A DNA stretch of 64,000 bases, from assembly GCA_963674705.1 (NCBI GenBank), contig OY771506.1:256001-320000 (forward strand), given 5' to 3'. This stretch comes from Phycisphaeraceae bacterium (GTDB lineage Bacteria; Planctomycetota; Phycisphaerae; Phycisphaerales; Phycisphaeraceae). The position numbers were made by a program, and so were the translations under genes. Shown here piece by piece: positions 1 to 64,000 of this stretch. Numbering within the stretch: the first letter of the stretch is position 1; the number at the start of each line of letters is the position of its first letter. Under the pieces are notes generated by a model. The model was not told the origin of the DNA. It made no database searches and saw only the letters and a list, made by a program, of their open reading frames with translations.

Positions 1-1758
1 GACGGCTGGATCGAACACTGGAGCGAGGTGCCCGACCCCAATCCCACTACCTCCATCCGTGAACTTGAACTCTACGATCCCCTTGTCGGCCAAGCCGTCC
101 TCGAACTGACTCAGCAAGGCTCCGTAAACAACTCCGGTTCAACCCTGGAGCTTTGGAACCACGGCCGGGTCGAAGCGATTGCGGGCTCGGCAGGTGCGCT
201 GATGAATAACTGGCAGGTCGCCTCTTGGAATATTTCCGGATCACCCTACAGCCAGGCACACGCCGACAGCACGCTGCAAGACCTCGCCTATCGCATCATG
301 CCCAGTGAAGAAGGCGAGCAGGTAGGCGACGCCGTCTGGCTGACCTTCTACAGCTACTTCAACGTCAACCACAGCGTCAACCACTACAGCTTCTCCGAAT
401 GGACCGACTTCCCCGACTCCGACGGCCCCTACCACGTCAAGGGCATCCTCTCAGGGCCGTACCCCGCACCATTTAATGTCAGCCTGCGCACCGACGATAC
501 CGTACGCGACAGGCCTGCGCTCTATGCCGCTGAAGACTACGACCACAGCGCCCGCGTGTTTTACGGCGAACGTGTAGCGGCGCACATCGGTGACACCATC
601 GTGTTCAACGGCGGCGTCCTGCCATGGATGACGATCTACGACTACGGGGAAGATCAAGGCATGCAGGTCGGCGTCAGTGAACGCGCCGTCTCCGATCTCT
701 CGCTGGATACGTCCGTCACCACGACGCTTGCCGAAGACGGTTTCATCCTCGAGGGCCCGGCCGAACTGCACTGGGAAGCACGCCACGTCCACGGCGAGAA
801 CATGGGCATGGAAGAATTCCACGACGAGTCCGGTGAATACTTCGAATCTTTCGATACCTGGCAGAGCATCACCGATGCCCACGCCGATCAGCAATCCGAG
901 ATCACATCCTACTGGCTCAGCGCCGGTGGCCAGGCCGAGGCGCAGAACAGCGCGATGGCTGTGTCGTATTACGAGGTCGAGTTCGAGCTCTACGAGACAA
1001 CCTCGTACCAGTTGCACATGATCATTGATGCATCCGACAGCGCGACGACCAGCTTTGATTTGAGCGGCCCAACGAACATCGCCTACTCGGCCAGCGGCGG
1101 ATGGAATCCGCGATGGGATACCGGCCAGCTGATGCCCGGCATCTACACGCTCACCGTGCAAGCCGAAGCGGATTCGGGAATGGCTGGCGGCGTCGACGTC
1201 TGGGCCAACTTCGACTTCAACATGAATCTCGGCGAACCCGAACGCGTCCCCTTCGATCCGCCCGACACCACCATCCTCTACGACAAACTCGATATCGGCG
1301 ATCCCCTGGCGTGGACCGTCGAGACCGGCCCCTACGGCGACGCATCGATCGTCGGCCACCCGGACCGACCAGACGGCGTACTTAGCCTGTTTGATCCCGG
1401 CAACGACGCGGTCATCATCCGTCAACTTGTCGATGTCTCGAATATCATTGGCATCGAGTTCGACTTCCTCTTCGATGGCCCCGGTCGACTGGACATCCTG
1501 CTCAACGACACGCTGCTGACCGCCATCTATTCTCAGGGCTCTTCCGGCTTCACCTACTTCCAGGATGAGTTCACACTCGCAAGCGTCGGGCTCAGCCCCG
1601 GTCAATACTGGCTTACGTTCAAACTGTCCAATCCCGACGCTGCGGACCCACAGGCATACATCGACGAGATGCTGGTAACGAGCTGGGTCCCCGAACCAGG
1701 TGCGATCTTCATCTTCATATTATCCGGCGCGATGCTCTTCAGACGCGAGCGTCAATAA
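1..1758 (+). CDS. PEP-CTERM surface protein (5' end lies outside the window)
   Basis: Frame is open from base 1; C-terminus VPEPGAIFIFILSGAMLFRRERQ (PEP, hydrophobic stretch, basic tail); acidic extracellular-type body. Confidence 0.85.
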   Translation, partial: DGWIEHWSEVPDPNPTTSIRELELYDPLVGQAVLELTQQGSVNNSGSTLELWNHGRVEAIAGSAGALMNNWQVASWNISGSPYSQAHADSTLQDLAYRIMPSEEGEQVGDAVWLTFYSYFNVNHSVNHYSFSEWTDFPDSDGPYHVKGILSGPYPAPFNVSLRTDDTVRDRPALYAAEDYDHSARVFYGERVAAHIGDTIVFNGGVLPWMTIYDYGEDQGMQVGVSERAVSDLSLDTSVTTTLAEDGFILEGPAELHWEARHVHGENMGMEEFHDESGEYFESFDTWQSITDAHADQQSEITSYWLSAGGQAEAQNSAMAVSYYEVEFELYETTSYQLHMIIDASDSATTSFDLSGPTNIAYSASGGWNPRWDTGQLMPGIYTLTVQAEADSGMAGGVDVWANFDFNMNLGEPERVPFDPPDTTILYDKLDIGDPLAWTVETGPYGDASIVGHPDRPDGVLSLFDPGNDAVIIRQLVDVSNIIGIEFDFLFDGPGRLDILLNDTLLTAIYSQGSSGFTYFQDEFTLASVGLSPGQYWLTFKLSNPDAADPQAYIDEMLVTSWVPEPGAIFIFILSGAMLFRRERQ

Positions 1759-1947
1759 GTAAGAAAGATCGCCAGCCACATACGAAAGGAGGTGAGAAAG
1801 CATTTTTAAAACTGCGGCCACTGAATGACGCCCCCGCGTAATGCATTCGCTCGGAGACGCCCCACCTCTCGACTCTCAGTTAGCGTGCTGTACAAAACAG
1901 ACAATCCATTGCTCCATGTCATTGGGGCGGAGAGATGAGAAAGAACC

Positions 1948-2832
1948 ATGTTTACGCGAACTTCCATATTCGTATCAGTACTTGCCGTACTGTTTACCTC
2001 GGCTGCCGTGAACGCCGATTGGTTTGTTGGTGACGATTACAAGATGCACTACCCTCAGTTGCCCGACCTGAGCCCCGAGGGCATGGATGTGCTGGCGAGC
2101 CTGACGACGGATTCCACCGGCACGAATGCCATGGCCAAGGTGCTGGCCGACGACTTCCTCTGCACGCAGTCCGGTGCGATTACTGATATCCACATCTGGG
2201 GCTCCTGGTTACTAGACCATGTATCAGCCGTGCCCAATCACGGCACGTTCGTCATAGGGATCTACAGCGATATCCCCGATCCGGATGGTGACGGACCGGC
2301 CTACAGCATGCCCGGCGAGTTACTCTGGGACATGAAGTTCAGGCCCGGTGAGTACGACGTCCGCATCGAAGCCGACGGCCCCGAACAGTTCTTCGACCCT
2401 AACCTCAACGAGATCATCGGCACAGACAATATCGCCTGGCAGTACAACTTCCTGATCGATGAAGCGCTGGCTTTCAGGCAGGAAGAGGGAAAGGTCTACT
2501 GGCTGTCCGTCACGAACCTTGACCCGGACAACGACGGCGCCATCAGCCTGATTGATCTGTCCAACGTCCTGGCAGGACACAACCGCTTCGGCTGGAAGTC
2601 ATCGAAGGACCACTGGAACGATGACGCCGTGTTCATCGATCTGGAAAACGTATTCAACATGCCTGTCGATGCCATCTACCCACCAAACACCCCGGGCGCG
2701 GTGCTGCCATGGCAGGAACTGATCAATCCACTGACCGGTGAATCCATGGACCTCGCCTTCGTCATCACACCCGAACCGGCGACCCTCGCCCTGCTGACCC
2801 TCGGAACCCTCGCCGTTCTGCGGCGACGTTAA
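1948..2832 (+). CDS. PEP-CTERM protein, KMHYPQLPD-type domain
   Basis: Signal peptide (..AVNA-DW); C-terminus ITPEPATLALLTLGTLAVLRRR; paralog of 2915-3700. Confidence 0.9.
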   Translation: MFTRTSIFVSVLAVLFTSAAVNADWFVGDDYKMHYPQLPDLSPEGMDVLASLTTDSTGTNAMAKVLADDFLCTQSGAITDIHIWGSWLLDHVSAVPNHGTFVIGIYSDIPDPDGDGPAYSMPGELLWDMKFRPGEYDVRIEADGPEQFFDPNLNEIIGTDNIAWQYNFLIDEALAFRQEEGKVYWLSVTNLDPDNDGAISLIDLSNVLAGHNRFGWKSSKDHWNDDAVFIDLENVFNMPVDAIYPPNTPGAVLPWQELINPLTGESMDLAFVITPEPATLALLTLGTLAVLRRR

Positions 2833-2914
2833 TACCAACACTTCACGCTCACCGGGCTTCACCTCGCCCGGTGGGCACGCATCAAAACTGTTTGATCTTT
2901 GAAAGGAGAGGATC

Positions 2915-3700
2915 ATGATACAACGACTCGCCGTCCTCACATTGGCACTTAGCTTTGTCCTGCTTGCCGCGCCTGCCCAGGCAGACTGGGACCCGGGTGA
3001 TTCCTACAAGATGCACTACCCACAACTACCCGACCCAACCGGCTGGGATGTCGAGTTTGTGTCGTGGTCTAACAAGATCGGCGACGACTGGCAGTGCACC
3101 GAGACCGGCCCCGTCTCAGACATCCACATCTGGCTGTCATGGCAGGCTGACAATATCAATGGTGGCGGTCTGCCCGGGCGGATCGAAACCGTCGGCGTCG
3201 AAATCTACAAAAATGTGAATCCTGATGCGGTGTTGCCGTACAGCCGGCCGGAGATCGATCCGGTTTGGTCATACGTCTTCGACGCATCACAAGTCGCACG
3301 CCGACCCTACGGCCAGGGCGATCAAGGCTGGTACTCACCGCAACTGGGCATGCAGCAAGGTCTCGCCTGGCAACGGCCCGACCACATCTTCTTCGAGCAA
3401 CTGAATATCACCAACATCCAGGACCCCTTCATCCAGCAGGAAGGCGAGGTCTACTGGCTCGTAATGTGGGTCGCATGGGAGGGAACACAAAACCCCGCCG
3501 GCTGGAAGACTACGCAGGACCACTTCATGGATGATGCGGTCTGGTACGACTGGACCGAAGATAACCCGCTACTGCGGTGGAACGAGATCGTCGATCCCAT
3601 CAACGGCCAATCTCTCGACCTTGCCTTCGTCATCACCCCCGAACCCGCATCGATCGCACTTCTGACGATCGGCACAATGGCGCTGATCCGAAGGCGCTGA
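2915..3700 (+). CDS. PEP-CTERM protein, KMHYPQLPD-type domain
   Basis: Signal peptide (..PAQA-DW); C-terminus ITPEPASIALLTIGTMALIRRR; RBS GAGG. Confidence 0.9.
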   Translation: MIQRLAVLTLALSFVLLAAPAQADWDPGDSYKMHYPQLPDPTGWDVEFVSWSNKIGDDWQCTETGPVSDIHIWLSWQADNINGGGLPGRIETVGVEIYKNVNPDAVLPYSRPEIDPVWSYVFDASQVARRPYGQGDQGWYSPQLGMQQGLAWQRPDHIFFEQLNITNIQDPFIQQEGEVYWLVMWVAWEGTQNPAGWKTTQDHFMDDAVWYDWTEDNPLLRWNEIVDPINGQSLDLAFVITPEPASIALLTIGTMALIRRR

Positions 3701-3871
3701 TCGAATGCAGGGAAAAGCCGCCCCCGGCTGACGAATCGTGTCAGCCGGGGAATGTCAACAGCAGAATCACCAGTCACAGATCACAACTCATTATCAAGCA
3801 AACTAGTCCGAATCCTTTCCTGACGATCAATCGGTCTCAAATGTGAACCGAATCATGAAAGGACTATACCC

Positions 3872-4645
3872 ATGCAAAAAACAATGAACATCACTGCAGC
3901 CATCACCGCAATGGCTGTTGTGGTTTGTCTGTCTCAAGTTTCCGTGGCAGCGCCGTTCGTTAATCCACCAGAATCCAACTGTCCACAATGGGTGACAGCC
4001 TTCCCCTATCAACGGAACATCCTTGTCGGCTTCGATACCGATCCGCACCAATGGCCGGACCACGTCACAAGTCCGACACCCGGCGAACGCAAAGCCCTGA
4101 CGCCCGATCTCGTTCATCATGAAGGTACCGATGATCCAGTGCTGTACCCCTCGGATTGGATAGCCGGGAATGTTGATCCGTCCACGAACGGGTACACCGA
4201 GTGGATGCCCATAGACACAGAAACGGGCTCGAATCGGAAGGGCATCCTGGCGCTGCATGGATCAGCGGGCACAACAATCACACTCGTCTGGCACATCGAC
4301 AACTGGGACCGGCCCTACAAGGAAAAACACTTCTACGCAGAGGTCGAGTTCTACACAACGGGTAACGATGGGATCGATGAACTGATCAGCAGCACCGGAC
4401 AGATCGAGACACTGGACGCCCATTACGAAGTACTGGCGGACGGCTGGGTGCGCTGGTGGAGCTGGGCCACCCTCGTGCCGAATCCCGAGTGGGAGCAAAT
4501 GGTTAATACCATCACCTTCCAGGAAGACGGCTTCCTGCTGATGGATTACATGCACATCGCTACCGAATGTGTTCCCGAACCCGCATCGATCACACTGCTT
4601 GGTCTGATCGGTCTGACAATAACGCGCCGTAACACAATCCGCTGA
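3872..4645 (+). CDS. PEP-CTERM protein
   Basis: Signal peptide; C-terminus VPEPASITLLGLIGLTITRRNTIR. Confidence 0.88.
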   Translation: MQKTMNITAAITAMAVVVCLSQVSVAAPFVNPPESNCPQWVTAFPYQRNILVGFDTDPHQWPDHVTSPTPGERKALTPDLVHHEGTDDPVLYPSDWIAGNVDPSTNGYTEWMPIDTETGSNRKGILALHGSAGTTITLVWHIDNWDRPYKEKHFYAEVEFYTTGNDGIDELISSTGQIETLDAHYEVLADGWVRWWSWATLVPNPEWEQMVNTITFQEDGFLLMDYMHIATECVPEPASITLLGLIGLTITRRNTIR

Positions 4646-4697
4646 TCGTATGTACTGTCAGCCCCTCGTCCGCTCGCGCCACACGCGCGACCCCCCC

Positions 4698-4730
4698 GAA
4701 GCCCACGTTCAAAGAACGTGGGTTTCTTTC
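4698..4730. terminator. Probable intrinsic terminator
   Basis: Stem GAAGCCCACGTTC-aaa-GAACGTGGGTTTC followed by T-rich tract, between convergent genes. Confidence 0.6.
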
Positions 4731-4755
4731 TGATTTGTGTTGATCATTCAACTGT

Positions 4756-5050
4756 TCACGACACCGGCCTGATCGGCAACCCCGCATCGATCAGATACTG
4801 CTTAGTCACACCGATCGGATACTCGCCGTAGTGAAAGATGCTCGCCGCCAGCGCCGCATCCGCGCGCGTCTGTTCAAACACCTGTTTCATGTGCTCGGGG
4901 CTGCCACAACCCCCCGACGCCACCGCCGGCACATCCACCGCATCCGCGATCGCTTTAGTGATCTCGATGTCGTAACCATCCTTCGTCCCGTCCGCATCCA
5001 TGCTCTTTATATACCCGCGCGATCTCCACCGGATCGCCCGCGTCCCGTAA
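4756..5050 (-). pseudogene. hisF: Degraded hisF copy (5' end lost, internal deletion)
   Basis: About 4780-5005 matches hisF 7730-7954 with 7 mismatches by manual count; 5006-5050 encodes [14 protein letters not shown], matching the hisF N-terminal region, fused out of frame. Confidence 0.85.
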
Positions 5051-5065
5051 CGCAGTTAACAGTAA

Positions 5066-6115
5066 CTACCGTGCCTCTCTGGATCTGAGTTTATTACTCA
5101 GCTTGGTCTTGAGCGGCTCGACGTCATCCAGACGGATAGGCAACACGTCAAAGTACAGCGAGCCGGTCAGCGGCAGCACCGTCTCGTCACCACGCGCCAT
5201 CCGCGCCAGGATGCGCACGGACTGATACCCGAACTGGTAGGGGTCCTGCACGAGTGTTGCGTAGACTTCGCCATCGAGGATGCCCTGCAACGTGTCTTCA
5301 TGCTCATCGAACGCCACGAGTTGAACCTGCCCGGCCTTGCCCGCCTCCTTCAGAGCCGATAAACACAACGGCGAGTTGTACCCGAACATGCCAACCATGC
5401 ATCCTAGGTCGGGGTGTTCCACCAATGCCTTGGCCGCGTTCTCCCGGGCCCTGTCCATGTTGTGGTCATCAACCATCGTCCCCAGGATCGTATATCCACC
5501 ACCAGCCAAAGGCTGGTCGGGGACATCGAAGCCCTGTGGATTTTTAGGCCTGCCCAACAACTCATCGATAAAACCCTGTCGGCGGAGTCGCGCGTTGTCC
5601 TGATCGACACTGCCGATGAAAATCATCAGTGAGCCTCCATCAGGCATCGCTTCCTTGACCAGTTGAGCGCACTTCTGACCCGCCTTGTAATTATCGGTGC
5701 CGATGTAACACAAACGCTCACTGTAAGGTGCGTCAGAGTCGTGTGTGACCAGGTATGTTTTCTCGGCGATCCGTTTCAACAAGACCGACTGCCTGCTGGG
5801 ATCGATCGGACTAATCGCCACACCATCCACATCGTCCTGTTCAAGTAACTCACGGATGAATTTGTTCTGATCATCCAAGCCTTCTTTCGGCATGATGACA
5901 CGGACATTGGCATTCAAGCGTTTAGCCGAATCCTCCGCACCCGCCGCAGCGATTTCCGAGAAGGCGTCCGACGCGTTGGTGATAAACACGATATCCACCG
6001 GCATCTCGGAACCCTGGCTTTCCTGAAACCGCCCCACCCAAACCCATGCGGCGACTGCCGCTACCACAATTAATACGATCGTCCAGAGAACCTTGCGAGT
6101 ACCCGACTCTGCCAT
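5066..6115 (-). CDS. Sugar ABC-type substrate-binding protein (RbsB/Peripla_BP_4-like), orphan
   Basis: N-terminal anchor; motifs DGVAISP, DSDAP..RLCYIGTDNY, VQDPYQFGY. Confidence 0.85.
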   Translation of the reverse strand: MAESGTRKVLWTIVLIVVAAVAAWVWVGRFQESQGSEMPVDIVFITNASDAFSEIAAAGAEDSAKRLNANVRVIMPKEGLDDQNKFIRELLEQDDVDGVAISPIDPSRQSVLLKRIAEKTYLVTHDSDAPYSERLCYIGTDNYKAGQKCAQLVKEAMPDGGSLMIFIGSVDQDNARLRRQGFIDELLGRPKNPQGFDVPDQPLAGGGYTILGTMVDDHNMDRARENAAKALVEHPDLGCMVGMFGYNSPLCLSALKEAGKAGQVQLVAFDEHEDTLQGILDGEVYATLVQDPYQFGYQSVRILARMARGDETVLPLTGSLYFDVLPIRLDDVEPLKTKLSNKLRSREAR

Positions 6116-6519
6116 CTTGCGCCTCCTTTGGTAGTCCTATCCAACTTGGACAGAATCAGTCCGTAATATCCAATTTATATGAAAGTAAAAACCTTACATA
6201 TGTTTGCGCGCCCTGACCATTATCATACAAAGCTGAATATCGATTGGGGATCAAAATTACGAAGTGAAACCAAGTAACAATGCGTTACACAAGAAACATC
6301 AGAAAACGCGTGTAACATCAGACAATAAACTATGCGAATCAGACGCCGCACATGTGGCTTATATTATACACTGATTTTTTTAATAAATCAGTTCTATAAT
6401 GAGTTTCGTAAGCAAGACGAGGGCTGGTATGATTCGTGAAGAGCGGCCCCCATGAAGTTGAAGTTTGAACAAGCACTGACTGAAGACCCAATCCATGATC
6501 CCAAAAAACAGGTGCATGC

Positions 6520-7605
6520 ATGCTGAAACAGTGGACTCTATTACTGGTTTTGTCTTGCACTACACTCGGGGCATGTAGTTCCAGTCACAATAAGGTTTCG
6601 ACCTCATCAGACCCGACGTACACAACGGTCAAACAATCCATAGAAGCCAAACAGTTACCTTTCGTGAAACGGCCGTTCCCAACGTATGCAGATGGACGGT
6701 GGATAGGCAACGCCATCTGCTATGGGCCACACCGTGACGGACAGGCGCCCGGCGCCGATTCGCCCTCGCGTGAAGAATTGCTCGAAGACCTCAATATTAT
6801 GAGTCGACACTGGCGCATGCTCAGAATGTATAGCTCCGTGGGGCCGGCGGAAGAGGTGCTTCAAATCATTCACGATGAAGCAATCGATATGAAAGTCGTC
6901 GTGGGTGCCTGGATCGGCACCGAAGCACATGTGGATGAGAACGGCAAGATCATCGAACGATTCCCGCAAGCCGTCATCGATAATCACAAAGAAGTCGAGA
7001 CGGCAATCCGTTTGGCCAATGCGTATCCCGACATCGTCACCGCCATCACGGTCGGTAACGAGACCCAGGTGTCCCAGTCGTTCCACAAGGTACGAACACC
7101 GGTCCTGATCAACTACATCCGCCAAGTGCGAGCACGGACAAAAGTCCCCGTCAGCACATCCGATGTTTACACTTTCTGGAACAGCACGCGCAGCAAGGCA
7201 ATCGCCGATGAGGTTGACTACATCGTCACCCATATTTACGCGATGTGGAACCAGCAGCCACTCGACAACGCACTGGCTTGGACACAGGCGCAATACCGGG
7301 CGGGCCTCGACCAATATCCGGATCACTTCTTTGTACTAGGGGAAGCGGGATGGGCAACCGTAAAACACGACGAGGGGGAGCAGGCCAGACTCATCACCGG
7401 TCAAGCCGGTGAGACCGAGCAGCAACGTTTTTACCAAGAGTTCATCGCCTGGACCACCGAGAACCGGATCCCCAACTTCTACTTCGAGGCATTCGACGAA
7501 AACTGGAAAGGCAGCGAACACCCCAATGAAGTCGAGAAACACTGGGGCCTATATAACACCGACCGTACCCCCAAACAGGCGATCAAGAACTTGATCACAC
7601 AATAA
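6520..7605 (+). CDS. GH17-family beta-1,3-glucanase/glucanosyltransferase, probable lipoprotein
   Basis: Lipobox LGAC; VGNE acid/base motif, GEAGW nucleophile motif, YFEAFDENWK and EKHWGL. Confidence 0.85.
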   Translation: MLKQWTLLLVLSCTTLGACSSSHNKVSTSSDPTYTTVKQSIEAKQLPFVKRPFPTYADGRWIGNAICYGPHRDGQAPGADSPSREELLEDLNIMSRHWRMLRMYSSVGPAEEVLQIIHDEAIDMKVVVGAWIGTEAHVDENGKIIERFPQAVIDNHKEVETAIRLANAYPDIVTAITVGNETQVSQSFHKVRTPVLINYIRQVRARTKVPVSTSDVYTFWNSTRSKAIADEVDYIVTHIYAMWNQQPLDNALAWTQAQYRAGLDQYPDHFFVLGEAGWATVKHDEGEQARLITGQAGETEQQRFYQEFIAWTTENRIPNFYFEAFDENWKGSEHPNEVEKHWGLYNTDRTPKQAIKNLITQ

Positions 7606-7707
7606 AACAAGCTGATTCAACGCCTGCAGTCACAATAAAAACACCGAACTGGCACATCTTCATGGCTTACATGGAGCTGCGCGTGTTTCAACACAAACGA
7701 AAATGTA

Positions 7708-8547
7708 TCAGGCTTTACGTATCGAGATACCCGCATCGATCAGATACTGCTTCGTCACACCGATCGGATACTCGCCGTAGTGAAAGATGCTCGCCGCCAG
7801 CGCCGCGTCCGCGCGCGTCTGTTCAAATACCTGTTTCATGTGCTCGGGACTGCCACAACCCCCCGACGCCACCACCGGCACATCCACCGCATCCGCGATC
7901 GCTTTAGTGATCTCGATGTCGTAACCGTCCTTCGTCCCGTCCGCGTCCATGCTCGTCAGGATGATCTCGCCAGCGCCAAGTTCCACGACATACCTCGCAT
8001 ACGCAAGCGCTTCCAATCCCGTCGGCGTACGCCCACCGTGCGTGTGCACCTCGAAGACGTAATCGGGTGTGGGGTGTGGGGTGTGGGGTGTGGTCGATCC
8101 GGAGGTGGGCAACTCGCGCCGCCTTGATTCATACTCCTCGCGCGGCACACGCTTCGGATCGATATTCACCACCGTCGCGCAGCGCCCGAATCGGGTCGCG
8201 GTCTGCGCCACGATGTCCGGGTCCACCACCGCGGCCGTGTTGATACTCACCTTCTCCGCACCCGCCTGGATCAGCTTCGTCACATCGTCGATCGTCCGGA
8301 TCCCCCCGCCGACCGCGAACGGCATGAAACACTGCTCCGCCACCCGACGCACCATGTCCAGCATGATGTCGCGCCCCTCGTGGCTGGCCGTGATATCCAG
8401 AAAAACCAGCTCGTCCGCGCCCTGCTCGTCATACGACCGCGCGATCTCCACCGGATCGCCCGCATCACGCAGGTTCAGGAAGTTCACACCCTTCACGACC
8501 CGCCCCTCGTGGACGTCCAGGCACGGAATAATTCGTTTCATCAGCAT
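7708..8547 (-). CDS. hisF: Imidazole glycerol phosphate synthase cyclase subunit
   Basis: [45 protein letters not shown]. Confidence 0.97.
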
Positions 8548-8646
8548 AGCCCCGGATTATAGCAATCCCCCGCCCACCAGCCGCTTGCCGCTTAGCGCCC
8601 GCGAACCACTTGCTACAATCTGGCGTACTGCCATACGGAGTAAACC

Positions 8647-9567
8647 ATGCGTAATCATCGTATTTTGCTTATCGCCCTGTTCCTGCTGCTGCTGTTCGCC
8701 CCCGCCCTGCAAGCCAAGGAACGGGTCACCGAGCCGTTCATCGGCGTGCATGTCCGCGAGGTCACCTTCGATCGCCCCAGGCCGCTGGTCATCCGTGTCG
8801 CCGAAGTCGACCTCACCGCCGACGGCATCTCATTCCTCATCACCCCCAGCAACGGCGACCCCAACGGCGATGAGCCCGGCGACCCCAACGGCGAAACCAC
8901 ACGCGAAACCACGCTCGACTTCCTCAAAGAAACCGAAGCGCAGCTCGCCATCAACGCCACCTTCTTCGCCATGGACAAGATCGGCACCGACAACATCGGC
9001 CTCGTCGTCTCCAAGGGCGAACAGATCTCCCCCTTCCGCGGCGACTGGCCCGCCATCAACATCGACCCCGACAACAAAGCCGCCATCGTCTGGGGCGAAG
9101 ACAACACCTTCAATGTCACCAAACCCGAGCCCACAAAAATCAAACTCTACAACGCCGTCACCGGAAGCGACCAGATCGTCATCGACGGCAAACCCCTCGA
9201 ACCTCAACCCGACCGCAGCTTCTTCACCACCGCCCACCCGCGCACCGCGATCGGCATCACCAAAGACCACAAGCTCCTGCTGGTCACCGTCGACGGCCGC
9301 GAGCCCGGCATCTCCGAAGGCATGCCCCTCAACGAACTGGCGCAGTTAATGATCGAACTCGGCGCCGTCCAGGCCCTCAACCTCGACGGCGGCGGCTCCA
9401 CCACCATCGCCATCGCCGACCCCGACCCACGCGTCATCAACCTACCCAGCAGCAAAGACGACGAAGGCAACTACGGCGTCCTCCGCCCCGTCGGCACCAG
9501 CATCGCCGTCTTCGCCAAACCTAATCCGGACTACCAGAAACCGGAAGCACCTAACAAACCACGCTAA
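8647..9567 (+). CDS. Phosphodiester glycosidase (NAGPA-like) family protein
   Basis: Signal peptide; AINATFF, HPRTAIG, VDGR, ALNLDGGGST. Confidence 0.88.
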   Translation: MRNHRILLIALFLLLLFAPALQAKERVTEPFIGVHVREVTFDRPRPLVIRVAEVDLTADGISFLITPSNGDPNGDEPGDPNGETTRETTLDFLKETEAQLAINATFFAMDKIGTDNIGLVVSKGEQISPFRGDWPAINIDPDNKAAIVWGEDNTFNVTKPEPTKIKLYNAVTGSDQIVIDGKPLEPQPDRSFFTTAHPRTAIGITKDHKLLLVTVDGREPGISEGMPLNELAQLMIELGAVQALNLDGGGSTTIAIADPDPRVINLPSSKDDEGNYGVLRPVGTSIAVFAKPNPDYQKPEAPNKPR

Positions 9568-9781
9568 TCCCAAACCCCATTCAAACCCAATGCCCGGCCA
9601 TACTTCCGGGGCCCAAAGGGCTTCGGCCGGGGTGTCTTAGCATCCTCCCCATCTCTCACGCCCCGATCACGACTACGCCGATAACACATACACGGCGTTG
9701 TCGGGTCTGACACCGCGCCTCAACTTATCCGGGGCCGCCAGGACACGCCAATAAATCAAATTCGCAAGGAAGGAGCCTGCG

Positions 9782-12349
9782 ATGCGATTGTCTTTCAAAC
9801 ACCTGTGCCCAATCCTGCTGTTCACGCTTGCGCAAGTCATCCAACCAACCTGCGCGCAGACCGTCATCAACGTCCCCGACGACGATCTGCCCGAAGTCGT
9901 CAAGCCCGGACAGACACTGAACCTCTACGACCTGGGCCTATTAGAACAAGACCTCACCGTCCAGGCCTACGGCAATCTCAACATCTACGACGGATCCACA
10001 TCACACGACATCATCGCCGTGCCGCAGAGCACCATCAGTCTCTATGGTGGAACATTGAGAGAGATTGAGCCCTTCGATGACAACTCCGACGGACTAGACC
10101 ATGTCACCGTGAATGTCTACGGAGGTGATTCCTATTCAATGCAGGTCAAGATCGGTAGCGGCAGCGTCCTGAACGTCAGCGGCGGCATGCTCAACTCTTT
10201 CGATGCGTATGAAGGCAGCATCATCAATATCAGCGGCGGATACGCCGGTGACTTTGGCTGGCTGAAAAGCGGGAGCACCGTCAACATCACAGGCGGCGCA
10301 CTCGGCCCTATGTTCGATATCGATGAAGGCAGCACGATTAACTTGTTCGATGGTGAACTGCAGCACAGCAGTTACATCTATGGTCAACTGAACATGCAAG
10401 GTGGAGAACTCGGTGTCTACTCTGGTATCGGTAGTAACGGGTCCGCCATCATGTCCGGCGGACGATTCGGCGATCACTTCAAAACCACTCCCGATGCAAG
10501 CCTCACGCTCATCGGCAACAGCTTCATGCTCGACGGCGTACCCGTTGCCGGGCTCGACACCATCGGCAACACCGTCGACCTGAACATCCCGGAAGGCTCC
10601 ACACTCACCGGTTCACTCTCAGACGGCTCGGTCTTTATCATCAGCCCGACCATGGAAGACAAGATCGCCGACGGCACACTCACGCTGCAAGCCGGCACGA
10701 TCCCAACACAGACACACTACAACGTCCCAAGCGATCCCGCGCCATTTGGCCTGCTGCCCGGCCAATCCCTCACGCTCGCCGAGGGCGGTTCGATCGTCAA
10801 CTGCTTCGCCGCGGTCGACGCCACCATGAACATCACCGGCGGTGTTGCCGGCAGCTACATGGAATGGCTGAACTCGCAGGTCACCATCTCCGGCGGAGAA
10901 GTCCGCAGCTTCACCGCGATGCAAGGCACACACGTCGACATCCAGGGCGGCAACGTCACGCGCGCAACCTATCAACCCGGCACCAGTGCAACCATCAGCG
11001 GCGGTGCGGTGGGAAGCATGATTGTTGAAGCGGATTCACAAATCACAGTCACCGGCGGCGCTGCTTCCTACAATGGAAGCCTCAAAGTGCTGGCGGGCGG
11101 CGAAGTCGAATTCTTCGGCGGCAGCTTCGGCGGTCTGCGCCCCGAAGTCGGTGCAAGCATCACGCTCCACGGCGGGCAATTCATGGTCGACGGCGTCCCC
11201 ATCGAAGGGCTCGACTCGATCGGTGATTCCATCACCTATACCCCGACCGCCGACACCTACCTCACCGGCATCCTCGCCGACGGAACGGTCATCCTGATAG
11301 ACGGCAGCATGGGGACCGATTCGGCCCCACTCACACTCACGCGTGCCGCGATCCCGCAAGTAACACAACAGGTGTTCAACGTCCCCACGGACCCCGCGCC
11401 GCGCGGCCTGACCGCGGGGCAGAAAGCCTACATCTACGAGGGCGGAACGCTCGGCTACAACTTCGTCGCCATCGACGCCGATATCGAAGTACACGGCGGC
11501 AAAGTCAACGACAACCTGCGGTTGATCCGCACAGACCTGACCGTCACCGACGGCAGCCTCGGTGTCATCTACGCAGGTTACGACAGCCATCTCACCATAA
11601 CCGGTGGCCAAATCCAAGAACTCAACCTCTATGACGACACCAGCGCGGACATCTCAGGCGGTACGTTTGAATGGATTAGCCACCGCAGCCCGGGCGTTCT
11701 GCAGCTATCCGGAGATGTTACAGTAAGCCGACTTTTCTCCAGCAAAAGCAGTCAGACATACATCAACGGCGGCTCATATATAAACAATATCCGCGTTGCC
11801 CCCGAAGGCACACTCGTGATCGATGGCGGCACCATCGATGCGGACATAGCACTTAGTGACTTCAGCAAAGTGATCCTCAATGGCGGCACTGTCAACGGCT
11901 CAATTTACCACTACTACTATCCCTATGAAGTACAGATCACCGGCGGGATCATGAATGGTTACATATCGCTGATCGAAGGTGCAAAACTCACCATCAGCGG
12001 CGGTGAATTCAATGGCATCATTCACATCAGCGGGGGCGGTGAATACGATGACCTGCCCCGAATCGTCAACCTCATCGGCACTTCCTTCACACTCGACGGC
12101 ATCGATCTCACCGCCGACATGCTGCCCGGCGAAACACTGCTACTTACTGACAGAAACGCCATCCTCGAAGGCTTCCTCGCCGACGGCTCGCCCATCACAC
12201 TCGACATGACAATACCCACCCAATGGAGCTACGAAGACAACTATCTCCCCGAAGAATATGTCAACATCACCATCACCCTCGTCCCCGAACCCGCAACACT
12301 CCCCCTCTTCGCTCTCCCCCTGCTCTTAACTCCGAAGCACCGACGATAG
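9782..12349 (+). CDS. Large repetitive PEP-CTERM surface protein (probable beta-solenoid)
   Basis: Signal peptide; many (V/I)NIxGG repeats; three N(V/I)PxDPAP-led modules; C-terminus VPEPATLPLFALPLLLTPKHRR. Confidence 0.88.
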   Translation: MRLSFKHLCPILLFTLAQVIQPTCAQTVINVPDDDLPEVVKPGQTLNLYDLGLLEQDLTVQAYGNLNIYDGSTSHDIIAVPQSTISLYGGTLREIEPFDDNSDGLDHVTVNVYGGDSYSMQVKIGSGSVLNVSGGMLNSFDAYEGSIINISGGYAGDFGWLKSGSTVNITGGALGPMFDIDEGSTINLFDGELQHSSYIYGQLNMQGGELGVYSGIGSNGSAIMSGGRFGDHFKTTPDASLTLIGNSFMLDGVPVAGLDTIGNTVDLNIPEGSTLTGSLSDGSVFIISPTMEDKIADGTLTLQAGTIPTQTHYNVPSDPAPFGLLPGQSLTLAEGGSIVNCFAAVDATMNITGGVAGSYMEWLNSQVTISGGEVRSFTAMQGTHVDIQGGNVTRATYQPGTSATISGGAVGSMIVEADSQITVTGGAASYNGSLKVLAGGEVEFFGGSFGGLRPEVGASITLHGGQFMVDGVPIEGLDSIGDSITYTPTADTYLTGILADGTVILIDGSMGTDSAPLTLTRAAIPQVTQQVFNVPTDPAPRGLTAGQKAYIYEGGTLGYNFVAIDADIEVHGGKVNDNLRLIRTDLTVTDGSLGVIYAGYDSHLTITGGQIQELNLYDDTSADISGGTFEWISHRSPGVLQLSGDVTVSRLFSSKSSQTYINGGSYINNIRVAPEGTLVIDGGTIDADIALSDFSKVILNGGTVNGSIYHYYYPYEVQITGGIMNGYISLIEGAKLTISGGEFNGIIHISGGGEYDDLPRIVNLIGTSFTLDGIDLTADMLPGETLLLTDRNAILEGFLADGSPITLDMTIPTQWSYEDNYLPEEYVNITITLVPEPATLPLFALPLLLTPKHRR

Positions 12350-12505
12350 CTCAATCGATCTCAAAGCCCGGCCAGACACCCGGCGAAACCGCACGGCTTT
12401 GGAAGATGCTCTGCCATGCGACCGCCCCCCTGTTTCACAATGTCAAACCAGGTAAACCCGGCATCCAGACCCGCGTTAATTCGGAGCAAATAGTCATATT
12501 TTTGC

Positions 12506-12534
12506 TTGCCCAAATCGACAGCCTGAACTACATT
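12506..12534 (+). promoter_or_regulatory. Candidate sigma70-type promoter
   Basis: TTGCCC-17 bp-TACATT about 105 bp upstream of the 12641 start. Confidence 0.4.
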
Positions 12535-12640
12535 AGTCCTTATACCTTCTTAAATAGAGGGCCCGGAGGCGAGAGAGATCGGGTCGTGTTGTTCTTCTCC
12601 CAGCAGCACACATTGCTGCGCAGATAAGCCGGGCTTAAGC

Positions 12641-15600
12641 ATGCTAAAACCAAGTGGGGCAAGAATCGTTTTTGGGCTCTTGATGTGCCTATGCACTTTC
12701 ACAACAGGGTTGCCCGCCACAGCGCAATTCACCACCATCATCAACGTCCCGGAAGACCAACCCACTATCTCCGGCCAACTCGGATCAGACACACAACTGA
12801 ACCTGAGCGACGGCGGCTGGATTGGGGGTACCCTAAGAGCAGGCAATTCGGACGGCAGCAGCTCCAACATCGAGCTGAATCTCAACGGCGGTTATTCCGA
12901 ATCCCCGATTTACCTTTACAACAACAGCAGCGCCAATATCACCGCCGGTGACTTCTCTATCATCACCGCCTATACCAGCAGCTCCATCGACATCAGCGGC
13001 GGCTCAGTCAACGGCAGCCTTGTCATCCAGAACGGCAGTTCCGCAAACATCAGCGGCGGGTACGTCCCTATTCTCGCCGCGCAGGTCGGCAGCAGTGTCA
13101 ACCTGCATGCCAGCCAGTTTTATATTGATGGTGAACTTGTGACAGGCCTGGATACGATCGGCGACATCACCTCACTGAATGTGCCAAACGATTCACGCCT
13201 GGCTGTACTGTTCTCGGACGGCAACATCAGTCACTTCTACAAAGCCGGCGCCAGCAGCATCGCCGACGACACACTCACGCTGACACGCACCGCGTCACCG
13301 ACTTATTCACCCGTCATCAACCTGCCCGCCGATCCCGCTCCTCAAAACGCATACCCCGGACAGATCGTCAACATCAACGATGGCGGAGCACTTGGGTACC
13401 GTTTCTACGCGCTCGATGCCCAGATCAATCTCGACGGCGGATCGATCGACGAACGTTTCACCGCCGATGCCGGCACCGTCGTGACGATCAACAGCGGTGA
13501 ACTTGGCAGGAACGCTACGTTCTATGAAAACACCACCCTCAACCTTAACGGCGGCCAGGTTAATGCAAACTTCACCGCAGGCGCCGGCAGCACGATCAAC
13601 CTCAACGACGGCTACATCGCGAGCAACTTCGAGGCGCTTCCCGGCAGCACACTCAACATCGCAGGCGGCGATATCAACAACAATGCCGCCGCCCATGAAG
13701 GCAGCACCGTCAACTTTATCGGCAGCCGCTTTTACATCGCCGGCCAACCCGTCACCGGATTGCAAAACGTCGGCGACAGCATGGCTATTGATCTTTCCGG
13801 CTATAACGCAAAGGGCATCACCGCCATCCTCGCCGATGGATCGGTCGAACAATTCAACAACATGCAGTCTTCCTTCCAGGCGCCGCTGGCAAACTTCAAC
13901 GTCGTCCTCTCAGAACCGCTCAACGCCCCGAGCGTGATCAATATCCCCAATGACCCCGCGCCGAAGGGACTATACCCCGGACAGACACTCAACCTCTACG
14001 ACGGCGGCTCGTTATCAGGAATACATATGGTCGAATCGACCATGAATATCCACGGCGGCTACGTCGCGAGTCTTCTCTCCGCGGAAATCGACAGCACCGT
14101 CAACATCACCGGTGGCGAGGTCGTCAGGTTGACCGCGGCCTATCGAACCACCGTCAACATCAGTGATGCAAATGTGCATTATGTAGACGCTTCGGGCGAT
14201 GGCACTTCCGTCACGATCAGCAGCGGCGAATTCACAAGCATCGAGGCACGCAGCGGTAGCCTCATCGATATCAGCGGCGGCGACATCGGCAGCATCACCG
14301 GTGAATCCGGCACGCCTGATACCGTGTTCAACCTCCGCGGCGGACATATCTCCGGCGAAATCGAGGGCCACTCCTCCAGCGTTTTCAATATCTACGGCGG
14401 CGAGTTCTATTACAACGGCCTGCCCGTTCAAGGCCTCGATAACATCGGCGACAGCGTCACGCTCGATCTGTACAACAACCAACTGGTCGCAACACTCTCC
14501 GACGGCACGATACGCGCCTTCGGCTATTACCACAACGACAAGCTGCAATCCAGCACCGTCACGATCGTCAAGGCAGACGTACCCGCTGCAGACACCACAC
14601 CCATCAACGTCCCCGCAGAGCCCGCGCCTAACGGCCTGCGCCCCGGCCAAACACTCAACCTCTCCGGCGGCGAGACTCTCCCCCGATACTTCACTCTCGC
14701 CGGCGCGACACTCAACATCGAAGACGGAAACACCAACTACAACCTGATCGCTCAGGCCGGCAGCACCATCAACTTCGAAAACGGCACCATCGATACAGGC
14801 TCCTACCTCACACAAAACAGCACGCTGAATATGACCGGCGGCATCGTGGAAAGACAATTCCGCATCATCAACAGCACGTTTAACTTCCATGGCGGGACTA
14901 TCCGCAGCGGTGACCCACCGCCCACACCGGGATGCTACACATGCTCCGTCACCGGTGCCTCCGCAAACGACAGCGTCATCAACATCACCGGCGGCGAGGT
15001 CGGCGGGTACTTCCTCGCTTACTCAAACAATCAGATCAACGTCAGCGGCGGCTATATCCGCGGCGGCTTCACGCTCTACGGCGAGAACAACCAACTGAAC
15101 ATCACCGGCGGAACCTTCAAAGACGAACTCATTGTCGATCAGACCAACTCCGCCAACATCTCCGGAGGCGTGCTGGACAGCCTCTGCGTTTATGACGGGG
15201 GGACCGTGCACCTCAGCGGCGGACAAGTCAAACGCGGCGTGCAAGTCTCCACAGACGGCAACTTCCACTACTCCGGCGGCAACATCAGTTCTGCCTTGAT
15301 AGCCGAAACCGGCAGCAACGTACAAATCAGCGCCGAAGCTTTCTACCTGGACGGCATCCCCGTCGCGGGCCTGGTTGCCCCGGGAGACTCCGCCCCCCTT
15401 AACATCCCCGTCGGCTCGCACCTGACCATGCTCTTCTCCGATGGGACGGCGCACATGCTCGATGCCTCCAAAAATGACAGCATCGCCGACGGCTCATTAA
15501 CGCTGAACCTGCTTACCCCGACCACTCACAATTACACCTTCAACGTCCCGACCGATACCGCACCGAGTGGCATCGGGCCGGGCAGCACGCTTAATCTCTA

Positions 15601-16387
15601 TGATGGCGGCGTATTGGCCGAAAACTTCCTCGCCTTCGGCGCAAACGTCAACATCACCGGCGGTGAAGTCGAAGACAACTTCTACGCCGACGGGGCCTCC
15701 ACCGTCAATATCAGCGGCGGGACCGTGTACGGCAACATGACCGCGTTCAGCGGCAGCACGCTCAACGTGTACAACGACGCCCGGCTGCTCGATGCTACCG
15801 CTAACAGCCAGAGTGTAGTAAACGTCTTCGGCGGACAACTGGGAACCATCCAGACCGGACAAGGCGTAACGATCAATATACACGACGGCGTGGTCGGCCC
15901 CATCACCAACCTCGCAGAGGACAGCGTAGTCAACATCACCGGCGGACTCATCGGCTCGCTATTCGAAGGCAGCATCACCGCGCTTTCTAGCAATACCGTT
16001 AATATCCTTGGCGGTGTATTCCAATCAGTAGTGGGCGCCGACAACACCATGAACGCATACGCCGGCAGCACCATCAACATCATCGGCACATCCTTCACCC
16101 TCGACGGTGTCGATCTCACCGACAGCATGATCCCCGGTGAAAAACTCACCATCACCGACCGCGACGTCCTGTTGCAAGGCATCCTCGCCGACGGCTCAAC
16201 GTTCTACTTCCTCATCAATTCCGAAGAAGTCACCGTACCCAACATGGTCTTCGGACAATACTACGGCGGCGGCCACTACATCGACCCCGACGCCACTCTC
16301 ACCATCGCCCTCGTCCCCGAACCGGCCACACTGCTTCTACTTTCCGCCGGCGCATTAAGCCTGCTGCATCGCCAACGCCTCTCCTGA
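12641..16387 (+). CDS. Large repetitive PEP-CTERM surface protein (probable beta-solenoid)
   Basis: Signal peptide; five modules like those of 9782-12349; C-terminus VPEPATLLLLSAGALSLLHRQRLS. Confidence 0.9.
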   Translation: MLKPSGARIVFGLLMCLCTFTTGLPATAQFTTIINVPEDQPTISGQLGSDTQLNLSDGGWIGGTLRAGNSDGSSSNIELNLNGGYSESPIYLYNNSSANITAGDFSIITAYTSSSIDISGGSVNGSLVIQNGSSANISGGYVPILAAQVGSSVNLHASQFYIDGELVTGLDTIGDITSLNVPNDSRLAVLFSDGNISHFYKAGASSIADDTLTLTRTASPTYSPVINLPADPAPQNAYPGQIVNINDGGALGYRFYALDAQINLDGGSIDERFTADAGTVVTINSGELGRNATFYENTTLNLNGGQVNANFTAGAGSTINLNDGYIASNFEALPGSTLNIAGGDINNNAAAHEGSTVNFIGSRFYIAGQPVTGLQNVGDSMAIDLSGYNAKGITAILADGSVEQFNNMQSSFQAPLANFNVVLSEPLNAPSVINIPNDPAPKGLYPGQTLNLYDGGSLSGIHMVESTMNIHGGYVASLLSAEIDSTVNITGGEVVRLTAAYRTTVNISDANVHYVDASGDGTSVTISSGEFTSIEARSGSLIDISGGDIGSITGESGTPDTVFNLRGGHISGEIEGHSSSVFNIYGGEFYYNGLPVQGLDNIGDSVTLDLYNNQLVATLSDGTIRAFGYYHNDKLQSSTVTIVKADVPAADTTPINVPAEPAPNGLRPGQTLNLSGGETLPRYFTLAGATLNIEDGNTNYNLIAQAGSTINFENGTIDTGSYLTQNSTLNMTGGIVERQFRIINSTFNFHGGTIRSGDPPPTPGCYTCSVTGASANDSVINITGGEVGGYFLAYSNNQINVSGGYIRGGFTLYGENNQLNITGGTFKDELIVDQTNSANISGGVLDSLCVYDGGTVHLSGGQVKRGVQVSTDGNFHYSGGNISSALIAETGSNVQISAEAFYLDGIPVAGLVAPGDSAPLNIPVGSHLTMLFSDGTAHMLDASKNDSIADGSLTLNLLTPTTHNYTFNVPTDTAPSGIGPGSTLNLYDGGVLAENFLAFGANVNITGGEVEDNFYADGASTVNISGGTVYGNMTAFSGSTLNVYNDARLLDATANSQSVVNVFGGQLGTIQTGQGVTINIHDGVVGPITNLAEDSVVNITGGLIGSLFEGSITALSSNTVNILGGVFQSVVGADNTMNAYAGSTINIIGTSFTLDGVDLTDSMIPGEKLTITDRDVLLQGILADGSTFYFLINSEEVTVPNMVFGQYYGGGHYIDPDATLTIALVPEPATLLLLSAGALSLLHRQRLS

Positions 16388-16418
16388 CCCCCCTTCGCGC
16401 CTTCGCGGTTCAACCCAT

Positions 16419-16452
16419 AAAAAAATAACCCCGCGCTTCCGCACGGGGCTAG
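16419..16452 (-). terminator. Probable terminator of rpsB-tsf
   Basis: A-tract plus GC stem CCCCGCGC-ttcc-GCACGGGG between convergent genes. Confidence 0.55.
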
Positions 16453-16510
16453 TTGATGTTTCAATTGTTCGATCAAGCGGAAGAATACTTCCGGGAATAA
16501 CTTCCGGGGG

Positions 16511-17317
16511 TTACCCACCCACCTGATACCGCACGAACTGCTTGATCGTCGTGCCCTTCGGCAGCAGGTCTTTGATCTGCTTCTTGTCGTCCTTCACGAA
16601 CGGCTGACGGGTCAGTACGACCGAGTCAAGGTACTTGCGGATCTTGCCTTCGACCATCTTCTCGGCAATCTCTTCCGGCTTGCCGGATTCCATCGCCTGG
16701 GCCTTGGCGATCTCGCGTTCCTTGGCGATGATGTCCGCGGGCACTTCGTCTTCATTCACACCGAGCGGCGAGGGGCTCACCGCCGAGATGTGCATGCACA
16801 GGTCTTTGAGCAGTTCAGCGCTGGCTTCACCTTCGACTTCCACGAGCACCGCGATCTTGCCGGTGAAGTGCACGTACGAACCGACCTTGCCGCTGCTGGT
16901 CGCGTAGACCTTGCCCTTGGCAAACTGTGCGTTTTCCTTCGTGGTCAGACGGATCTCGTCGATCAGGCCCTGCATCGCATCGGTCTTCTCGACGTCGCCG
17001 GCGTCCTGCTCAAGCGCCAGGTCGGCGATCGCTTTGGTCATCACGATGAACGCTTCGTTGGAAGCGGTGAAGTCGGTCTCTGTGTTGACCTCGACGATCG
17101 CGCCCTTGCTGCCGTCGGCTGCAACAGCGACTGCAACCTTGCCCTCGGCGCTGGCGCGGTCGGTCCGACCGTCCATCTTCGCCAGGCCCTTGGTGCGAAG
17201 GATATCCGTCGCCTTCTGCATGTCGCCGCCGGCTTCTTCCAGCGCAGCCTTGGCTTCCATCATCCCAAGACCCGTCGCCTTGCGAAGGGTCATTACGTCC
17301 TTGGCGGAAATCGCCAT
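16511..17317 (-). CDS. tsf: Translation elongation factor Ts
   Basis: ISAKDVMTLRKATGLGMMEAK, NTETDF, KMVEGKIRK; follows rpsB. Confidence 0.97.
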   Translation of the reverse strand: MAISAKDVMTLRKATGLGMMEAKAALEEAGGDMQKATDILRTKGLAKMDGRTDRASAEGKVAVAVAADGSKGAIVEVNTETDFTASNEAFIVMTKAIADLALEQDAGDVEKTDAMQGLIDEIRLTTKENAQFAKGKVYATSSGKVGSYVHFTGKIAVLVEVEGEASAELLKDLCMHISAVSPSPLGVNEDEVPADIIAKEREIAKAQAMESGKPEEIAEKMVEGKIRKYLDSVVLTRQPFVKDDKKQIKDLLPKGTTIKQFVRYQVGG

Positions 17318-17495
17318 GGTCTTATCTCTCCGTTATCAATCGGGTGAATAGTTAACCGAGACTAAGGCCGCACTCATACTGCCCCGTAACGCCTCGTATC
17401 GTCGTCTAACGTATGTTTACGTATGCTTGTCTTTCATTGCCGCAAAGCGACGCTTTGCGGGCGGTAACGCTATGCATCACCAAACCATCGCGACC

Positions 17496-18332
17496 TTACC
17501 CCTGCTTGTCAGCAGCGGCGGCGGCGGGCTCGGGGGAGCCGCCTGCGTCACCACTCGGCGATGAGTCGTCCGCACGGTACTGCGATCGGCTGCTGCGGCG
17601 ACGCGGCGGCTCGGCCGGGCTGTCGCTGTCCTTGCCTTCGTTCAGCGCCGTTCGGCTGGTCTTGCCTTCCTGAACCGCGGCACACAAACTCGATATCACC
17701 ACCTCGATCGCACGCATCGCATCGTCATTACCCGGGATCGGGATGTCAGCGAAGTCAGGATCGGAATCGGTATCGATCAAACACACGGTCGGGATGCCCA
17801 GCTTGCGAGCTTCCTTCACCGCGTTCAGTTCGTTGCTCACATCCACCACGACCATGCAGCCGGGCAGCTTGTTCATTCGGCGGATGCCTTCGAGGTTCCG
17901 CAGGATCTTCGACTTCTCGCGGCGGAGTTGCGACTCCATCTTCTTGGAGTAGTTATCGATCTCGCCGGATTCTTCGATCCGTTCCAGTTCCTCCAGCCGC
18001 TTGAGACGTTCACGGATGGTGCGGAAGTTGGTCAGCGTGCCACCCAGCCACCGCTCGGTGACGTAGTGCATACCGGTCTCGGTGACGTATTTTTCGATGA
18101 TGCCGCGTGCCTGGCGCTTGGTCCCGACAAACAGGACGTCCTTGCCGCCGGCCACGGTCTTGGTGACGAACTTCCGAGCCAGCAGCAGGCCCTTGATCGT
18201 CTCTTTGACATCGATGATGTGGATCTTGTTGCGTTTGCCGAAGATGTAAGGGGCCATCTTCGGATTCCAGTTCGTCGAACGGTGGCCGAAGTGAATACCC
18301 GCTTCGACCAAATCTTTAACCAGCGATGCCAT
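17496..18332 (-). CDS. rpsB: 30S ribosomal protein S2
   Basis: [30 protein letters not shown]. Confidence 0.98.
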
Positions 18333-18851
18333 TGCTAGGACTCCTTGGACAGGCTTGCCAAATCGAGCCTATCCGCCATGTTTAAAAAAAGAATCTGGGA
18401 AAAACACACCCAACGGGGCCTGCCGGGCCTCCGCCGGACAACGATTCGGTCGGCATCCTGCCGACCCTAAGTGCTTGCCTATACCGTGTTTGCTTGCCGC
18501 CCCTGCCACCCGGTCCCCTCGATCAAACCGGCGCAAACAACGAGCCCCCTAGAATCAATCCAAGGGGAGTTATTGTATCAGCATCGGTTGGACCTGCAAC
18601 TGAAGGCCCAAACACCCCTATTGCCCCCCAAAAACCTGCAAATGATGATCTAATTACCACTTGTAGGTCAGAACCACCCCCTCTATGGCGGGTCCATACC
18701 CGCAGCAGTCTGCCTCGCCCAGCACACATTCGATGGGATGGCAGTCCTTTCAGACCCTAAGCACCCACAGGCAGGTAATCGACATCGATATGAATTACAC
18801 CCCGGCATTTGTCAGGCCTTTTTAAATACACGCAATGTCAGCCCCGCTGGT

Positions 18852-20309
18852 TCATTGCTCGGACTTGAAGCTCGCACCGTTGTCAGGCGGCATGGATTGA
18901 TGCCACGTCAGTAACATCCGCGTCAGCCGTTTTGTGATCTCGGGCTGCTCATCAGCAAGATTGCGTGTTTCCTCACGGTCAGCTTCCAGGTCGTACAACT
19001 CTGGTAGCGATCCGTCGTATTCACAAAGCAGTTTCCATCGGTCGTCACGAACAGCCAAATCAGGCAGATCGCCTTCTCTGCGAGCACTGGGTCGATCCGG
19101 TGGGCGTGTGAAAAAGAGGGGCCCTTCACGCGATGCGCCAGACCTGCCCAGCAAGACATCCGGTAACGCTTCGCCGTCGAACCGAACCCCCGCAGGAAAC
19201 TCAACACCAGCGACTTCAAGCAGGGTCGGCACAAGGTCCATCGCTGCAAAAAACGACTGTTCGTTGACCGTCCCCTCTTGGCCCTCCTGGATAAAGCCTG
19301 GCCCCCAGACGACCAACGGCGAACGGATGCCCCCCTCATACAGCATCGTCTTGTTGCCACGGAACGGGCCGGCAGAACCCGCACCCCCTTCCGGGCCGTT
19401 ATCCGAACAGATCACGATCAGCGTGTTGTCTCGCAGTGACGCATCGTCCGTGATCCTCTTGAACAACACCTGCAACTGCTGATCCATGGTTTGAAGCACA
19501 CCGAGGTATCGCTGCTGTTTCGAGCCGTCACCACGCTGCGCTTTGGGCGGGAAGAAAGGCGAATGCACATCGTCCGGCCAGACGTTGATGTAAAAAGGCT
19601 TCCGGTCGGCGACCGCTTTATCAATGAAAGCAACCGCCGCTTCGACGAATGCAGCGGTCACCTTGTCACGCTGCTCCCAGTGGATCGGGCCTTGACCGAG
19701 CTGATCCGAACCCAGCGCATGCGGTTTGGCGGGTTTGCCGTCATACGCATCGAGCAAGGGCAGCACGCGCGGCCCAAGCCCCTCGAAGTTGGTCAACGAC
19801 TCATCAAAACCATACCGCCCAATCAATGGTGCTTCGCCCACATCTCGCTGCCCACCCATATGCCATTTGCCGAAGTGCCCGGTGGCGTAACCTGCATCGT
19901 GAAGCATGCGCGCGAGCATCGGTGCATCTGGATTCAGCCACTGTGCGATCCCTCGCCGATCGTTGAGTTCCCGTTCGGCCAGGTATGAGGTAATCCGCCA
20001 ACGGTTCGGATACTGCCCGGTGGAAATCGCAACACGTGAAGGCGAGCAGATAGGCGCGTTGACATAAAATTGTTCAAATCGCAATCCTTCAGCAGCCAAC
20101 CGGTCAATATTTGGCGTCTCTGCCTTACGGTTCCCGAAGCAGGAAAAGTCACCCCACCCCATGTCGTCGACAAAGACAAGAACAATGTTCGGTCTCACCC
20201 GTGTGAGCTCCGCCGATACAACTCGGCAAGGCACAAGCATGACACCCACAGACAGGGTCACAAACCAAAACAAACGAGTGATGGATTCCTGCATGGCGGT
20301 CGGTTTCAT
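18852..20309 (-). CDS. Sulfatase (S1, Cys-type)
   Basis: RPNIVLVFVDDMGWGD, CSPSR (CxPxR), GKWHMG, SDNG, YEGGIRSP. Confidence 0.93.
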   Translation of the reverse strand: MKPTAMQESITRLFWFVTLSVGVMLVPCRVVSAELTRVRPNIVLVFVDDMGWGDFSCFGNRKAETPNIDRLAAEGLRFEQFYVNAPICSPSRVAISTGQYPNRWRITSYLAERELNDRRGIAQWLNPDAPMLARMLHDAGYATGHFGKWHMGGQRDVGEAPLIGRYGFDESLTNFEGLGPRVLPLLDAYDGKPAKPHALGSDQLGQGPIHWEQRDKVTAAFVEAAVAFIDKAVADRKPFYINVWPDDVHSPFFPPKAQRGDGSKQQRYLGVLQTMDQQLQVLFKRITDDASLRDNTLIVICSDNGPEGGAGSAGPFRGNKTMLYEGGIRSPLVVWGPGFIQEGQEGTVNEQSFFAAMDLVPTLLEVAGVEFPAGVRFDGEALPDVLLGRSGASREGPLFFTRPPDRPSARREGDLPDLAVRDDRWKLLCEYDGSLPELYDLEADREETRNLADEQPEITKRLTRMLLTWHQSMPPDNGASFKSEQ

Positions 20310-20465
20310 GATGATGCTTCGATTGTGATGTGGCCTGTCGGATCAGTGTCACAGGGTACGTAAGCACAATTGTACCCATACTTGATGGCACTTAAATCAC
20401 ACGCAATCCAACTCACTGCGGCGGATAGGCTATTTGATGTCAGATGACTGAATACCGCGACTTAT

Positions 20466-21833
20466 TCAAGACTGATGTGCGCCCGCGTGGGCGTCGGGCT
20501 TGTCTGCTGTCTCGTCCGTGGCGGAAGACATCGGCTTGGCGGTATCGTCCTCGCCGTTGATCGCTTCGGGCAAGACCTTCTCTTCTCGCTTGGGCCCGTC
20601 GGCGGGGTGCAGGATCGCGTATTGCCGGCCGTACTTGTACGCCGTCACCACGATGAAGCCGTACAGCACGAAGAACACCGCCAGCACGTAACGCCAGCGA
20701 AGCTCCAGCGACACCATCGTATAACCGAGTGCCGAGAACATCGCTGCAAACAGGTAGATCACGCCGACGGACTTCTTCACGCTCAGGCCGCTGCGGCGTA
20801 GCAGGTGGTGGATGTGCTGGCTGTCCGGACTGAAGATCGGCTTACCCTGCATCTTGCGTCGGAAGATCGCCAGGGATGTATCCGTGATTGGCACGGCAAA
20901 CACGATCAGGCCCGCGGTCACCAGCAGCAGGCTGCGGCCTTCGGAGTCCGCAAAGAGCAGAATGGAAGACATGCACAGGTAGCCAAGCAACAGCGAACCG
21001 GTATCCCCCATGAAGATACTCGCCGGGTTGAAGTTGTAAGGCAGGAACCCCAGCACCGCGCCGATCATCGCAAGGCAGACCGCGATACGCACGGGGTCTT
21101 TCATCATGTTCGGATCGCGCATCGCCACGACCGCCGCGATACACAGGAAACCGATACCCGCGATCACCGCCACGCCCGACGCCAGGCCGTCCAGCCCGTC
21201 GATCAGGTTCATCGAGTTACACCCGCCGATGACCAGCGCTGCCACCAGGACCGTGCCGACGATGTAGCTGATCGTAGGCAGCGCATCCCACGCGCCGATG
21301 TGCAGCGCATCGAGACCGAGGATCGAGAAGACCAGTCCGATCAGTTGCGTGCCGACGCTGTAGTGCGCAAGTGCCGCGGCCGCGAAAAGCTGGCCGCCGA
21401 TCTTCACGCGCGGGCTGATGCCGTAAACATCATCGAAAAACCCCGTCAGCGTGATCGCGCCCGCGCCCAGCATGATCATGATTAAAGGATTGCCCCAGGT
21501 CAGTTTCAATCCGCGGTGATCCGGCACGAGGTAATACGCGAGCGCGATCGCGATCACCCAGCCCAGAAATATGGCCACACCTCCCAGGTAAGCGACCGGC
21601 TCGATGTGGTTCTTGCGCTTCAGGTCCGGCAGGTCCACGATCCCGTTACGCACCGCGAGCATACGCATCAAGGGTGTCGCCAGGATCGCGACAATAAACG
21701 CCGCGAAAAAGATGCCCATGTAAGGCGCGATCACCTGCGTCAGTGACGTCACCTCGACTGCTTCTGCATTATCCAGGATTGTTTCCGCAGCCCTACTCGT
21801 CGTCTGGGCCGCCTGCGCTATCAATGTCATCAT
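20466..21833 (-). CDS. WecA/MraY-like polyprenyl-phosphate sugar-1-phosphate transferase
   Basis: DDVYG, NSMNLIDGLDGLA, NFNPASIFMGDTGS, HIHH; multiple TM helices. Confidence 0.9.
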   Translation of the reverse strand: MMTLIAQAAQTTSRAAETILDNAEAVEVTSLTQVIAPYMGIFFAAFIVAILATPLMRMLAVRNGIVDLPDLKRKNHIEPVAYLGGVAIFLGWVIAIALAYYLVPDHRGLKLTWGNPLIMIMLGAGAITLTGFFDDVYGISPRVKIGGQLFAAAALAHYSVGTQLIGLVFSILGLDALHIGAWDALPTISYIVGTVLVAALVIGGCNSMNLIDGLDGLASGVAVIAGIGFLCIAAVVAMRDPNMMKDPVRIAVCLAMIGAVLGFLPYNFNPASIFMGDTGSLLLGYLCMSSILLFADSEGRSLLLVTAGLIVFAVPITDTSLAIFRRKMQGKPIFSPDSQHIHHLLRRSGLSVKKSVGVIYLFAAMFSALGYTMVSLELRWRYVLAVFFVLYGFIVVTAYKYGRQYAILHPADGPKREEKVLPEAINGEDDTAKPMSSATDETADKPDAHAGAHQS

Positions 21834-22879
21834 TTGCCACTCCCCCCCGCGATCGCAGACACAGCTTCAGTCTGCTTCCGACACAAGCCGATCAATTCCG
21901 TCAATGTCTGGTCCAGCGTGTACTGCGGCTTGAAACCGATCGCTTCGCGGATGCGTGACACATCGGGCAGCCGGTGCGCCGGGTCCTCGAAGTCCGGACC
22001 ATAAACCTTCTCATAAGGAACCAACTGCTTTTTCGCCTTACTGCCGGCCAGTTCGATCACACGGTCGGCAAGCTCGTTGATCGTCACGCACTTGTCCGAA
22101 CCGAGATTGAACACCCGGCCGAAACACGTGTCCTTGGCCATCAATTCCGTCATCGCCCGCGTGACATCGCGCGCATCGCAGAACGCGCGCGTCTGTGTCC
22201 CGTCGCCGTAAACTTGAATGGTTTGTCCTGCCACAGCCTTCTCCACGAAGCGTGGCACTACCATACCATAGTGTCCGACCTGTCTCGGGCCGATCGTGTT
22301 AAAAAGCCGTGTGATCACGACGCGCAGGCCGTGACGACGGTGCATGTCGATCGCCAGGTGTTCGTCGATCGCCTTGGTCAGGCCGTACGCCCAGCGTGAA
22401 GCCGTGGTCGGGCCGTAGACCAGTTCCATGTCTTCACGTAATGGCAGCACGGGGCACTTGCCGTAGACCTCGCTGGAGGATGCGATCAACACCGAAGCGT
22501 CGAACTTGCGTGCCGCGTCGAGTACGGCGGCGGTCTGCTCGACGTTGTTGTGCACCATCGCCGCGGGGTCTTCGATCACGCGCTGCACACCGACCGCGGC
22601 GGCCAGGTGATAGACTGAATCCACACCTTCCCACAAAGCATCGTCGGCGACCGCCTTGCAGGCATCCGCTTCGATGAACCGGCAACGCTCATCCAACAAA
22701 CATTCGATGTTGGATCGACGCCCGGTAGATAGATTATCGATAAGGATCAGCTCAAAGCCGGACGCCTTGAGCCGGGCCGCGAGGTGCGAGCCGATGAAGC
22801 CCGCACCACCGGTAATAATCACCTTACCCACCACGGGTTTTCCAGTCTGTAAAAAAGTCGGCCTCCTGGCCTCAAACAC
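21830..22879 (-). CDS. NAD-dependent nucleotide-sugar epimerase/dehydratase
   Basis: TGGAGFIG, ASSSEVYG, YGLTK (YxxxK), RLFNTIGPRQ. Confidence 0.92.
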   Translation of the reverse strand: MFEARRPTFLQTGKPVVGKVIITGGAGFIGSHLAARLKASGFELILIDNLSTGRRSNIECLLDERCRFIEADACKAVADDALWEGVDSVYHLAAAVGVQRVIEDPAAMVHNNVEQTAAVLDAARKFDASVLIASSSEVYGKCPVLPLREDMELVYGPTTASRWAYGLTKAIDEHLAIDMHRRHGLRVVITRLFNTIGPRQVGHYGMVVPRFVEKAVAGQTIQVYGDGTQTRAFCDARDVTRAMTELMAKDTCFGRVFNLGSDKCVTINELADRVIELAGSKAKKQLVPYEKVYGPDFEDPAHRLPDVSRIREAIGFKPQYTLDQTLTELIGLCRKQTEAVSAIAGGSGK

Positions 22880-22890
22880 ATTCGGAGGGT

Positions 22891-25143
22891 TTACTTGATC
22901 TCGGCGGCATCTTCGACATCAACCGAGGCACGCCGGCCGCGGCCGTTGCTCTGGCCGTTGCCGTTCTCTCGGTAACGGTAGAAGTTGCGGAAGTTGGAGC
23001 GGAAGTAGCCGCCCACGCTGGACTGCACGCCGTTGAGCACCAGGCCCAACAGGTCGGCACGCTGGCCGTCGAACTGACCCGCCATGCGGTCGACCATGCC
23101 GCGCTTGTCCGTGCCGGCTCGCACCACCACCGCGACCGCGTCCACGTTCCTGGTCAGCACCTGGCATTCACTGCTCAACAGTGCCGGCGGCGCATCGATC
23201 AAGATAATATCGAACCGCGATTCCAACTCGCCGATCAGCGATCGGAAACGCGCACCTTCCAGCAATTCAGGCTGTGCATCGCCGGCGCGACCGGTCGGCA
23301 ACACCGCCAGGTCCGGGTCCTGAACCGTGATAAGCATGTCGTCCAGCGACGCGCCGTACAGCAGGATATCCACCAGGCCGCGGTCATTGCTGGCATCGAC
23401 AAACTGATGCTGCGCCGGACGGCGGAAGTTGACGTCCACGATCGCGACCTTCCGGCCGTTGAACGCCAGGCTCGTTGCCAGGTTGTGTGTCAACGAGCTG
23501 GTGCCCGAGTTAGGCTGCGCCGAAGCAACCAGCAGCGTCTTGTATCCACGACGATCCATCTTCCCGAGGATGGAAGTACGCACCTGGCGGTACGCCTCGG
23601 CGAGCAGACCCGACGGGTACTTCTCGACCACTCGTTCCACCGAGCTGGGACCGGATGGGTCCTCGTCCGCATGCGGAATGATACCCAGCAGTTCCGCTTC
23701 CTTGAGCAGCTTCACGTCTGCCGGGCTCTTGATGCTCTGATCCAGCAGTTCGAGCAGCAACACCAGAGCAGCGGTCCCGCCTACCAGGACAACCAGCACC
23801 ATGGGCACAATAATGATGAATTCAGGGAAGACCAGTTCGGGCAGCGACGGATTGGCCTGCAACTGCACGGGACGCGCTTCGGGGATCTTCTTGATCATAC
23901 GGACTTCGGAAAGGTCCGCCTCGATACGCTGCTTGTCTTCCTTGGCATCCTCGAGACGGGCCTGAAGGTTCTTGAAACCCGTCTGGTGGATGTTCAGATC
24001 GATCAGGCGATCACGCAATTCCAGGATCTGGTCGTTGTACTCGGCGATCTTCTCGGTCATCGTGTCGGTCGCCTGCTTGTATGAGCTGAGCATAGCCTGT
24101 TCGTTCTCACGGATCACCCGCTCCAGCTCACGTTCACGTTCCGCTTCGGTGGCCGCGATCTGCCGGTCGATCTGCTTGATGATCCGGTGTTCCGGGCCGT
24201 ATTCGTAAAGAGAAACCTCACGCTGCTCACGCAACGAACGCAGCCGTTCATCACGCAGCTTGATCGCATCGTTCTGAGAAGCCTGTGCGATGGCGGTGGC
24301 GTCCGGCGGTGCGCCGCTGCTCTGCTTCTCCAGCGTAGAATCATAGAACGATTGCGCATCCTTCAGTGAGTCTTCCAATTCGTTGCGCTTCTCGATGCTG
24401 TACTGCATGTTCTGCGCAGCTTCTTCCAACCGATTGTCGAGGTTGGTCAGGTCGTGTTCACGCGTGTATTCTTCGATCTGATTCGTCAGGCTTAAAATGG
24501 TCTGGTCGTAGCTGTTCAGTTCCGTAACCAGCGTGTTCAACTGGTTGTTGACCTTGTTCTCCGTGTCCAGCATGATCCGCCGCAGGTACTCATCAACGAT
24601 GGCCTTGGCGATCTTCTGGCAGTCTTTTTCATAGGACGTGACCACCGTCACGTTGATCAGTTGGGTGTTGCGGATCATGCTGACCGCCAGGTGGTCGTCC
24701 AGCAGGTCCTCGCGAGCCTTGTTGACGTCATACGTGCCGGGGTTGTCCTTGTTTTCATATTGAGCGAACCACCGGGTGTTGCGCACATCCGGTTTTGCCA
24801 GCGCCGTTGTCAGGATTTCTTCCGACTGGATCTTGTAGACTTCACTTTGAATATAGGGTTCCAGCGTGGCGAGGTTCAGCGTGCCGATGTCCGAGGTCAT
24901 CTCGGCGGGGTTTACCACCCCTTGGCCGACGCGCAGCTGCGCGCTGGAGGCGTATTTGGGCGCGGTCTTCAAGAGCAGGAACCACAGCCCCACCCCCAGC
25001 ACGACGGCGACGATACCAACAATGGTAAGCAGCCTCAGGTTCCGACGCAGCAGAGCCAGCAGGTCGATCGGCTTGAAGCGACTCGATCCCGGGCTCGGTG
25101 CGCCGGGAAAAGCAGGCATTGGGATGGGGGGATTGGTACTCAT
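22891..25143 (-). CDS. Wzc/GumC-like polysaccharide co-polymerase with BY-kinase-like domain
   Basis: Two TM helices around a coiled coil; AEAYRQVRT, DVNFRRP, ILIDAPP, GLVLN, Tyr-containing tail. Confidence 0.88.
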   Translation of the reverse strand: MSTNPPIPMPAFPGAPSPGSSRFKPIDLLALLRRNLRLLTIVGIVAVVLGVGLWFLLLKTAPKYASSAQLRVGQGVVNPAEMTSDIGTLNLATLEPYIQSEVYKIQSEEILTTALAKPDVRNTRWFAQYENKDNPGTYDVNKAREDLLDDHLAVSMIRNTQLINVTVVTSYEKDCQKIAKAIVDEYLRRIMLDTENKVNNQLNTLVTELNSYDQTILSLTNQIEEYTREHDLTNLDNRLEEAAQNMQYSIEKRNELEDSLKDAQSFYDSTLEKQSSGAPPDATAIAQASQNDAIKLRDERLRSLREQREVSLYEYGPEHRIIKQIDRQIAATEAERERELERVIRENEQAMLSSYKQATDTMTEKIAEYNDQILELRDRLIDLNIHQTGFKNLQARLEDAKEDKQRIEADLSEVRMIKKIPEARPVQLQANPSLPELVFPEFIIIVPMVLVVLVGGTAALVLLLELLDQSIKSPADVKLLKEAELLGIIPHADEDPSGPSSVERVVEKYPSGLLAEAYRQVRTSILGKMDRRGYKTLLVASAQPNSGTSSLTHNLATSLAFNGRKVAIVDVNFRRPAQHQFVDASNDRGLVDILLYGASLDDMLITVQDPDLAVLPTGRAGDAQPELLEGARFRSLIGELESRFDIILIDAPPALLSSECQVLTRNVDAVAVVVRAGTDKRGMVDRMAGQFDGQRADLLGLVLNGVQSSVGGYFRSNFRNFYRYRENGNGQSNGRGRRASVDVEDAAEIK

Positions 25144-25146
25144 GGC

Positions 25147-28100
25147 TTACGACGCCTCCGTCAAATCTTCGACACGCTTGAGCTGCTCCTGAGCTTCTTT
25201 AAGCATGTCCGGTTCATTAGTCTGCTCGGCGAGATCTACCGCCGTTCGTAGGTGCCGAATACCTTCGGCCCGGTAACCTTGTTCGATCAGCAACTCACCG
25301 AGATGCAGGTGATTAGCCGGCAAACTCTCCTCGGCGATGCTGGCTTCCAGTGTGCGACGCGCCTCTTCAAGCTGCCCGGACTTGAACTGGATCCATCCCA
25401 ACGTGTCCAATACCTGGGCGCTCTTCGGCTGCAACTCAGCCGCACGCTCGGCCAACGGCAAGGCCTCTTCAACCTTACCCATATCATCGGCCAGCAGATA
25501 CGCCATGTTGTTTAGCACCGTCGCGTTATCCGGCATCTGTTCCGCCAGACGCCGATAATGCGCCATCGCTTCTTCACTCTTACCCATCTTGTGCAGCACC
25601 GGCGCCATGATCTGCTCGTAAGACATGCGCTCCGCGGTGTCTTCGGCCGATAACGTCGGCTCCAACGCCAGCAGACGGTTGTACGCCTGGTCAATCAAAC
25701 CATCGTTGAATTCCATGTTCGCCAGCGACAAACCGATCCAAAGCTCGGATGGCGGATTCGCCAGGCCCTGCAGCAACGACGCCGTTTCCTCCAGCGTGTA
25801 ATCTTCTCGCACCTGCATCGCAACGCCCATCAACTGGCCCAGCGACTGGCAACGTTCGATCGCCCGGGCAAACACCTGCCCCGCCTCCGCTTGCTTGTCC
25901 ATGGCATACAGCGCCCGGCCCATCACCGCCTGCAACAGCGGCTGCGCATTCACCATGTCCGCGTTCTCTCGCAGCATCGCTTGTGCGTCCGCCGCCCGAC
26001 CGTTTTCGATCTGCATCGTTGTGATTTTCAACAGGCTGCCCGGCTTCGGGTCAAGCTCAAACACGCGCTTGTATGAATCGATCGCCGTCTGGTAATCATC
26101 TTCACGCAACGCCAGGTCACCCATCGCCGCATACCAGATGGGCTGGTCTTCCGCCTCTTCGATGCCCTGACGTGCCAGTGTCTTGGCGCGGGTCAGGTTA
26201 CCCATCTGGGCGTACATACGGATCAACGTCAGACGTGCGTCCGTGTTTTCGGGATACCGGGTAACCAGGTTGGTTAACTCACGGATCGCCTCGTTACGCT
26301 CACCGCGACGCAGGTACATGCCCACGAGTAGCCGCCGCGACAGCAGGTGGTTCGGGTCGTAGCTGAGCGCGGTGTTCAGATCACGCATCACCTCGTCGGT
26401 CAGGTCCGGGTCGTGCGAGTTCAGCGCGGCTCGTTCGTAATGGAACACCGCAGACCCCGGCTCGTTCTCGATCGCACGATTGATCAGGCGGATCGCGTCG
26501 TCGTGATCGCCCTTCTGCTCCGCGATGAGCGCCGCCAGGGCGTCCTCGGTCGCGCCGCCTTCCAACCCGTCAAGGACCTTGGCCGCTTCATCAAACTGCT
26601 CGGTGCGGATCAACGAATCCGCCAGACGCAGACCCAGCCGGATGTCATCCGGGAACTGTTCGTACAGGTCGCGATAAAGCGGCGCCGCTCGGTCATAAAT
26701 GTTGCGCTGGAAGAACAACGCCGCCAACTCACGTGACGCCGACCGCTGCTCATCCTCAACCGCAATCGCCTGCTTATACGCATTGAACGCACCGCTGCCG
26801 TCCTTGATCTGAATCAGGAAACGCGCCAACAGCAGGTAGTCGTTCATGCCGGCATCACTGCCCCGCGATTCAATGTAGGTACGGATCGTCTGGGCGCCCT
26901 GTTGCGGGTTACCCGCGTAACGCTGAATGGTTGCCAGCGCAATGGTATTCAGCGGCGTCTGACCTTCCGATGTGATCAAATCACGGATGATCTGCTCGCC
27001 TTCCGAGCTCTTACCCGTTTCCGCCAACAGCATCGCAAGCGATCGCATGTTGTTCGTGTCCGCCGGATTGATCTGCTGCAGTTCCCGACGCAGACGCAAG
27101 GCCTTCTGCTTGTCGCCGTAACGGCCCTCGTACCCCAGATAAAGCTCACGCAACTGGCTGTTGCTCGGGTACTGTGCCTGGGCCCGACGCAGCATCTCCA
27201 ACGCCTCGTCGTTACGCCCCTGCCGGTCACGGATCGACGCCAACCCACGGATCGCACCCAGGTTGTCCGGCTTCTGCTTCAAGGCCGTCTCATACGCCGT
27301 CACCGCGTCGCGGTCGTTCTTATCCGCAACATGAATATCGCCAAGCATCCGCCAGCCTTCGGAATTGATCGGGACTATGTCCAGACCAATCTTCAAATAC
27401 TCGATCGCACCCGAAAAGTCGCCACGGGCACGACTGACCTGCGCCTGGTAGAACGAGCCGTTCGCCTCGTCCAGGTTGCGCTGCACCGCGATGTCCGCAA
27501 GCTCCTGCGCCAAGGTCAGGTCGTTGTCCTGAAGCGCGTAGTTGAACTTCATATCAATCACGGCCTTGTCTTCCGGATTGATCTTCTCCGCCTCGGCAAG
27601 CGCCGCGCGGGCTTTGTCATGTTCACCGGCCTGGCGATACAACTGCGCCTTGCTGATCGCCTTCTTGAACGGGCCGTCCAACTTGTCGATGATACTCGCG
27701 ATCGTGTCGTCCAGGTTGGCGCCGGGCGTCGTCGGATCGATCTGTGCCGACATCAAGCTAAGCATGTCTTCATCGGCGCCGGCCTGACGAGCCTGCTCGA
27801 TCAGGGCCATCTGCTTATCGACACCATCAACCGCGTTCAACAATAGACCCAGCAGGTTCAGGTTCGTCGGGTCCGCATCGAAGTAATACTGGAGCATCTT
27901 CGCGGCCTGATCCTTGCGGTTACCCTTGATCAGGATCTGCGCAAGGCCCACCGCCAGGTCCGGCCGGTTCGGCAAATCAAGGTCGCGGTAAATAGCGACC
28001 GCACCGTCCACGTCACCTCGCGCCGCCAGGATCGCGGCCTGTGTCACCAGCGCGCGCTCGTTGTTCGGATCATCCAACAGGATCACGTCGATCTGATCCT

Positions 28101-29694
28101 GCGCCTTGTCCAGCATCTGCTGACGCAGGTAGATACCCGCCAGCGCCAGACGGATCACCGGGAAGTTCGGGTTCGCTTCAAGGATCTGCTCGTAACGTTC
28201 CGCCGCCGCGCCCCACTCGCCCTGCTGGGCTCGCGCTCGCGCCGACAGCAACATCACTTCCGCCTTCTCGCGGCTGAACGCATCGAACTTCTCCGCCGCC
28301 TGATCGATCAACAACAAACCCTCGCGGGTGCGCCTCTGATCCAGCGCAAGCCGGCCCTTCAACAGCAGCACGCGTGCATTTTCGCCGTACCCCGTCGCCG
28401 ACATCTGATCCAGCACCGTCTGCGCTTCTGCCTGCATCCGGTCACGCTCTTGCTCGCTCTCCGCCTTCTCCGCAAGACTGATCATCAGGTCCGCGTATTC
28501 AACCAGGGCCATGTTCTTCAACGAATAGTTACGCAATACCTCAAGGTAATTGCCCTGCGTGCTCAGGTCCTTCACCTTCGCGATCTGATCCTTGGCCTTT
28601 TCATATTCCGTCGCCAGGCGGTATTCCGTCCCCAACAGAAGCGGGTAGCGCGGATCATTAGGATTGGCTTGCTCCGCTCGCTCAAGCAGCGCGATCGACC
28701 GCTGGATACCCTCGTTGTTCGCTATCTTCTGCTGATCCGTCTCTTCTTCAGCCGCTTCTTCCAGCGTGTCTTTTGCATAAATCAGCTTCAGGTACTGCTG
28801 TGCCAGACTCACCGTGTTAAACGGCTCGGGCTTCTCCAGTAGCTTCTTCTCCAACCGGTCCAGGATGGGCTTGACCTCGGCGTACGGGTCTTCCGCACTC
28901 CTGTCCAGCCTCAGCGTCTGCAGCACCAACTGCATGTATTCAAGATCGAGCGTGGGATCATCGGGATTCGCATCAAGCAGCTTCTTCGACATCGCCAACG
29001 CTTCATCACGCAACTGCTGCGCCTTCTGCGGATCGCCGCCGGGTTGATCCAGACGCTTGGCCTGGAACACGTTCCACTTCGCCAGGGTGTTGATCACCTC
29101 GGGGTCGTCCGGGTAATCCGCCATCGCCAACACCAGGTCGTCACGCACGAGGTTGATGTCCTCTTCGGTCAGCTCCGCGTTCAGCAGCGGCATGCCGTAG
29201 ACACCGCGCATACGACGCGCCAGCTTGTCGTTGGGATTCGCTTCCAGCCGCTCGACCGCCGCCGCATGCAGGTAACGCAGGTAAGGATGCAACCCGCCGC
29301 GCGTCTGAAGCTTCTCGATCATGTGCTTGATCAGGTCTTCGTAATCCTGAAGGTACTTTTCGGAGTTCGGGTCCATACGCGCCAGACCGACCGTATTGGC
29401 ACGAACCAGGTTTAGCGTATTGTCCGCCTCGACCTGGTCGGTCGCCGGGATCTTCTTGGCCAGTTCGATGTACTTCTGGATGATCGCCGGGTCCGTCTTG
29501 CTGCGGTTCACCGCCCGCTGCATCGTCTCCAACGCCAAGTCGTACTCACCCTCTTCAAACTGCTGCTCGCTGGCAACCACCAGGTCGTCCACGTCTTTGG
29601 ACATGACCATCGCAACCACCGCAATACCGCCGACCAACGCGATGACGACCGCACTGAGGATGATGACAAACCTTGTATTCACTTGAGCTGCCAT
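25147..29694 (-). CDS. Giant membrane-anchored TPR protein (PrsT-like position in exosortase locus)
   Basis: N-terminal TM helix, TPR repeats throughout, C-terminal LNNMAYLL..LDTLGWI. Confidence 0.85.
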   Translation of the reverse strand: MAAQVNTRFVIILSAVVIALVGGIAVVAMVMSKDVDDLVVASEQQFEEGEYDLALETMQRAVNRSKTDPAIIQKYIELAKKIPATDQVEADNTLNLVRANTVGLARMDPNSEKYLQDYEDLIKHMIEKLQTRGGLHPYLRYLHAAAVERLEANPNDKLARRMRGVYGMPLLNAELTEEDINLVRDDLVLAMADYPDDPEVINTLAKWNVFQAKRLDQPGGDPQKAQQLRDEALAMSKKLLDANPDDPTLDLEYMQLVLQTLRLDRSAEDPYAEVKPILDRLEKKLLEKPEPFNTVSLAQQYLKLIYAKDTLEEAAEEETDQQKIANNEGIQRSIALLERAEQANPNDPRYPLLLGTEYRLATEYEKAKDQIAKVKDLSTQGNYLEVLRNYSLKNMALVEYADLMISLAEKAESEQERDRMQAEAQTVLDQMSATGYGENARVLLLKGRLALDQRRTREGLLLIDQAAEKFDAFSREKAEVMLLSARARAQQGEWGAAAERYEQILEANPNFPVIRLALAGIYLRQQMLDKAQDQIDVILLDDPNNERALVTQAAILAARGDVDGAVAIYRDLDLPNRPDLAVGLAQILIKGNRKDQAAKMLQYYFDADPTNLNLLGLLLNAVDGVDKQMALIEQARQAGADEDMLSLMSAQIDPTTPGANLDDTIASIIDKLDGPFKKAISKAQLYRQAGEHDKARAALAEAEKINPEDKAVIDMKFNYALQDNDLTLAQELADIAVQRNLDEANGSFYQAQVSRARGDFSGAIEYLKIGLDIVPINSEGWRMLGDIHVADKNDRDAVTAYETALKQKPDNLGAIRGLASIRDRQGRNDEALEMLRRAQAQYPSNSQLRELYLGYEGRYGDKQKALRLRRELQQINPADTNNMRSLAMLLAETGKSSEGEQIIRDLITSEGQTPLNTIALATIQRYAGNPQQGAQTIRTYIESRGSDAGMNDYLLLARFLIQIKDGSGAFNAYKQAIAVEDEQRSASRELAALFFQRNIYDRAAPLYRDLYEQFPDDIRLGLRLADSLIRTEQFDEAAKVLDGLEGGATEDALAALIAEQKGDHDDAIRLINRAIENEPGSAVFHYERAALNSHDPDLTDEVMRDLNTALSYDPNHLLSRRLLVGMYLRRGERNEAIRELTNLVTRYPENTDARLTLIRMYAQMGNLTRAKTLARQGIEEAEDQPIWYAAMGDLALREDDYQTAIDSYKRVFELDPKPGSLLKITTMQIENGRAADAQAMLRENADMVNAQPLLQAVMGRALYAMDKQAEAGQVFARAIERCQSLGQLMGVAMQVREDYTLEETASLLQGLANPPSELWIGLSLANMEFNDGLIDQAYNRLLALEPTLSAEDTAERMSYEQIMAPVLHKMGKSEEAMAHYRRLAEQMPDNATVLNNMAYLLADDMGKVEEALPLAERAAELQPKSAQVLDTLGWIQFKSGQLEEARRTLEASIAEESLPANHLHLGELLIEQGYRAEGIRHLRTAVDLAEQTNEPDMLKEAQEQLKRVEDLTEAS

Positions 29695-29700
29695 GAGCGC

Positions 29701-31881
29701 TTACTCTCCGTTACCCGTTTTCGAAACGGGCCCCTGTTCTGCGGGCCATCGGCCCTCGGTGACGTCCACCCAGTCGGGCAGACATGACATGATCTCCGGC
29801 ATCAATTCTGATAACAGCGATGAGACACGCTCCATCGCCTCGTCCTTATCCGGCACTTCTACCGTTACCTGAATCTTGCAGTAATAGCTGTACTTGTCTC
29901 GCAGGTCGAAACCGTTGGCCCGCACCGCGTTCGGCGAGGGCAGGAACTTGCCGTTGGCGACAAAGAAGTACGCCACGTTCAATCGCTGATTGTTGCGCGC
30001 GGGATTCGCGAACGTGAAGTACGTCGCGTGAACATCAACCTCCGGGATGCGCACCTCGTCACCAAACCCGGTGTCCTTCACCGCATGCAGATACGCACCT
30101 TCACGCTGCGGGTCAGGCTTGTAACCGTCGCCCTCCAGGTGAAGCACCGTACCGCCGCCGGCAACCTGGTCCATGCCGCCTGCCTTGAAGCACTGCTGCG
30201 GCACGTGCGGCACCGTGTCCACCGTACCCGTGTAATACGCGATGTGAACATCCGCGAACCGGCCCCGTGCGTTGCCCGCCCACAGCGTGTCCTCGTACGT
30301 ACGGTTCACGTACATCTTCGTACCGAGTTCGTCCTCGACGTCCTTGTTCAACGGCGGGTCCTGCTTGATGAACTTCCACCGACCGGTGGGGTGTTCCAAA
30401 CGATCCAGCGACTTACGCAGCGGCACTTCCGCCTTGAACATCACCACGTCGTTCGCTTCAAGGATTGCCACCTGACCCACCATCGCCGTCACCAGGAAGC
30501 CGCCTGACATCGCCAGCACAACACCCCGCTTACGGCCACGACTGACACTGCCATCACGCGGAACCAACCGGGGCCAGATCATCAGCGACAGCGACCAGAG
30601 CAGAAACAGCACAACCCCCGAGGCTACGATCGCCACGACTCGAACAGTCGTTTCTGAGCCACCGATACGGTCTACCAGCAGGTCGGGCCTGACCGCAACA
30701 ACCGTTTGAACATACAACAGGCACGCAAGGAAGGTCATTGCGGCGCCGAACAATGCGCCTTTCATAATCGTTGAGGTTTGTACTTCTGTCGGAGCGTTCT
30801 GGTTGAGGATCTGTTTCCCATCCGGACCACGCATGACCTGACGAGCTTCCTCGACATCATCACTGTCATCCATCACCTTGCGGATCAGCCAGCTAAGACC
30901 AAAACTATTAACCATCCTGGTGTGCTTCTTGTAGTCACTTTTTGCCTTGTCCAGATCGGCCTGCGACTCGTCATCAAGGATCACCATCTTGTCCAGCACC
31001 CAGCCCAGCAGCCAGAACAGACCCGCGGCCGGGATCAGCATCAGCATGCCAACGAAGATGTGGAAGTCGCCCTTGGCGTACTCCGGGGCATAAACGTGCA
31101 GGATGCCCAGCGTCGTGACACGCCCGACGTTCACCGACACCGCGATCGGCAGCGTCATCAATACCATGATCGCTCGCTGCCACCACAACCGCGGAAACAG
31201 GAACGCCATCGCAACACCCAGCGCCAGAAACGCCATCAGCATCCGCAATCCCGAACACGCTTCCGCGACGTTCATCGGCGGATCAATCTTCATCCCGTGG
31301 TGGAAGATATCGATCGTGTTGCCTCGGACCGTGGCTTCAAGATCGAGGAACATACCGATGACATTCAGCAGGAAAGTAGAGCTGACCGATGCGGTCGTCT
31401 GCAGCTTTAACGCCACCAGTTCCCAGAGCTTCTGCGAGACTTTCACGCCAAAGCCCAGGTAGAAAATCGGGAACCACAGGATCATCATCATCCGCGGCCC
31501 CAGGATGAACAGCACCAGCCCGAACAACGAGATGATCATGCTGTAACCCTGGAACATGTCGTTGCGCCCGGGATAAATCCAGAACGCGTAGCTGACCATG
31601 CCGAAGAGCATGATCGGCAGGCCCCACCAGCAGACCTGGGCATTGAGTTGCACCAACCTCGCCCGCTGCTGGAACAGGTAATAGATGCCGATCAGCGGGA
31701 CCAATAGCGCGTGAGACCAGTCCGGGTCGTCCAGCGAGATAAGCAGGGAGCGATACAGGAAGTTGCGGTGAAGCAACATGAATAGAACAGTGAGTACAGC
31801 GATCCAAGCCCAGCCGCGTTGGGTAATAAGCGGCCGCGCATCGCTGGCGGTTGTCAGGTTCGTCGCCGCGGTGCTCGTCAT
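29701..31881 (-). CDS. Exosortase fused to an EpsI-like domain
   Basis: WSHALLVP, VAEACSGLRML (catalytic Cys), NVGR (Arg), FH (His); C-terminal YYTG..HVPQQC and YFFVANG. Confidence 0.92.
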   Translation of the reverse strand: MTSTAATNLTTASDARPLITQRGWAWIAVLTVLFMLLHRNFLYRSLLISLDDPDWSHALLVPLIGIYYLFQQRARLVQLNAQVCWWGLPIMLFGMVSYAFWIYPGRNDMFQGYSMIISLFGLVLFILGPRMMMILWFPIFYLGFGVKVSQKLWELVALKLQTTASVSSTFLLNVIGMFLDLEATVRGNTIDIFHHGMKIDPPMNVAEACSGLRMLMAFLALGVAMAFLFPRLWWQRAIMVLMTLPIAVSVNVGRVTTLGILHVYAPEYAKGDFHIFVGMLMLIPAAGLFWLLGWVLDKMVILDDESQADLDKAKSDYKKHTRMVNSFGLSWLIRKVMDDSDDVEEARQVMRGPDGKQILNQNAPTEVQTSTIMKGALFGAAMTFLACLLYVQTVVAVRPDLLVDRIGGSETTVRVVAIVASGVVLFLLWSLSLMIWPRLVPRDGSVSRGRKRGVVLAMSGGFLVTAMVGQVAILEANDVVMFKAEVPLRKSLDRLEHPTGRWKFIKQDPPLNKDVEDELGTKMYVNRTYEDTLWAGNARGRFADVHIAYYTGTVDTVPHVPQQCFKAGGMDQVAGGGTVLHLEGDGYKPDPQREGAYLHAVKDTGFGDEVRIPEVDVHATYFTFANPARNNQRLNVAYFFVANGKFLPSPNAVRANGFDLRDKYSYYCKIQVTVEVPDKDEAMERVSSLLSELMPEIMSCLPDWVDVTEGRWPAEQGPVSKTGNGE

Positions 31882-32227
31882 GCGTTAAACACAAGCCTCA
31901 AAGTGCAATACGTTCCTCACCCACCACCTTCCCCTCGGGCGATTCGCCCATTGGGTCACGATGGTGTATTACGTCCGACAACGCCAGCCGGTTCTACAGA
32001 TATCCCACAACAAGCAGGACTGTTTCACCGGCCTCCCCACTTAGGTCCTGACATCCCACCCGTCCGAATCGGACGAGAGCAAGATCGGTCAAAAGACCGT
32101 CACATCCATGTGATTGTTAATCCCGGCGGGATTACCCCGATCTCGATAGAGACCGGCCCCTGATCGTCCCACCGATCCACCGGGCATTAACTGTTAAGTC
32201 GTTCCTAAACGACCATTATAAATAAAC

Positions 32228-33700
32228 TTAGAAGTCCAGAGTGCCTGTACCGAACACGTCCGTGTTGAAGTTACGGTCAAGCACGAAGCCGAACCCATAG
32301 GTCATACGCAGGCCGTTGCGGAAGATCGCCAAAGGCGTCGCCGGAAGGTTCGTGCCGATGTTGATCACATCGTTGGCCTTGAGGAACAAGTCCGGCTCGG
32401 TGCCGTTGAAGATCGCCCGCAGATCAATCCTAACGGTCGATTCTTGATCGTTGCCGATACGACGGATCAAGTCAACCCGCTCCGGCACACCAATCGCCGA
32501 CAGACCACCACCGGAAACGATCAGCTGCTTAAGCGTTAAGTCTTTTTCGCCAGGAATGTTATACGCACCAGGACGGTTGATCGCCCCACCCAGATACACG
32601 AAACCACCCTGCTGACCCGGGACCTTGATGATGTCGCCGGGGCGGATGACGATGTTGTAACGCATGTCGCCGGCGTTCAGCCGGTCATAAGGCACCTCGA
32701 TCACACGCTGGGTCACGTATTGCGAAAGTTCCTCCGCCTTCGAGATCGCCGCGTCTCCTTCAGCACTGCTGCCATCTTCTGCGCCGACGCGAACCCACTC
32801 GCCACCGACGTTCACCCATTGAGCCCGGGTCGCGCCTTGATCCAGGCTCGATTCCAGACCGGCCGGGGCGGGCTCGTTTTGCTTCTTATCAGGCGTGACC
32901 GCCGGCGTTGAACCGGCGCCACTGTCCATGTTCATCAACTCATCGATCAGCTGCGAAGGATCGGTCGGTGCGGGCGGTGCCGCTTCAACCGGTTCATCGC
33001 CCTCATCACCCACGCCCGCCGGAACCATGCCCGCCACGTCGGCGGTCAGCGGGGTTGTACGGATCACCAGCAGGCGCTGCGTACGGTCGGGTACGCCGTT
33101 CGCCATCGCCAGCGCATCCAACAGACGGAAGTCCGGTCGCGGAATGGTGAACAGACCCGAACGCGTGCCGCCTTGCAAAGGCGACGCCGTGACGGTGAAT
33201 GTGTTGAGTGTCGAACCTTGCAGGATCACGCTGACGGTTGCGTCGCGGATGATGTCGCGACGTTCAAGCAAGTCAGCGATGTGAGCTTCCAGTTGCGAAG
33301 CGGTTTTACCCGCGGCTTTGACCGCACCAACGAAAGGCAATCGCACCATGCCGGTGCCGTCGATCTGCCTTTGGTAAGCGGCTTCCTGGCCGGGATCAAC
33401 CAGCTCAAAGATGATCACCGCGATCGTGTCTTGCGGAGCAAGCGTGTACTCATTGAAGTCAGGCCGCAGGTCCGCGGGTGTGACTTCGCTGAGATCTACT
33501 TCTAATAGATCGCTGCTTTCGATCACGTCGATCCGGTCGAGGATCGGCATGGTGATCGGTGTGTGTTCCCAACGGCCGACGACTGATGGGTCCATCCAGG
33601 AGTCCGTCTCACAGCCGATGGGGCCGGCCGCTAATACCGCACCCAACAGCGTTGCCAAGCCGATCCGACTCTGCCAGTTCCGGTTTCTATTTTGCGTCAC
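32228..33700 (-). CDS. Wza-like polysaccharide export lipoprotein
   Basis: Probable GTG start after AGGAG; lipobox PIGC; YTLAPQD, IDGTGMVRLPFVG, SLBB-like domains. Confidence 0.85.
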   Translation of the reverse strand: MTQNRNRNWQSRIGLATLLGAVLAAGPIGCETDSWMDPSVVGRWEHTPITMPILDRIDVIESSDLLEVDLSEVTPADLRPDFNEYTLAPQDTIAVIIFELVDPGQEAAYQRQIDGTGMVRLPFVGAVKAAGKTASQLEAHIADLLERRDIIRDATVSVILQGSTLNTFTVTASPLQGGTRSGLFTIPRPDFRLLDALAMANGVPDRTQRLLVIRTTPLTADVAGMVPAGVGDEGDEPVEAAPPAPTDPSQLIDELMNMDSGAGSTPAVTPDKKQNEPAPAGLESSLDQGATRAQWVNVGGEWVRVGAEDGSSAEGDAAISKAEELSQYVTQRVIEVPYDRLNAGDMRYNIVIRPGDIIKVPGQQGGFVYLGGAINRPGAYNIPGEKDLTLKQLIVSGGGLSAIGVPERVDLIRRIGNDQESTVRIDLRAIFNGTEPDLFLKANDVINIGTNLPATPLAIFRNGLRMTYGFGFVLDRNFNTDVFGTGTLDF

Positions 33701-34091
33701 CGCTCGCTCCTGCCTCAAGGTCAAATAGGAGGTTGTGTTGTCCCGTCGTTGTCGGCCCACCACCTCGGGTTACATGGGCTGTGGTCCTACCCACAAGCCC
33801 CCTATCTTAAAGCAAATCCAAATCAAAAGCATCTTGCATCCACCGGGCTCCCGGCACCCGGCCCAGACCCGCCGATCCGCCCCGCCCGGACCCAATCCGT
33901 ACAGGGCATACGTTAGCCGGCAAGTCTTCTTCAAGCATCGGCCTATCGCAAGCCGGACCTGATTGACCCCGCACTCGTTTCCATAATTCAAACGATACAA
34001 CCCCTTTAATCCGCATGTTTGCCCTTGCCTCGCCATTAACTGACAATATCCTTGTCCGGTAATCAGTTAGGTCGATCAAAGTGAGACAAAT

Positions 34092-35102
34092 ATGTCCCAA
34101 CCTGCCAAAACCTGCATCATCGGCGACGGCGCTATGGCGACCGTCCTGGCCCTTCTATTAGAGAGTAAGGGCATGGATGTCACGCTCTGGGGCGTGTTCC
34201 CGGACCATCTGGCCGAACTCATCCAGACACGCGAGAACCGCCGGTACCTGCCCGGCTACCGCCTGCCGGACCGGATCCACGTCACGCCCAGCGAGCAACG
34301 GGCCCTTGGCGGGGCCGAATTGATCGTCAACGCCGTACCGACCCAGTTCATCCGCAGCGTCTGGCAGCGGATCGCCCCGCACGTCGCGGCCGGCACCCCG
34401 ATCGCCAGCATCGCCAAGGGCGTTGAGACTGATACGACGCTCAGGCCCACGCAGATCATCGCGGATGTCCTGGAATCTCCGGGCCCGCTCGCCGCCATCT
34501 CCGGCCCGAGCGTCGCCGATGAACTGGCACGCTGCCTGCCCGCGACCGTCTGTGCCGCCAGCGAGCACGCCGCGTTCGCCGAGAAGCTGCAGCAGACGTT
34601 CACCACGCACTGGTTCCGCGTCTATACGAATAACGACTTGCTTGGCACGGAGTTAGCCGGCGCGACCAAGAACGTCATCGCGCTGGCCGCCGGTATCCTC
34701 GACGGCCTGCAGGCCGGCAACAACGCCAAAAGCGCCTTGCTGTCGCGCGGCCTGGCGGAGATCACCCGGCTCGGTACCGCAATGGGCGCGAGCGCCGAAA
34801 CGTTCTTCGGCGTGGCCGGCGTCGGCGACCTGGCGACCACCTGCTTCAGCCCGACCGGCCGCAACCGAACCTGTGGCGAGCAGTTAGGTAGAGGCCGCAA
34901 ACTCGACACCGTCCTCAACGAGATGCCCGGCGTCGTGGAAGGCGTCCCGACCACCAAGGCCGTGGTCGAACTGGCGAAAAAATTCAACGTCGAGATGCCG
35001 ATCACCCAGACGGTGCACAAGGTCCTCTTCGAAGGACTCGACCCGCTGGAAGGTATCAGCCAACTGATGAACCGCGAACCGAAACCGGAAACGATCGGCT
35101 AA
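34092..35102 (+). CDS. gpsA: NAD(P)H-dependent glycerol-3-phosphate dehydrogenase
   Basis: GDGAMAT, AKG, SGPS, ELAGATKNVIA, GVGDLATTC, RNR, VEGVPT. Confidence 0.95.
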   Translation: MSQPAKTCIIGDGAMATVLALLLESKGMDVTLWGVFPDHLAELIQTRENRRYLPGYRLPDRIHVTPSEQRALGGAELIVNAVPTQFIRSVWQRIAPHVAAGTPIASIAKGVETDTTLRPTQIIADVLESPGPLAAISGPSVADELARCLPATVCAASEHAAFAEKLQQTFTTHWFRVYTNNDLLGTELAGATKNVIALAAGILDGLQAGNNAKSALLSRGLAEITRLGTAMGASAETFFGVAGVGDLATTCFSPTGRNRTCGEQLGRGRKLDTVLNEMPGVVEGVPTTKAVVELAKKFNVEMPITQTVHKVLFEGLDPLEGISQLMNREPKPETIG

Positions 35103-35322
35103 ACCAGATCGCGCCCGACCGCAAATTCCGCGCACACACCACCCCACTTATCCACCACTATATGCGCGCACGGTCCTGTCGTGATTGTGCGGCGTGCGCA
35201 TGTTTGAGACAACCATAAGATCGCACAATCACGATATAAACATGCGCACAAGGCACAAGCGCGTGAGAGCAGAACGCAAACTGCTGGAGACCTTCGGTCG
35301 GCTGAGCTGAATCAGCGGGATC

Positions 35323-35407
35323 GGGAGACCCGCGCCGAGCGCGGCAGGATTTTGTATAGCCGCGGCCAGTGGCCGCGCGGATTTGTGGTTGTTGATGCGA
35401 AGAGCGC
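35323..35407 (+). repeat. Left copy of diverged direct repeat (about 85 bp) bounding the RAYT island
   Basis: Aligns with 40517-40601 (GGGAGA..GCCGAGCGCGGC..TTTGTGGTTGTTGATG.GAAGAGCGC). Confidence 0.7.
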
Positions 35408-35431
35408 CAAAGAAACGGGTTCAGACCCCGT

Positions 35432-36136
35432 TTATGGGGAAGCCTTCGGTCGCCCCGGTCTGCGGACGGTGGATTCGAGGCCGAAGGTTTGGATGGTGCA
35501 GTTTCGCCATTGGTCATTGCCGAATGGTGAACAGCGGTTGGCGCTGGTGCGCAGCGCGTTCAGTTCGTCTTCGCTGAGCGGCGTGTTGACGGTCCGTAGC
35601 CAGTTGCGGGGTCGGCCGCGTTGGGGCGATGTCAAACCACGGATAGGCCAATCGCTGAGTAGTTGCTGTTGATCAGTATCGCCAGACTTCCAACGCCATA
35701 ATCCTGACCATCTCCACGCTGCCGCCGACTCCACCAATCCCGCACGCATCGCGTTGCGTTCGACGTATCGGCAGACGGTCAGCAGATGTTCGTTGCTCTG
35801 GATCAGAAAGGATTTGAATCGCCCCTGGTACAACGCCCCGTCTCCCACGCTCTTATGTGCAACCCGGTAACGCCCGGCGTGGGTCGTGGTCAACCACTGC
35901 ATGAACGGGCCAAGCGCGCCGTCGGCCTCTGTCTTGAGGACCAGGTGCCAGTGGTTACCCATCATGCAGTAGGTCAGCAGCCGGACATCGCCGCCGCTGC
36001 GTTCGACCGCTTCGGCCAGGACCTTTTCGAACGCTTCGAAGTCGCCATCCTTGCGGAACATCCGCCACCGACCGGCCGTACGGTTCAGGACGTGGTAAGC
36101 ATAGCCGCCGACATCAACGCGTGGAGATCTTGGCAT
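35432..36136 (-). mobile_element. REP-associated tyrosine transposase (RAYT, Y1/HUH family)
   Basis: MPRSPR..YHVLNR, YCMMGNHWHL (HUH), YQGRFKS, RYVERN (catalytic Tyr), WRWS, RRPGRP; REP palindrome on both sides. Confidence 0.92.
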
Positions 36137-36208
36137 GCGGGTAGTTTAGGTCCGATCGCCAAGCCCGCCCAAACGGGGTCTGACCCCGTTTCTTCTCCAA
36201 ATGCCTGA

Positions 36209-37213
36209 TTAATTATTATTGGGAGGGATAATTGATACAAAATATTCGCCATACATTGCTGAATATCCCTGGAGAACCTGACTTAAAACACCCTGTTTGG
36301 TTATATGATTACCATTCTTGTCTATCCACACCCAAGCCGTCCCCAAATCAACTAACGCACGATCATTGACGAATTTTGAGCCATGGTTGTATTTACATGA
36401 AATGTCAATTATACCTCGCTTATTGACATAACCAACTTTACCTTGCATGACTACAGCAGCAAGATCTTCTGAAAAGATATCCGCCTCTTCAAACTGCGGC
36501 TTGATGACTATGTTTGCATCCTTATCAATATAAGCCCACTTTCTTTCATCATTATCAACCAGAACTGGCGCGTACCCATCAGAAAATCCTTTTGCATCAT
36601 AATATTTTGGCTCGATCACGAGCTGAAAATGTTCATCTACGAAGCCCCATAAGTTAGAATCCTGCATTTTTACGGCTCGTAGTCCTTCACGCAAAACTCC
36701 ACTGTCTAGATACTTTACCACTAAATCACCATCGTGATTAAAAAACATCGCGCCTGATGGATTTTTAATACGTCCATAGCCACCATAATAATCATCAACG
36801 ATACCTTTATACATAGGTTTAACTATATACTGCCCATCACGGTCAATGTAAGCACACAATATACCGTCTTCAGATTTCACATATACCGCAGCTATACCTT
36901 CGTGAAATAAACGCACATCATAGAATGTGTTACTACCCACAAATTCACCGGATTCGTTAATTAAATGCCATTTATCTCCAAGCAAAACAAAACCGCGACC
37001 TTGGCTAAAATCAAGCACTTCATCGTACTTAGCAGGTACGACAACGTTTCCATTCTGATCCTTGAAGCCTCCACGTGTATCAGCTGTATAAAAGACCTTC
37101 CATTGATCTGACGGCCATGTTCTGGTATCAGAATACGAGATATCACCACCGTACGATAACTGGACACTAGCAATTAAACACACTGCTATTAATAAATAGT
37201 AAATTTTTATCAT
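36209..37213 (-). CDS. Secreted WG-repeat protein, AT-rich
   Basis: Signal peptide; repeats such as WGFVD..VIEPKY..AKGFSDG, FSEDLAAV..KVGYVN; much more AT-rich than flanks. Confidence 0.85.
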   Translation of the reverse strand: MIKIYYLLIAVCLIASVQLSYGGDISYSDTRTWPSDQWKVFYTADTRGGFKDQNGNVVVPAKYDEVLDFSQGRGFVLLGDKWHLINESGEFVGSNTFYDVRLFHEGIAAVYVKSEDGILCAYIDRDGQYIVKPMYKGIVDDYYGGYGRIKNPSGAMFFNHDGDLVVKYLDSGVLREGLRAVKMQDSNLWGFVDEHFQLVIEPKYYDAKGFSDGYAPVLVDNDERKWAYIDKDANIVIKPQFEEADIFSEDLAAVVMQGKVGYVNKRGIIDISCKYNHGSKFVNDRALVDLGTAWVWIDKNGNHITKQGVLSQVLQGYSAMYGEYFVSIIPPNNN

Positions 37214-37252
37214 AACTATACTATCGGTAATGTGAACACTATAAATTTATGA

Positions 37253-37507
37253 TTATTTCGCTTTACGATTGTAGACCTGAAAAGCTACTGAATCATTATC
37301 TGAATCACCCCATACCCTCGCAGTAACATAATAACAACACCCATCGCCAGGATATGTAAAGCGACCTGTACCTGATATGTACATTTTACCAGAACCTTTG
37401 TGCCATTCCGCATGTCCCGTATCCCAATGTTCAGAACATACGACGGAAGGATCATAAGATGTTTTAGTCATATTACTTATATCTAAACTAACCTGGGATA
37501 CACCTCC
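37253..37507 (-). pseudogene. 5'-truncated C-terminal gene fragment (possible polymorphic toxin tip)
   Basis: AT-rich frame stays open right up to the REP flank at 37508; no convincing RBS; directly precedes the WG-repeat gene. Confidence 0.5.
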
Positions 37508-37535
37508 GAGGAAGAAACGGGGTCTGACCCTGTTT

Positions 37536-37734
37536 TTCCGAGCACCAGCCGGTGATCCAGATATTCTAAAGGATTATCCTTGAAACGCGCGACGGCCCAT
37601 GCGATACTGGTCATCCGTGACCTCCTGTGATGTTGTTGTTAGAACACCACCATCATCGCAGGAGGTTCATTATTGCGCCAGTGCAACGTAACGCGCGCTA
37701 TCAAAATAACTTACGGCTTAAGTTTGCGGCGTTC
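37536..37734 (-). mobile_element. Left end of an IS (IS4-like) with the first ~25 transposase codons
   Basis: Minus strand: terminus GAACGCCGCAAACTTAAG, hairpin covering AGGAGG, then MTSIAWAVARFKDNPLEYLDHRLVL cut by a REP; family call from recalled resemblance. Confidence 0.5.
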
Positions 37735-37757
37735 GGGTCTGACCCCGTTTCTTCCTC

Positions 37758-37877
37758 GGCCGTACGGTTCAGGACGTGGTAAGCATAGCCGCCGACATCA
37801 ATGCGGGGAGGTCTTGGCATGCGGGTAGTTTAGAGCCGGTCGCCAAGCCCGTCAAAACGGGGTCTGACCCCGTTTCT
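37758..37877 (-). pseudogene. Truncated second RAYT copy (leader plus first 21 codons)
   Basis: Near-identical to 36074-36193; encodes MPRPPRIDVGGYAYHVLNRTA. Confidence 0.88.
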
Positions 37878-37928
37878 CGTTCGTCAAAACGGGGTCTGAC
37901 CCCGTTTCTCGTTTGACCCCGTTTCTCG

Positions 37929-38075
37929 TTGAAAGAACATACAAGTATTGCAGTAGAGGCATTGGTTAGTGGAGGTGCTAGTCGTCAAGAAGCACGAGAA
38001 CTTGTTACTGAATCATTAATTAATCTTCGAAAGCAAGGTGTTACACAACCAACGAGTATTCCTTGGAATCCGTAA
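37929..38075 (+). pseudogene. Orphan C-terminal fragment, probable polymorphic toxin tip
   Basis: 48-codon frame KEHTSIAVEALVSGGASRQEARELVTESLINLRKQGVTQPTSIPWNP* begins at the REP edge; AT-rich; below ORF-track cutoff. Confidence 0.55.
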
Positions 38076-38101
38076 GAAGATCTACTTAAAGGAAATGCGA
38101 G

Positions 38102-38458
38102 ATGTCGCAAAATGCTTTAGATAAATTTGGGCAAATACTAATGCTCAAGGTTAGAGATGAAACCATCACAGACTGGGGGATGATCGTCTCAGGTAAGATG
38201 CTTGGTGAACATGCAGAGCGTATGCGCAAAATCTTTCAGAAGTTAAGTTCAGAGGAACTGCAGATAATTGATAAACTTGTTCCTGAAGTCGTAGACACGG
38301 TACTACATCATCTATTATGGACAATTGAACAGCAAGACGATCTTATCTTAAGTATCCGTGACCATAAATCAGTAATTGATTTGAAAAGAGTTTCTGATGG
38401 CTTGCCAGGAGAGTTGTATACTAATGAGGGATGGATAGCGAGATTCAGCAAACAATAA
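38102..38458 (+). CDS. Small AT-rich protein, probable immunity protein
   Basis: RBS AAGGA; 118 aa ending SDGLPGELYTNEGWIARFSK; 26 bp after the putative toxin tip. Confidence 0.65.
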   Translation: MSQNALDKFGQILMLKVRDETITDWGMIVSGKMLGEHAERMRKIFQKLSSEELQIIDKLVPEVVDTVLHHLLWTIEQQDDLILSIRDHKSVIDLKRVSDGLPGELYTNEGWIARFSKQ

Positions 38459-38473
38459 TGGGAAGAGGCGGAT

Positions 38474-38748
38474 TCAATTCCGAAGCGCAACACCGGGTAA
38501 GGCGTTAAGGACCTCGATCGGGGTGCGGTAGTCGAGGCACTTTCTTGGACGATTGTTAAGCATCTGCTGGACGCGTGCAAGCCGGGCGTTGCTTACGTGG
38601 CGGAAGTCGCTGCCTTTGGGGAAGAACTCGCAGAGCAGGACGTTGGTGTTTTCGTTGGCGCCGCGCTGCCAGGTCGCGTGGGGATTGGCGAAGTAGACCT
38701 TCATCTGCAGTGTGCGCTCGATCGAGGCGAAGTCGGCGAACTCCTTGC
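38474..38748 (-). pseudogene. IS30-family transposase C-terminal fragment
   Basis: KEFA..VYFANPHATWQRGANENTN..FFPKG..LNNRPRKCLDYRTP..VALRN. Confidence 0.9.
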
Positions 38749-39001
38749 GAAAGTAGAATGTTCCCTTTTCCCTGTTTGCGTATGAGCGATAGGCGAGTTG
38801 TGGAAGGTGTGTGGTGTTTGTCCCGGGTTGTTCACTTAAAGCGCAGAACATGGCGTGACTGGTGGTCGCGGCTATACATGTTGCATACGAGCTGGATGCG
38901 CCCGCCTTACTTTTTTTAGTTTTTTTCGCGAACTTTGCCCACCCGGGCTCGTAGCATTGAAGATAGGGGGAGTTAAAAAAAGTAAATAAGGACATAAGCA
39001 T

Positions 39002-40228
39002 ATGACAAGCATATTACAGAATAACATGACAACGCCTCCTGCATCTGACAGCGAGCCGATGCTGGATTTGCCTATGGAACTTCAGCAGATGCTTTTGCAG
39101 GCGGTGGAACAGGATGCGAGCGATATTCACCTGGACAGCGGCTCGTCGAGGCCTGCGCTTCGTTTCCGGGTAGACAGCACTTTGTATGTCCAGCGTCGAT
39201 TGGAAAGTAAAGAAAGCGCGTTGCGTTTGATCAACCAGGTGCGGGTGTCGGCGGGCATGCATATTGATGCGATCTGGACGCCGGAGCAGGGGCAGTTCCG
39301 TTGGCGATGGAAAGACAAAGTGGTGGACATCCGGGTTACCGTTGCGCCGACGGTGCCGGACAACCTGGCGCTACACATGCGACTGCTTCGGCCGCCGCAT
39401 CAGTTGCACGGGCTGGATGAACTGGGCTTATCCGAAAGCAACCTGCAAACCGTACGTAACACTTTAAAACGGTCGGATGGTTTGATCCTGATCTCCGGGC
39501 CGACCGGCGGGGGCAAGACAACCACGCTTTACGCGATGCTCGATAGCGGCATGTTTGATGACAAGTTGATCGCAACGGTGGAAGACCCGGTCGAGTATGA
39601 ATTACCTGACGCCAGGCAGCTTGAGGTGGACCCGAAACATGAATTGACGATGGCGGAAGGCCTGCGGACGTTGTTGCGGATGGACCCGGATGTCCTGGCG
39701 GTCGGCGAGATACGCGATAGTGCGTCCGCGTCGACGACAGCGATGGCGGCGCTGGCGGGTCGGCTTGTGTTGGCGACGATCCACGCGCAGGATGCGGCGA
39801 GCACGATCACCGCTTTTCACCGCATGGGTGTGCCGTACTACGTCATCGGACACACGTTACGGCTTGTGATCAATCAACGCATGATGCGCAAGCTATGCAG
39901 GCATTGCGCCAACAGCAGGACACTCGAGAAACATGAAGAAGAGCTGTTTAAATCGTACGGCATTGAGGTTCCCCAAACCCTGTACGACCCGAACGGTTGT
40001 TCGCAGTGTCACGAGCGCGGATTCCACGGGCTCGTAGGTATCTTTGAAACGCTGGCGACCAACAATCAGTTCGGCTACTGGCTGTCGGAGGGTCGAACCC
40101 CTCCGGCGATCCAGCAGCGTATCGGCGAACAAGGCTGTCAACCGCTGATCGCCTGCGCGCTTGAAAAAGCAGCGAAGGGCCAGACCTCGATGTCGGAGGT
40201 CCACGCCCTGATGAATCAATATGATTGA
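39002..40228 (+). CDS. GspE/PilB-family secretion/pilus ATPase (short, lacking the long N-terminal domain)
   Basis: ASDIH, Walker A GPTGGGKT, TVEDPVE, LRMDPDV..GEIRD, tetra-Cys motif; second His-box position reads GRLV. Confidence 0.9.
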   Translation: MTSILQNNMTTPPASDSEPMLDLPMELQQMLLQAVEQDASDIHLDSGSSRPALRFRVDSTLYVQRRLESKESALRLINQVRVSAGMHIDAIWTPEQGQFRWRWKDKVVDIRVTVAPTVPDNLALHMRLLRPPHQLHGLDELGLSESNLQTVRNTLKRSDGLILISGPTGGGKTTTLYAMLDSGMFDDKLIATVEDPVEYELPDARQLEVDPKHELTMAEGLRTLLRMDPDVLAVGEIRDSASASTTAMAALAGRLVLATIHAQDAASTITAFHRMGVPYYVIGHTLRLVINQRMMRKLCRHCANSRTLEKHEEELFKSYGIEVPQTLYDPNGCSQCHERGFHGLVGIFETLATNNQFGYWLSEGRTPPAIQQRIGEQGCQPLIACALEKAAKGQTSMSEVHALMNQYD

Positions 40229-40248
40229 TGCCTGAAGATGTATCAGCG

Positions 40249-40325
40249 AAAAGGGGCGGGAGTCGTTTCTATGAAGCGGGTGGTCAGTTTCCGCTTTAAA
40301 CATAACGACTCCCGGCCCTCTTTTT
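40249..40325. repeat. Inverted repeat (REP-like or terminator)
   Basis: AAAAGGGGCGGGAGTCGTT ... AACGACTCCCGGCCCTCTTTTT. Confidence 0.65.
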
Positions 40326-40433
40326 TATTGAAGGGATTGAGGCTTTGTTGAGTTTAAAAACGCGGACAGATCAATCCGCATGCCGGGTGCGGATGAGTGT
40401 GAATCCGCCGATTGTCAGCAGGATAAGTGATGC

Positions 40434-40483
40434 GAGGAAGAAACGGAGGAAGAAACGGAGAGGAAGAAACGGAGGAAGAAACG
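40434..40483 (+). repeat. Tandem GAGGAAGAAACG x4 leading into a REP
   Basis: Read directly; the unit is the outer flank plus arm of the REP. Confidence 0.85.
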
Positions 40484-40516
40484 GGGTCTGACCCTGTTTT
40501 TCAGGTGGCTTGCTTA

Positions 40517-40623
40517 GGGAGAGCCGTGCCGAGCGCGGCGAGGTTTTATGCCGTCGCGGCTGGTGGCTGTGCGGGTTTGTGGTTGTTGATGTGAAGAGCG
40601 CGACCGATGGTCGCGGCTATACA
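40517..40623 (+). repeat. Right copy of island-bounding direct repeat plus CGCGACC-type REP arm
   Basis: Aligns with 35323-35407; continues CGCGACCGATGGTCGCGGCTATACA. Confidence 0.7.
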
Positions 40624-40765
40624 GGTGGGTGTGAGTTCATTGTAAATGATAAAAACCCGGCCGGGATGGTCGGGCATTAGACGTGAAGCAAGAGCGCTAA
40701 GCCGTAAGCGGCTTGACGAGTTGGTCGTGTTTGCTTTGTGATTCGTTACGTAATCAACCCGGCTC

Positions 40766-43642
40766 TCACCCAGGCCCCCCCGGAAGTCTCCCGGGGGGAG
40801 AGGGAGGAAAGATAACGGGGAGGGTTTGGTTGGTGCGGGCTTGTTGCAGGCGCAGGCGGGCGATGTCGATGGGTTGCCAGGTGCGCCAGACTTTGAAGGT
40901 TGGGGTGAAGCCGTAGGCGCCGTTGTTGACTTTGATGGCAACATTTTCCTTGAGGTACATGCGGTAGTCGGGGCGGATGGCTTCGAGTTGGTCGAGGACT
41001 TGTTCGGCGCGGTCGTATTGTTGTTGTGCGATCAGGTCATCGATGATTTGGGCGTAGGTGTTGAGCAGGAACTGCCAGCGGTGGTTGTTGGCTTCATGGG
41101 CGTAGTCGGGCTGGGTGGTGTTGTTGGTGATGTTATCGATTGTGGCGAGGGCTTGATCGAATTGGCCTAGTTTTGCCTGCAGTTTTGCGGTTTCGAGATC
41201 GAGATTTTCCAGGGCGAGTTTGTAGAGCATGTCGTCGTTACGGATGTACTCTGGCCAGGCGTCACGGGGCAGGTCGCGTTTTTTATTTATCGCTTCGATA
41301 GCCTGTTGATATTGGCCTTGCTTCTGGCATTGATTTATCTCATCGCTGAGCTTCTGGTATGGCGACTCTTGTTTTTCAAGTTGCTCGGCGAGGTCGGGGT
41401 ATTGTTTGAGCAGGTCGGCGAGCGAGTCGAACTTTGGCGATGGCAGGTCGATGTTTTGTTGCCAGTTGAAGCGGTCGCCGTTGTAGGACCTGGCTGATTC
41501 GGGGTCGTCGAGCGCGTTCATGATGACGACACTGTAATCCAGTTGGACTTGATCGGCGTCACCCTCGAGCAGGTAGGTGTGGACGCTGGGTTTTTCGCGG
41601 CCGCCGTTGTCGTGGGCGGTGTTGATGAGTTTCCATGTGCTTTGATCGGGGAGTTTGCCGGGAATCCAGTAGTTGGAGATGTTTCCGCCGCGGTCGGCGG
41701 GGGTTTGGACTGCGATGACGGTGTAGCCGTCGTTGCTGCGGGCGGCGGAGAGGACTTTCGGGCCGAAGCCACTATTCAGCGATTCGGTCGCACGCGGGAT
41801 CGCCATGGCGAGCGTGAGTTTGATGTTGAACTTCTTGTAGCTATCGACCAGGGAATCTTTTCTTTCGGTTTCTGTGAGGAACTTATCTTCCAGCGGTTTG
41901 AGTTGTTGATAGAGCGAATCGAATTCGCCGGTTCGGCCGGTGCGGTGCAGGTGGAGCAGGTATTGGCCGAGTTGATTCATCGTGTCCCAATCGCTGAACG
42001 GATCGGCGAGTGCTTGATCCAGGCGGTCGCGTTTGAATATCTTTGCGTACTCATCCCACAGATCGTAGTGGCGCAGGATCTGGTAGCCGTTAGTATCGAG
42101 CGGCTCGAGGCTTTTGAGTGTGTTTAGTTGTACCCATAGCGGGCTGCGGAGCAGGTGGTATGAGTAGAGCGCTTCGCGGCGTTGGTTCGGGTCGGCGAGC
42201 ACGGTCCAGCTTGGCCAGGTATGGGGGATGCCGGCTTGCGCAGCTTCGGGGATGGTGACTTGTTGCTTGCCGACAAGGACATCGGACATCATGCCGGAGT
42301 CGGCGTCGCGTTCGTAGACGGTGTAGCGCAGGTTGATGGTGCGCTGAGCTTCGCCTTGGACGAAAGGCGGAACAGCGATGTAAGTCATGCGGAGGGGCTC
42401 GTTGGGGACTTCATCCGCATCGTCGTAAAGATACATCTGCGGCGCGATGCGGTAGTAGGTGTTGCCCCAGTTGTCGAAGAGTTGTTCGCTGTAGCTCGGT
42501 GCGTACATACCGCCGTTGGGTTTGCGGTTATTGGCGTGTTTGGCGGTGATGAGAAGGTCGCCTGAGTCTGCTGATTCGATGGCGACAAACTCAGGCATCT
42601 GGATGCCGGACTCGGGGTCGTAGAGTTGTTCGAGGCCGACGGGTTTACCTTCGAGTTTTTCAGCGCCTGCCCGCATGATCTGACCGACCTGGTACAGGTT
42701 GCGTTGCTTGATGATTTCGTCGAAGTGGTCAGGGTCGAAGAACGATTCGGGCTGCGGGTCGGTGTAGTCGAACGTCACGAGCAGGAAGTCTTCGTAGTTC
42801 GGCTGATAGAGTTTCATGCGGATGGGCAAGCGGGATTCTTTCAGGACCCAGATGCGAGCCCACTGCATGGTGGCGTCGTGGGAATAATCGAAGACTTCTA
42901 TGCCGGCACTTGCGGCGACGGTCGCGCTCTTGACAGGTTTGCCTTGCGGGGGATCGCCACGGAACATCATGTGCAACAGCGCATCGAGCATGCCTTTCTC
43001 TTCAAGCGTATGGATGTACTGATCGGGGATGAGTTGGAAGCGCGTATCCTGTTGTTCGATCCATTTGCGCTCATCGGCGTCGAAGATGCGCGAGGTTTCC
43101 CCGTTGCGGAACTGGACCTGGTCGAATCCCTGGGCGCGGAAGTGGCCGGGCGATCGGTAGTACATGTCGATCTTGTACATCTTGGGCATATTGCCGTTGT
43201 GCGGTTCGTCGGCCCAGGCGGTGGCGTGGAAGTGATCGACATGATTCATGGCGGTGACGACGTCGGCCCAGGCGACGGAGGAGATAGCGCTGCCGTTATG
43301 CGTTTGCGTATCCGTGATCAGCAGGACAAACATCACGACAGCGGCGGCGACGGCGATCGGACCCCAGACGCGCCAGCGCGAGGGCGCGTAGTGTGGCTGC
43401 GATTGCGGATTCGCTTGCATGGATTCCTTGCGCACGGCCTTCATGATGTCGGCTTCGAGGTCGGCGGTTGAGGCGCTATCGTTTGAGTCGGTGACGGCGT
43501 TCATGGCTTGCGTGAGCGCGGCAAGCTCTTCGTGGGATTCGACGTCGCCGTTGAGCGTGGCCTGGAATTCGGCGCGCTGTTCGGGTGTCATTTCGCCGGT
43601 GAGGTAATCGATCATTTGTTGTTGGCGTTTTTTGTCGGTCAT
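40766..43642 (-). CDS. Large membrane-spanning anti-sigma factor with extracytoplasmic domains
   Basis: ATGA overlap with the sigma stop; N-terminal IDYLTGEM..EF anti-sigma-like helices, one TM helix, AWADVV motif, TPR-like C-terminus. Confidence 0.75.
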   Translation of the reverse strand: MTDKKRQQQMIDYLTGEMTPEQRAEFQATLNGDVESHEELAALTQAMNAVTDSNDSASTADLEADIMKAVRKESMQANPQSQPHYAPSRWRVWGPIAVAAAVVMFVLLITDTQTHNGSAISSVAWADVVTAMNHVDHFHATAWADEPHNGNMPKMYKIDMYYRSPGHFRAQGFDQVQFRNGETSRIFDADERKWIEQQDTRFQLIPDQYIHTLEEKGMLDALLHMMFRGDPPQGKPVKSATVAASAGIEVFDYSHDATMQWARIWVLKESRLPIRMKLYQPNYEDFLLVTFDYTDPQPESFFDPDHFDEIIKQRNLYQVGQIMRAGAEKLEGKPVGLEQLYDPESGIQMPEFVAIESADSGDLLITAKHANNRKPNGGMYAPSYSEQLFDNWGNTYYRIAPQMYLYDDADEVPNEPLRMTYIAVPPFVQGEAQRTINLRYTVYERDADSGMMSDVLVGKQQVTIPEAAQAGIPHTWPSWTVLADPNQRREALYSYHLLRSPLWVQLNTLKSLEPLDTNGYQILRHYDLWDEYAKIFKRDRLDQALADPFSDWDTMNQLGQYLLHLHRTGRTGEFDSLYQQLKPLEDKFLTETERKDSLVDSYKKFNIKLTLAMAIPRATESLNSGFGPKVLSAARSNDGYTVIAVQTPADRGGNISNYWIPGKLPDQSTWKLINTAHDNGGREKPSVHTYLLEGDADQVQLDYSVVIMNALDDPESARSYNGDRFNWQQNIDLPSPKFDSLADLLKQYPDLAEQLEKQESPYQKLSDEINQCQKQGQYQQAIEAINKKRDLPRDAWPEYIRNDDMLYKLALENLDLETAKLQAKLGQFDQALATIDNITNNTTQPDYAHEANNHRWQFLLNTYAQIIDDLIAQQQYDRAEQVLDQLEAIRPDYRMYLKENVAIKVNNGAYGFTPTFKVWRTWQPIDIARLRLQQARTNQTLPVIFPPSPPGRLPGGPG

Positions 43643-44241
43643 GAGATTGCCTCCGGCTGAGATTCGGTGGCGAGTGTTTCGTGGATTTTGAGCAGGCCGT
43701 AGCGCATGCGTGAACGCGCGGTGGCGACGGGGCAACCGAGCACCTCGGCGATTTCGGCGAAGCTGAGTTGGCCGAACAGTTTCATCGAGACGACTTGTTG
43801 CTGCTGCTCGGGTAAGGCTGCGATGAGTTGTCGTGCGTAGAGTGCCTGATCGGCGCGCTCGGTCAGGCGGGCGGGGTCGGTGGATGTATCGGCGGTGTCT
43901 TTGGCGGATGTGTGTTCAGCCAGCTTTGGTCGGCGGGCGCGGTAGCGGTAGTGATCGATCAGCGTGTTGTTGGCGATCGTAAACAGCCAGGTTTTCAGTG
44001 AGGATGCGCCGGCGAAGTTGCCCGCACTGAGCGAGCGGAAGGCGCGGAGGAAGACGTCCTGCGACAGGTCGTCTGCGGTGTGCTTGTCTTCGACGCGGTG
44101 CGAAAGATAGTTCGACAAGGGCCCGGCGTAGCGTTTGACGAGGATGGCAAACGCTTCGACGTCCCCCGCTTCTACGCGTCGGACGACGGCCGGGTCTTGC
44201 TCGTAGTCTTGGGTCTGCATAGGCATGAGTCGGTCCGTCAA
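43639..44241 (-). CDS. ECF RNA polymerase sigma factor
   Basis: GDVEAF, ADDLSQDVF, KTWLFTIANN, LSFAEIAEVLGCPVATARSR. Confidence 0.93.
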   Translation of the reverse strand: MTDRLMPMQTQDYEQDPAVVRRVEAGDVEAFAILVKRYAGPLSNYLSHRVEDKHTADDLSQDVFLRAFRSLSAGNFAGASSLKTWLFTIANNTLIDHYRYRARRPKLAEHTSAKDTADTSTDPARLTERADQALYARQLIAALPEQQQQVVSMKLFGQLSFAEIAEVLGCPVATARSRMRYGLLKIHETLATESQPEAIS

Positions 44242-44599
44242 GAATGACTGTGAAACTACAGCATTAGACGATGGATTGGGAGCAAGTGATTTAAATGACG
44301 TTGGGAAAGATGTGGGGAGCGGGAGAAAAGCGTCACGGGGGTTGTGATAAAGAGCTTGGGTGTAGAAGGTTATATTTTATTCGTGATCCGGCCTGGGTGG
44401 TTGGATCACGTGGCCAGAGCGCTAAGCCGCAAGCGGCTTTGTGGGAGAGAGGCGGCATAATCGTTGTGGGCGTCAGGATCGAAAGAATTTGTTACCGGGG
44501 CTTGATTAAGGTTAATGCGTGGGTTGACGATGCGCTGTTTGTATCGATTGATCGAACATAGACACCCCGCTCGGTCTGGCCGGGCACGCGAGCAATCTT

Positions 44600-45091
44600 G
44601 TGGCACAACCTGTACAGAACAACGAGCCGTCGGACCCGCTGAAGTCGCAACAGGACGGTGCGGCGCGTGTATGGATGAGCCAGCGTCAATGGATGGCGGT
44701 GTTGGAGAACACGGAGCGTCGGGCTCGGCAGGTGCGTGATGATGATCAGGCAAGTGATCTAGACTTGCGGCAGAGCCCGCGTTTACCTTTGCCGGGTGAT
44801 GCGAGGTGCATGATCCGGATGGATGAGAACAGCGACGATCACGGGACATATCTCGTGAAGCTTCGGGATATTTCCGCGACGGGATTGGGCTTCAACAGCC
44901 TGCAAAGGTTTACAGCCAGGACACGCTGCACGGTAGCGCTTCAGGACCCGCAGGGGCATGGCCTTGTGTGTGCGGCGCGGATCGTGTGGTGTAAGTCGGT
45001 TGATGATGAGCATCATGATGTGGGTATCCAGTTCGATCAACCGATTGATCCCACACGTTTTTCGGACGACACGCTCAACGTTCCCTGCTGA
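44600..45091 (+). CDS. PilZ-domain protein
   Basis: RQSPR (RxxxR), DISATG (DxSxxG), RIVWC..VGIQF. Confidence 0.85.
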   Translation: MAQPVQNNEPSDPLKSQQDGAARVWMSQRQWMAVLENTERRARQVRDDDQASDLDLRQSPRLPLPGDARCMIRMDENSDDHGTYLVKLRDISATGLGFNSLQRFTARTRCTVALQDPQGHGLVCAARIVWCKSVDDEHHDVGIQFDQPIDPTRFSDDTLNVPC

Positions 45092-45102
45092 TAGGTTGCG
45101 AT

Positions 45103-45579
45103 ATGACGAAGAAGCTTCGGCAGAGTCATCACGGCGGCGCGCTGAATACGCTCAGCCATTCGTTGACGATCGATCAGTGGCAACAGGCGCTGGAATCCGC
45201 GAAGCGGTACCGGTCGGAATTATCATTCTATGAAGACCGGCGCGACCCCAGCCAGACACGTCACGACACGGTACGACGTTGCCTGCTGCGTGTAGACCGG
45301 GGCGACGCTGCGCCGGGTCTGTACGTCGTGCGGTCGCGTGATATTTCCGACGGCGGGATCCGGATCGTACACGGCGGGCAGGTCAAGCCCCAATCCGTCT
45401 GCTGCATCATCATCGAGACGGAGAACGGCCAGAGCATCGCGGCGGGCGGCGAGGTGAGTTGGTGCAACCCGATCAAGGATGATTCGGTGGATGCGTACGA
45501 GCTGGGCATCCAGTTTTACGTGCCGATCAACGCGAGCTGCTTCGGGCCCGTCTCGGACAGCAATGAGAATGTTGCTTAA
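45103..45579 (+). CDS. PilZ-domain protein (RxxxR motif atypical)
   Basis: DISDGG, EVSWC..LGIQF; paralog of the upstream gene. Confidence 0.8.
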   Translation: MTKKLRQSHHGGALNTLSHSLTIDQWQQALESAKRYRSELSFYEDRRDPSQTRHDTVRRCLLRVDRGDAAPGLYVVRSRDISDGGIRIVHGGQVKPQSVCCIIIETENGQSIAAGGEVSWCNPIKDDSVDAYELGIQFYVPINASCFGPVSDSNENVA

Positions 45580-45670
45580 GCTTCGGCCCGTATAACACCT
45601 GTACTTTCGGCATGCGCCTGTGCTATGCTTACCAGGCATAGTATCAACGCGCGTGTCCCGGGAGTATGTC

Positions 45671-46486
45671 ATGAAACGCCTGCGTAAATGGCTCAAACGG
45701 ATCAGCCTGACGTGTCTCGTGCTGATCGTGTTTCTGGTGATCGCGTACCTGATCTACTTCCCGGGCCAACAGTCTAAGCTTGCGTTTATCCTGGCAACGG
45801 GCGTGGGGGTTCACGATCTACAAGCGCAGGTTGATGCGCTGGAAGACAAGGCGATCCGCTCCGAGCCGTTCAGCGGCGACGAGAAACGTTTTATCACCAA
45901 CCTGTACACCTGCTTTGCCAAGGGGGGCAAGCTTACCATTGTGCTGCGGCAATCGGGCGCGATGATGGATCGCTATCTGTCGATGTCCGGCGAGCCTTTG
46001 CGTACCGAGCCGCGCGTATTCTTGATGAGCCGACCGGTGCAGGAAACTTCCGTGGCCATGATTGAAGAGTTGCTGGCGGATCAGGCAGAAGGCGATCTCA
46101 AGACAAGCTATACCTCCAAGCGTTTTAACATGGCTGATCCGGCCGTGGCGGATTCGATCACCGGGCTATACTTCGGCACACTCACGGTTACGCCCGAAGC
46201 AATAGCGGATGGCACACTTAAACTTTCCTGGCGCGCGGAGGTACCTTGGGTCTGGCCCACGTATGAACAGGTCCGGGCGGAATACGGGAAGTATCACGCT
46301 CGTACCTTTGCGCTACCAAACGCACGCAGCGTGTTGTTCGGTTCAAAGTATTGCCTTTATCTTGATGACGGCTTGGGTGCTTACCTGGAAGAGCAGGAGC
46401 TTGCCGAATCATTTCTGGTTTATTCGCAGTGGGAGCAGGTGATTGAACCTGCTGTAGAGAAGTCTGACGTGAGTAAGACCGAGTAA
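45671..46486 (+). CDS. Hypothetical membrane-anchored protein
   Basis: GGAG RBS; basic N-terminus plus TM helix; no recognised domain. Confidence 0.65.
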   Translation: MKRLRKWLKRISLTCLVLIVFLVIAYLIYFPGQQSKLAFILATGVGVHDLQAQVDALEDKAIRSEPFSGDEKRFITNLYTCFAKGGKLTIVLRQSGAMMDRYLSMSGEPLRTEPRVFLMSRPVQETSVAMIEELLADQAEGDLKTSYTSKRFNMADPAVADSITGLYFGTLTVTPEAIADGTLKLSWRAEVPWVWPTYEQVRAEYGKYHARTFALPNARSVLFGSKYCLYLDDGLGAYLEEQELAESFLVYSQWEQVIEPAVEKSDVSKTE

Positions 46487-46591
46487 TGCAAGCTATTTCA
46501 GTGCGGAGTCCGAGGACGGCTTGGAACCGCCTGAAACCATGTCGATCGCCTGAATCCGATCCACAATTAGCCACAGATGAACGTGATTTGT

Positions 46592-46670
46592 TGTATAGCC
46601 GCGACCATTGGTCGCGTTCTTCGCTATCTGCCAACACAAAACCAGCGCGACCGATGGTCGCGGCTATACA
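46592..46670. repeat. REPIN-like inverted pair
   Basis: TGTATAGCCGCGACCATTGGTCGCG ... CGCGACCGATGGTCGCGGCTATACA; related arms at 35353, 38854 and 40599. Confidence 0.8.
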
Positions 46671-46924
46671 GGATGCGTTTTTCGCGCTTATCGGAACGTG
46701 TGTGCAAGGGATGGCGGGCGAGATTGGTGCGGATTGTAACGGTCGTGACGGTCGGGTTATCGAGCTAAGTCTTGAGGTGTTGTGGGGGTTGGATATGGCT
46801 TATCCGGCACCTGCTTAGCGACGATAGATACCACGACAACCCATCGTCCGCACGGGCGGTCAGGCAGGGCCGGTGACGGTCCGCCCGTCTGTTGCGGAGG
46901 GGGCGAATGGAGTGCGAGGGCCCG

Positions 46925-47980
46925 ATGGAACTAGACACGATCTTAAAGACCGCGTTGGACATGGATTGCTCGGACATCCACCTGATCGCGGGACATCCGC
47001 CGCTGGTGCGTCAGCACACGATCATGACGCCGTTGGACTATCCGGTCCTGACGGCGGAGGGCGCGCTGCGGATGCTCAAGCAGATGGCCGGCGAAGACCA
47101 GATGAAGGTCTTTGAGAAGATCAAAGACTCGGACTTCTCGTACGAGATCCCCGGGCTTGGCCGATTCCGTGTGAACGCTCACTTGCAGCGTGGCATGGTC
47201 GGTATCGCATTGCGTGCGATCAAGACGGAGATCCCGCCGCTGAAGAGCCTGAACCTGCCGGAGGTCATCAGCCGGCTGACGTACCTGCCGCGCGGGCTGG
47301 TACTGGTAACCGGCGACACGGGTTCGGGTAAATCGACGACGCTGGCGGCGATGATCGACGCGATGAACAAGCGTTATCACAAGCACATCATCACGCTGGA
47401 AGACCCCGTCGAATACTCGCTGGTCAGCGACAAGTGCGCGATCGAGCAGCGCGAACTCGGCGCGGACACACCGAGTTTCGCATCCGGGTTGCGACACGTC
47501 CTGCGTCAGGACCCTGACATCATCCTGGTCGGTGAAATGCGTGACCTCGAGACGACGGCCGCGGCGATCACGGCGGCGGAAACAGGCCACCTGGTCTTGA
47601 GCACGCTGCACACGGTCAACGCGTCACAGACCATCGAACGTATCATCGATATGTACCCCGCCGACCAGCAGAACCAGATCCGGTCGATGCTGGCCAACAC
47701 GCTTCAGGCGGTGATCTCCCAGACGTTGTTCAAGCGCATCGACAAGAAGGGCATGGTGCCCGGGATCGAGATCATGTTGTGTACCCCGGCGGTACGTAAC
47801 CTGATCCGTGAAAACCGTGCGTTTGAAATCCCGAACGTGATCGAGACGAACCGGGCGCTGGGCATGAACAGCCTGGACAACTCGATCGCGGAATTGTTCT
47901 TCAACGGGATGATCAGTCGGGAAGATGCGATCGCCCAAGCGGCGTATCCGGAGAAGCTGGAACGGGCGCTGGTCGCCTAG
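46925..47980 (+). CDS. pilT: Type IV pilus retraction ATPase
   Basis: SDIHL, GRFRVN, GDTGSGKST, TLEDPVE, LRQDPD, AETGHLV, AVRNLIRE. Confidence 0.9.
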   Translation: MELDTILKTALDMDCSDIHLIAGHPPLVRQHTIMTPLDYPVLTAEGALRMLKQMAGEDQMKVFEKIKDSDFSYEIPGLGRFRVNAHLQRGMVGIALRAIKTEIPPLKSLNLPEVISRLTYLPRGLVLVTGDTGSGKSTTLAAMIDAMNKRYHKHIITLEDPVEYSLVSDKCAIEQRELGADTPSFASGLRHVLRQDPDIILVGEMRDLETTAAAITAAETGHLVLSTLHTVNASQTIERIIDMYPADQQNQIRSMLANTLQAVISQTLFKRIDKKGMVPGIEIMLCTPAVRNLIRENRAFEIPNVIETNRALGMNSLDNSIAELFFNGMISREDAIAQAAYPEKLERALVA

Positions 47981-47986
47981 CGGTGC

Positions 47987-48106
47987 CAGCCATTAGCCTT
48001 CAGCAATTAGCCATTAGCTGAAGGCAGAACAGGAAGAAAGAGACCGATTTGTAAACCAAGAGGGCTGATAGCAGGAAGCTAAAGGCTAACGGCTAAAGGC
48101 TAAGGG
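47987..48106. repeat. Heptamer tandem repeats in inverted arrangement
   Basis: (AGCCATT)n-like then (GCTAA(A/C)G)n; similar arrays at 50171-50201 and 54482-54503. Confidence 0.7.
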
Positions 48107-48115
48107 CTTAATGAA

Positions 48116-49342
48116 ATGCCGACATACCGTTACCAGATGAAAACCAGCGGCGGGCAGACCTCGGTGGGTATCCTTAGTGCCGAGAGTGCCCTGGCGGCTG
48201 CGCAGCAATTGCGTAACCAGGGGAACACCGTCCTTCAGTTGACGCCGATCAGCCAGGGCGCGGGCAAGTCCATGGGGGACAAGCTCAAGTCGCTGAACTA
48301 CAGCTCCGGGCCCGGCGCGCGTGACGTGTTGAACTTCACGACGCAGCTTGCGGTGATGGTGCGTGCGGGTATCAGCCTGCGTGCGGCGATCGAAGGCATT
48401 GCAGATCAAACCGAGAACCAGAAGTTCCGCCAGATCCTCCTTGAGATCAAGCAGGACGTTGAATCAGGCAAGCAGTTTTCCGAGGCGTTGCAGAAACACC
48501 CGAAACTGTTCGGGCCGCTGTACGTCAACATGGTTCGTGCTTCGGAAATGTCGGGTAGTTTCAGCCAGATGCTCGAACGTATCGCGGCGTATCTCGCCCA
48601 GCAGATCGAAACGCGGGCGATGGTGATCGGTGCGATGATCTACCCTGTGGTGATCGGTGCGTTGGCGGTGGGTGTGACGATCTTCCTGTTGACGTTCGTG
48701 CTGCCGCGGTTCGCGGCGGTGTTCGAGGGCAAGGAAGCGGCGATGCCCTGGCCGACGATCTTCCTGATGAACCTGTCAGCGTTCATGGTGAGCTGGTGGT
48801 GGGCGGTGGTGCTGGGCCTGGTCGGCATCGGGGTCTCGTTGTGGTTCTTCATCAAGACGGAAGCGGGTGGCTGGTGGTTCGACGCGACCAAGCTGCAGGT
48901 GCCGATCTTCAAGAAGATGTTCCGAGCGCTGTACATCAGCCGAAGTCTGCACACGATGGGCGAGCTGGTGAACGCCGGCGTGCCGATGCTGGACACGCTT
49001 GCGATCACGGGCGACATCAGCGGCAACCGCTTGTTCAGGCGGCTGTGGCGTAACGTGTACACGTCGGTGAAACAGGGTAAGAAGATCGCGATGCCCTTAA
49101 GCAAGAGCCATCTGCTGCCCAAGGCGGTGGTGCAGATGATTTCAGCGGGCGAAGAATCCGGTAAGCTCGGTGAGGTGCTGGACGAAATCTCCAGCTTCTA
49201 CGCCAAGCAGTTGCGTGAAGTGATCAAGACCGTGACGAGCATGATCGAACCGATCATGATCATCATCATGGGTTCGGTGGTCGGCTTCATCGCGATGGCG
49301 ATCATCCTGCCGATCTTCAAGCTGTCGACGTTGGTTAAATGA
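48116..49342 (+). CDS. pilC: PilC/GspF inner-membrane platform protein
   Basis: FTTQLAVMVRAG, YVNMVRASEMSG, YP, GEESGKL, IEP..LPIF. Confidence 0.9.
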   Translation: MPTYRYQMKTSGGQTSVGILSAESALAAAQQLRNQGNTVLQLTPISQGAGKSMGDKLKSLNYSSGPGARDVLNFTTQLAVMVRAGISLRAAIEGIADQTENQKFRQILLEIKQDVESGKQFSEALQKHPKLFGPLYVNMVRASEMSGSFSQMLERIAAYLAQQIETRAMVIGAMIYPVVIGALAVGVTIFLLTFVLPRFAAVFEGKEAAMPWPTIFLMNLSAFMVSWWWAVVLGLVGIGVSLWFFIKTEAGGWWFDATKLQVPIFKKMFRALYISRSLHTMGELVNAGVPMLDTLAITGDISGNRLFRRLWRNVYTSVKQGKKIAMPLSKSHLLPKAVVQMISAGEESGKLGEVLDEISSFYAKQLREVIKTVTSMIEPIMIIIMGSVVGFIAMAIILPIFKLSTLVK

Positions 49343-49591
49343 CGGAAGGGTTTAGGGTGCAGGGTTTAGGGTGTAGGGTAAAGAAATACCTCCCCCCCCA
49401 ACGCCGGTTCTGAGCGAAGCGAAGGGCCGGGTATCAGAGATGAAGCGTTGTGTACTCAGCGTCAGCGGATGGTTTGTATCGGTTATGCGGGTTACGAACA
49501 GCATGATCGATCGTGGAAGTGACGAACGGATTTTTGTTGAGGCTTATCGGATCGTAGGTTTGAAGTTGAAGAAAACCGCAAGGTGTGTGAT

Positions 49592-50167
49592 ATGAACCGA
49601 TACCCGAAGACAAGAACCCGGATGCCGGTACGGCGAAGCCGAGCGCGCGGCTTTACGCTTATCGAAGCGGCGTTGACGACCGTGATCGTAGGTACGGGCG
49701 TACTTGCGATCGTTGCGGCGCAGCAGGCGTATCACCAGAAGAACGACTGGGCGCAGCGCACGGGCACAGCGATGCTGCTGGCCAATGAGATCCGGGAACT
49801 CACTTTACCCATGCCGATGTATGACCCGATCACGGGTAAGTCGAACATCGGGCCGGAGGCAGGCGAGGCGTCGGTAGCCGACTACGACGACCTCGACGAC
49901 TTCGCGGGCTCCCCCAGCGGGGGCGTCTATCCGGGAACGACGTTCGACCCCCCTATCGACGCGTTGCGCAGGCCGATCGCTGACATGGCGGGTTGGTCAC
50001 AGCAGATCACGGTTGAAAGTGTCTGGGAGACAGACATCGCCTCAACGGCAAGCATCCCGTTGGGGACGACGCCGATGATGCGCATGACGGTTGACGTGAT
50101 GTATCAGGGGCCGAACGACGCTTCGGCCTCGACGATCACGACGCTGTCGTGGGTGATTGGGCAGTAG
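49592..50167 (+). CDS. Prepilin-type minor pilin (PilV-like)
   Basis: RG/FTLIE type III signal peptide. Confidence 0.85.
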   Translation: MNRYPKTRTRMPVRRSRARGFTLIEAALTTVIVGTGVLAIVAAQQAYHQKNDWAQRTGTAMLLANEIRELTLPMPMYDPITGKSNIGPEAGEASVADYDDLDDFAGSPSGGVYPGTTFDPPIDALRRPIADMAGWSQQITVESVWETDIASTASIPLGTTPMMRMTVDVMYQGPNDASASTITTLSWVIGQ

Positions 50168-50243
50168 ATGAGCCATTAGCTTTTAGCCGTTAGCCATTAG
50201 CTTGGAACCTTGAACGAAAGAGGAAGTGAGGCCGGGAGTAATC

Positions 50244-52520
50244 ATGATGGCGGGTAAGTCAGTCAAAACCTACCGTCACACACGTGAACGCGGCGCCGCG
50301 GCGGTGCTGGCGATGATGTTCCTGGTGATCTTCTCCAGCCTGGCGGCGGCGATGGCGATCGTGTCGCAGGGCAACCTTCAGACGGCGGACAGCTCGCTGA
50401 AGATCAATCGTTCGCTGGCCGCGGCCGAGACGGGCATGCGGTTCATGATCTACCGGATCAACCAGGTCACCGAGGGCGATCCCGACGCGGCGATCACACT
50501 CGATGGTATTAAAACCCGCGATGGCGAGATCGATACGTCGCTGGCGGACAACTTGTGGACCAACACACGTACACAGTTGTTGAGCCTGCTTTCAACAGAC
50601 TTTCAATACCAGGACGGCAACACGCCGTATGAAGACGGTACACGGCTGGTGATCCCCGAGATCGCGGTCGGGCCGGGCCAGCCTTCGTTCTCGGCGGTGC
50701 TGGAACCGCATCCCTTAGCGGATGAGGATTACGACGCCGGGATGTATCAGCGTCCGCCATACAGTGATATGTCTCCGCCGGTATCGAACCTGGCGCCTTT
50801 GGACAACCGCTGGGTACGCGTGACGGTGACGGCGAGCGACGGCAAGGTCGGTCAGCGTGTTTATCGTTCGATCTCGATGGACTTCAAGATCGAGAAGAAG
50901 ATCCGCTTTGCGCTGTTAAGCAAGAGCAGGATCATGATCGGCCGCAACGTGATGATCGAGGGCCCGATCGGTTCGAGCTTCCTCGAAACCAATCTTGATA
51001 ACGGCCACCCCATCCAGATGGAAAGCGACTTCCGTGGGCTTGACAGTGACCTGGATGATGAACTGGACCTGTTCCGCAATACGCTGGTCAGCAACGATAT
51101 GGATGGTGACAACCGTATCGCCGTCGCCAGCGCGACCGAAACGGACGGCATCACTGATCCCGCGTCGTACGACTACGATCAGGACGGGTACATCGACGAC
51201 TACGACTTTTTCATGGCTAAGTATGACACCAACGCCGACCTGAAGGTCAGCCTGGCGGAGATCGATCCGGGTGGTACGGAGCTGGACCACCAGCAACTGA
51301 TGACGCTGATCGACACGTTCGGCGACCCGGCGCGGCAGGGCTACGGCGACGGCTTTATTGACGAGTACGACCGCTACGCCAAGATCCGCGGCGAGGTGTA
51401 TATCACCGCGGACAAGCAGGGATGGGAAGAAGGCGCAGCCGATCCGGACGGGCCCGGCGGTGTTGCCGGGGCGTACCAGGATTACTTCGAGGGTCCGATC
51501 CATCCGAACTACGGTGAAGACCCGATGACGTTTGAAGCGGATACGGATTCGGTCCACCAGTTCGAGCCCGGCGACTTCGATGTCGCGACGTTCAGGGCGA
51601 TGGCGACCGGCGATTTTGCCTCGCAGGCCGGCGCGCCATCAACGACGGTGTTTGAGCAGGTGCCTTACGGTGCGGCGTATCCGTATGAGTATTACGACCG
51701 GCCGGTCTATGAGAACAAGACGTTTGATAACGTGCTTATCCCGGTGGGAACCAATGCGCTGTTCCGCAACTGTACGTTTGTGGGCGTGACCTTCATCGAC
51801 ACCGCTACGGACAACACCGACCCGAACTTCAACTACTGCGGCATGATCGAAGCGGACGGCACACTCAGCCACCCGGACCGTATCGCGACGGTGAACGGCA
51901 CGGACTACGGCGGTCCTTCCGATCCGCTAGGCACGAAGCAGGTCGCCAACAACATCCGTTTCGACGATTGCACGTTTAACGGGTCGATCGTGACGGCATC
52001 GCCAAACGAGTTTACGCATGTACGTAACAAGCTGTCGTTCACCGGAACGACCCGGTTCATCCTGGATAGTCCGCTGACGGAGGCGGAGAAGTACCTGTTC
52101 AAGAAGAGCACGCTGATGGCGCCGCACTTCTCGGTGGAAATGGGTACGTTCATCGCACCGGACGACATCCAGGAGACGGTGGAGATGTCGGGTACGATCG
52201 TGGCGGGCGTGCTGGATATGCGTGGCCAGGTGAAGATCGTCGGCACGCTGCTGACGACGTTCAACCCGGTCAGCGATACCGGGCCGGTCATCGGCGAGAC
52301 AAGCCCACAGTACAACACGACGCTGGGTTACTTCTCAAGCAGTAACGGTGACCTGGAATCCGAATTGCCGGTGAACGGTATCGGTGTGATCCAGGTGCGG
52401 TACGACCCGTCGCTGCCGCTGCCGGACGGCATCCTCGGGCACATTGACTTTACGCCATACTACTCGACCTATCACGAAGGCGGGAAGAAGTACGTGGACT
52501 ATTTTGGCTACGACGATTGA
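50244..52520 (+). CDS. Large PilX/GspK-like minor pilin with Ca-binding-like motifs
   Basis: RG/AAAVL (no E5), AAETG, DxDxDG motifs (DMDGDNRI, DYDQDGYID, DTNADLKV). Confidence 0.78.
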   Translation: MMAGKSVKTYRHTRERGAAAVLAMMFLVIFSSLAAAMAIVSQGNLQTADSSLKINRSLAAAETGMRFMIYRINQVTEGDPDAAITLDGIKTRDGEIDTSLADNLWTNTRTQLLSLLSTDFQYQDGNTPYEDGTRLVIPEIAVGPGQPSFSAVLEPHPLADEDYDAGMYQRPPYSDMSPPVSNLAPLDNRWVRVTVTASDGKVGQRVYRSISMDFKIEKKIRFALLSKSRIMIGRNVMIEGPIGSSFLETNLDNGHPIQMESDFRGLDSDLDDELDLFRNTLVSNDMDGDNRIAVASATETDGITDPASYDYDQDGYIDDYDFFMAKYDTNADLKVSLAEIDPGGTELDHQQLMTLIDTFGDPARQGYGDGFIDEYDRYAKIRGEVYITADKQGWEEGAADPDGPGGVAGAYQDYFEGPIHPNYGEDPMTFEADTDSVHQFEPGDFDVATFRAMATGDFASQAGAPSTTVFEQVPYGAAYPYEYYDRPVYENKTFDNVLIPVGTNALFRNCTFVGVTFIDTATDNTDPNFNYCGMIEADGTLSHPDRIATVNGTDYGGPSDPLGTKQVANNIRFDDCTFNGSIVTASPNEFTHVRNKLSFTGTTRFILDSPLTEAEKYLFKKSTLMAPHFSVEMGTFIAPDDIQETVEMSGTIVAGVLDMRGQVKIVGTLLTTFNPVSDTGPVIGETSPQYNTTLGYFSSSNGDLESELPVNGIGVIQVRYDPSLPLPDGILGHIDFTPYYSTYHEGGKKYVDYFGYDD

Positions 52521-52569
52521 TGAGGCGCAACGGCCGGGTGATTAACGCCCGGCACGCAGGAGCGGCGAC

Positions 52570-53199
52570 GTGAAAGCAAGACAAGCATCAAGGATCATCA
52601 ACCACAAGGCGTGGGGTCTGTCGCTGGTTGAAATGCTGATCGCGCTTGCGATCACGGCGATCCTGTTGACGGCAACGATGGTGGCGATCGACGCGAGCTT
52701 CCAGGCGTACGCAGCGGCGGCGGAGACGGCGAGCACGCAGTCCGCCACACGCATGGTCATCAACCGTCTGCTGACACTGGTGCGAACGAGTACGGCCCAT
52801 GGCCCCCTGCTCGACGATCCGACGGACACCCCGCCGGTCATCCTGCTGGCGGATGGCGCGACGATCGAGAGCTATTACATGGAGTTACTGGACCCCGATG
52901 GGAACCTGATCCGCATCGAATACCGCGACTCGACACATGCCACGACTCCGAACGAGCTTTGGATGATCATCACCCCGGCCGGGGGCGGGCCTGACCAGGA
53001 ACAGCCGATCATGGGCGGCGTGACGGACGCGAAGTTCTACACGCACCGCAGGTATGACAACGACGGTGTGCTGGTCCTTGAGCGCGGCTCGATCGATCTG
53101 ACGGTCGAGGCGGATGATGACAACACACTTGCACTTGAAGGCGCCGAGCTGCCGCCAATCCGCGTGATCGCATCGACGATGCCGCGGAAGCTGGAATAG
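52570..53199 (+). CDS. Prepilin-type minor pilin (PilW/GspJ-like)
   Basis: G/LSLVEMLIAL type III signal peptide. Confidence 0.82.
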   Translation: MKARQASRIINHKAWGLSLVEMLIALAITAILLTATMVAIDASFQAYAAAAETASTQSATRMVINRLLTLVRTSTAHGPLLDDPTDTPPVILLADGATIESYYMELLDPDGNLIRIEYRDSTHATTPNELWMIITPAGGGPDQEQPIMGGVTDAKFYTHRRYDNDGVLVLERGSIDLTVEADDDNTLALEGAELPPIRVIASTMPRKLE

Positions 53200-53200
53200 G

Positions 53201-53309
53201 TTTGGATTTATGATTTGGGATTTATGATTGACGATGTAAGTGTGCGCCCAAGCAGCTTGTATCATCCTAGAACGACAGATCCTAAATCATAATTCCCAAA
53301 TCATAAATT
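53201..53309. repeat. Inverted heptamer-type repeat
   Basis: TTTATGATTTGGGATTTATGATT ... AATCATAATTCCCAAATCATAAA. Confidence 0.7.
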
Positions 53310-53581
53310 CCTCCACTGTCCCTCTAAGCACATCTCCTACGTTCTTTCCGAGCGAGACCCATTTAGACAACCCACCCCCTTCCCGTTTGCGCCGCCTGTG
53401 CCGTCTGGAACGGGGCTGATAAACGAAGTTTATGGCTATCGGACCTTGCTTTGTGTGCGGTGAATCTTACGTTTGATTGTGAACATTGATTCACGGAACG
53501 GTCCGCCCGGTGTAGGGCAGATCAGATGTAGACGGTCACCGAGCCGTGCAGTCAAGCGAAGAGCAAGCAAAGGAGTTCAAG

Positions 53582-54391
53582 ATGAACAAGTGGACCCTGA
53601 CCAGCGCACTGGTGGCCGCGGGGATGGTCGCCGTACCAGCGCAAGCGGACAGCATCGAACTGACCGGTGTGATCCGAGACTTCCAGACAAGCCATCCCGA
53701 CATGGAGCAGTATCCCGGCACCTACAACAAGGTGATGGATACGCTCGATGAGGACGGCCTGCCGCAGTTGGACATGTCGTACTACAACGAGAAGAAGGGC
53801 ACGAGCGCCCAGAGCGTATACTCGCCTGAGTCGTTTGCCCAGTGGTTCCGTGATACACCCGAAGTGAATATCACGATCCCGTACGCGATCGTATTGGACA
53901 ATGGCCAGAATTACCCGGGCGGTGTCTATTCGTTTGCCCGTGAGAAGCAGATGCCTGCGCCGTACAATTACTTCTTCCCGATCGACACCATGGGCTTTGG
54001 GCTGACCCCGAGCACGGCACAGTGGCCGTTGCGTTGGGCGCCGGGCGGCGTGCACAACTTCCACTTCACCTATGAGCTGAGAACCAAGTTCACGTACACG
54101 AGCCCTGAAGAGCGTGACCTGCCAATGATCTTCTCGTTCACGGGTGACGACGACGTGTGGGTGTTTATCAACGGCAAGCTGGCGGTAGACCTTGGTGGTG
54201 TGCACAGCCAGCAGCAGGCGTCGGTGAATCTGGACAATGCGGCGGAACAGCTTGGCCTGGAACCGGGCGGCACATACACGCTGGACCTGTTCTTCGCCGA
54301 ACGCCACACCAGTGAGTCGAACTTCCGTATCGAGACGACCCTGCAACTCGAGGAAGTGCCTCCGACGACCGTAAGTCCGCTTTATGACTGA
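53582..54391 (+). CDS. Secreted fibro-slime (PA14-related) domain protein
   Basis: Signal peptide; IRDF..HPD, FFPID, HNFHFT, FTGDDDVWVFING.LAVDLGGVH, FFAERHT.ESNFRIET. Confidence 0.9.
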   Translation: MNKWTLTSALVAAGMVAVPAQADSIELTGVIRDFQTSHPDMEQYPGTYNKVMDTLDEDGLPQLDMSYYNEKKGTSAQSVYSPESFAQWFRDTPEVNITIPYAIVLDNGQNYPGGVYSFAREKQMPAPYNYFFPIDTMGFGLTPSTAQWPLRWAPGGVHNFHFTYELRTKFTYTSPEERDLPMIFSFTGDDDVWVFINGKLAVDLGGVHSQQQASVNLDNAAEQLGLEPGGTYTLDLFFAERHTSESNFRIETTLQLEEVPPTTVSPLYD

Positions 54392-54434
54392 TTGATCCCG
54401 GTTGTGTTAACCGAGTGCGTTTCATCCTAGTCAT

Positions 54435-54467
54435 GGCCCACGGGTGCCTCCCCCGTGGGCCGTTTTT
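54435..54467 (+). terminator. Intrinsic terminator
   Basis: GGCCCACGGG-loop-CCCGTGGGCC-GTTTTT. Confidence 0.75.
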
Positions 54468-54740
54468 ATTTGGGGAGATGGGCCGTTAGCCGTTAGCCTT
54501 AGCACTGAACGGCGTGGGCTATTGACGGGGCAATACAGATCCTTTGGGTGTAATCGCCTAACCGCGCAGAACCGAATCGGATCGCAAGCGAATGGGCTAA
54601 CCGGCTGGCTCGGGTGTGGTTTGAATCGTACGTTTTAAGCAATTGGGGGAAAGTAGTGCCTCCCCCATCGCGTGCAAGTGCCTGCATCAGGTACGACTCA
54701 CGGCGTCGCGTGCCGCTCCGGGCGCGGCGCCGTTTTTACT

Positions 54741-55379
54741 TTACACCATGCGTCGGCGGAATAACCCAAGTGCTCCCAACACTGCGATCGATAGCGTCGC
54801 GGGCTCGGGGACGATAGCGCAGCCTTTGATCTTGCTTGAGTCGCCCCCACCGCTGGGTGCGGCACCGACGCTTTGGAGTCGGCCTGCCATGGTTTGGTTA
54901 TCGAATAGTGCCAGGCTCAGACCGTCGGGATGAGACAGTGTGAACATGGTGGTCGTGAGTAAGCCGGAGCCTGCGCCGGGCGAGCCGAAGGCGATACCCG
55001 CATCCATTTTACCGGGCGAGCCGCCGCCGTTGAGGTTGTTGTTAGAGCTGCCGACGGAACCGACGTTACCGGCAAAGTCGTAAGCAGTGATGTCCGAACC
55101 GATCACGCTGAGGTTTGCCAGTAAGGCATCATCACTGATGTCAAACCAGAAGCCGCCCCAGTCGCCGATGTTGTTGTGTCCCGGTTCCTGCACAGTGGAA
55201 AGCGTGACCTGGATATCGTCGCCCACCTGCTCGAAGGTAGCGCGGCCGATCAGGTCGGAGCCGGTGTATTCGTGCATGTCCACCACAAATGAAGCATCGG
55301 CGGCGCTGACGGGTAGAGCCAGCGAGCCGGTTAACAATAGCAGCGACAGCCATCGTGATCGCACGAAGTTCTTAGACAT
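54741..55379 (-). CDS. PEP-CTERM protein
   Basis: GGAG RBS, signal peptide; C-terminus VPEPATLSIAVLGALGLFRRRMV. Confidence 0.88.
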   Translation of the reverse strand: MSKNFVRSRWLSLLLLTGSLALPVSAADASFVVDMHEYTGSDLIGRATFEQVGDDIQVTLSTVQEPGHNNIGDWGGFWFDISDDALLANLSVIGSDITAYDFAGNVGSVGSSNNNLNGGGSPGKMDAGIAFGSPGAGSGLLTTTMFTLSHPDGLSLALFDNQTMAGRLQSVGAAPSGGGDSSKIKGCAIVPEPATLSIAVLGALGLFRRRMV

Positions 55380-55619
55380 GACATGTCTCCAGAGTGGTTC
55401 TCTCTCTCCTACAAGTCTGAAAAATGCAGGTGCGCAGGGCACCACGCACGCAGACATGTGTATGGATAAACCATGCCACAGGAATTGGCCGGGGCCAGCG
55501 GCATCAGCGAAAATTATGCGAATAGTTGCTGTAGCCTGACGTGGTAACAATTAAACAGGCGAAAATACGCACAACCGGAGCCGTGGCTTAAACGCCTGAG
55601 TTAGCACAAATTACGACAT

Positions 55620-56915
55620 TCAGATCTTTTTGATGATCAGCGTGTCGTTCTGCCCGCCGAAGCCGAAGCTGTTGGACAGGCAGACCTCGACCTCGGCGTC
55701 ACGCGCGGCGTTGGGGACGTAGTCCAGGTCGCATTCGGGGTCGGGATTCTTGAGGTTGTGCGTCGGCGGGAGTTTCTGGTCACGGATCGCCAGGACGCAC
55801 GCGATCGCTTCGACAGCGCCGGCGGCGGCGATCAGGTGGCCTAGCATGCTCTTGATCGAACTCATCGGGATCGACTTGGCGCGGTCGCCGAAGACGACTT
55901 TGACGGCCTTGGTTTCGATCGAGTCGTTCTCCTTGGTGCCCGTGCCGTGGGCGGAGATGTAGTCGATGTCTTCGAGGCTGACGCCTGCATCTTCGATCGC
56001 CAGTTGCATACTCTTGGCTGCGCCGCGGCCATCGGGATGGATGTCGGTGATGCGGTAGGCGTCGGCGGTTGAACCAAAGCCTGCAACTTCGGCGAGGATG
56101 GTCGCGCCGCGTGCCTGGGCGTGTTCGAGTGTTTCGAGCACGAGCATGCCGGAGCCTTCACCGAGTACGAATCCGTCACGGTCGACGCTGAAAGGCCGGC
56201 TTGCGGTTTTCGGATCGTCGTTGCGGTTGGACAGCGCGGTGAGGCGGTTGAAGCCGGTGACGCCGAACGGGTGGATCATGGTGTGCGCGCCGCCGGTGAT
56301 CATGACGTCGGCGTCGCCGCGCCGGAGGATCTCGGTGGCTTCGCCGATGGCCTGCGTGGAAGCGGCGCAGGCGGTGAGGCAGTTGTAGGCGGGCCCTTGC
56401 GCATCAAACTCCATCGCAAGGTGCGTCAGCGGCATGTTGGGTTCCTGCTCGATCTCACGCAGCGCGTTCATGTTCTTCGTTGCCGCGGCAGCCCACTTCG
56501 CGCCGTCGATCCCGCGTGCCACATCGTCCCAGCCGGCAAGGTTGGACGCGACGTAGTTATCGAAGTCGAGTGAACCTTCGCCCGAACCGAGGTAGATACC
56601 CAGGCGTGAGCGATCGAGTGCGTCAAACTTATCGAGGCCCGACATCTTCCATGCTTGCGATGCAGCGCCGAGCGCGAAGCTGGTGTTCAGCCCGACGCCT
56701 TCGTGCAATTCGGGATGGGTAACGAGCGGTGTGTGGTCGTAGTCCTTCACCTGGGCGGCAAATGTCGTGGGGAAGGTAGACGCATCAAAGTGATCGATCT
56801 TGTCGATCCCCGACTGACAAGAAAGCAGCGCGGCCCAGACGGTTTCGATGTCATGGCCCAATGGTGTAACGACACCCATTCCCGTAATTACCACACGATG
56901 CTCTGACATAGTCAT
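55620..56915 (-). CDS. fabF: Beta-ketoacyl-ACP synthase II-like ketosynthase (active)
   Basis: TACAAS (Cys), SAHGTGT, KSMLGHL, SNSFGFGG. Confidence 0.9.
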   Translation of the reverse strand: MTMSEHRVVITGMGVVTPLGHDIETVWAALLSCQSGIDKIDHFDASTFPTTFAAQVKDYDHTPLVTHPELHEGVGLNTSFALGAASQAWKMSGLDKFDALDRSRLGIYLGSGEGSLDFDNYVASNLAGWDDVARGIDGAKWAAAATKNMNALREIEQEPNMPLTHLAMEFDAQGPAYNCLTACAASTQAIGEATEILRRGDADVMITGGAHTMIHPFGVTGFNRLTALSNRNDDPKTASRPFSVDRDGFVLGEGSGMLVLETLEHAQARGATILAEVAGFGSTADAYRITDIHPDGRGAAKSMQLAIEDAGVSLEDIDYISAHGTGTKENDSIETKAVKVVFGDRAKSIPMSSIKSMLGHLIAAAGAVEAIACVLAIRDQKLPPTHNLKNPDPECDLDYVPNAARDAEVEVCLSNSFGFGGQNDTLIIKKI

Positions 56916-56964
56916 TCCTTAGTATGCAGCTTAATCACGGAGCACACTGAAATAATGAGTTATT

Positions 56965-57054
56965 AACAGGGATGAACACAGATAAACACGGATAAGTGAT
57001 GGTATCCATCAATTATGTTTTTCCTATCTGTGTTCATCTGTGTTTATCCCTGTT
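56965..57054. repeat. Imperfect inverted nonamer repeat
   Basis: GATGAACACA/GATAAACACG units facing their reverse complements. Confidence 0.7.
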
Positions 57055-57095
57055 ACTTTTTCTCCGTGTCTTAGTGCTATCTGTAATTCTTGTAG

Positions 57096-58433
57096 TTAAT
57101 CCAGTTTCTTTAAAATCAGTGCGGTGTTTTGTCCGCCGAGGCCGGTGTTGTAGACGAGTGCGTAGTCCAGTTTTGCATCGGTTGCTGAAGCGTTGCCTGA
57201 CATGCCATCGATCGGGTTATCGCGGTTGATGATGGCGGGGACTTTCTGCTGCTTGACGGCTTTGGCTGCGACCGCGACGTCGATGCCGCCGCCGCCTGCG
57301 CCGCAGCTACCGACGAGGGGGCGTAAGCCGACGACGGGGATGTCCTTGAGGCGGTCGCCGAAGACGGTGCGGTAGCCGGCGGCTTCGGCCTTGTCCCAGT
57401 TGGGCACGGCGGTGCCGAAGCCAACGATCATGTCGATGTCGTCAGCGGTGATGCCTGCTTCGCGCATCGCGGCGTTGATGCAGGATGTGACGGCTTTACC
57501 TTCGGGATCGGGTTCCATGTTGCGCACGGCACGGTTAACGCTTTGTGAAGCGCCGAAGCCGACGACTTCCGCATAGGCGCTGTTGCCGCCACGGGCTTTG
57601 TAAGTTTCTTTAGCTTCGAGCATGACGATCCCCCCACCGTCGCCGGCGACTGTGCCCGCGGCAGCGGTGTCGAACGGGCGGACGGCGTTGGTCGGATCAT
57701 CGTTACTTGATTTGTTGAGCCTGCCGGTCAGTTGCTGGCGGAAGTAGACCATCGGGTTCAACTTGCAGTCGGCTCCGCCGCAGAAGCAGAGGTCGGCGTT
57801 GTTGCGTTGGATGACGCGAAGCGACTCGCCGATCGAGAGCATGGCGGAAGCTTCGCCGCAGGTGATGGTGTTGGATGGGCCTTGCGTGTCGTGGATGATG
57901 GTGACGTGGCAGGCGAGCATGTTGGGCAGGTACTTGAGCAGCCACAGCGGGGTGAGGTGGTTCATCCCGTCGCTGCCCCACTTGTGGATGTCGAATTTGC
58001 CCGAATCATCCTTGGCTTCGTTGAGCGCGCTGGTCAGTTCGTCGAGTTCCGCGGCGATGAGGCCCGCGCCGATGTGGCAGCCGACACGTTCGGGGTTGTA
58101 CGTCGGTTTGAAGTCGCCGTTTGAGCCGGCATCGGGGTCGGTGCCTTTGGTGGCAAGACCCGCGTCACGGGCGGCGAAGTCGGCGGCGATGACGGCCAGC
58201 TCGATGTCACGGGCCATGACCTTGGTAGCCTTGCGGTGGCTCTTGGGGACGAACTTGGCGATCTTGTAGTCTTCGACCTCTGAGCCGAGGGTGCAGTCGA
58301 AGCCGCTTGGGTTGAAGGCCTGGATCGTGCTGATCGCGGTTCTGCCCTCGCAGACGCCTTCCCAGACCGCTTCGATCCCCAAGCCGAGGCCGCTGACTGG
58401 GCCGACGCCGCTGATCACTACGCTACGTGTCAT
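57096..58433 (-). CDS. Catalytically inactive ketosynthase homolog (chain-length-factor-like)
   Basis: KS-fold motifs, but TCGEAS (Cys position holds Glu), GFGTA instead of HGT, VGSC instead of GH. Confidence 0.85.
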   Translation of the reverse strand: MTRSVVISGVGPVSGLGLGIEAVWEGVCEGRTAISTIQAFNPSGFDCTLGSEVEDYKIAKFVPKSHRKATKVMARDIELAVIAADFAARDAGLATKGTDPDAGSNGDFKPTYNPERVGCHIGAGLIAAELDELTSALNEAKDDSGKFDIHKWGSDGMNHLTPLWLLKYLPNMLACHVTIIHDTQGPSNTITCGEASAMLSIGESLRVIQRNNADLCFCGGADCKLNPMVYFRQQLTGRLNKSSNDDPTNAVRPFDTAAAGTVAGDGGGIVMLEAKETYKARGGNSAYAEVVGFGASQSVNRAVRNMEPDPEGKAVTSCINAAMREAGITADDIDMIVGFGTAVPNWDKAEAAGYRTVFGDRLKDIPVVGLRPLVGSCGAGGGGIDVAVAAKAVKQQKVPAIINRDNPIDGMSGNASATDAKLDYALVYNTGLGGQNTALILKKLD

Positions 58434-58682
58434 AGATTGCTTCCAATGAGTCCAATCGTGCCCGTCTCGCACCGGGCGGGTCAAGCCACGCATTGTACGG
58501 CTTTGACACACACGCGGGCAAAGATACCTGAATCTACCCTAACTGCAGCCGGCAGCAGGCTATTCCCCATACATGCGAGTCCTTATATAGATACACTACG
58601 GGACCCGTTTTACGGTAGAAAACGGCGATCTGAGATCGCCGACTAAGCGGTGCAGACCGTGAACTGATTTTGGAGGCTATTT

Positions 58683-60083
58683 GTGAAACTGCATTTTCTC
58701 GGCGCGAATCGACAAGTCACCGGCTCACGCTACCTGCTCGAGGCGGCGGGCAAGCGGATCATGATCGACTGCGGCATGTTCCAGGAACGGCGGTTCCAGG
58801 ACCGCAACTACGGCCCCCCGCCGGTCGACCTGAACAGCATCGACTACCTGCTGCTGACCCATGCCCACCTCGACCACTGCGGGCTGATCCCCAAGATGGT
58901 CAAGCACGGATTCAAGGCCCCGATCATCACGATCGATCCGTCGGCTGACCTCGCCGAGATCATCATGCTGGATTCAGCACATATCCAGGAAGAGGATGCC
59001 CGGTACAAAAAGAAACGCCATCAGAAGCAAGGCAAGAAGGCGAAGTTCGGGTATGAGCCTCTGTATACCGGAGAAGATGCGGCCAAGGCCGTCGAACTGT
59101 TCGATCCCTGCGCGTACGGCGAGGCGGTCCACCTCGGCGACGAAATCACCGTCTTCTTCCACGAGGCCGGGCATATCCTCGGCTCGGCATTCATCGAAAT
59201 CACCGTCAAGGAAAACGGCAAGCGGCAGACGCTGATCATGTCAGGCGACATCGGGCAGTGGGACAAGCCGTTGATCAACGACCCGCAACTGTTCGACCGC
59301 GCGGACTACATCGTCATGGAATCAACCTACGGCGACCGGCTGCACAAGGAGTCCGGGCCGATCGAAGATCAGCTTGAAAAGATCGTGAACGATACAGCGG
59401 AGCGCGGTGGGAACATCATCATCCCAACGTTCGCGGTCGAGCGCGCGCAGGAGCTGGTCTACTACATGGGCGTGCTGGCGGACGCCGACCGCATCCCGGA
59501 TATCGGCGTCTACCTCGACAGCCCGATGGCGGTGAAGGTGACGAAGGTGTTCGATCGCTGGTGCAAGTACCTGGAAGAAGAATCACGCTGCGCACCGGGC
59601 GGCGGTGTGGATGTGTTGAAGTTCCCGGGGTTCAAGCTGATCAGCGATACGGCCGACTCGATCGCGCTGAACAGTTTGAAGGGGCCGAACGTGATCATGT
59701 CCAGCTCGGGCATGTGCACGGGCGGACGCATCAAGCACCACCTCAAGCACAACATCACCCGCGCCGATTCGACAGTCGTCTTCGTCGGCTACCAGGCCGA
59801 AGGCACGCTCGGACGCATCCTTTCCAATGGAATCGACAAGGTCCGCATCCACGGCGAAGAATGGCCCGTCCGCGCCAAGATCGCCCACCTGCACGGCCTA
59901 AGCGCCCACGGCGACCGCGACGACCTCTTACGCTGGCTCAGCGCCTGCAAGAAACCGCCGAAGCAACTGTTTCTGACACACGGTGAAGAAAAAAGCGCCA
60001 ATGCGCTGGCAGGTGTGATCAGTAATAAACTTGGGTGGGCGGTGAGTGTGCCGGAGTATGAGGAGGTGGCGGAGTTGGGGTAA
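58683..60083 (+). CDS. MBL-fold beta-CASP ribonuclease
   Basis: THAHLDHCG, AGHILGS, SGD, MESTYG, GYQAEGT, SAHGD, THGE. Confidence 0.92.
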   Translation: MKLHFLGANRQVTGSRYLLEAAGKRIMIDCGMFQERRFQDRNYGPPPVDLNSIDYLLLTHAHLDHCGLIPKMVKHGFKAPIITIDPSADLAEIIMLDSAHIQEEDARYKKKRHQKQGKKAKFGYEPLYTGEDAAKAVELFDPCAYGEAVHLGDEITVFFHEAGHILGSAFIEITVKENGKRQTLIMSGDIGQWDKPLINDPQLFDRADYIVMESTYGDRLHKESGPIEDQLEKIVNDTAERGGNIIIPTFAVERAQELVYYMGVLADADRIPDIGVYLDSPMAVKVTKVFDRWCKYLEEESRCAPGGGVDVLKFPGFKLISDTADSIALNSLKGPNVIMSSSGMCTGGRIKHHLKHNITRADSTVVFVGYQAEGTLGRILSNGIDKVRIHGEEWPVRAKIAHLHGLSAHGDRDDLLRWLSACKKPPKQLFLTHGEEKSANALAGVISNKLGWAVSVPEYEEVAELG

Positions 60084-60129
60084 CGCGGCCAAAATGAAGG
60101 TTGCATATCAACACTCACGTTAGATATGT

Positions 60130-60855
60130 CTAGCGGACCTCGCTGCCGTGAGATCCCACGGATGTCTTGCTTTTGAGTGCTTGCTCAATCCAATCAAACG
60201 CCTTGGGATTGTTGAGATAATCCAGTGAGTCGCCTAACAGGTCCGACATGGGTTCGAGCACCGTGACGGGCTTACCGGTCTTCGTACTACGCGTTAGTGC
60301 GGCGAAGTAGATCGCGTGCGTTGCGTTGTCAATCGTGTCTGACCTTAGCACAATCATGTATCCATTCGTGAAGGATTCGTGGCTGTGACTCTTCCCGGTT
60401 GATTGTTCCAGTAACTTACAAAATTCCTCTATTTGGGACGCATCAACAACCTCAACCAGCGGCTTGGAGAAGGCTAAATCCAACTCATCCATCCGCCAAC
60501 CCGGCATGCTGTGGATCTCTATCACAGCGATATCGTCGACTTCAAGATCCCAGAAGTATTGAGCGATAGCCCTTTTACTCAGGCCAGCATAGATGGCTAC
60601 CACACCTAGCAACACAGAAAATGCCAGGAAACTCACCATCAAGATGAGTTTTTGTGTTGGGTGCTCCTCGTCTGGGAAACCCAATGATTGGCATGTGATT
60701 TTGTCACGAAAAATAATTGCGAGAGAAGTACCTATCATCAACAGCAGCGACAGCCCGCCGAATACAACTGGCACTACAACACCGTCGCCAAGTTGATCTG
60801 ATGATGGGAAAACCATAGACAAACAGCATGACATTGTGTGCGGGTGATACTGCAC
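60130..60855 (-). CDS. Hypothetical membrane protein
   Basis: Two N-terminal TM helices; start uncertain. Confidence 0.55.
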   Translation of the reverse strand: MQYHPHTMSCCLSMVFPSSDQLGDGVVVPVVFGGLSLLLMIGTSLAIIFRDKITCQSLGFPDEEHPTQKLILMVSFLAFSVLLGVVAIYAGLSKRAIAQYFWDLEVDDIAVIEIHSMPGWRMDELDLAFSKPLVEVVDASQIEEFCKLLEQSTGKSHSHESFTNGYMIVLRSDTIDNATHAIYFAALTRSTKTGKPVTVLEPMSDLLGDSLDYLNNPKAFDWIEQALKSKTSVGSHGSEVR

Positions 60856-60865
60856 GACAGCACCC

Positions 60866-61240
60866 CTACTTAAACGGCTTGACGATCCGTTTCACCTTTT
60901 CACCCACTGACAGGTGTTTCCAGTCAGTGAATTCGCCGGCGTCGAAGAAGGCTCCGCCGCAGGTGGCGCATTGTTCGTACTGGATGTGGGGCTGGTCGGG
61001 CATGGCGATCTTGATGAGTTTGGCGGTACAGCGCGGGCAGTTGATGTCGCGGATGGCGTTCATCTGTTTGCCTTTTTCGGGGTCGCCGGTGTCGATGCGG
61101 TCTTCGCTGCCGCGGATGTCCTTGAGGTGGTCGTGTTCGCGCAGGTCGAACCAGATGCCGTCGCATTGGCCGCAGCAGTCGACCTCGTATTCATCGACCG
61201 AGACCTTGTGCATCGGGCTGTTGCATTTGGGGCAGTTCAT
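60866..61240 (-). CDS. Double zinc-ribbon (zf-TFIIB-like) protein
   Basis: CPKC..CGQCDGIWFD and CPRC..CATCGGAFFDAGE; GGAGG RBS. Confidence 0.85.
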   Translation of the reverse strand: MNCPKCNSPMHKVSVDEYEVDCCGQCDGIWFDLREHDHLKDIRGSEDRIDTGDPEKGKQMNAIRDINCPRCTAKLIKIAMPDQPHIQYEQCATCGGAFFDAGEFTDWKHLSVGEKVKRIVKPFK

Positions 61241-61378
61241 TGTTGGCCTCCAGGAAAAGAAAAGTTGACAGGCTGATTGTATCGCAAGAGCGGGATCGGG
61301 GGTGTCCCGTTTTTGTGTTTAGTATTGATGGGGAGTGCAGAAGTGGAGAAAGGCCTGGAGCCTGTTTCGAGTTGATTT

Positions 61379-61715
61379 TTAGCCACCGATGAACACGGAT
61401 GAACACAGATTAAAGCAAGAAAATGACAGGGGTACCGGATTGATCGCGGTAGGAAGTCAGCAATTGAACAGGTAGCATGATGATCACCCCGCAGGGGTGT
61501 CGGATTGTAGCCACGGGTGAAGCGACGCGTAACCCGTGGAAGATGAGGCGGAAGTTGCGCTTCGCCCCGTAAGGGGTGAAGGGAATACCCCCGCCGCCCC
61601 TGCCGGGGCAGAATAGATATCACTGCGCTACATATCCACGGGTTGCGCTGCGCTTCACCCGTGGCTACATGCCGTTACCCCTTCGGGGCAATTATCCGTG
61701 TTCATCGGTGGCTAA
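61379..61715. repeat. Nested inverted-repeat element (MITE/REPIN-like)
   Basis: Perfect 22-bp outer IR (61379-61400/61694-61715), perfect 19-bp inner IR (61506-61524/61651-61669), several CCCC-GGGG hairpins. Confidence 0.8.
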
Positions 61716-61743
61716 TTGCCTTCTTTTTCAGAATAGAGTGCAA

Positions 61744-62568
61744 TCAGTTGGTGGATTCGGGGAGGTTGTTTTGTTTGTGGCTGGCGCGGCGGTGGTAGTA
61801 GAGGACGAAGGCGATGAAGATGGGGCTGAGCATCCAGTACTGTTTGAGGAAGAGCGTGATCGGGTTAACGTTGCTGAGCATGGCGAGGAAGGGTAATGCG
61901 AGGATCAGGCCGAGGGTGATGGCGCGTGCGAGGGGTGTGGTGTAGAGGTGCGGGCGGAGGTTGGGGTGTTTTTCGATGATGAGCCAGGCGATGTAGCCGG
62001 CGACGATGCCGAACGCGGCGCCGGCCAGGACGTCGGAGACGTAATGCTTCATGACGGTGAGGCGCATCATGCCGACGAGGCTTGCGAGGGTAAAGAGGAT
62101 GGGCACGATGGCGCGGGAGGCCGGGACCGAAGCGCGGACGACGTAAGGCGTCAGCGCAGTGGCGATCGCGAAGGCGGTGGCGGTGTCGCCTGAGGGGAAG
62201 GAGGATTCGGAGCGTGCGAAGTCGTGCTGAAGCTGCGGCTGCTGCATGATCTCGATGCGCTGCGCGGGGCGGACGCGGCCGGTGATGAACTTGGCGGGTG
62301 TGACCAGCGGGATGATCAACAGCATCGCGATGAGCGCCGCCATCGTCGGGCGCACCTGCCTGGTGATAAGCAGCATGATCAAAAGCAGCCAGATAGAGAG
62401 CCAGGCTTTACCCAGTTCGCGCAGCGGGCTCAGCCACATGTTTTCGTGGAGGGTCGGCTGGTTTTCGAGGAATCTCTGGAACAGCCATTGATCGACGTAC
62501 AGATACGACCCCAGCGCAAGCAGCAGCAAGGCAGTTACCGCGATCAATAAATAGTGGATTGGTTTCAT
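61744..62568 (-). CDS. PAP2-family membrane phosphatase
   Basis: K..GRVRP, SFPSGD (His position holds Asp), R..HYVSDV. Confidence 0.85.
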   Translation of the reverse strand: MKPIHYLLIAVTALLLLALGSYLYVDQWLFQRFLENQPTLHENMWLSPLRELGKAWLSIWLLLIMLLITRQVRPTMAALIAMLLIIPLVTPAKFITGRVRPAQRIEIMQQPQLQHDFARSESSFPSGDTATAFAIATALTPYVVRASVPASRAIVPILFTLASLVGMMRLTVMKHYVSDVLAGAAFGIVAGYIAWLIIEKHPNLRPHLYTTPLARAITLGLILALPFLAMLSNVNPITLFLKQYWMLSPIFIAFVLYYHRRASHKQNNLPESTN

Positions 62569-62768
62569 GGTACGCCCCCCCGGGTCGTTCAGTCATACTA
62601 GCCGAGTTCCCACTATCAGGATCGGCCCTGCTGGTTGGAAAGTATACGCCAAACGCTGCTGCACGGTTCAGATTACCCTCTGAACAGGTTTCGCTTACGG
62701 ATTTATAACGCAGTGAACATGAAGAGAACATGAACACGGAAGAAGTCGTTTAGTGAGGCAGACCGGGC

Positions 62769-64000
62769 TTAACCGCCCTTCTCGACCGCAAGGATGGTTT
62801 CGCGTTTGCCGTTGGAATAGTTCATCCCGGTGACTTGGCCGAGGATGGAAACGTCCGCGGGTTTGGGGTCGGCCTGCTCGTAGAGGTCCTGCGGGATGAT
62901 GAGCACGGCATGCTGTTTGTCGGCAAACCACTTGGCGACCTGGCCGTGCCCGACATCCTCGATGTGCCTGTCGATGTAGAAGTTGAGCGAAGGTTCGCGG
63001 AAGTCGCAGTAGCCGACGGTTGTATCTTTTGATGTCTCGCTGGTGATAATTTTGGCGATGCGGTATGGCATCTTGGTGCCATCGATCGCGGGCAGGACGG
63101 TAAGCAGGATCACAACCATGGCGGCGGCGAAGGTCTTGATCATGATCGGTGTGCTGCGTGTGGTGTCTTCCTTGAGCTGGTACTTATTCACAAAGAACCC
63201 GCCGGTCAGCATGATGGCTGCGGCGACAGCGCCACCGATGTATCCGAGCATGCCGGTTTGCAGGTAGATGGGCACAGCGACCATGGCGATGGCGAGGCCG
63301 GTGTTGACGGCGCCGAAGAACCATATCCCGCCGCGCAGGAGTTTGCCGTCCCATCGGCTAAGCTCGTTTCGATAGCCGGTGATAAACGCGGCGGTGACGA
63401 TCGCGAGTGCGGGGAACGAAAGGATCATGTAGTGCGGCAGCTTGGTCGCGACGAAGGTCATCAGTACGACAACCGGCAGCGCCCAACCGAGTACCAGTTC
63501 CCTACTGATAGTACCGCCCGATCGGCCGCAGGTTGAAGCGAAGACGGCTGCGGGCATGTGCAGCGACCAGGGGTAGAACGTGAAGATCGGGATGATGAAG
63601 TAGTACGGCAGATACAAGAAGAAGTTGCCGCCGTGCGATTCCATCGGGGAAGCGGATCGGTCGATGACGTGTTTGCCGATACCGAGCCGGAGGAACTCGC
63701 CGTGGGTCGCGTTGTTAGCGGGGATGGCCCAGGCGATGAAGATGCCGCACGCCAGCAGGACCGCGATCAATGCGGGGCCGAAGGTCCGCCAGAATTTGGT
63801 GGGATTATCTGCAGGTTTTGCGATCAGCAGAGTGGTCATCGCCGACGCGTGCATGAGCTTCGCGATGAAGAACATGAAACGGTTGCGCTCGCCGGGTGGC
63901 TCATGCATGATCTGGCTGAGTATTGGACCGGCATTGACTTCGTGGAGTTTGCGCAACCAGAGCACGACGAGCATGATCAGCAGCGGCAGCAGGCCTACCG
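62769..64000 (-). CDS. ArnT/GT39-like membrane glycosyltransferase (5' end outside window)
   Basis: PVGL, YY..F.PWS, ATKLPHY..FPALA; polytopic. Confidence 0.8.
   Translation of the reverse strand, partial: VGLLPLLIMLVVLWLRKLHEVNAGPILSQIMHEPPGERNRFMFFIAKLMHASAMTTLLIAKPADNPTKFWRTFGPALIAVLLACGIFIAWAIPANNATHGEFLRLGIGKHVIDRSASPMESHGGNFFLYLPYYFIIPIFTFYPWSLHMPAAVFASTCGRSGGTISRELVLGWALPVVVLMTFVATKLPHYMILSFPALAIVTAAFITGYRNELSRWDGKLLRGGIWFFGAVNTGLAIAMVAVPIYLQTGMLGYIGGAVAAAIMLTGGFFVNKYQLKEDTTRSTPIMIKTFAAAMVVILLTVLPAIDGTKMPYRIAKIITSETSKDTTVGYCDFREPSLNFYIDRHIEDVGHGQVAKWFADKQHAVLIIPQDLYEQADPKPADVSILGQVTGMNYSNGKRETILAVEKGG

Follow-up and report, generated by a model that had tools for sequence, protein, structure and literature searches.

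The 64,000-nucleotide stretch of the Phycisphaeraceae genome G000 analysed here (the window) carries a Y1 HUH transposase gene followed by palindromic repeats (TIRs) with unrelated genes and gene fragments between them. We favour, with moderate confidence and on the basis of sequence comparisons, one-ended HUH joining at these resident palindromes, which would swap and capture DNA without selection. The evidence comprises a transposase family flanked by TIRs, clustered junctions with low microhomology, turnover of the cargo and the identity of several of its pieces. Overall, the locus seems to have more in common with a hotspot where DNA is swapped indiscriminately than with a system built to collect immunity genes.

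The transposase gene (35432..36136, minus strand) follows the conserved left flank gpsA (glycerol-3-phosphate dehydrogenase; 34092..35102, plus strand; PF07479/PF01210), which is 96% identical in G004, a genome of the same genus. As an earlier note on this DNA had recognised, the transposase is intact (234 aa; PF01797, E 6.6e-12); its catalytic motif H62-x-H64 and Y124 occupy invariant columns in 26 aligned sequences, and 4ER8 is its best PDB match. The same note's identification of a RAYT with REP elements had to be revised. The NCBIfam match of the protein stays below cut-off (NF047646; REP_Tyr_transpos equivalog, 51.4 bits vs 80), and none of the six full repeat copies in the window has a GTAG/GTGG 5' foot. 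Judged by its sequence and repeats, the gene is a TIRYT-type (RAYT group 1) Y1 HUH transposase, as in TIRtrons with GGGGWSAS repeats (Di Nocera et al. 2013, PMC3733652), and not a classic GTAG-REP RAYT. RAYT group 1 corresponds to TnpA-Y1 subclass 2.1, which Quentin et al. 2018 (PMC6006769) reported from 14.9% of the strains sampled there. The C-terminal extension is described as conserved in 2.1.1 and as HTH-like in 2.1.2 and the listed TIRYTs. The window transposase has a C-terminal extension of about 80 aa, conserved among the 26 sequences; since Pfam gives no HTH there, subgroup 2.1.1 would fit better than 2.1.2. For subclass 2.1, the literature searched yielded neither a substrate nor a cut site or a function.

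Inverted repeats surround the gene in 116 of 144 homologous loci, compared with 2/111 shifted controls, and contain GGGGWSAS exactly in 27/116 and with at most one mismatch in 90/116. Most loci consist of the gene and two TIRs; extra repeat copies occur in only 10 of the 52 homologous loci of 8 kb or more. G000 itself has one further transposase copy (93%, with a frameshift) and paralogues at 41-54%, and relatives in plasmid records are distant only (14 records, all <60%).

Six full copies of a 21-nt palindrome are present in the window (35413, 36171, 37515, 37855, 37887 and 40479; ≤3 mismatches), compared with zero matches in 100 shuffles. The palindromes noted earlier are thus real, and the count of about eight is reached only with two partial copies (37735-37749 and 37914-37930). 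GGGGWSAS occurs in the window repeat as GGGGTCAG on the minus strand, and the region has no Rfam match. The transposase gene's 3' end carries a copy (35413..35433, unstranded) that is also found in G004. The resident upstream TIR (36171..36197, plus strand) carries a 9-nt tail, of which 7 nt are common with G004; past this TIR, G004 and the second G000 copy have other cargo. The left tail AGGAAGAAA of the TIR at 37509..37538 (minus strand) recurs in reverse complement as the tail TTTCTTCCT at 37748 and in G004. The segment 37855..37930 (plus strand), with two full TIRs and one partial, derives from 32-nt and 17-nt tandem duplications, both of which stop at +9 without microhomology. The last TIR (40437..40499, minus strand) has three tail duplications and is missing in G004; together with the adjoining 3' end of an anti-sigma gene it reappears between TIRs at 4.51 Mb of G000. 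Two further repeats belong to other families: a TIR of another TIRYT family, AGTAGAATGT(T)CCCTTTT (38752..38770, plus strand), and an inverted doublet forming a long hairpin (40249..40325, unstranded; z -7.3) from the third family, that of the paralogue at 1327 kb of G000.

Between these repeats, the first segment contains an intact WG-repeat protein gene (36209..37213, minus strand; 334 aa, PF14903) without a close copy in five same-genus genomes (best 35% identity). The base composition switch described earlier is evident, with a GC content of 0.61 in the transposase vs 0.39 in the WG and toxin/immunity segments. An 83-aa open frame reaches the next TIR tail (37253..37508, frame 37256-37504, minus strand). 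It has no Pfam or NCBIfam match, only three weak matches to repeat-rich proteins, and a longer parent was found in 0/17 candidates (best score in a further search, 0.85). We do not call it a toxin because no full-length parent was found, and the gene break proposed at 37508 is presumptive.

Three other breaks placed near repeats by the earlier note are better supported. Of a DDE (IS4-like) insertion sequence, the 5' end remains (37539..37734, minus strand; weak DDE_Tnp_1 match, 96% to G000 3500977-3501192), cut at +6 from the 37515 copy. A 5' piece of a transposase allele with promoter and TIR (37757..37877, minus strand), 99% identical to the G004 allele and 93% to the window's own gene, is joined at exactly +9. 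Both breaks are located by intact donors; for the third, at 37931, the position can be given only as about +3 to +9, since the tail codons (S-L) are similar to those of the homologues. TIR cores are the targets of the IS family: of 15 ends, 9 lie against a clear core and 6 against a degenerate one (visual judgement), and comparison with an empty site gives an 11-bp target duplication. By its sequence, the half TIR with 9-nt tail at 37735..37756 (plus strand) is such a target duplication. An IS30 3' remnant (38467..38748, minus strand; NF033563 above cut-off), bordered by the TIR at 38752, has a complete copy in the G004 cargo. The T2SSE/PilB-like ATPase gene (39002..40228, plus strand; PF00437) is not recent cargo, as judged from its 84% identical counterpart at the same place in G004. 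It is thus not confirmed that all intervals consist of captured foreign DNA: the one at 37930-40479 includes the IS30 remnant and this gene, both with counterparts in G004, where the copy at 40479 is missing.

The fragment that starts at the 37931 break encodes the C-terminal 47 residues of an antibacterial toxin tip of Rhs type (37931..38075, plus strand). It is 76% identical to P0001, and a 1368-aa Rhs frame in locus L215 ends in a stretch with 65% identity to it. An intact gene for a predicted immunity protein follows (38102..38458, plus strand; 118 aa, DUF6547-like by neighbourhood), and its homologue stands directly after the same toxin tip in 2/4 loci (L214, L215). By homology, the two match a cognate Rhs pair. 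The earlier proposal that toxins are truncated while immunity genes are kept thus stands for this one toxin, cut beside its intact cognate immunity-type gene, and is not established for the 37508 fragment. Of 185 homologous loci, 12 contain an Rhs core, in each case within 1.9 kb of the transposase, as detected with a home-made HMM (10 seeds, one iteration on the same 185 loci) that replaced a 3-seed version, which had found 4/185 and missed the known G000 core. Against a baseline of one core in G000 and seven in G004, which are hosts other than those of the 185 loci, this supports the view that the transposase family is found close to Rhs modules more often than expected from these two genomes. 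Rhs fragments begin right after the TIR tail in L031, L254 and L339, as does a WHH nuclease frame in L043.

Comparison with G004 confirmed the predicted variation at the orthologous gpsA locus: the order gpsA-transposase-palindrome is identical, and 6.8 kb of wholly different cargo follow the same TIR. Orthologous resident TIRs of the two genomes diverge at +3, +6, +6, +7, +9 and +10. Since those with a common inner flank have unrelated outer DNA that starts at most 10 nt away, the TIR predates the cargo. In loci picked around TIRs (6/29 dropped without an orthologue; the two genomes amount to one comparison), 15 of 32 G004 TIRs lie ≤60 nt from a G000/G004 breakpoint and 12 more within unaligned DNA, compared with 2/17 control repeats. 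The cargo pieces lie on both strands and include IS, transposase and host-gene scraps.

The joins occur at a near-fixed distance from the palindrome, in line with what had been anticipated. Tandem duplications are carried by 20 of 108 TIR sides (G000 and the fetched G004 loci), and the junction ranges of 16 of these overlap +8 to +10 beyond the palindrome, two of the 16 being a single event viewed from both strands; among 6000 random positions, 48 had a duplication, and 7 of the 48 overlapped this interval. Family-wide, outward duplications were found at 51 of 235 TIR copies vs 12 inward, and the range +7 to +12 accounts for 60% of the junction weight on the outward side; microhomology is 0-1 nt in 36/51. 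Donor-defined joins lie at +9 (the transposase piece), +9 (a host anti-sigma fragment of another allele, joined to the resident TIR at 4.51 Mb), +8, +8, +10, +10 and +6. An automated donor search gave 9/19 joins at +6 to +12 and the remainder at +16 to +44, which we attribute, as a group rather than case by case, to diverged flanks and nested repeats. YG stands at +9 in 27% of 103 tails and at other positions in ~15%; other taxa lack such a peak, and 8/12 exact joins family-wide begin with CC. A strict YG cut motif proved weak: its start fits 14/16 local duplications, but the TIR arm itself supplies those dinucleotides. A model of staggered breaks, in which the TIR would be duplicated in direct orientation on both sides of the cargo, was also rejected, as the inner tails common to the flanking copies are inverted rather than identical. 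G000 (96.6% complete) has no match to Ku, so that Ku-type end joining is not an obvious agent.

In the mechanism we propose, the substrate would be a single-stranded stem with GGGG/CCCC at its base, made by two inverted TIRs or, in the window, by one self-palindromic TIR. A nick about 9 nt outside the CCCCG end (~10 nt from CCCC) would create a fixed end, which could be joined to another, variable DNA end with no homology required. A nearby partner end would yield short tail duplications, and a distant partner or incoming DNA would replace everything past the resident TIR. Joining at the tail to distant DNA would leave relatives that differ from the tail outward, genes cut there and scraps gathered at TIR clusters. 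The enzyme itself would make no choice of cargo; small toxin-tip/immunity modules are over-represented probably because they are abundant in incoming and hypervariable DNA and because an immunity gene, if intact, does no harm or is of use. From these patterns we infer the transposase itself as the maker of the junctions, as well as the strand with the covalent tyrosine link, the source of the partner ends and any benefit. It is a doubtful, more far-reaching idea that TIRYTs, a widespread HUH subclass, are domesticated capture enzymes, whose tyrosine-linked end, kept at a set distance from the resident hairpin, takes up arriving DNA, regenerates the site and banks orphan Rhs tips and immunity genes without integrase or att sites.

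In a passive-marker account, the TIR together with its 9-nt tails on either side would form a non-autonomous element of 33 nt. It would insert into DNA that had arrived by other routes, be tolerated in dispensable islands and later be hit by IS or deletions; the offsets would then be element ends, and nothing would be captured. Such plain insertion fits L197, where a lone TIR unit in collinear DNA replaces ~12 bp without target duplication, and the IS family hitting TIR cores, which makes extra copies, the 55 of 62 low-GC islands without a TIR and the IS30 remnants in the cargo of both genomes are compatible with it. However, the orthologous TIRs predate the cargo, the TIR at 4.51 Mb has a fragment of another anti-sigma allele at +9, and each window TIR has unrelated DNA on its two sides. 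We regard this account as rather unlikely. An assembly artefact at the repeats is extremely improbable. The genome is probably metagenome-assembled, and none of the read contigs listed bridges 37537-37883; yet contigs of run X1, which may be the source sample, cover the junctions elsewhere (36097-37536, 37884-38496 and 38528-40501) with zero differences, and the same duplication signature recurs in many assemblies, including a Rhodospirillum rubrum plasmid record.

The earlier note had gone further and proposed an integron-like immunity collector, in which a domesticated transposase stacks toxin/immunity modules and immunity genes are retained. We consider this quite improbable. At the gpsA-transposase locus, G000 and G004 do each have a toxin-tip/immunity pair in their cargo. 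In the family, Rhs cores lie near the transposase, and Imm42 adjoins a TIR in L273; low-GC islands show a roughly ninefold enrichment of TIRs (7/62 vs a rotation mean of 0.8). SUKH, SUKH-3, SUFU-like, WHH or YD-repeat matches were obtained for 5 of 35 scanned ORFs (two below cut-off), but these ORFs had been pre-selected for low GC (24 of 34 candidates plus 11 added by hand). Of the SUKH and SUFU genes, 9/10 and 1/2, respectively, have no TIR within 1.5 kb. A dedicated collector is not shown, because of the IS, transposase and host scraps, the mixed orientations, the few SUKH genes (1/10) and islands with a repeat, and the minority of loci with extra copies; the transposase is moreover missing at the locus in G001, G003, G008 and G009.

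Under the favoured reading of one-ended joining at resident palindromes, the substrate and the cut position can be predicted exactly from the genomic junctions (a GGGG/CCCC stem nicked ~10 nt outside), so that a standard cleavage and strand-transfer assay could be applied at once. If confirmed, toxin tips, immunity genes and small genes could enter fixed chromosomal slots without homology, which would bear on the host role of domesticated RAYT-like genes and on the origin of orphan Rhs modules away from rhs genes. A positional single-strand ligase might also serve as a tool.

In integrons, the tyrosine recombinase IntI lies beside co-oriented whole-gene cassettes, each closed by attC. The present locus differs in having cargo on both strands and four truncated pieces; no IntI was found beside the array, matches of a recombinase type being limited to the HUH gene and IS remnants. 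IS200/IS605 elements have a short TnpA, near-identical dispersed copies, dissimilar end hairpins and tetranucleotide guides, whereas here a 234-aa protein has a single 93% copy and 41-54% paralogues, and both ends are the same repeat. IS91 one-ended transposition (PMC13181058) is similar in using an HUH enzyme, one defined end and no target duplication, and in co-mobilising adjacent DNA. However, IS91 elements are autonomous, of rolling-circle type and end in oriIS and terIS, whereas here the same kind of end is found on both sides, the gene is resident for the most part and pieces range from 10 bp to a few kb. Arrays of rAID-1 and polyimmunity loci (10.1101/471110; PMC3482391) share low-GC immunity genes, intergenic repeats, an adjacent recombinase and strain-variable content. 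They have a 5' XerD-type recombinase and co-oriented whole genes (at least two co-directional downstream genes, GC 41% or less), in contrast to an HUH nuclease, mixed orientation and mostly truncated pieces here. In rAID-1, orphan immunity genes act to neutralise toxins, a role predicted from gene neighbourhood for the immunity-type gene of the window; Pfam and NCBIfam revealed no XerD-like recombinase 5' of the array in the window, and its two low-GC segments (0.39) lie on opposite strands with one intact gene each. For TnpA-REP and prochlorosins (10.1101/2020.03.09.984088), the same subclass was proposed to drive diversifying recombination, and pieces of truncated transposases lie among the variable genes; neither inverted repeats nor a rule for the junctions emerged there, and the claim of causality has since been qualified by its authors.

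REPtrons of E. coli, Pseudomonas and Stenotrophomonas (RAYT groups 2 and 3; PMC8266576, PMC5581495) share the catalytic core (4ER8), and cleavage near the hairpin with strand transfer to an added oligonucleotide has been described; for E. coli TnpA-REP, this oligonucleotide was joined to the cut strand in vitro (PMC8266576). They depend on the GTAG foot, cleave at C|T, to either side and over a variable distance, and disseminate numerous REPs, whereas the present system has no GTAG, 28 sites and joins at a near-fixed distance. A cut-and-join mechanism at TIRYT palindromes was not found in the literature searched, and the consulted parts of the TIRtron/TIRYT papers (PMC3733652, PMC6006769) mention no cut site, tail duplication, cargo exchange or Rhs link. 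With TIRtrons, the window system shares a Y1 HUH gene between GGGGWSAS inverted repeats, the missing GTAG foot, a modest repeat family and TIRs of which some are self-complementary.

The window's 21-nt palindrome folds as a 9-bp hairpin and is present in full at six sites from 35413 to 40499 (none in 100 shuffles). The remaining two of the roughly eight REP copies counted in the earlier note, at 37735 and 37914, are only partial. Across the host genome (G000, a 5.54-Mb single contig of which the window is positions 256,001–320,000), this repeat is found at 28 sites, seven of them at this locus, and with all related repeat families pooled the locus is the largest cluster of the genome (8/56 sites). 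Read-derived contigs agree with the assembly over most junctions of the locus, which argues against a misassembly at the repeats. The GGTCGCGGCTATAC repeat family (50 sites in G000), which served as control, borders the locus on either side (35325–35410 and 40520–40625). Numerous dispersed copies of the 21-nt palindrome also occur in MAGs of soil actinobacteria (loci L072–L150), with a more conserved tail, i.e. the ~9 nt outside the CCCCG end (TTTATNCA-like), and few duplications.

The Y1 HUH transposase gene (35432–36136) had been read as a RAYT with its REPs. Its closest named relatives are Phycisphaeraceae records, the protein scores below the threshold set for the classic REP-associated family, and the GTAG foot is absent from its repeats. 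These carry GGGGWSAS, given in the accessible text of PMC3733652 as the mark of TIRYT/TIRtrons, and the reading as a classic GTAG-REP RAYT was given up; judged by the features that can be tested in sequence, the window element appears to be a TIRtron. Quentin et al. provisionally equate TIRYT/TIRtrons with subclass 2.1 and RAYT group 1 (PMC6006769, accessible part). Inverted repeats (TIRs) lie on either side of the gene in 116 of the 144 homologous loci with sufficient flank, versus 2/111 controls. They are mostly asymmetric within the family, the CCCC-TTT end being directed away from the gene, and the self-palindromic repeat of the window is unusual. A TTG(A/T)C box 30–42 nt 5′ of the start codon, adjoining the inner end of the TIR, was found in 49/115 loci (control: 1) and probably represents a leaderless promoter located right beside the site that the enzyme itself uses. 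The corresponding regions of the window are 36137–36175 and 37821–37860; at the intact transposase copy, the box is degenerate.

Two TIRs with their tails facing inward enclose an intact WG-repeat gene and an 83-aa frame for which no longer homologue was found (GC 0.39). The piece at 37539–37734, previously called an IS4-like end, corresponds to the beginning of a DDE element of which whole copies were found elsewhere; the IS4 label itself goes back to the first reading, its basis here being a weak DDE_Tnp_1 match. For this element, 15 distinct ends were compared across G000 and the loci fetched from G004, a complete genome of the same genus: nine abut a clear TIR core and six a degenerate one (by eye), and one insertion shows an 11-bp core duplication when judged against the empty site. 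The partial copy at 37735 is therefore a target duplication. This insertion sequence (ends GAACGCC...AACTTAA; copies at window 37539–37734, G000 3499684–3501172 and 6031–7519 of fetched locus L045) is a parasite of TIRs: it inserts into cores belonging to several TIRYT repeat families and duplicates 11 bp.

A transposase 5′ piece (37757–37877) is nearer to the G004 allele (99% identity) than to the resident gene (93%), and so came from another lineage. At 37931–38075 lies the terminal part of an Rhs toxin tip, with a 118-aa gene directly after it; this order recurs in two of the four loci fetched (L214 and L215), and from this neighbourhood the product is predicted to be an immunity protein. 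Next come a remnant of IS30, at whose border lies a TIR belonging to another family, then a T2SSE gene and a hairpin-forming doublet from a third TIR family. TIRs of different TIRYT paralogues gather at the same loci (window 38752–38770 and 40249–40325; G000 2795.8–2798.7 kb; L045), one example site being downstream of a groEL-like gene, and this co-clustering suggests cross-reaction or shared target choice.

At the orthologous locus of G004, gpsA is followed by the transposase (94%), the upstream TIR and 6.8 kb of unrelated cargo, after which the T2SSE and anti-sigma genes recur. This cargo comprises an Rhs-core fragment, which begins ~10 nt beyond another TIR, an immunity-sized gene, IS30 and one long gene with what we take to be a PEP-CTERM-like end. 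In the stretches fetched beside gpsA from four further relatives (G001, G003, G008, G009), transposase and TIR are both absent. Identical locus content in relatives, which the earlier note had named as a refutation, was therefore not seen. A second, frameshifted transposase copy at 4.51 Mb of G000 carries other cargo: one gene encodes pentapeptide repeats, and ~470 bp derive from the anti-sigma 3′ region in another allelic version. The latter stretch is joined at +9 (counted outward from the CCCCG end) to a TIR that is present at this place in G004 as well. The frameshift is an 8-bp duplication (CGGCCGTA) at 4511551–4511566, where the 5′ piece of the window breaks.

In a breakpoint survey, 23 of 29 G004 loci had a G000 orthologue, providing 32 TIRs: 15 were located ≤60 nt from a breakpoint, 12 inside unaligned DNA and five in collinear DNA (control repeats: 2/17; intergenic points: 533/4600). 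One low-GC segment of 920 bp beginning at a TIR is 100% identical between G004 (L038, 4298–5217) and G000 (3501173–3502092), with flanks at 95–96%; it is a recent transfer and shows that cargo also passes between lineages. At another G004 locus (L040, 4475–4864), a TIR cluster lies within a 954-aa open frame, and G000 has different DNA at that place.

Short tandem duplications beside TIRs vary in their starting points and share a constant end point: in G000 and G004, 16/20 overlap +8 to +10, versus 7/48 at random sites. Family-wide (235 TIR copies), 51 duplications were outward and 12 inward, 60% of the outward junction weight fell +7 to +12 beyond the C-run, and microhomology was mostly 0–1 nt; an R. 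rubrum plasmid record shows the signature likewise, at +8. For donor-defined joins, nine of 19 automated rows fell at +6 to +12 and ten at +16 to +44. An exact-match run of the donor search moved two of these ten to +8 and yielded a further join at +10. Six orthologous TIR sites with unrelated outer DNA, among 19 rows compared, diverge at +3 to +10; of the other rows, three were matched via an IS or a paralogue, and the remaining ones either have both flanks in common or list a site a second time.

According to the accessible text of PMC8266576, cleavage by HUH enzymes yields a phosphotyrosine at the 5′ end and a hydroxyl at the 3′ end, and an oligonucleotide supplied to TnpA-REP is joined to the strand that it has cut. 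We propose that the TIRtron enzyme would cut at a constant distance from the stem and that the cut would be resolved with a non-fixed end, a single step that would account for the duplications, for the truncated genes and for the turnover seen outward of resident TIRs. Either the 3′ end of the repeat strand would attack another enzyme-linked end, or the enzyme would be positioned on the 5′ side of the hairpin, where incoming or nascent DNA would attack it with free 3′ ends; both polarities fit the sequence data equally. A captured piece could be closed at its distal end by a second TIR, through illegitimate joining or through homologous recombination with the corresponding locus of a relative.

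DNA capture at resident repeats, as claimed in the earlier note, is likely. Of the 185 loci around transposase homologues (1.86 Mb), 12 contain Rhs cores, every one ≤1.9 kb from the transposase, compared with one in all of G000 and seven in G004, and several are fragments starting at a TIR tail. AT-rich flanks accompany 14% of 135 family TIRs versus 3.8% of distant windows. However, a TIR lies within 1.5 kb of only 1/10 SUKH and 1/2 SUFU genes and ≤400 nt from 7/62 low-GC islands (rotation mean 0.8, maximum 7 in 1000), toxin/immunity families match only 5/35 pre-selected ORFs, and only 10/52 long homologous loci hold extra repeat copies, all of which speaks against a dedicated role in keeping immunity genes while truncating toxins. 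Selective collection of immunity genes is possible, if unproven. At two G004 loci (L039, L049), transposase remnants lie directly 3′ of the gene following full-length Rhs genes, and the clusters continue with secretin-like and ATPase genes (labels by eye).

In the openly accessible literature, a fixed-offset join, TIR-bounded cargo exchange and an Rhs link were not found for the TIRYT family, and the accessible part of 10.1101/2024.07.17.603846 holds nothing further on a fixed-offset joining mechanism. A diversifying role of subclass 2.1 was proposed for prochlorosins and afterwards qualified (10.1101/2020.03.09.984088). In the accessible texts, RAYT group 1 is treated as a co-opted single-copy gene (10.1101/2021.07.10.451892), and Bertels et al. 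speculate on palindromes as bait for foreign DNA (PMC5581495). The window element is not a REPtron, the classic GTAG-REP RAYT system, nor an integron, and it is set apart from rAID-1 as far as the accessible descriptions go (10.1101/471110; PMC3482391). The mechanism offered here for the TIRtron is concrete and testable, and its constant-distance cut with a free partner end would resemble the one-ended transposition of IS91 as described in the accessible part of PMC13181058.
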